Source: a virus (lineage: Duplodnaviria; Caudoviricetes). From it: a DNA stretch of 24,128 bases. Numbering within the stretch: position 1 is the first letter of the stretch; every line of letters begins with the position of its first letter. The stretch is from the IMG/VR virus record IMGVR_UViG_3300048577_000580, positions 1-24,128 of that record; one strand, 5' to 3'. Positions 1 to 24,128 of the stretch are shown here, one piece after another. A program made the translations under genes and the position numbers. The notes beneath the pieces are model-generated. The model was not told the origin of the DNA. It did no database searches and saw only the letters and a list, made by a program, of their open reading frames with translations.

Positions 1-174
1 GTCGGTGACCCAGCGGCCGGCCTTCGCACCGCTCTTCGTGGTGAGGTGGATCTTCGCGTCGGACCACTGGCTGACGGTCAGGTTTTCCCGCGGGGCGATG
101 GCATTCGCGGCGATGCGCTGAAGCAACGCACGCACGTCGGCATAGCCCTCGCGTGTGACCAGCGTTGATTGCAT
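1..174 (-). CDS. terL: Terminase large subunit (lambda GpA family), N-terminal part, truncated by window edge
   Basis: Hand translation from ATG at 174: MQSTLVTREGYADVRALLQRIAANAIAPRENLTVSQWSDAKIHLTTKSGAKAGRWVTD. LTVSQW.D...GRW.T is the typical GpA N-terminal pattern, and the gene lies downstream of terS. Confidence 0.85.
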   Translation of the reverse strand, partial: MQSTLVTREGYADVRALLQRIAANAIAPRENLTVSQWSDAKIHLTTKSGAKAGRWVTD

Positions 175-181
175 CAGGCGC

Positions 182-400
182 TCACTTGTTCTTCGCTTTT
201 GCGAGCGCGTGACTGCATCGAGGCGGCAGCATCCCCCGCGCGCGCATCAGGGCTTGCGGAGAAGGCGCCTTAGGCATGCCATCTATGTCAAGGCATTCGC
301 CAACCAACTCATCCAGTGCGCCGGACACAACAGCGACTGCCGCCTTCAGAACACTTACATCGGCATCCGCCGACGACATCGGCGCTTCACCGTTCTTCAT
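182..400 (-). CDS. Small hypothetical phage protein
   Basis: ORF track 182..403. Likely ATG at 400 (TGATG overlap with the radical SAM stop) or at 379. Fills the gap before terL. Confidence 0.65.
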   Translation of the reverse strand: MKNGEAPMSSADADVSVLKAAVAVVSGALDELVGECLDIDGMPKAPSPQALMRARGMLPPRCSHALAKAKNK

Positions 401-1791
401 CAAGAGATCCGTCCGGGCTGGGGTGGCGGGGCAGCCTCAGCCGCCCCGCTTTCTGCTAGGTGCCGCGGTACTTCGGCGAGTACGGGGCGCTGCGCTTGCG
501 GACCATCTGGCCCTTGCGCGTGCTGTACTTGCCGCTGCTCTTCTGTCGAGCAGAGTGGTTCTCGGCCATCGCACTTCCTTTCCAGTGGGTGGTTGAGGAA
601 GGTCACGTCGGAATGCCCCACTTCCCATTCCGCGAACCCGTCTTTCGACACCGCCATGAGGGGCACGCCGTCAAGGTCGGCGGCGTGCGCGTCGTCGTAC
701 AGCACGCGGGCGAAGCAGGCGTGCCGGAACCGCGTCGGGAATTCGTCGAAGCGCCAGATGAAGGCGTTCGCCTCTGCCTGGCTGTGCGCCCGCGTGTCCT
801 CGCCGGCATTGCGAACGCTGCGCCCGAAGCCGTTCAGGAACTCTTTCCAGATGGCGCGCGGGCGCTTCAGGCCGATATCGGCCCAGGCGTTGAACTCCGC
901 CAGGTCGATGGCGAGCGGCTGGCCACCGGCCGCCAGATCGCAGTCGCGCACCAGCGCATCGACCGTTGGCGACCACGGGTAGCCGAGGCGGTCGAACCAC
1001 TCGTCCCAGAAGCCCAGCTTGTTCGAGACGCCGCCGGAGAACAGGTTGAAGCCCATGGCCTCGACGCGGTCGAGCGCGGCGGCGTAGTCCTTCGCGTCGG
1101 GCGCGACCTTCTTCGACGCGTAGTCGATCAGATCGGAATGCTTGGCCTTCGCCTTGTCGGACATGGCGCTGATCTGCCAGCGCGACAGATGCATGGCCTG
1201 GTGCCACACGTGCGTGACGCCCCAGCCTGCCAGCTGCTCGAAGCAGGCGTCGACGTCGGCCCACCACTTGGGCACGAAGGGGTTGAGCCCGATCACCACC
1301 ATGTGGCCGGCTTCGCGCAGCCGGCGGATGAACTGCATGCGCTGCGCATGCGGCGGCGCGCCCGGCTCATGCCGCTGGCGCACCATTTCGTCGTCGGTGG
1401 TCAGCGACACATACACCATCGTCGGCGCCTGATCGATGATGCGCTGTTCCTCTTCCGGCACGCCGCCGCGCGTCTGGTACGCGAAGCGCACGCCCAGCGG
1501 CGAAAGCGCCTCGACGATGCAGCGGTGCACCGCCGCGTTGCTCTTCGCGCAGGGGTCGCTGTCGTTGCTCATCAGGATCGGGTGACCCATCTGCAGCAGT
1601 TCGAACTCCATGGCGGTGGAACCGGTGTCGAACCACTTCAGCACGCGCGCGATGTCGTTCGGCTCCGACACGCGATCGGGCTTGTTCAGGTTCGCGAAGC
1701 AGTACGCGCAGCCGTGCGTGCACCAGTTGCCGCCGAAGTGCAGCAGTGCTGGGGAGATCAGGTATTCGCCGGTGTAGATGCGAAGGCTCAT
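400..1791 (-). CDS. Radical SAM enzyme, spore-photoproduct-lyase (SPL)-like family
   Basis: True start MSLRIY at 1791 (ATGA overlap with the MTase stop). CxxxCxxC motif CTHGCAYC, SNDSDP, and VSLTTDD...EPGAPP...R...L..AG..V...NPFVP resemble SPL/Rv2578c-type radical SAM proteins. Confidence 0.85.
   Translation of the reverse strand: MSLRIYTGEYLISPALLHFGGNWCTHGCAYCFANLNKPDRVSEPNDIARVLKWFDTGSTAMEFELLQMGHPILMSNDSDPCAKSNAAVHRCIVEALSPLGVRFAYQTRGGVPEEEQRIIDQAPTMVYVSLTTDDEMVRQRHEPGAPPHAQRMQFIRRLREAGHMVVIGLNPFVPKWWADVDACFEQLAGWGVTHVWHQAMHLSRWQISAMSDKAKAKHSDLIDYASKKVAPDAKDYAAALDRVEAMGFNLFSGGVSNKLGFWDEWFDRLGYPWSPTVDALVRDCDLAAGGQPLAIDLAEFNAWADIGLKRPRAIWKEFLNGFGRSVRNAGEDTRAHSQAEANAFIWRFDEFPTRFRHACFARVLYDDAHAADLDGVPLMAVSKDGFAEWEVGHSDVTFLNHPLERKCDGREPLCSTEEQRQVQHAQGPDGPQAQRPVLAEVPRHLAESGAAEAAPPPQPGRIS
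426..449 (-). terminator. GC-rich hairpin just after the peptide gene (terminator, processing or stability element)
   Basis: Minus strand GCGGGGCGGC-TGAG-GCTGCCCCGC: 10-bp stem with one G-U pair, 6 nt after the peptide stop. No U-tract on the minus strand. Confidence 0.5.
456..569 (-). CDS. 37-aa Lys/Arg/Ser/Tyr-rich peptide nested out of frame in the radical SAM 3' end
   Basis: MAENHSARQKSSGKYSTRKGQMVRKRSAPYSPKYRGT*. AAGGA RBS 6 nt upstream, codons 9-37 all end in G/C, hairpin follows the stop. Confidence 0.75.
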   Translation of the reverse strand: MAENHSARQKSSGKYSTRKGQMVRKRSAPYSPKYRGT

Positions 1792-2930
1792 GTGCAGGGC
1801 TCCAATGGCAGGCCGGCGGTGACGCCGCGCAGGCGGTCGTTCTGCAGTGCCGCGTTGTCGGGATTCAGTTCGCAGCCGATGAACTGGCGGCCGAGCCGCA
1901 GGGCCACGCGTCCGGTTGTTCCAGTGCCAAAGAACGGATCGAAGATGATGTCGCCCGGGCGGCTGCCGGCGAGGACGCACGGCTCGACCAGCGCTTCGGG
2001 GAATGTGGCGAAGTGCGCGCCGCTGTAGGCCTGCGTCGGAATCGTCCAGACGCTGCGTCGATTGCGGCGAGATACATCCCACTCGCTTTCGGCGCGGTCC
2101 GGCCGATGCGTGCCGACGGCCTGCCCGGGTATAGCCTGCTCGCGCTTGCTGTCCTCGCGCTTGAAGGAATCGCGACGGCTTCTCGGTTTCGGAGTGGCGT
2201 CGTAGCCGTGACCGAATCCCACACCGGTGGAGCCGCGTCCCACCGCCTTCATGTTGCCGTTCGTCTTTGCTCCGCCGTTGGCGCGAGTGCTGCCCGTTTG
2301 ATTGGCTACATCCTGGGCAAGCCGCGCCAGTGTGTTCGGGCTGGCCGGCTCCAGAATGGCGTCCTGATCGAAGTAGTACTTCTCCGATCTAGTCATGAGA
2401 AACAGGTATTCATGCGACTTCGTGCAGCGGTCACGCACCGATTCCGGCATCGGATTCGGCTTCGACCAGATGATGTCCTGACGCAGATACCAGCCGGCGT
2501 CTTGCAGCGCGAACGCGAGGCGCCAGGGCTGGCCGATCAGGTCTTTGGGCTTGAGGCCATGCGGGACTGTCTTCCCACTTCTGTTTCTCGCTTGTTCAGC
2601 ACGATGCCCGCCGCCGGAATACTTCACGGCTCTCCCGGCAAAACCGGTGTTGAGCCCGCTTCTGCCGTTTGCTGCGTAGCTGTCGCCCATATTCAGCCAG
2701 AGGGTTCCGTCGTCCGTCAGCAGCTGACGGCACAGGTCGAACACCTCGACGAGCTGGGCAAGAAATTCGGGCAGCGTCGGCTCCAGCCCGATTTGTCCGT
2801 CGACGCCGTAGTCGCGCAGGCCCCAGTACGGCGGACTGGTGACGATGCACTGCACGCGCACGCCGTCGGCGATCATGCGGCGCATCGTGTCGCGGCAGTC
2901 ACCGAAGTGGCATTGATTCAGCCAGCCCAT
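1788..2930 (-). CDS. DNA methyltransferase, beta-class N4-cytosine/N6-adenine
   Basis: Catalytic VTSPPY near the N-terminus, SAM-binding DPFFGTGTT near the C-terminus, IIWSKPNPMPES and HFATFP motifs. Confidence 0.93.
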   Translation of the reverse strand: MGWLNQCHFGDCRDTMRRMIADGVRVQCIVTSPPYWGLRDYGVDGQIGLEPTLPEFLAQLVEVFDLCRQLLTDDGTLWLNMGDSYAANGRSGLNTGFAGRAVKYSGGGHRAEQARNRSGKTVPHGLKPKDLIGQPWRLAFALQDAGWYLRQDIIWSKPNPMPESVRDRCTKSHEYLFLMTRSEKYYFDQDAILEPASPNTLARLAQDVANQTGSTRANGGAKTNGNMKAVGRGSTGVGFGHGYDATPKPRSRRDSFKREDSKREQAIPGQAVGTHRPDRAESEWDVSRRNRRSVWTIPTQAYSGAHFATFPEALVEPCVLAGSRPGDIIFDPFFGTGTTGRVALRLGRQFIGCELNPDNAALQNDRLRGVTAGLPLEPCT

Positions 2931-2931
2931 G

Positions 2932-3624
2932 TCAGATGCCCCTCATCAGCACGTCGGCGTCCGACATGTCGTGTTCGTCCTTGAAGGCCTGCAGGCGGTC
3001 GTACTGGGCGCGGTTCAGGCTGATCATGACCGGATAGACGGTCGGCTTCTTCGGCTGCGGCTTGGCAGCGGTGGCCGCGCCGGTAGTGGCGGGGGCCGGG
3101 GCGCTGCCTTCGGCGTCGCGCTGGTGAGCGGCGTTCGCGTCGACGGTGCGTTCGTCTTCGTCCAGCGCGCTCAGGGCGTCGTCGAAGTCGAGGCCCAAGC
3201 GATCGAAGTCGAAGTCGTCCAGTTCGCTCTGTTCGCTCAGTGCATCCAGTTCGCCGCGCAGGATTTCGGCATCCCAGTCGCCGCCTTCGGCAAGCCGGTT
3301 GTCCGCGATGACGTAGGCGCGGAACTGGGATTCGGTCCAGCCGGTGACGTCGAGCACCGGCACGGTGCCGGCCGGAAAGGGTTCGGCGCCTTGCTCCCGG
3401 CCCGGTGCCGGGTAGAGCAGCCCGCCGCGGGCGTAGATCGATTCGACTGCCTTCAGGCTGCCGTGCCCCTTGGCGATGGTGCCGTCGCGCACGACGATGG
3501 CGCCGACGAAGCCCAGCGCTTCGAAGGTGCGGGCCAGCTGCTCGATCTGTTCCGGCGGGTGGCGCTTGGCGTTGCCGGCGTAGGGGCGCAGATCAACCAC
3601 CGGGCGCAGTTCAGGCGCGTTCAT
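2932..3624 (-). CDS. ParB/Srx N-terminal domain protein (phage packaging-region type)
   Basis: LRPYAGNAKRHP..QIEQLA...GF...IVV....IAKGHG and RAYVIADNRLAE...WD motifs. ATGA-coupled to terS. Confidence 0.88.
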   Translation of the reverse strand: MNAPELRPVVDLRPYAGNAKRHPPEQIEQLARTFEALGFVGAIVVRDGTIAKGHGSLKAVESIYARGGLLYPAPGREQGAEPFPAGTVPVLDVTGWTESQFRAYVIADNRLAEGGDWDAEILRGELDALSEQSELDDFDFDRLGLDFDDALSALDEDERTVDANAAHQRDAEGSAPAPATTGAATAAKPQPKKPTVYPVMISLNRAQYDRLQAFKDEHDMSDADVLMRGI

Positions 3625-4217
3625 TGCGGGGTTCCCTTCTTCGGTTTGAGGGTGTCGGAGGTTTCGCGCAGCACGCCTTCGACGAATTCGTCGATCAGGG
3701 CCTTGCAGGCGCTCGGCTCGCTGACCGGTGCGACGAGCGGGGCCAGCGTGGTGCCCATGCCTTCGAGCCGGCGGCGCAGCGCGGTGACCAGGTCAGCGGC
3801 GGCGGCTTCGATGTCGGCCACGGGGGCGAGCTTGCCGACAAGCCGTTCGTACTCGACCTTGGCGGTCATGGCCTTGTACTTCTCGTTGATGGCCTTGGCC
3901 TTCTGGAAGCCGTGGTCATTCGAGGCCGGCACCACTGCGCCGCGGTCGTCGTCGTCGACGCGGTCGGTGGCGGGGTTGCCCGTATCGCCCGTGACGACGT
4001 CGTGCCCACGTGCAGCGGCGTGCCGGGCCGCCACGCCGCTGCGGGACGGGTCGCGGGTGCTGTCGATCAGTGCAACCGATTCGGCGACCTTCACGGCCTT
4101 GCCGTCGTCGGTGAGCACCAGGCGGCCAGCCTTGCGCAGTTCGGTGATGTAGGAGGGCCGGACGCCGATATGGCGGGCGAATTCGGCGAACCCCATTTCC
4201 GGCTTCGCTTCGCTCAT
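3621..4217 (-). CDS. terS: Terminase small subunit (Nu1-like)
   Basis: N-terminal wHTH (FAEFARHIGVRPSYITELRKAGRL), then coiled coil with AKVEYERLVGKLAPVADI. Located upstream of GpA-type terL. Confidence 0.78.
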   Translation of the reverse strand: MSEAKPEMGFAEFARHIGVRPSYITELRKAGRLVLTDDGKAVKVAESVALIDSTRDPSRSGVAARHAAARGHDVVTGDTGNPATDRVDDDDRGAVVPASNDHGFQKAKAINEKYKAMTAKVEYERLVGKLAPVADIEAAAADLVTALRRRLEGMGTTLAPLVAPVSEPSACKALIDEFVEGVLRETSDTLKPKKGTPQ

Positions 4218-4249
4218 CGCTTCTCACCTTTCACCACTACCCACACCTT

Positions 4250-4516
4250 TGTGCAGGGTGTGTAGGGTGATGTGTAGGGTACGAGGCTGGCGGAAACCCG
4301 CATGGATTCTGGAATGTGCAGGGTGTGCAGGGTGTGCAGGGTCGCGTGTACGCGAGAAATCGATTTTTCTCTGGAATGAGGGAGGCGGCGCTGTGCGCTC
4401 TCGCGTGTACACGCGCGCGGAGTCCCTGCACACCCTGCACAATGGCGACGGCAAGCCGTTTGCGGGCGATTCGTACCCTGCACAGTACCCTGCACAGGCC
4501 CTGCACACCCTGCACA
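4250..4516. repeat. Iteron array, putative phage replication origin
   Basis: Six TGTGYAGGG copies (4250, 4259, 4271, 4315, 4324, 4333) face six CCCTGCACA copies (4424, 4433, 4476, 4488, 4499, 4508) around a short AT-rich core, directly downstream of the primase-helicase. Confidence 0.8.
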
Positions 4517-4523
4517 GTTCAGG

Positions 4524-6947
4524 TCAGAATCCCGCACGGCTCAGTCCTTGCTTGTAGTCGTTGAGGGCGTTGCGGAAGGCCTCGATGCAGTCGGAGAAGA
4601 ACACCTGCTGACTGCTGCCCGGCGGCTCCTCGTCGACACCTGGCGGGAAGATGAAGGTGCTCTGCTTCGTGGTTGTGCCGACCATGTGCCGCTTGCGCTT
4701 GTGGCCGCACCGGTGCTTCTTCACCAGCGCATCGATGAGCTTGTTGAGCGGCGCGCCACGGCCGATGCCGTTGCGATGGCACCAGGCGACATAGAGCTGA
4801 TAGACGTCTTCCGACAGCGCCGGCATGAGGCCGACGCCGCCGATCTCGCCGGCCGTCCAGTGCATCAGGAAGCGGCTGGTCGAGTCGCGTGACAGGTCGA
4901 TCAGTTCGGCCTTCGCCTCGGTCATCGGCGGCAGCGTATGGGCGGCGAAATTGCCCATGGGCAGGTTCAGCAGGTGGTCATGCAGCGCGGCAATGCCGCC
5001 CGCTTGTATCTCGGCCTTCACGGCGGAATAGAAGTCGGGGCCCAGCTTCACCGGCGTCCAGATGACCGCGTGCCGCCGGTCGTCCTCTTCGAGCACGACG
5101 GGCATGCGTTCGTTGGAGAGGAAAACCATGTTGACGTGGTTCGCCTCCCAGTACGCCTGCATGTTCTTCGGGTTGATGCGGATCTGGTCGTTCGTGATGA
5201 ACGACTTCAGCTTGTTCTTGATGTGAAACATTTCGGACCGCGCGACCACTTCGTCGGCGATCAGGAAGAGCTTGCGCGAGGCCCAGTCGTTGAACTTGTC
5301 CTCAATGGCCGACTGGTCGATCACCCAGCCATATCGCCCGTAGATGGCCATCACGGCTTCGAAGAACATGTTCTTGCCGGTGCCCTGCGGGCCGTGGATG
5401 ACGACCGTGGTCTTCATCTTCGCGCCGGGGTGCTGGATCGGGTAGGCGATCCAGCGCAGCACCCATTGGTATAGCTCTTCGGCCTTCGGATCGGCCTGGC
5501 ACATGTACTGCAGCAGATCGAGCAGGTTTTCGCACTTGCCGGCCTTGGGCACGGTCGGCCAGCCGGACCACAGGTTGCATTTGATGGCCGGGTCCTCTTC
5601 GCCCGGATCGAATCCGACCTCTTCAACGCGCACGATCTTGCGCGACGGATGCTCTTGCCATCGCCGCGAGAACTCGCGCCGCGTGCAGAGATCGCGCATG
5701 TCAGACAGCGTGACCAGGATGTGTTCCTGATGATCGAACACCGATCCGCCGTGGCCGTAGACGAGCGAGAATCGATCGAGCAGCGTTTCGACGCTCTCGA
5801 CCGGCCGCAGATCGGCGCTCGCCGCCCCACCCCCCCGAGTGTCCGAGTCCCGCGCGGCGGCGGGCGCGGTCCAGTTGAACCGCCTGATCGCGTCCTCGAC
5901 CTGCGAACGCACCGTGGTGAGGCCGCAGGCGTGGTGCAGGTCGTTGAAGTCGGTGATCTTCGTGCCGCGCTCGCAGAACTGCTCCCAGCGCTGCATGTCA
6001 TCGGGGAATTCGGGCTTGATCCACTTGCCTTCGACGGTCAGCGCAGCGGTCGCGGCGTCGCGGCAGCCGGTGTTCTCTCGACGGTGCGGCTTGCCGCAGG
6101 CCGGGCACGGGTCATCCAGCCGGCCGGTCTTGACCGGCGCCTTGCAGCCCTGGCACTTGCCGAATGCGTCGTCGTCCGCACAGATCAGGATGTTGATGCC
6201 GGGGTAGCGCTTGCGCAGCACGCGCGCCACCGGAAGCAGGTTGCCGGCGTCGAAGGTCACAGCCACCGGCAGGCCGGTCGCTTCGTGCAGACTGGCGGCC
6301 GTCGCGTAGCCTTCAGCGAGGAGCACGCACCAGGTCGGCACGCCGCCCAGAAGGTGGAACTTCCCGATCTTGTCCAGGCCGGCGGGCCAGTATTCCTTGT
6401 CGCGCTCCGTCCGGGCGATGCGTTTGGCGTGCTTGGCACGGGTAAGGATAAACTGCAGACCCCACACGCGCCCGCTCACGTCCATCATCGGCACGGCCAT
6501 CGCGCCCGAAGGCGTGAATTTCACGCCGTGCGCCTTGACGCCCTTGCGCTCCAGGTAGTCGCACTCGCCCGTGGTGGCGAGCTTGCGCCACACGCGGTCC
6601 GCCTGCTCCGCCGCCCGGTTCGCCTGCGCCCGGCGTTCCTGCTCCGCGCGCTTCTGGTCGTCCTTCAGCCGCTGGCGCAGCGCGGCCTGCTGCTCATCGG
6701 TGAGCGCGTTGCGCTCGAGCGTGACCTTCTGCGCTCCCTTGTCGTTGCCACGCCAGACCCCGAACGACCCGACGACGACCAGGTCGCCGCCGTCCAGCAT
6801 CAGTTCGTGCAGGACGTACCAGCCCCGCTTCTCGCGCTCCCCTTCGACCTTGCAGCGGACCGGCTTCCCCGTGACCTTCAGGTACTCGACGATCAGCCCC
6901 GCGGCGCGGAGCTGTGACAGCACGGAATCGTGATTCGACACCCCCAT
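4524..6947 (-). CDS. DNA primase-helicase (Toprim + DUF5906/SF3 helicase; P4 alpha/TraC-like)
   Basis: Toprim AEGYATA...FDAGNL...ICADDD and TDFNDL; Walker A GPQGTGKN; Walker B LFLIADE. Likely ATG at 6947. Confidence 0.92.
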   Translation of the reverse strand: MGVSNHDSVLSQLRAAGLIVEYLKVTGKPVRCKVEGEREKRGWYVLHELMLDGGDLVVVGSFGVWRGNDKGAQKVTLERNALTDEQQAALRQRLKDDQKRAEQERRAQANRAAEQADRVWRKLATTGECDYLERKGVKAHGVKFTPSGAMAVPMMDVSGRVWGLQFILTRAKHAKRIARTERDKEYWPAGLDKIGKFHLLGGVPTWCVLLAEGYATAASLHEATGLPVAVTFDAGNLLPVARVLRKRYPGINILICADDDAFGKCQGCKAPVKTGRLDDPCPACGKPHRRENTGCRDAATAALTVEGKWIKPEFPDDMQRWEQFCERGTKITDFNDLHHACGLTTVRSQVEDAIRRFNWTAPAAARDSDTRGGGAASADLRPVESVETLLDRFSLVYGHGGSVFDHQEHILVTLSDMRDLCTRREFSRRWQEHPSRKIVRVEEVGFDPGEEDPAIKCNLWSGWPTVPKAGKCENLLDLLQYMCQADPKAEELYQWVLRWIAYPIQHPGAKMKTTVVIHGPQGTGKNMFFEAVMAIYGRYGWVIDQSAIEDKFNDWASRKLFLIADEVVARSEMFHIKNKLKSFITNDQIRINPKNMQAYWEANHVNMVFLSNERMPVVLEEDDRRHAVIWTPVKLGPDFYSAVKAEIQAGGIAALHDHLLNLPMGNFAAHTLPPMTEAKAELIDLSRDSTSRFLMHWTAGEIGGVGLMPALSEDVYQLYVAWCHRNGIGRGAPLNKLIDALVKKHRCGHKRKRHMVGTTTKQSTFIFPPGVDEEPPGSSQQVFFSDCIEAFRNALNDYKQGLSRAGF

Positions 6948-6984
6948 TTCAGTAACTTTCACCCCCACTGACTACAGGGCTTGA

Positions 6985-7026
6985 GGGGTTCGCATTACCC
7001 TGTTCAGGGGCTTCGGGGAAGGACCC
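6985..7026 (-). other. Candidate cosQ/cosN packaging site
   Basis: Minus strand ACGGGTCCTT contains the lambda cosQ heptamer GGGTCCT (7026-7020). It is followed 19 nt later by the quasi-palindrome GGGTAATGCGAACCCC. The site is intergenic and the phage has a GpA-type terminase. Confidence 0.55.
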
Positions 7027-7173
7027 GTCACCGGTGCCCGATGCCCCTGCGCGGGGCGTGACTGAAATCGAATGCGTCGCGACGCGCAGCGCTGTCCTAT
7101 GACTCGGGGAGGCGGGGCGGGACGGGTGGTGTACAGGGGCGCGAAGGCCCGAGGTGTGCATCATGTGAGGGCC

Positions 7174-8061
7174 TTATCGCAGGTAGCGCAGGAAGTCGCG
7201 GCCTAGGCGCGTGGGCAGGTCCATATCGCGGGCGACCGCGAGGATGTCCACGCGCTGGCGATAGCGCGTCGAGGGCACGAACTTGAAGATGCAGCGCAGG
7301 GTGCTGCCATGGATGCCCGTGCGGGCGTAGATGCCGGGGGGCAGGTGCTGCATCCGGCCGGACTTCCATGTGCGTGCGCCGGTGAACTCGCCACGCCCGC
7401 GGCTGATGAAGTACTCGACGCCGGCAATGGTCTTGACCTTCCGCGCCTGACGAGAAGCGATGTCGGTGTACTCGACAACGCCCTTCCCTGCCCTGCGCTT
7501 GCGTGTGCGCTCGGATGCATTGGCGCGGTAGCCCTGCTCCCCGAACGCCTGGAAATAGCTGATCAGCTGCACGATCAGGCCCGGGCTCACGTTGCCGTAT
7601 CCGTTGAGCCTCACCCCACCGCCGGGCACGGCATGCCAGCCAGGCGGCAGCACACCGATGCGACGCAGCGCGCGCTCGAATCCAGTGAATGCGGGCTCGC
7701 CCCCGGTGAACTGGTGACCAATGGTGTCGAACGGTTCGAGGCCCTGCTTGTTCGCATCGTGACTCAGACGGACATGCGCCTCGATGCGGCCGCTGGGGGC
7801 CGGGGATGGCAGCCCCATGATGCGGTACGTATCCGCCTGCATCGCCGCACGTGCGCCCGCCTTGTCGACCACGAAGGCGCGCAGCGTGTAGGGCGTGGGC
7901 CGGTCGAAGCTGCTGGCCATCGTGGCCTGAAGCTGCTTGCGGTAGCCGAAGGCGTTGTCGTTCAGCGCGCGCATTGCGGCTGCCGGCACGCGATCGCGCT
8001 GCATCTGAGTGAGGAAGCGGTCCAGTTCGCCAAGGTCGAACGACACTTCGCTACGGATCAC
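7174..8061 (-). CDS. Conserved prophage protein (possibly GpZ/minor-tail-like), basic
   Basis: 295-aa ORF, GTGA-coupled to the upstream gene. VPAAAMRALND...FDRPTPYTLRA pattern seen in genes that precede cos/terS. Confidence 0.65.
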   Translation of the reverse strand: MIRSEVSFDLGELDRFLTQMQRDRVPAAAMRALNDNAFGYRKQLQATMASSFDRPTPYTLRAFVVDKAGARAAMQADTYRIMGLPSPAPSGRIEAHVRLSHDANKQGLEPFDTIGHQFTGGEPAFTGFERALRRIGVLPPGWHAVPGGGVRLNGYGNVSPGLIVQLISYFQAFGEQGYRANASERTRKRRAGKGVVEYTDIASRQARKVKTIAGVEYFISRGRGEFTGARTWKSGRMQHLPPGIYARTGIHGSTLRCIFKFVPSTRYRQRVDILAVARDMDLPTRLGRDFLRYLR

Positions 8062-8447
8062 GCCACGCGCCTCGCTGACTGCAGCCGCTGCAGCGTCGCA
8101 ATCGCGGTCGCCAGTTGTGCGCTGGTCGTCTCGATCACCGATGTAATGCGGTCGACTTCCTCCTCGCGCGTGACCGGGCGCACTTCGTAGCCCACATCTG
8201 CACCGATGAACTGGAACGCAGCGTGGAAGCCGGCGTCACGCGCAGCGCGCAGGATGAACAACACCTGCGAAAGCTCGAGCTTTTCCGAACGGCCGGCGTT
8301 GAGACAGTCCTGCAGCAGTCGCGCTGCAGCGTCGGGCGTCTTGTCGGGCCAGAGCATTGGACCGACTTTCTTTGGCCCGCCAATCGCCCGGACAGCCTCG
8401 CGCAAGGCGTCTTCCGGGCCTTCGAAGAACGGCATTTCAGTCTGCAT
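8058..8447 (-). CDS. CII-like transcriptional regulator
   Basis: 129 aa downstream of cro. HTH-like GGPKKVGPMLWP...L.DCLN..R.EKL plus C-terminal coiled coil. Confidence 0.65.
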   Translation of the reverse strand: MQTEMPFFEGPEDALREAVRAIGGPKKVGPMLWPDKTPDAAARLLQDCLNAGRSEKLELSQVLFILRAARDAGFHAAFQFIGADVGYEVRPVTREEEVDRITSVIETTSAQLATAIATLQRLQSARRVA

Positions 8448-8483
8448 TCCGACGCCTTCCGAAAATGTCGGAACGTGTCGGAA
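8447..8483. promoter_or_regulatory. Four phased TTCCGA boxes (two direct, two inverted) at the start of the CII-like gene
   Basis: TTCCGAC 8447, TTCCGAA 8457, GTCGGAA 8467, GTCGGAA 8477: exact 10-bp spacing. Confidence 0.55.
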
Positions 8484-8695
8484 GGACGCGCTCCGGGCAA
8501 AAAAATAGACTGGTCGCCATGGACATCACCGCTATCAAACAGGAACGCAGCACCCGCCCCGATACGACCGGGACGGGCACCGCGCAGCGCATGACCGCTT
8601 GGGGAATACCGGCCGGAGCCGGCGGCGAGGAGGACGGGTTTGCGAACGCCGTACCAGGAAAGAGGAACGCACAACACATGACGCGGCGCGACACT

Positions 8696-8935
8696 TCAGG
8701 CAGCCTGTTCGTGTGCAGCAGCAGTCGACTCCGCACGCTCATCGCGCGCGGCTTTTTCGGCCAGTTCGCCGAGTTCCTTCGCGTAGCGCAGCTGGACGTG
8801 CGCCGGTATGCCGCGACGTTTCCAGTTGTTCACGCGCTGCTGAACCCCGCGTGTGGGCGGCAGGCGCAGCGCTTCAGCGAAGGCCTTGTGAGACCCTGCC
8901 GCGGCAATCAGTCGGGAGACTTGTTGAGCATCCAT
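8696..8935 (-). CDS. cro: Cro-like HTH regulator
   Basis: 79 aa, LIAAAGSHKAFAEAL...QRVNNWKRRGIP. Divergent from the repressor. Confidence 0.85.
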   Translation of the reverse strand: MDAQQVSRLIAAAGSHKAFAEALRLPPTRGVQQRVNNWKRRGIPAHVQLRYAKELGELAEKAARDERAESTAAAHEQAA

Positions 8936-8941
8936 ACCCTC

Positions 8942-9019
8942 ATTCTAAACACGGCGTTTATTTTCACGCAAGGCATTGCAACCGTGCGTGTAACAACACT
9001 TTGTTTAATCCGGTAGCGT
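8942..9019. promoter_or_regulatory. OR-like region: divergent promoters and operators
   Basis: Operator TAAACACGGCGTTTA 8946-8960 and degenerate copy ACAACACTTTGTTTA 8993-9007. Minus-strand promoter TTGCGT-N18-TAGAAT (8971-8942). Plus-strand -10-like TAGCGT 9014-9019. Confidence 0.75.
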
Positions 9020-9025
9020 TCTGGT

Positions 9026-9481
9026 ATGGACGAACGCGACGACACGTCAGGGGAAGCACAGGTCAAACGGCTCATGGAAGCCGCAAAGGCCCACTTTCGC
9101 CTTGAGTCCATAACCCAGGCATGGCTGTCGACGAAGATCGACGAATCCAATCAGACAATCACGAACTGGAAGAAGCGCGGCATCCCGCAGGAGAAGCTGC
9201 TGGGGCTGAGTCGGAGATTGGGCTGCAGCCCGGACTACATCGAGTTTGGACGACTGCCGCAGGCGGACGAAACGGCCAGCCACCTGAGAGAGCCCGAGGC
9301 GAAGTTCTCGGTCGAGGAGGCGCAACGCCTACTCGCCATCAGTGACGAAGCACGCGTCATCGCGCTCGCGTGGGACCAGCTGCCCGAAACGCTGCGCGGT
9401 TACGTCAAGGGCATCATCGAGTCGGCCCTCGCGATCAACCACCTGAAGCAGTCGTCGATTCCGCCGCGCTCGACACAGTAA
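9026..9481 (+). CDS. cI: CI-like repressor, HTH only (no S24 peptidase domain)
   Basis: TQAWLSTKIDESNQTITNWKKRGIP...LGCSPDYIEFG is an XRE-type HTH. Divergent from cro; 151 aa. Confidence 0.82.
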   Translation: MDERDDTSGEAQVKRLMEAAKAHFRLESITQAWLSTKIDESNQTITNWKKRGIPQEKLLGLSRRLGCSPDYIEFGRLPQADETASHLREPEAKFSVEEAQRLLAISDEARVIALAWDQLPETLRGYVKGIIESALAINHLKQSSIPPRSTQ

Positions 9482-9573
9482 TTCACCGGAAACCATCCTT
9501 TCAGCCTAAGCGGGCGCCCTTCGCGCGCCGCTATGGTCGCTGGCCCACAAGCAAATCCAAATAGGAGACCAGC

Positions 9574-9759
9574 ATGGATGAACGGAGCTACCCCTTCGGG
9601 CCACCCCCCGACCAAATGGACGTTTCGACTGCCCAGGCGCTGCTTTGCGCAGTGCTTCACGGCCGCGTCCATGCCATGGTCGGGTTCGTGGTCTACACGG
9701 ACGGAACAGGTGAGCAGATACGCATAGGCAAAGCGCCGCACCCGCTCGACAACCTGTGA
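9574..9759 (+). CDS. Small hypothetical protein in the immunity region
   Basis: 61 aa, AGGAG RBS upstream, same strand as cI. Confidence 0.5.
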   Translation: MDERSYPFGPPPDQMDVSTAQALLCAVLHGRVHAMVGFVVYTDGTGEQIRIGKAPHPLDNL

Positions 9760-9804
9760 TGTTCGGCCCCGGCCCAGCCCTTGCGCCGGGGTATGTCCGC
9801 CTGC

Positions 9805-10344
9805 TCAGTGGGTCAGAAGAGCGTCCATCACCGCACCATCCACAGCTGAATAGTCGACAGTCACGGCCCCCGATGCGGTGACCCGGTACTGGTCCCAATG
9901 CGACCCATCCCGGCTGCAGAACACTCGATACTGCCCTGCCCGGTTCGTCACCGCCTGCCACCTCATCTGACCGCATCCAGTGACACGCGAGGCCACCAGC
10001 GCCCGTGAGAGTGCGGCATTGAAATCACCGCTCACCGCCCCGTAACGCTCAACCGGCTCCCGCTTTGGATGCCCGGACGGCGCCGCCCGATAGACCCACA
10101 ACGAGACCAGCGCCAGCGCCACGGCAGTCACCCACACCCAGGGCGGATTGTGATCACGGCTTCGCGCCTGCGCTGAACGCTCCTCTGCAGCCCGCTTCGC
10201 GCGCACCTGCGCAAGCAGCGCGGACCGCGGCGCTTGCGCCAACTCCGCCGGGTTCGCAGCGCCCAGCGGCGCGCCGCACTTCGGACAAGCAGCCGCCAGG
10301 CTGCTGACCTGCCCCTTGCACTCCATGCATCGAACCAACGTCAT
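9805..10344 (-). CDS. Zinc-ribbon, single-TM membrane protein (moron-like)
   Basis: Start MTLVRCMECKGQVSSLAAACPKCGAP (CxxC...CxxC), hydrophobic WVWVTAVALALVSLWVY, C-terminal domain with two Cys. Confidence 0.75.
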   Translation of the reverse strand: MTLVRCMECKGQVSSLAAACPKCGAPLGAANPAELAQAPRSALLAQVRAKRAAEERSAQARSRDHNPPWVWVTAVALALVSLWVYRAAPSGHPKREPVERYGAVSGDFNAALSRALVASRVTGCGQMRWQAVTNRAGQYRVFCSRDGSHWDQYRVTASGAVTVDYSAVDGAVMDALLTH

Positions 10345-10435
10345 TTTTGTATGCACTCGGGTTGAAAGAGTCGCGAGCGTAGCAAGCGCCGGGGTGCGCA
10401 GAGCACACACGGAGCCCACCACACAAAATTTTTCT

Positions 10436-10475
10436 TAAACGCCGTGTTGATTTCTAGATAAACGTCGTGTTTAAT
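10436..10475 (+). promoter_or_regulatory. OL/PL-like early promoter with two operators
   Basis: TAAACGCCGTGTTGA 10436-10450 and TAAACGTCGTGTTTA 10459-10473 each match the reverse complement of the OR operator at 14/15. Promoter TTGATT-N17-TTTAAT 10447-10475. Confidence 0.82.
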
Positions 10476-10510
10476 CTAGCCCATGCACCAGCCGGTGCAA
10501 TCAGGACGCG

Positions 10511-10597
10511 ATGACGGACACGCCTGCCCAAACCGAAGCGCGAGACATCGCCCTTCGCATATTGAGCGGAGACCTGCCGGAAGGACGTTCCGAATGA
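10511..10597 (+). CDS. Putative 28-aa leader peptide
   Basis: MTDTPAQTEARDIALRILSGDLPEGRSE*, AGGA RBS, first ORF after PL. Confidence 0.4.
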   Translation: MTDTPAQTEARDIALRILSGDLPEGRSE

Positions 10598-10626
10598 CGT
10601 AGCAATTCAACACGGAGCCCCACGCG

Positions 10627-11145
10627 ATGGAAAAGCAGATCAGAACACTCATCAAGGAAGCTAAGTGCGCCCAGCAATTGCTGGACCTGACACAACGCTT
10701 CGCCGGCATGTCCCGCCACGTGCCGGACGAAGTCCTGAAGCACCAGACGGAAGTCGCCCAAAGCTGCCGGCGCGGGGCAGTGTCCGCGCTGGAGCTTTCC
10801 CAGATACTGGAATCGATCGCGTCGCAAGCCGAAGCCGTCGTCACGACACTGAACGCCACGAAGGCGCCGGCCCCCGAGGAGGCCGGCAAGGTCCACGTGA
10901 CCCTCAGCACCGGCCGCACCGTAGTGCTCACCTGCGTCAGCGATACCGAATGGTCGCTGGAACTGCCGTCGTCGAATGTGCTGACCGAGGGCGAGACGAT
11001 CGAACTCGGCAAAAAGCTGGCGCAGTTGCACCGGGGCCGCTGCAGCACCTGCAGCTGCGGCGATACCGTCCCCAGCGTGTCGACCGTCTCCGTCGACATC
11101 ACGCTCACCGAGGCCGACGGCCCCGGCGACCGGGCACCCCTCTGA
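10627..11145 (+). CDS. Hypothetical early protein
   Basis: 172-aa ORF with GGAG RBS and coding-like codon use. Confidence 0.7.
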   Translation: MEKQIRTLIKEAKCAQQLLDLTQRFAGMSRHVPDEVLKHQTEVAQSCRRGAVSALELSQILESIASQAEAVVTTLNATKAPAPEEAGKVHVTLSTGRTVVLTCVSDTEWSLELPSSNVLTEGETIELGKKLAQLHRGRCSTCSCGDTVPSVSTVSVDITLTEADGPGDRAPL

Positions 11146-11166
11146 CCCGCACCGGACTGCGCCGCC

Positions 11167-11364
11167 ATGGACACGGGCAGCGTCACCAACATGGAAATGC
11201 GCCAGGCATTCCGCGACAGCGGTCTGTGGCGCCAAGGCTGGACATTCGAGCGCGCGCAGCAGTGCGCCCTCGTCTGGCAGTGCCTGACCATGATGGTGCG
11301 GGCCCGACACAAACAGGCCGCGCGCTCCGGACAGACGGTCACCGTACAGATCGAACTGATTTAG
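11167..11364 (+). CDS. Hypothetical protein
   Basis: 65-aa ORF tiling the early operon. Confidence 0.6.
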   Translation: MDTGSVTNMEMRQAFRDSGLWRQGWTFERAQQCALVWQCLTMMVRARHKQAARSGQTVTVQIELI

Positions 11365-11374
11365 GAGGCTGGGG

Positions 11375-11656
11375 ATGGATATCGCACTGCGGCTGATCAT
11401 GCGCCGCCTCGACGACCAGTTGCTGGAGCACCTGCGGGCGCACTGCGCAGAGCAGGCGGCGCGCATCGACGAACTGGAGGCGCAGGTCGAGCGCCTGCAA
11501 AACGAGGCGATTGACGCCGACAGCCGGGCCGACATGTGGCACGACCTCGTCAATCGCCTGCAGGGCGACATGGACCCGCCGGCGCACGTTGGCATCACCA
11601 CCGACGGCAGCATCGTGCTGCTGCCCCCGGAACCGGCGGCGCAGGTGACGGCATGA
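11375..11656 (+). CDS. Hypothetical coiled-coil protein
   Basis: 93 aa, AGGAGG RBS, ATGA overlap with the next gene. Confidence 0.75.
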   Translation: MDIALRLIMRRLDDQLLEHLRAHCAEQAARIDELEAQVERLQNEAIDADSRADMWHDLVNRLQGDMDPPAHVGITTDGSIVLLPPEPAAQVTA

Positions 11657-12084
11657 GCACCAGCACCAGCACACGCACCGCACCGCGCAACCGTGCGGAC
11701 AACCTGCGCCAGGCACGCAGCGTGATCAACGAGCGGCCCGGCATCACCACCCGCCAGTTAGCCAGGCTCATCGACCTCACCCCGCAGGCGACGCTGTCGC
11801 TGTGCGTCGAACTCGCTGCATCGAAGGCCGTGTGCAGCACGACAGACCGCAACGAGCGCCGCACCAGCGGCTACGACACCACGCGCTGGCGCGCCATCGA
11901 CGCGCGCCGCATCGCGGCCAGTGGCGGCGGCTACCCCTTCATTCCGTTGCGCTACCCGCGCGCCACGATTGTGCCGGTGCGGGCTGGCGGCCGGATGGCA
12001 CCCGACGTGCGCACCGATGCCGCCGTATCCATGGGGCGCCTGTCGCCCAGCGACTACTACCAGAGGGAGGGCGCACCGTGCTGA
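11653..12084 (+). CDS. Winged-HTH hypothetical protein
   Basis: Start MSTSTS at 11653. INERPGITTRQLARLIDLT resembles a wHTH. Confidence 0.65.
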   Translation: MSTSTSTRTAPRNRADNLRQARSVINERPGITTRQLARLIDLTPQATLSLCVELAASKAVCSTTDRNERRTSGYDTTRWRAIDARRIAASGGGYPFIPLRYPRATIVPVRAGGRMAPDVRTDAAVSMGRLSPSDYYQREGAPC

Positions 12085-12299
12085 AGACGCTGCGCGCAGC
12101 GCTGCTGCGATACACCATCACCCGTCAGACCGCACGACGCGAGCAGGCACAACGCGAAGTCCGCCACTACCGCGACCTTGAGCGCGACGCGAAGGCCAAG
12201 CGCGCCGACGCACAGAGCCGGATCGACGACGCGGAACGCGAACTGGCGGGCATCGAGCGCCGCCGCACCGTGGCCCGACTGGCGAGGGCGACCGTATGA
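12078..12299 (+). CDS. Hypothetical coiled-coil protein
   Basis: GTG start after GGAGG, overlaps both neighbours. Confidence 0.6.
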   Translation: MLKTLRAALLRYTITRQTARREQAQREVRHYRDLERDAKAKRADAQSRIDDAERELAGIERRRTVARLARATV

Positions 12300-12631
12300 A
12301 CGCCGTGCTCTTCGAACCGCTGGGCATTGACCTGTTCCAGTTGCTGGCGATCGTTTCATTCGTCGCCGCCGTCTCCACGATCATCGGTATGGCATGGGGC
12401 GGCCGGGCGCGCGACGACATGACGCTCCACTTTGGTTGCCACACCGACGTGCAGGCCGCAGCACGGGCCGGCCTGATCGAGCGGAGGCGCGTCCCGCGCG
12501 TCAGCATGGTGACCATTCGCGACCCAGACAGGCCCAGCCTAAAAATCCGCGTTCGCTCCGATGACCCGCGAGCGATCAGGGCCGCTGAGATCGCCCGTCA
12601 GCGGAACCAAAGCGCAGGTACCCCAGCATGA
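12296..12631 (+). CDS. Hypothetical protein with N-terminal TM helix
   Basis: LFQLLAIVSFVAAVSTIIGMAW hydrophobic stretch; ATGA overlaps at both ends. Confidence 0.65.
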   Translation: MNAVLFEPLGIDLFQLLAIVSFVAAVSTIIGMAWGGRARDDMTLHFGCHTDVQAAARAGLIERRRVPRVSMVTIRDPDRPSLKIRVRSDDPRAIRAAEIARQRNQSAGTPA

Positions 12632-12813
12632 GCGCCGGCATGGATCGCGACCGCTACCGCGCCGCGCTGCTCACCACCGTGGGCGGCGAGCCCTGCACGG
12701 ATCTGGACGGCGAGCGCCCCGGCGTGTGGCTGCCTGCGGCGGCGTGGCAGGCGATAGCGGACATCGTGATGTCGCAGGGCGCCGTCGACGTGACCGCCGC
12801 GCTGAAGAATTGA
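12628..12813 (+). CDS. Hypothetical protein
   Basis: 61 aa, ATGA overlap. Confidence 0.6.
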   Translation: MSAGMDRDRYRAALLTTVGGEPCTDLDGERPGVWLPAAAWQAIADIVMSQGAVDVTAALKN

Positions 12814-12820
12814 GGACGCG

Positions 12821-13039
12821 ATGAGCATCGAGCACCTACCCAAACCGTCCGACGTGCTGCCACTGGACATCCAGATCGCATTGCGCATGGCCGTCGCGCA
12901 ACGGTTCGACGCGGCTGGCGCCTGGATCAAGCCCGGACCGAACGAACAGCAATCGACGGTCGCGCGCATCGACAAGATCGTTGCAGAGGCCCGGAAGCGA
13001 TACCCGCACGGGTTTCGCACCGACGAACTGAATCCATGA
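12821..13039 (+). CDS. Hypothetical protein
   Basis: 72 aa, GAGGA RBS. Confidence 0.65.
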   Translation: MSIEHLPKPSDVLPLDIQIALRMAVAQRFDAAGAWIKPGPNEQQSTVARIDKIVAEARKRYPHGFRTDELNP

Positions 13040-13041
13040 GA

Positions 13042-13270
13042 GGGGGCGAGGCGGCGCAGTCAGCCGCTGGTGAAGGCATGACGCGCGGGCAGTACCTGCC
13101 AGGGGGAGCCGCGCAGCAGAAGGTGAAGGGACCGTCGTTTGCCCTGGTCACCGCCCCCGTTACGAGCGCCGCGCAAGCGGCATGTGCAACAGCGCCGAGA
13201 ACCCCGCGGCGGCGAGGCCTGCCCTTCCAGGCCGGACTGCTGCGGCATCGGGCAGAACACCGCGCCGCGC
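13042..13270 (+). ncRNA. Candidate structured RNA upstream of acb2
   Basis: GGGGGCG 13042-13048 pairs with CGCCCCC 13152-13158, enclosing several hairpins. GCCGC-GCAA-GCGGC GNRA hairpin at 13168-13181. The only long gap in a tightly packed operon. Confidence 0.35.
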
Positions 13271-13307
13271 TGCCGCGACCTGCAGCGCACTCACAAGGAT
13301 TGAACGA

Positions 13308-13595
13308 ATGGAAAACCAGCACCAGCACATCAAGGGCTATCGCGATCTGTCGCCCGAAGAGATCGCGCTGATGAACGAGGGCAAGGCGCTGGCCGAGCAG
13401 TGCGGCGCGTACATCGAAAAGCTGCGCGCCATGCCGGCGACCGGCGCGAACGGCGTTCCGTTCATGACTGACGCCGCGGACAACGCCCCCGCGCAGCCGA
13501 GCCTCGATCACCGCTGGATCAGCATCGGTGCCACGGACCTGCAACGCGGCTTCATGGCCGTGATTCGCGGCATCGCACAGCCGACGAACTTTTGA
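13308..13595 (+). CDS. acb2: Acb2-like cyclic-oligonucleotide sponge (anti-CBASS)
   Basis: True start at 13308 (AAGGA RBS): MENQHQHIKGYRDLSPEEIALMNEGK...RWISIGATDLQRGFMAVIRGIAQPTNF matches the recalled Acb2 signature, with Y11 and K26 in place. Confidence 0.88.
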   Translation: MENQHQHIKGYRDLSPEEIALMNEGKALAEQCGAYIEKLRAMPATGANGVPFMTDAADNAPAQPSLDHRWISIGATDLQRGFMAVIRGIAQPTNF

Positions 13596-13646
13596 CTTCG
13601 CGCGCCGCGCAGCCGCGACCCGCTGCGCACCACCCAGGAGTAACCC

Positions 13647-13994
13647 ATGCCCGTACGTCCCTTCAACGACTCGCTGCGCAAGATCCGGCGCGGCGGCCTC
13701 GCCGATGAATTGAGCGAGGAATTGAACCGGCTCACCAAGGCCTGCACCGAAACCGGCCGCGCCGGCGAACTGGTGATGAAACTGAAGCTGAAGCCCGGCA
13801 AGGGCGGCCACATCGAAGTTTTCGACGACGTGACCGTGCGCATGCCGAAGCCCGAGCGCGGCGTCTCGATCTTCTTCGCCACGCCTGACGGAAACCTGCA
13901 GACGAACGACCCGCGCCAAGGCGAACTGGAAGGCATCCGCAGCGTGGATGCCGAGCCGGAGAAGGCCGTGCGCGACGTGCGGGCTGCGGGCTGA
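13647..13994 (+). CDS. YfdP-like prophage protein
   Basis: F...L...RG....ELS..L......ETG.AG.L...L and IFFATPDGNL...DPRQ.EL. Sits directly before DUF2303. Confidence 0.65.
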   Translation: MPVRPFNDSLRKIRRGGLADELSEELNRLTKACTETGRAGELVMKLKLKPGKGGHIEVFDDVTVRMPKPERGVSIFFATPDGNLQTNDPRQGELEGIRSVDAEPEKAVRDVRAAG

Positions 13995-14029
13995 GCCCTT
14001 CCATCCACCCAGTTAACGGAGTCAAATTC

Positions 14030-14872
14030 ATGCAAGCTCAAGATACACCGAGCGGAACCGTGGCAGACGTCGTTGCCTTGGCCGCTACGGTCGGCATGGC
14101 GATCAGCGAGCCGAAGCGCGTCAATGCAGGTGACATCCCGTTCGTCGTCATCCCCGACGACCACAGTGTCAAGAAGCTCGAAGACACGCTGCTCAACCCC
14201 TTGCGCACCCGCGCGACGGTTGCCATCAACGCGGCCGACAGCTTCATCGCCTACATCAACAAGCACAAGACCGACGCGACGTCGCTGTACGGCAGCATGG
14301 GCGACAAGCCCAGCTTCATCGCCGTAATCGACGACCACGTGCCAGCGGTAGCCGCGTGGCGTGAGCACAAGGCGACCTACGCCTGCCCGCTCAGCCCGGA
14401 ATGGCTCACCTGGACCAACCCGCTGCACAACGCCAAGGCCAAGACCCAGGTCGACTTCGCCCGCTTCATCGAAGACAACCTGCTGGACATCGTCGACCCG
14501 AGCGCTGCCGAAGTGCTGGCGGTTAGCCGCACGTTGGAGGCGAAGAAGTCGGTCAGCTTCTCCAGCGGCGTGCGCCTGGACAACGGCGACGTGCAGTTCA
14601 CCTTCAACGAAGAGACGAAGGGCACGGCCGGCAAGGGCACCATCGATATTCCGGAGCGCTTCGGCATCGCCATCCCTGTGTTCGAGGGCGGCGACAAGTA
14701 CCGGATCGACGCGCGCCTGCGCTACCGCATCAACGACGGCGGCCAGCTTTCCATGTGGTACGAGCTGGAGCGCCCGCACAAGGTGATCGAGCACGCCACC
14801 AAGGAAGTCTGGAAGGCGATCGCCGAAGGCACCGGCCTGCCCATCATCAACGGCAACCCGTTCGCATCGTGA
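14030..14872 (+). CDS. DUF2303 / YfdQ family protein
   Basis: DSFIAY, AVIDDH, LSPEW..W, Q.DFA.FIEDN, IPVFEG, ARLRYR motifs. Confidence 0.85.
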   Translation: MQAQDTPSGTVADVVALAATVGMAISEPKRVNAGDIPFVVIPDDHSVKKLEDTLLNPLRTRATVAINAADSFIAYINKHKTDATSLYGSMGDKPSFIAVIDDHVPAVAAWREHKATYACPLSPEWLTWTNPLHNAKAKTQVDFARFIEDNLLDIVDPSAAEVLAVSRTLEAKKSVSFSSGVRLDNGDVQFTFNEETKGTAGKGTIDIPERFGIAIPVFEGGDKYRIDARLRYRINDGGQLSMWYELERPHKVIEHATKEVWKAIAEGTGLPIINGNPFAS

Positions 14873-15168
14873 TGCCGAGCGCGGACACCCTCGTCACGGC
14901 CGCATGGCTTTTCGCCAGCACCTACGCGCTGGTGTTCGCGCTCGGGCTGCAGAGCCTGAACGTCAACGGCGGCCACTACGCCGCCGCCTTCTTCACTTCC
15001 TTCTGCATCGGCGCCAGCAACCTGGTGCTGTTCAAGCTCGCGCCGGATGCCGGGGGAATCCAGATCGTCGCGTACCTCGCTGGCGGCCCGCTGGGCATCG
15101 TCAGCGCGATGCGCGCGCACCCGTACATCGTGCGGCTCTACGGCCGCCAGAAAGGCACGGCATCGTGA
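14872..15168 (+). CDS. Small multi-TM membrane protein
   Basis: ATG at 14872 (TGATG overlap), about three hydrophobic helices. Confidence 0.72.
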   Translation: MPSADTLVTAAWLFASTYALVFALGLQSLNVNGGHYAAAFFTSFCIGASNLVLFKLAPDAGGIQIVAYLAGGPLGIVSAMRAHPYIVRLYGRQKGTAS

Positions 15169-15560
15169 GCAACGAACACAAGCCGGAGAGCATGGCGTAT
15201 CGCCGCCTGAAGTATGGCTTCTTCAACGGCGGCTTCCTGCTCGCCCTCTATCACGCCATCGCGAACGGCAGCCAGTGGGCCGAGAACATCAGCGTCTTCT
15301 ACTGCATGGCGGTGAGCCTGCTGACGCTCGTTGCGCTGCACAAGGACATTCATTCCGCAACCGTGGAGGCAGTCCGCGGAAGAGGGATGCCATGCCCGAA
15401 GTGGATGAACGCTGCCATCGACATGACGGCAATCGTCGCGATGGCGTCCGCAGGCTGGTACTGGTGTGCCGCTCTGTATCTGGTGCGCTTCCTGCTGCTG
15501 AAGAGCGTGTCCGACGCGGCGGAGAAGCCGGGCCCCGAAACCGCTGCGGGCGAGGCCTGA
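15165..15560 (+). CDS. Membrane protein, hypothetical
   Basis: GTG at 15165 (GTGA overlap), several hydrophobic segments. Confidence 0.68.
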   Translation: MSNEHKPESMAYRRLKYGFFNGGFLLALYHAIANGSQWAENISVFYCMAVSLLTLVALHKDIHSATVEAVRGRGMPCPKWMNAAIDMTAIVAMASAGWYWCAALYLVRFLLLKSVSDAAEKPGPETAAGEA

Positions 15561-15562
15561 TC

Positions 15563-15961
15563 ATGGCTTACCCACTGAGCCCCGCCCTGACCGCCGCGCG
15601 CGCTCGCCTGCAGAGCGGCGAGCACCTGACCGCCCGCGACGTGTGGGAATCTGACGCGCACATCTGCCGCTCGGCTGCGCACCTCACGCTGACGCGCTGG
15701 CACGCGCAACGCCTCACCCACATCGCGGAATGGCGGCGCTACAGCAGCAACGGCATGCCGGCCCCGGTCTATGCATGGGGCGAGGGGAAAGACGCGCCGC
15801 GGCCGAAGCCGATCAGCAAGGCGGAATGCACGCGCCGCTGGCGCGCCGCTCACCCCGACCTGTTCGCCGCCCAGTTGAACCGGATGAAGGCGCGCCGCCT
15901 GGCTGCACGCCCGCCGCGCCTTGAGCCGCTGATGGCAGCACTGCTGGGGGCAGCACGATGA
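15563..15961 (+). CDS. Hypothetical DNA-binding (wHTH-like) protein
   Basis: Start MAYPLS. HIAEWRR...PVYAWGEGKDAPRP motif is common in proteobacterial phages. Confidence 0.68.
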   Translation: MAYPLSPALTAARARLQSGEHLTARDVWESDAHICRSAAHLTLTRWHAQRLTHIAEWRRYSSNGMPAPVYAWGEGKDAPRPKPISKAECTRRWRAAHPDLFAAQLNRMKARRLAARPPRLEPLMAALLGAAR

Positions 15962-16395
15962 GAAAGCGCGGCGCCCACATCAAGCACGTGGCGGCCCTGC
16001 CCGGTCGCGCACGCGACTGCGTGTCGCTTGAAACCGAGCACTACATCGCACTGCAGTTTCTGGGCACCGACAACTTCGGCCGCGACCAGGTCGCCAGCAT
16101 CGGCGCGGCCGCCTACATGGTGCGCGAGATACCGCGCGGCCGGATCGGCGATGTTGCGCACCGGCACGCAGCGGCCGTGATCCGCACGCTGAACGAAATC
16201 ATGGACATCGCCGACCGCACCGGCAGTGTCGAGGTGAGCGCCGCACGTGAAGCCGCCCTGCGTGCTTCCTGCCCCATCGTATTCCGCGCCCTTGAGGGCG
16301 CGCGCAACAGCGACATCGCCCGCGCATCGCTTGCCGTGCTGGCAATGCAGCGGCGGATGGTCGCGCAGGCGCAGGTCATGGGCGCAAAGCCATGA
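15958..16395 (+). CDS. Hypothetical protein
   Basis: 145 aa, ATGA overlaps at both ends. Confidence 0.68.
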   Translation: MRKRGAHIKHVAALPGRARDCVSLETEHYIALQFLGTDNFGRDQVASIGAAAYMVREIPRGRIGDVAHRHAAAVIRTLNEIMDIADRTGSVEVSAAREAALRASCPIVFRALEGARNSDIARASLAVLAMQRRMVAQAQVMGAKP

Positions 16396-17165
16396 ACGCC
16401 GCCACACACCGCAAGGACCTGATGAAGGCCCTGCGCGCCAACGCGCACCGGCACGACCTGTGGTCGGTCTGGTCCGACTTCGTCGGCATGTCCGCCATCG
16501 CCCTGAGCAACACCGTCGACCTGCGCCAGCGCGACGAGCGCGAAGCGGAATACCTGCGCATCGTCGGCCGGTACCGGGCTGACGAAGTCGAGCGCTTCGC
16601 GCACGCGCTGGGCGCGCTGCAACTCTGCTTCCACACCGGCGGCCACGACGACGTGCTGGGCGGCGTGTTCATGGAACTGGAACTGGGCAACAAGTGGGCC
16701 GGACAGTTCTTCACGCCCTACCACCTGTGCCAGGCGATGGCCGCGATGACGCTGCAGGACGCGCGCCAGCGCATCGACCGCGACGGCTTCATCACCGTGC
16801 TCGACCCGGCCACCGGCGGCGGCGCCATGCTCATCGCCGCGGCCGAATACCTCGCGCAGCAGGAGATCGCCGTGCCGCTGCGCATGCACGCCACCGCGCA
16901 AGACATCGACGCCAAGGCCGCGCGCATGACCTACGTGCAGTTGTCGCTGCTGGGCGTGCCCGCCGTGGTCGTCACCGGCAACACCCTGACGCTGGAAGAG
17001 CGCGAGCGCTGGTACACGCCGGCGCACGTGATGTTCGGCTGGTCGCAGCGGCTGCAGCGGCGCCGTCAGCCCGATGAAGAGCACCCCATACCCATCACCA
17101 CCGAACCCACGGCCGCGCGCGAGCCCGTGCAGTTCGGTCTGTTCGAGGAGCAACGCGCAGCATGA
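16392..17165 (+). CDS. HsdM-like (N-6 DNA methylase family) SAM-binding protein lacking the NPP[FY] motif
   Basis: DVLGGVFMEL, GQFFTPY, VLDPATGGGAML, QDID and GNTL motifs present; no NPPF/Y after GNTL. Confidence 0.82.
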   Translation: MNAATHRKDLMKALRANAHRHDLWSVWSDFVGMSAIALSNTVDLRQRDEREAEYLRIVGRYRADEVERFAHALGALQLCFHTGGHDDVLGGVFMELELGNKWAGQFFTPYHLCQAMAAMTLQDARQRIDRDGFITVLDPATGGGAMLIAAAEYLAQQEIAVPLRMHATAQDIDAKAARMTYVQLSLLGVPAVVVTGNTLTLEERERWYTPAHVMFGWSQRLQRRRQPDEEHPIPITTEPTAAREPVQFGLFEEQRAA

Positions 17166-17674
17166 CCAGAACATCAACCCTCAAGGCGCAGACGCGCGAG
17201 TTGCAGAAGCGCCTGGACGAACACTACGACACCAAGCCGACCAACCCCAAGGACGCGATCGGCACCAACAAGCTGCCGCTTCACCTGTGGCCGACCACCG
17301 CCACTGCGTTGGGTTGCGTCGCCTTCGCGGAAGGGATGCTGAAGTACGGCCGCACGAACTGGCGCGAAGCCGGGGTGCGCGCATCGATCTACGTCGACGC
17401 GGCGAAGCGGCACCTCGACGCCTGGTTCGAGGGTGAAGAGGTGGCGCCTGACAGCGGCGTGCCGCACTTGGCCAACGCCCTCGCCTGCATCGCGATCATC
17501 GTCGACGCAAAGGCCGCCGGGAAGCTGCACGACGACCGTGCCTACAACGGGTCCGGCTATCGCGCGCTGGTCGAGCAGCTGACACCCATCGTCGCCCAGC
17601 TGCGCGAACAGCACGCCGGCAAGACGCCGCGGCACTACACCATCGCCGACGGCGCGCAGGACGGTGCGGCATGA
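17162..17674 (+). CDS. dATP/dGTP diphosphohydrolase domain protein (DUF5664-like)
   Basis: KLPLHLWP...EG.LKYGRTNWR...YVDAAKRHL.AW.EGE....DSGVPHLANA signature. Confidence 0.85.
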   Translation: MTRTSTLKAQTRELQKRLDEHYDTKPTNPKDAIGTNKLPLHLWPTTATALGCVAFAEGMLKYGRTNWREAGVRASIYVDAAKRHLDAWFEGEEVAPDSGVPHLANALACIAIIVDAKAAGKLHDDRAYNGSGYRALVEQLTPIVAQLREQHAGKTPRHYTIADGAQDGAA

Positions 17675-17916
17675 CGCAACTCACCGAACGCCAGATGCAC
17701 GACCTCGCCAGCCGGCTAACGCGGCTGAGGATGGCGGCCGCCGAACAGGAAAAGGCCAGCGTTGCCGCGCTCGAAGCAAACAGACGCTGGAACCACGCGC
17801 GCGGCCGCTACGCGCGCGAGTGGGCCGACATCGTCCGGGTCTATGGCGAGCAGAACGCACCCACCTGGATTGAATCGCTGCGCGGACCGAAGCCAAAGAT
17901 CGAAGGAACGGCATGA
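17671..17916 (+). CDS. Hypothetical protein
   Basis: 81 aa, ATGA overlaps. Confidence 0.65.
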   Translation: MTQLTERQMHDLASRLTRLRMAAAEQEKASVAALEANRRWNHARGRYAREWADIVRVYGEQNAPTWIESLRGPKPKIEGTA

Positions 17917-18263
17917 GCAACGCATTCACCGATTTTGTCAGCTGGTCCAGCACGCGGCCGCCTGAGCCGGTCATGGGAAGCACGGCCGCCCGGATGATCA
18001 GAGCCGGAACGGGCGTCACCCAGATGCTGCTGGATGTAATCGATGCGCAACAGCCGATTACCACGGTCAGCCTGTGTGAGCAGACGGGGCTGGAAAGCAA
18101 GGTCATTTGGGGCCTGCTGAAGAACCACCTGAAGTCCGGCCGGCTGCGGCATGACGGTACGCAAGGATGGACAGCCGGCATAAGCGCTAGTGAGCGCGCC
18201 GCCGCAGCGCTGCTCCGCCGCGCTGGATGGACCGTGCGCCCACCTGAAGGACGGCAAGAATGA
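17913..18263 (+). CDS. Hypothetical wHTH-like protein
   Basis: 116 aa, QPITTVSLCEQTGLESKVIWGLLK; ATGA overlaps. Confidence 0.68.
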   Translation: MSNAFTDFVSWSSTRPPEPVMGSTAARMIRAGTGVTQMLLDVIDAQQPITTVSLCEQTGLESKVIWGLLKNHLKSGRLRHDGTQGWTAGISASERAAAALLRRAGWTVRPPEGRQE

Positions 18264-19975
18264 ACCCCCAGCACCGCCTGCTGTTCGATGACGAACTGAT
18301 CGTGGATCTGTTCGCCGGTGGCGGCGGCCTGAGCACCGCCTGCGAACAGGCGCTCGGCCGCTCGCCCGACATCGCGATCAACCACAACGACGACGCGCTG
18401 AGCATGCACCGCGCGAACCATCCGCAGACCCGTCATTTCGTCGCGGACGTGTTCGAGGTGTGCCCCCGTGGCGCCACGCAGGGCCGCCCGGTCGGTTACC
18501 TGCACCTCTCGCCCGACTGCACGCACCACAGCCAGGCTGCCGGCGGACAGCCGCGTGACGAACGCATCCGCGCGCTCACATGGATCGGCCGGCGCTGGGC
18601 CGGTCAGGTGCGCCCTCGCATCATCACGCTGGAGAACGTGCGGCAGATTCTGAAGTGGGGGCCGTTGGTCGCGAAGCGCGACAAGGTCACCGGCCGCGTG
18701 CTGAAGCGCTGCGGCACCGTCGCGGAGCCCGGCGAGCACGTCGCGCGGCGCGACCAGTTTCTGGTGCCGGACCCGAAGCGCGAGGGCATCACATGGCGCG
18801 CCTTCGTGCGCAGCCTGCAGGCCATGGGCTACGTGGTCGAGTGGCGCATCCTGTGCGCGGCCGATTACGGCGCCGGCACCACGCGCGAGCGGCTGTTCAT
18901 GGTCGCCCGCTGCGACGGCAAGCCCATCGTCTGGCCCGAGCCGACGCACTTCAAGAAGCCGGCGCGCGGGCAGAAACGCTGGGTGTCGGCGGCAGAGTGC
19001 ATCGACTGGTCGATACCGTGCCCGAGCATCTTCGAGCGCGCCAAGCCGCTCGCGCCGGCCACGCTGCGGCGCATCGCCCGCGGCATACAGCGCTTCGTGC
19101 TGGACAGTGTCGATCCGTTCATCGTGAACATGGCGCACGGCGGGAAGCTGGAAAGCGTGACCGACCCGGTCAGCACCATCGCAACCGAGAAGGGCGGCTG
19201 CCGCGCAGTGGTGACGCCCTCGCTGGTCCAGGTCGCCCACGGCGAGGGCAAGCCGGGCGGCGTGCAGCGCTGGGGCAGCGGCGTGCGTGACGCGCTTGAC
19301 CCGCTGGGCACCGCTACCGCATCCGGCGGGGGCGGGTATGCCCTCATGGCTGCCAGCCTGGTGCAGACCGGCTACGGCGAACGCGAGGGCCAGGCGCCGC
19401 GCAGCCTCGACATCACCGAACCGCTGGGCACCATCGTCGGCACCGGCAAGCACGCTGCCGCCTGCGCCTACCTGATGCAGGCCAACGGCGGATTCAACGA
19501 AACGCCCGGGCACGACCCGCGCCGGCCGGTCAGCACGATCACCAACAGCGGCAGCCAGCAGCAGGCGGTCGCCGCCCACCTCGCCCAGCTGAGCCCCGAG
19601 CACGAAGCCGGCGCGCTGCGTGTGGCCGCGTTCCTGATGCAGTACTACAGCGAAGGCGGACAGTGGGGCGGCATGCGCGACCCCATGAACACCGTCACCA
19701 CGCGCGACCGCCTCGCGCTGGTCACCGTGGTGCTGAAGGGCACGCCCTACCTGATCGTCGATATCGGCCTGCGCATGCTCACGCCGCGCGAGCTTTACCG
19801 CGCCCAGGGCTTCCCGCCCGACTACCAGATCGAGGTCGGCCACGACGGCCGCCGATTCCCCAAATCCGCGCAGGTCCGCATGGTCGGCAACAGCGTCAGC
19901 CCGCACCCGGCTGCCGCCCTCATCGCCGCCAACTGCGGCGACCTGCGCATCGAACCGTTGAGGAGAACAGCATGA
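18260..19975 (+). CDS. dcm: Phage DNA (cytosine-5) methyltransferase
   Basis: VDLFAGGGG (motif I), SPDC (IV), LENV (VI), RERLF (VIII), RML.PREL.RAQGFP and GNSV (IX-X). Confidence 0.95.
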   Translation: MNPQHRLLFDDELIVDLFAGGGGLSTACEQALGRSPDIAINHNDDALSMHRANHPQTRHFVADVFEVCPRGATQGRPVGYLHLSPDCTHHSQAAGGQPRDERIRALTWIGRRWAGQVRPRIITLENVRQILKWGPLVAKRDKVTGRVLKRCGTVAEPGEHVARRDQFLVPDPKREGITWRAFVRSLQAMGYVVEWRILCAADYGAGTTRERLFMVARCDGKPIVWPEPTHFKKPARGQKRWVSAAECIDWSIPCPSIFERAKPLAPATLRRIARGIQRFVLDSVDPFIVNMAHGGKLESVTDPVSTIATEKGGCRAVVTPSLVQVAHGEGKPGGVQRWGSGVRDALDPLGTATASGGGGYALMAASLVQTGYGEREGQAPRSLDITEPLGTIVGTGKHAAACAYLMQANGGFNETPGHDPRRPVSTITNSGSQQQAVAAHLAQLSPEHEAGALRVAAFLMQYYSEGGQWGGMRDPMNTVTTRDRLALVTVVLKGTPYLIVDIGLRMLTPRELYRAQGFPPDYQIEVGHDGRRFPKSAQVRMVGNSVSPHPAAALIAANCGDLRIEPLRRTA

Positions 19976-20637
19976 CCACCGGACGCAACCCGATCCTTAT
20001 CGGCCAGGCCGAAGAATTCGACCTGGTGCTGCCGCAGGTGCGCGCGATGATTGAGAACGAAGGCGTCTACATCTGTGGCGACACAGCGCATCCGGCCTTC
20101 ACTGTGCCGCTGGTTTCCTATGACGGCAAGATCCTCAGTCTGGTGGCTGAGGCCGAACTCGACCCGGAGAGGTTCATCCCGTCCTTCACGGCGCACGGCC
20201 CGTACCTCGCGAGCACGCACCCCGACGACTTCGCGGTGGACCGCTTCGCCGCCGCGCTGAAAGCGAAGCTGGCGAAGAAGCGCGCCGGGGGCATGAGCGG
20301 CTGGGATGACAAGACCGCGTGCTCGGAAGAGCGCCTGCAGACGATGCTGGTCGAGCACTTGACCAAGGGCGATCCAGTCGACGTCGGCAACTTCGCGATG
20401 ATGCTGTTCAACCGCGGAGAGTCGTGCGCCGCGCCTGCCCCGAATGCCGCTGCGATCACGCGTGCAGCGAACTGGCTTCGCACCAGAGCGGAGAAGCACG
20501 CGGAGGAGAACGGCTGCCACGAACCCGACACCGGGGCCTTCGTGTTCGCAGGCCGCGCGGCGGAGGAGTGGAACAACAGCGTGCTGGAACTGGCAGACGA
20601 GATGGAAGCCGACCTGCGCGGGGTGGTGAAGTCGTGA
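19972..20637 (+). CDS. Ead/Ea22-like multi-module early protein
   Basis: Start MTTGRN at 19972. HPDD.AVDRFAAALKAKLAKKR..G..GW...KGDPVDVGNFAMML module. Confidence 0.65.
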   Translation: MTTGRNPILIGQAEEFDLVLPQVRAMIENEGVYICGDTAHPAFTVPLVSYDGKILSLVAEAELDPERFIPSFTAHGPYLASTHPDDFAVDRFAAALKAKLAKKRAGGMSGWDDKTACSEERLQTMLVEHLTKGDPVDVGNFAMMLFNRGESCAAPAPNAAAITRAANWLRTRAEKHAEENGCHEPDTGAFVFAGRAAEEWNNSVLELADEMEADLRGVVKS

Positions 20638-20858
20638 AACGAACGCGACTCTTCTCCGCGGCCATCATCGGCGCGCTCGCATCAGGTCATGCGCTGGTAT
20701 ATGGGCCTGCGGAGCGGACCACGGCGCCAAAACCCAGGGGCCTATCCGTGAATGACTGGGCAGCACTGGCAAAGGCCCAGCGCAAGCGAGAGCGGAAGGC
20801 CGCGAAGCGTGCCGCCGAACTACACCGGGAGAAGACCCGCGAGGTGCGCAATGGCTGA
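20634..20858 (+). CDS. Hypothetical basic protein
   Basis: GTG at 20634 (GTGA overlap), AKAQRKRERKAAKR tail. Confidence 0.6.
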   Translation: MKRTRLFSAAIIGALASGHALVYGPAERTTAPKPRGLSVNDWAALAKAQRKRERKAAKRAAELHREKTREVRNG

Positions 20859-21858
20859 GCGCTCGAACATCGAGTGGTGCGACGCCACGTTCAATCCGTG
20901 GATCGGCTGCACGAAGATCAGCCCCGCATGCGACCACTGCTACGCAGAGCGCGATTTCGATCTGCGCCGCCACGTCGTGCAGTGGGGCGCCGGCCAGGCG
21001 CGGAAGCGGACGGCGTTCAGCACATGGGCTGCGCCGAGGCACTGGAACGCTAGGGCACACTGCGCGGGCGTTCGGCCTCGGGTGTTCTGCGCGTCGCTGG
21101 CCGACGTGTTCGACAACGAGGTGCCGGTGCAGTGGCGCCGCGACCTGTTCGACCTGATCGCCGCCACGCCGAACCTTGACTGGCTGCTGCTGACGAAGCG
21201 CATCGGGAACGCAAAGACCATGATGGCCGATGCGCTCCACCTGAATCCTGCTGCACAAGCAGAAGGCCGGATATGGCCCCTTCCGAACGTCTGGCTGGGC
21301 GCCACGATCTGCAATCAGGACGAGGCCGACCGCGACATCCCGAAGCTGCTGGACGTGCCGGCCGCGGTGCGGTTCGTGTCCATCGAGCCGATGCTGGGGC
21401 CGATTGACCTGACGGACATCGTTGTCCGCCATGGCGGCGGAACTGAGGACCATTTCTCCGCCCTGTATGACGCTGATGACGACGAGGCCGATACCGCTAG
21501 CTACATTGACTGGGTCATCGTCGGCGGCGAGAGCGGCCCGCATGCGCGGCCGATGCATCCGCACTGGGCTCGCGATCTGCGCGACCAGTGCGCAGCAGCC
21601 GGCGTGCCGTTCATGTTCAAGCAATGGGGCGAGTTCGGTCCGACACCGGACGATTGGCGGCTCAGCATCGGCGGCGTCGCGTTCCCAGACGGCAGCGTCT
21701 TCGCCGGCATGCCGTCGCGGCAGATTCACCGCAACTTCGACGACTACGCCACATCGAGCGACACCACGACAGAACAGATGGGGCGCGTCGGCAAGAAGGC
21801 CGCCGGCCGCCTGCTCGACGGCCGGACACACGACGGGTTTCCGGAGACGCGATCTTGA
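20851..21858 (+). CDS. Phage Gp37/Gp68 family protein (DUF5131)
   Basis: IEWCDATFNPWIGCTKISPACDHCYAE, VFCASLADVF, LLLTKR, FVSIEPMLG, WVIVGGESG, FKQWG. Confidence 0.93.
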   Translation: MAERSNIEWCDATFNPWIGCTKISPACDHCYAERDFDLRRHVVQWGAGQARKRTAFSTWAAPRHWNARAHCAGVRPRVFCASLADVFDNEVPVQWRRDLFDLIAATPNLDWLLLTKRIGNAKTMMADALHLNPAAQAEGRIWPLPNVWLGATICNQDEADRDIPKLLDVPAAVRFVSIEPMLGPIDLTDIVVRHGGGTEDHFSALYDADDDEADTASYIDWVIVGGESGPHARPMHPHWARDLRDQCAAAGVPFMFKQWGEFGPTPDDWRLSIGGVAFPDGSVFAGMPSRQIHRNFDDYATSSDTTTEQMGRVGKKAAGRLLDGRTHDGFPETRS

Positions 21859-22289
21859 GCGAATCCATCATCAAACCGAAACGCCCAACGGGCGAAGGCT
21901 GGCGTCGCGTGAAGCAAGTGCAAGCCGTCGCACAACTGGCAGCGATGGGCTTTCCGGCCGAAGCCTGGGTGCACCTCAATGGCCTTTTCGTAATTTCGGC
22001 CGTTGAGGTAACCGAGGTCGAACCAGGCAGCGAGGAACTGGGGCCGGAATATCACATCAGCTTGAGCAAGATGGGGCAGCGCTGCACATCCGCCGAAGCA
22101 TCGTGGGTACTGGCCCAGTTCGATCTGCTCGATGCCACCGAGGATAACCATGTGCCGAGCGGGCGCGTGCGCAACTTCTGGCGCCCTGTCGCTGACCGGC
22201 TGAGCGGCTACACCTGCCCGTGCCAGGACAACGAGCCGACCATCCGGGAGGACAAGGGCGATTACGTGTGGCGAGGTGTGACGCGATGA
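21855..22289 (+). CDS. Hypothetical phage protein
   Basis: TTG at 21855 (TTGA overlap). EYHISLS...EDNHVP.G.VRNFWRP...CPC motifs. Confidence 0.7.
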   Translation: MSESIIKPKRPTGEGWRRVKQVQAVAQLAAMGFPAEAWVHLNGLFVISAVEVTEVEPGSEELGPEYHISLSKMGQRCTSAEASWVLAQFDLLDATEDNHVPSGRVRNFWRPVADRLSGYTCPCQDNEPTIREDKGDYVWRGVTR

Positions 22290-22621
22290 CCCAGGCCGAC
22301 CGGCTGCGCCGCTACAACCGCTGGCGTCGCGGAGACAAGCGGCTCAAGCAGCCAGACCCGACCGCGCTGGGCGAACTGATCGATGCCGCCGCCAATCGGC
22401 TGGAAGTGCTGGAGCGCGAGCATCGTGATTACTTCGATCAGTGGCATGCGGAGCGCAGGAGGCGCGAGAAGCTGCTGAGCGACATCGAGCGCTGCTATCG
22501 GATGCTGCTGTCAGAGCCGGACACGAAAGGCGCCCTGTCCAAGGCGGAAAACATTCTGCGTGAGGCCATCGCGAAAGCGACGATCACGACCACCAAAGCG
22601 CGCAGCGGGGAGAAGGTCTGA
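22286..22621 (+). CDS. Hypothetical protein
   Basis: Start MTQADRLRRYNRWRRGD, ATGA overlap. Confidence 0.68.
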   Translation: MTQADRLRRYNRWRRGDKRLKQPDPTALGELIDAAANRLEVLEREHRDYFDQWHAERRRREKLLSDIERCYRMLLSEPDTKGALSKAENILREAIAKATITTTKARSGEKV

Positions 22622-23073
22622 TGACCGCCCTACCCGCCCTCGACGACAGCCCGCCGGCGCAACCACCGCGGGCGAAGGCCGAACCCTGGCCCCGCCTGAT
22701 CCGCATCAGCCGCGCGCACACCTACCTGGGCATGTGCCGTCGCGTGTTCAATGCGACGGTGCGGCCGCACGTGCGCGTGGTGCGGATCGGCAAGCAGGGC
22801 AAGGCGGTCGACCGGCACGAACTGGATGCCTTCGCCGACGCCTACGTGGCCCGGCACGTGATTGACAAGGCGCCTCCCCCGGGCAATCCTGAGCCCGCGA
22901 GCGAGCGCCGCCATGCAACAGCAGGAGCAAAAAAACCATGGCGAGAACGGGAAAACGGATGTCGGGCCTCACGCAAAGGGACGGCATCTGGCACATCAAC
23001 AAGGTCTTCAAAGGAGAACGGATTTACCAGAGCACTGGAACTGGTTCGCTCGAAGAAGCCGAGCAGATCCTGA
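22621..23073 (+). CDS. Excisionase-like protein overlapping int
   Basis: PRLIR...A..YLGM.R..FN..VRP...IG......DR.ELD HTH pattern immediately upstream of the integrase. Confidence 0.7.
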   Translation: MTALPALDDSPPAQPPRAKAEPWPRLIRISRAHTYLGMCRRVFNATVRPHVRVVRIGKQGKAVDRHELDAFADAYVARHVIDKAPPPGNPEPASERRHATAGAKKPWRERENGCRASRKGTASGTSTRSSKENGFTRALELVRSKKPSRS

Positions 23074-24128
23074 TTCACCTGCTGGACCAGCGCCGGCAGC
23101 AGCAGCTTTTCGGCGTCCGGCAGGTGAAGACCTGGCGCGACGCCGCGACGCGGTATCTGCTGGAGAATCAGGACATGCCGTCAATCGGGCTCACCGCCAC
23201 GTACCTGGAGCAGCTGGACCCCTTCATCGGCGAACTGCCGGTGACGCACATCGACGACGACGCACTGGAGCCGTTTCGACAGTGGATGCGCGAGGGCGGC
23301 AAGATGGCCAGCGGCAAGACGAAGAAGCCATCGTCACCGCGCACCATCAACATCGCCCTGCAGCGCGTCGTGCGCATCCTGCATCTGTGCGCACGCACCT
23401 GGCGCGACACCAACAAGCGCCCGTGGATCGATGTCGTGCCGGCGATCACGATGGAAACCGAACGCGGCCGATCGCGCGAGCCGTACCCGATGGACTGGGA
23501 CGAACAGCGCCTGCTGTTCGCCGAGCTGCCGGACTACCTCGAACGGATGGCGCTGTTCAACGTCAATTCGGGGGCGCGCGAGCAGGAGGTATGCAAGCTG
23601 CGCTGGGACTGGGAAGTGAAGGTGCCCGAGCTGCAGACCAGCGTGTTCATCGTGCCGCCGGAGTTCGGCGGCCGAACGGAGCAGTCCGGCGTCAAGAACC
23701 GGGAATATCGGGTGCTGGTGCTGAACGACGTGGCACGCGGCGTGATCGAGGGGCAGCGCGGACTGGACGACGAATGGGTGTTCCCATACGGCGACGAGGG
23801 CGGGCCGATGCACCGCATGAACGCCACCGCCTGGCGAAGCGCCCGCAACAGGGCCGCCGAAGCCTGGCAAGCCGAGTTCGGCAAACCCGCGCGGCAGGGC
23901 TTCAAGAAGCTGCGCGTGCATGACCTGAAGCACACCTTCGGCCGCAGGCTGCGTGCAGCGGGCGTGCCGAAGGAAGATCGTCAGGCGCTGCTGGGCCACA
24001 AGTCCGACAGCGTGACCACGCACTACTCGGCCGCCGAACTCGACGGCCTGATAGCGCAGGCGAATAAGGTATCGACCGCGAACCGGACGACGCCGACGCT
24101 GACGATCCTGCGAACTGCCGCGGCGTGA
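22938..24128 (+). CDS. int: Tyrosine recombinase / phage integrase
   Basis: SGAREQE (R), VKN (K), HDLKH, LLGH, THYS (Y). AGGAG RBS. Confidence 0.95.
   Translation: MARTGKRMSGLTQRDGIWHINKVFKGERIYQSTGTGSLEEAEQILIHLLDQRRQQQLFGVRQVKTWRDAATRYLLENQDMPSIGLTATYLEQLDPFIGELPVTHIDDDALEPFRQWMREGGKMASGKTKKPSSPRTINIALQRVVRILHLCARTWRDTNKRPWIDVVPAITMETERGRSREPYPMDWDEQRLLFAELPDYLERMALFNVNSGAREQEVCKLRWDWEVKVPELQTSVFIVPPEFGGRTEQSGVKNREYRVLVLNDVARGVIEGQRGLDDEWVFPYGDEGGPMHRMNATAWRSARNRAAEAWQAEFGKPARQGFKKLRVHDLKHTFGRRLRAAGVPKEDRQALLGHKSDSVTTHYSAAELDGLIAQANKVSTANRTTPTLTILRTAAA

Follow-up and report, generated by a model that had tools for sequence, protein, structure and literature searches.

A 37-codon gene lies on the minus strand at positions 456..569 of the window, the whole 24,128-nt stretch of phage DNA analyzed here, within the 3′-region of the reading frame of a radical SAM (RS) enzyme. 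Judged from comparison with related phages, this is a real, conserved gene with its own ribosome binding site (RBS), and we hold with moderate confidence that its product, a 37-residue basic peptide, is a dedicated partner or substrate of the RS enzyme encoded immediately upstream. The features of this region are as follows.

1..174, minus strand: start of a large terminase subunit gene, GpA type, that runs off the window
182..403, minus strand: 73-codon ORF between the peptide and terminase genes, absent from the closest relatives, with no Pfam, PHROG or NCBIfam match
400..573, minus strand: non-conserved 57-codon extension of the RS frame that overlies the peptide gene, with TGA at 402-400 and GC3 of 0.50-0.60
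426..449, minus strand: hairpin, stem 449-440 / 435-426, 10 pairs including one G-U, 4-nt loop, beginning 7 nt past the peptide stop codon
456..569, minus strand: 37-codon peptide gene, ATG at 569-567 and TAG at 458-456, in the +1 frame relative to the RS gene
574..583, minus strand: Shine-Dalgarno (SD)-like sequence GGAAAGGAAG, the AGGA core of which ends 6 nt 5′ of the peptide ATG
574..1791, minus strand: conserved core of the RS enzyme, 406 aa, PF04055 (E 1.4e-11), with the cluster motif CTHGCAYC near the N-terminus
1788..2930, minus strand: N6/N4 DNA methyltransferase, PF01555 (E 1.3e-50), the stop codon of which overlaps the RS ATG
2932..3624, minus strand: ParB-like nuclease/partition-domain protein, phrog_620 (E 1.2e-27) and related families
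3621..4217, minus strand: small terminase subunit, phrog_57 (E 2e-25)

With the small terminase gene at 3621..4217, the ParB-methyltransferase-RS-peptide block is positioned between two terminase genes; a full-length orthologue of the large subunit, present in the related locus L016, matches PF05876 and PF20454. No protease, exporter or immunity gene is present beside the RS/peptide pair in the window. The ParB and methyltransferase neighbors would equally suit an RS enzyme that acts on DNA.

Evidence for a selected peptide gene

The original prediction described an ORF at 456..569 with an AAGGA RBS, a run of 29 codons ending in G or C and, past the stop codon, a 10-bp hairpin, and all of these features were reproduced. 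The ORF, translated as MAENHSARQKSSGKYSTRKGQMVRKRSAPYSPKYRGT, begins at the first ATG, GTG or TTG past an in-frame stop located 13 codons upstream, and GGAAAGGAAG does double duty, as it also codes for the E-R-K that closes the conserved RS core. Every codon from 9 to 37 ends in G or C, and a scan for G/C-ending runs recovered this run at 453-545 as 31 triplets, including the stop codon and the next triplet. There are 26 distinct runs of at least 25 G/C-ending codons in the window and the others, where placed, belong to the reading frames of long ORFs with high GC3. In the RS frame, GC3 is 0.90-1.00 up to ~630 and falls to 0.50-0.60 over 600-420; the peptide frame has values of 0.85-1.00 over 570-460. 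High GC3 changes frame, from RS to peptide, at ~position 600.

A phmmer search identified relatives of the peptide at 8 of 88 related loci (E 1e-21 to 2e-7; next match E 1.1), and the peptide is retained down to 53% RS identity. Relative to L001, dN/dS is 0.112/0.363 = 0.31 in the peptide frame whereas it is 0.162/0.131 = 1.2 in the RS frame over the same gene, and two K-to-R changes each involve three nucleotide substitutions. Relative to L020, which has an RS-frame stop at the beginning of the peptide gene, the differences at the three codon positions number 14, 13 and 29 and so are concentrated at third positions. The SD sequence and ATG are preserved in all aligned relatives, with SD sequences such as GGAAAGGAGG (L020) and GTGGAGAG (L022) located 6-8 nt 5′ of the ATG, and the peptide is predicted to be translated from this RBS. 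There is one copy of the peptide gene per genome in all four related records, two of which are 100% complete. These comparisons show that the peptide frame is under coding-type selection whereas the RS tail that overlaps it is not, and by these tests the conservation of the peptide is above chance. The GC3 switch, dN/dS and conservation at the eight loci all follow the peptide frame, as had been anticipated from the sequence of the window. Based on frame composition, purifying selection, start signals and a frame kept open in relatives, the peptide ORF is a real protein-coding gene.

An antisense ORF, 460-2028(+), has third positions in common with the peptide frame, and was rejected as it has stops in L001 and L022; each of the three antisense frames has a stop in at least one relative, and only the peptide frame is open in all relatives. 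DNA contigs from four runs in four studies have no difference or indel within 456-569, and four differences elsewhere in 350-760, which are too few for a selection test. Contigs from RNA libraries of two studies also cover the peptide gene (461-705 and 444-626), although such contigs cannot reveal transcription, strand or transcript ends.

A direct count confirmed the predicted composition of the peptide, with 10 K/R residues and one acidic residue among the 37. There is an S-P-K-Y segment but no Cys, no leader/core signature is apparent in the 37 residues, and there were zero family matches to Pfam, PHROG or NCBIfam. The Y-S-x-[RK] motif does occur twice in the window peptide, as noted originally, but invariance among five aligned relatives is limited to Y15 and P29-Y30. 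AlphaFold models the isolated peptide (pLDDT 69, pTM 0.30) with a helix at 5-11 and a hairpin at 15-24, a weak model that provides a hint at most.

The hairpin that follows the peptide stop codon has a stem preserved, with wobble changes, in L001, L016, L018 and L019, but the 76-nt region that contains it folds no better than shuffled sequences (z = -0.95; 35 of 200 shuffles equally good). An intrinsic terminator was rejected given this z value, the lack of a U tract and no call at this site by a terminator scan.

Origin of the nested arrangement

Of 40 RS homologues collected, 37 are 387-432 aa in length and lack the 57-codon tail. In a 19-row RS alignment, the proteins end at or just after ..ER[RK], the position at which the peptide gene starts, except in the window, P0001, P0003 and P0020. 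In relatives with 53-54% RS identity (L020, L021 and L022), the peptide gene starts between 7 nt upstream and 3 nt downstream of the RS stop codon. The overlapped RS tail, with the dN/dS given above, is drifting neutrally, and the alignments show the nesting to be an accident of this lineage that followed the loss of the RS stop codon. Nesting within the RS 3′-end holds for the window, but it is not a conserved design, as relatives have the peptide gene at the RS stop. Among nested, or overprinted, phage genes, lambda Rz1 within Rz is similar in that a larger gene encloses a small one read in the +1 frame; here, however, the stretch of the RS gene that is overlapped is a tail of recent origin that drifts neutrally.

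The radical SAM enzyme

The RS enzyme belongs to a mostly viral family that has no name and for which no paper was found in the literature. At E 1e-10, there are no homologues in 50,697 GenBank phage records, with one weak, partial match at E 3e-4. Only C24, C28 and C31 are invariant cysteines among 39 sequences. Most peptide-modifying RS enzymes have SPASM or other auxiliary-cluster features, but PF04055 alone was matched in the RS enzyme, with no SPASM/twitch or PqqD-like domain found in Pfam, and no RRE domain was found for the RS/peptide pair.

The AlphaFold model of the enzyme (pLDDT 95) has Foldseek matches to the generic RS core, including PFL-activating enzyme, SkfB, viperin, TYW1 and spore photoproduct lyase (SPL), with TM scores of 0.27-0.40 on the query. 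The best match is to the PFL-activating enzyme, 3cb8_A (E 2.9e-5, TM 0.59 on the target, 14% sequence identity); the peptide maturases SkfB and SuiB rank 3 and 23-24, respectively. The likeness to the PFL-activating enzyme extends to the N-terminal cluster motif and to partners that, here, have a Gly adjacent or close to an aromatic residue. The RS enzyme has, however, ~150 additional C-terminal residues that this match does not cover, and the 37-aa peptide, unlike a glycyl-radical substrate, lacks both the RVxG[FYW] motif and a glycyl-radical domain.

The original prediction also saw in the pair an echo of the SASP-SPL pairing in spores. There is a superficial likeness to SPL with its α/β-type SASP, an RS enzyme once annotated as a 'DNA repair photolyase' (the JGI label of the closest homologue) beside a small basic protein, but the comparison is not supported. 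SPL structures match the RS enzyme with Foldseek TM scores of 0.34-0.37 on the query, no better than other RS enzymes, and SPL is not matched at E up to 1 in a PDB profile search. The NCBIfam matches are to Rv2578c/PA0069-type families, which are SplB-like families of unknown function, at 20-40 bits relative to cut-offs of 360-700. By PDB profiles, NCBIfam and fold, the enzyme is outside the SPL family, and the peptide matches no SASP or other family in Pfam, PHROG or NCBIfam.

Association of small and tagged genes with the RS family

The RS loci were dereplicated at 90% identity into 55 clusters and searched for ATG-GCN ORFs of 20 aa or more with a start between -40 and +60 nt relative to the RS stop, extended for the nested, MAEN type of peptide gene to starts up to 157 nt before that stop. 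Such a Met-Ala ('MA') ORF is present in 36 of the 55 clusters and absent in 19. The chance rate is 10-13%, with 'MA' ORFs at 271 of 2750 random positions and after 27 of 201 other long frames, giving binomial p values for 36/55 of 2e-23 and 8e-19, respectively. These counts show that a small or tagged Met-Ala gene follows members of this viral RS family far above chance, and the equivalents expected downstream of RS homologues are thus present at most dereplicated loci.

In the RS tree, the window is in a 6-row clade (support 100) with five MAEN-type peptide rows plus L091, which has a MASS..SGG peptide, and this clade is nested within a 19-row clade that has six MASxGG-type rows. L091 was the one new and useful locus among only three recovered by a metagenome scan. 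A search with the peptide of 1.84 billion protein representatives returned two matches, P0042, a repetitive 97-aa protein that was discarded, and one true relative, P0041. With only this one, such small phage genes are largely invisible in databases.

In five more distant phage records, genes that begin with a MAxSGGxW tag are present in 3, 2, 4, 4 and 2 copies, nearly all of which adjoin the RS gene. The tagged enzymes in these relatives are 200-750 aa in length and include, in three phages, ADP-ribosyltransferases (PF03496, E 1.4e-14, 3e-9 and 9e-12; Alt-like phrog_802, E 4e-8) and a NUDIX hydrolase (E 1e-12). The tag codons have a third-position entropy of 1.6-1.95 bits, with Ser encoded by both AGY and TCN. 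With third positions free and both Ser codon families in use, the tag is under protein-level selection, and a translational enhancer acting at the nucleotide level was rejected for the same reasons.

Homology between the window peptide and the MAxSGGxW tags is only suggestive and is not claimed here, as an HMM of the MAEN peptides found no MASxGG peptide at E up to 1, an HMM of the MASxGG tags listed no MAEN peptide at E up to 5 and hhalign of the two groups gave P = 0.02. Genomic position and this hhalign value are all that connects the window peptide to the tagged proteins. A degenerate DNA pattern for the tag had 42 matches, in 22 of which MASSGGHW heads a major head protein of ~358 aa. RS genes were found in none of five complete genomes with a MASSGGHW head protein (positive control, 3/3), and the motif can therefore work without the enzyme.

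Proposed role and alternatives

In the reading that we favor, the RS enzyme would bind and chemically modify the peptide, with the conserved G-K-Y...K-G core, modeled with low confidence as a β-hairpin, a guess at the site of recognition or modification. The peptide, being strongly basic and encoded between the terminase genes, would then function when DNA is packaged or within the virion, with DNA its probable target. Distant phages may have its counterpart in the N-terminal tag of the ADP-ribosyltransferases and NUDIX hydrolase, proteins that resemble effectors and for which packaging into the virion and injection are predicted. The suggestion that the peptide is the RS substrate was made originally, together with a peptide cross-linked to DNA and a protamine/SASP-like DNA binder, and of these three it is the best fit to the comparative data, although the enzyme lacks the SPASM or auxiliary-cluster features of most peptide maturases.

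An unlikely but still plausible alternative is that the peptide is real but independent of the enzyme, a protamine-like counter-ion or DNA binder that functions at the time of packaging and is possibly packed with the genome, while the RS enzyme acts on DNA or a nucleotide and their adjacency reflects operon structure and translational coupling. This would account for the excess of K/R residues, the S-P-K-Y segment and the location between the terminase genes beside ParB-like and DNA methyltransferase genes, and is consistent with the 'DNA repair photolyase' label, the weak SplB-like matches and the tag motif on capsid proteins of phages that have no RS gene. Small Arg/Lys-rich proteins with Ser/Tyr, as is the window peptide, are made late in infection in baculoviruses (P6.9) and adenoviruses (mu) and have parallels in protamines; these are, however, from eukaryotic viruses, no homology is claimed and, to our knowledge, there is no comparable DNA-condensing phage peptide. 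The position at which the small or tagged gene begins, moreover, follows the RS stop across 24-98% RS identity, whereas the ParB, methyltransferase and terminase positions all vary and so are more loosely associated; several counterparts, among them MKMQTNYSGGSSFAEDVGGSD in L037, lack a basic character, and it is enzymes, not DNA binders, that carry the tags. Distinctly doubtful is a role for the peptide and its tagged counterparts as an N-terminal capsid-targeting signal that loads cargo into the procapsid, with the RS enzyme an accessory or itself cargo. One tag is indeed present on diverse proteins (Alt-like ADP-ribosyltransferases in three phages and a NUDIX hydrolase) encoded directly upstream of terminase, portal and head-morphogenesis genes, its first eight residues are the N-terminus of a major head protein family and T7 gp10 begins with MASMTGG. 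T4 Alt is packaged in the virion. According to one report, the diverse internal proteins of T4 have in common only a capsid targeting sequence (PMC3012670), a precedent that the short N-terminal sequence shared in the relatives by unrelated proteins, ADP-ribosyltransferases included, and encoded beside head and packaging genes resembles. T4 targeting, however, needs no RS enzyme, and the window peptide stands alone, without cargo or the SGGxW motif. The major head protein of one phage with the RS gene (L134:13862-14932, phrog_3990) has no tag at its start, and targeting leaves the radical enzyme without a role.

Improbable, in our estimate, is a classical RiPP, in which modification and cleavage of a precursor, the peptide, would release an antibacterial or signaling molecule. 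The pairs SkfB/SkfA, SuiB/SuiA and YydG/YydF are similar in that a small ORF adjoins, and is co-inherited with, an RS gene, and SkfB and SuiB are among the fold matches. Here, however, the enzyme has neither SPASM/twitch cysteines nor a recognized peptide-binding domain, no RRE domain was found, the peptide has no Cys and no leader/core signature, no protease, exporter or immunity gene is beside the pair, the site is within a late packaging operon and relatives carry the module fused to whole enzymes of 200-750 aa. Largely refuted, and very improbable, is that this site has no gene of its own. The frame would then be the true C-terminus of the RS protein, entered through a +1 frameshift or an artifact of misassembly, or else a conserved nucleic-acid element close to the terminase gene. 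In favor of this are the +1 offset between the peptide and RS frames, the hairpin downstream and the nearby packaging genes, but L020, L021 and L022 have their own RS stop, from 3 nt before to 7 nt after the ATG, with the SD sequence kept, and this together with the in-frame stop upstream of the ATG led us to reject a frameshift fusion. The sequence is also identical, with no indel, in contigs of the four DNA runs, and the predominance of third-position substitutions and survival of basic residues through multi-nucleotide changes argue against this reading as well.

Beyond the proposed role of the peptide as partner or substrate of the RS enzyme, a tentative and, in our opinion, still unlikely extension is that the enzyme belongs to an undescribed phage protein-tagging system. 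It would modify an N-terminal module, stand-alone in the window and borne elsewhere by Alt-like ADP-ribosyltransferases and a NUDIX hydrolase, and so load these molecules into the capsid with the DNA for co-injection. If the enzyme does act on the peptide and on the tagged effectors, phage proteins would be subject to a new type of radical chemistry, and enzymes could also be delivered together with phage DNA by a new route. The peptide gene itself was overlooked by ordinary annotation, and with the RS gene constitutes an unstudied gene pair beside the DNA-packaging genes of many uncultured phages.

Gene organization around the nested ORF

The window is a complete provirus record in IMG/VR, of 24,128 bases and 66% G+C. 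On its minus strand, five genes, encoding a ParB-like protein, a methyltransferase, a radical SAM (RS) enzyme, a small peptide and a 73-aa ORF product, lie between the small (3621-4217) and large (1-174) terminase genes.

4524-6968, minus: primase
3621-4217, minus: small terminase subunit (phrog_57)
2932-3624, minus: ParB-like protein
1788-2930, minus: N6/N4 DNA methyltransferase (PF01555)
ATG at 1791, minus: RS enzyme (PF04055, motif CTHGCAYC)
569-456, minus: peptide gene, the ORF of the original prediction
403-182, minus: 73-codon ORF, flanked by the peptide and terminase genes
174-1, minus: start only of a GpA-type large terminase, the orthologue of which carries PF05876/PF20454
Opposite end of the window from the large terminase start: integrase

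A second DNA methyltransferase is encoded at 18260-19975 (plus strand). The 73-codon ORF (182-403, minus) has no family match. It is missing in the related loci L001 and L016-L019, which have the terminase ATG immediately adjoining the RS stop; the variant that carries it is also present in contigs from several metagenome runs.

Evidence for the peptide gene

The peptide ORF is almost certainly a real gene. The ORF at 569-456 and its translation, the RBS-like GGAAAGGAAG located 6 nt upstream of the ATG, the 29 consecutive G/C-ending codons and the charge of the peptide (10 K/R versus 1 acidic residue) are as originally described, and that observation is confirmed. The hairpin reported after the gene is present but, in such G+C-rich DNA, is not statistically unusual (z = -0.95) and lacks a U tract, and the Y-S-x-[RK] repeat exists in the window peptide but is only partly conserved.

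GC3 (G+C at third codon positions) in the RS frame is 0.90-1.00 as far as about position 630 and 0.50-0.60 beyond, and in the peptide frame it climbs to 0.85-1.00 across 570-460. When all short ORFs in 88 related loci were searched with the peptide using phmmer, there were 8 matches (E 1e-21 to 2e-7; next best E 1.1), in L001 and L016-L019, with RS identities of 90-98%, and in L020-L022, with RS identities of 53-54%. One further relative, of 32 aa, was found among 1.84 billion protein representatives. The proposed comparison of dN and dS in both frames, with the window aligned to L001, gave values of 0.112 and 0.363 in the peptide frame versus 0.162 and 0.131 for the identical bases read in the RS frame. 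Two Lys-to-Arg changes relative to L001 involve three nucleotide substitutions apiece, and the differences from L020 are distributed 14/13/29 over positions 1/2/3 of the peptide codons. In L020, the RS frame has an immediate stop over the peptide gene. No antisense frame is open throughout the relatives, each having a stop in at least one, and the Shine-Dalgarno sequence and ATG are retained across all peptide relatives.

The peptide gene is identical in four DNA runs from four studies. DNA of this phage was found in runs from 14 studies, with those examined labelled as aquifer, wetland, sludge or simply 'metagenome'. Short contigs from two RNA-library runs (two studies) span only the peptide gene and the RS 3′-end (461-705 and 444-626), which is not proof of transcription; their ends fall near the hairpin, although such contigs cannot show transcript ends. 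Modelled alone, the peptide is predicted to be weakly folded (pLDDT 69), with a hairpin near the invariant K19-G20.

Origin of the nesting

Most RS homologues (37 of 40) have 387-432 aa, the longer ones being P0001 (460 aa), P0003 (450 aa) and the intein-bearing P0033 (759 aa). In a 19-sequence alignment, the homologues have their C-terminus at ..ER[RK].., the codons for which constitute the ribosome-binding site of the peptide gene. The sequence GGAAAGGAGGTGGTAACCATGG in L020 is the counterpart of GGAAAGGAAGTGCGATGG in the window. With the stop-bearing spacer shortened, the RS frame of the window therefore continues as a tail of 57 codons across the peptide gene, and this tail is in neutral drift. 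Expression of the peptide as a frameshift fusion with the RS enzyme is excluded because, in the relatives, the RS stop adjoins the peptide ATG.

The RS enzyme and the ORFs that follow it

The AlphaFold model of the RS enzyme is confident (pLDDT 95), and Foldseek matched it only through the generic RS core, the top match being pyruvate formate-lyase activating enzyme with bound peptide, followed by SkfB, viperin, TYW1, spore photoproduct lyase, LipA, NifB and SuiB. A profile search of PDB sequences gave no match below E 0.03, the NCBIfam families Rv2578c, PA0069 and 'mobile pair B' scored far below threshold, and neighbours in the ESM Atlas are unnamed, mostly viral, clusters. No RS homologue was found in 50,697 GenBank phage records. 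In P0033, the CX3CX2C cluster motif is interrupted by an insertion of some 350 residues that resembles an intein, and the NCBIfam 'intein-containing Rv2578c family' model matches the window's RS weakly.

Of 89 sources (the window and 88 loci), 88 yielded an RS ORF, and L091 was added afterwards; the 79 sequences above the family threshold form 55 clusters at 90% identity. A Met-Ala ORF immediately follows the RS stop in the same orientation in 36 of the 55 clusters, versus 271/2750 at random positions and 27/201 after other long frames. Four clusters have a peptide of the window's MAEN type, 12 an N-terminus fitting a MAxSGGxW profile and 20 another Met-Ala ORF, mostly Gly-rich and basic. Among the 19 clusters with none by this rule, L003, L006, L037/L047, L058, L065 and L078 have Gly-rich small ORFs with different starts. 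The two post-RS ORFs in L006 (3673-4156) have a common, different N-terminus, MPGSGKGI[ST]TS, which suggests that other tag variants exist.

In a quick maximum-likelihood RS tree, the window groups with full support in a six-row clade, of which five rows have MAEN peptides and the sixth, L091, has MASSRVGSGRASSGG...; the larger, 19-row clade around it includes MASxGG-type peptides of 34-42 aa. The small post-RS peptides seem, therefore, to be rapidly evolving counterparts by position. An HMM of either the MAEN or the MASxGG group fails to reach the other, and sequence homology is only hinted at by hhalign (P = 0.02; register SGKYSTRKGQ ~ G.RF..R.GES).

Tagged proteins of distant phages

In loci with RS identities of 24-35%, several consecutive genes open with MA[AS]SGG[HTI]W. 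Five records have 3, 2, 4, 4 and 2 copies of this tag, nearly all adjoining RS, with codon usage that reveals selection on the amino acids. Tagged ADP-ribosyltransferase-domain proteins are encoded beside RS and packaging genes in three unrelated phages.

L136:14486-15139, minus: ADP-ribosyltransferase domain (L012/L136), 217 aa
L135:7605-9860, minus: ADP-ribosyltransferase domain, 751 aa, Alt-like by PHROG
L134:3267-5090: ADP-ribosyltransferase domain, 607 aa
L135:9862-11388, minus: NUDIX domain (L068/L135)

Genes for terminase, portal and head morphogenesis lie immediately downstream of the tagged genes. The fourth tagged gene of the Oculatella provirus (L136:2628-3170, minus; 180 aa) is about 12 kb from RS and is followed directly by a 396-aa ORF, in an apparent tail-gene region. 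The tagged cargo recalls the internal proteins of T4, which are diverse and have a capsid targeting sequence as their sole common feature (PMC3012670).

The tag motif without an RS enzyme

A degenerate DNA pattern for MA..GGHW identified 42 stretches in viral contigs. RS is present in 10 of the fetched stretches (7 contigs), 8 are probable chance matches and 2 are 58-aa basic ORFs opening with the motif (L095 and L107, position 4001) with no RS within 4 kb. In the remaining 22, the motif begins major head proteins of about 337-362 aa (phrog_212, as tested on L101 and L094), also with no RS within 4 kb. These loci (L094, L099, L101-L106, L108-L110, L115-L119, L122, L124-L126, L132 and L133) belong to phages of about 42 kb. 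The first 8 residues of the head proteins are those of the RS-linked tag. RS was found in none of five complete genomes of this kind, all with terminal repeats and rated 100% complete, and in 3/3 positive controls by the same search. The motif can therefore function without the enzyme. One RS phage has a major head protein that lacks the tag; the N-terminus of T7 gp10, MASMTGG, resembles the tag.

Possible functions

Titles and abstract openings in the literature revealed no paper on an RS-peptide module. Based on gene linkage only, the best-supported mechanism is that the peptide is, quite plausibly, a partner or substrate of the RS enzyme; a role in packaging or in the virion would be a further step from this. 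As for the motif, the tagged proteins may mimic with it an N-terminal sequence related to capsids.
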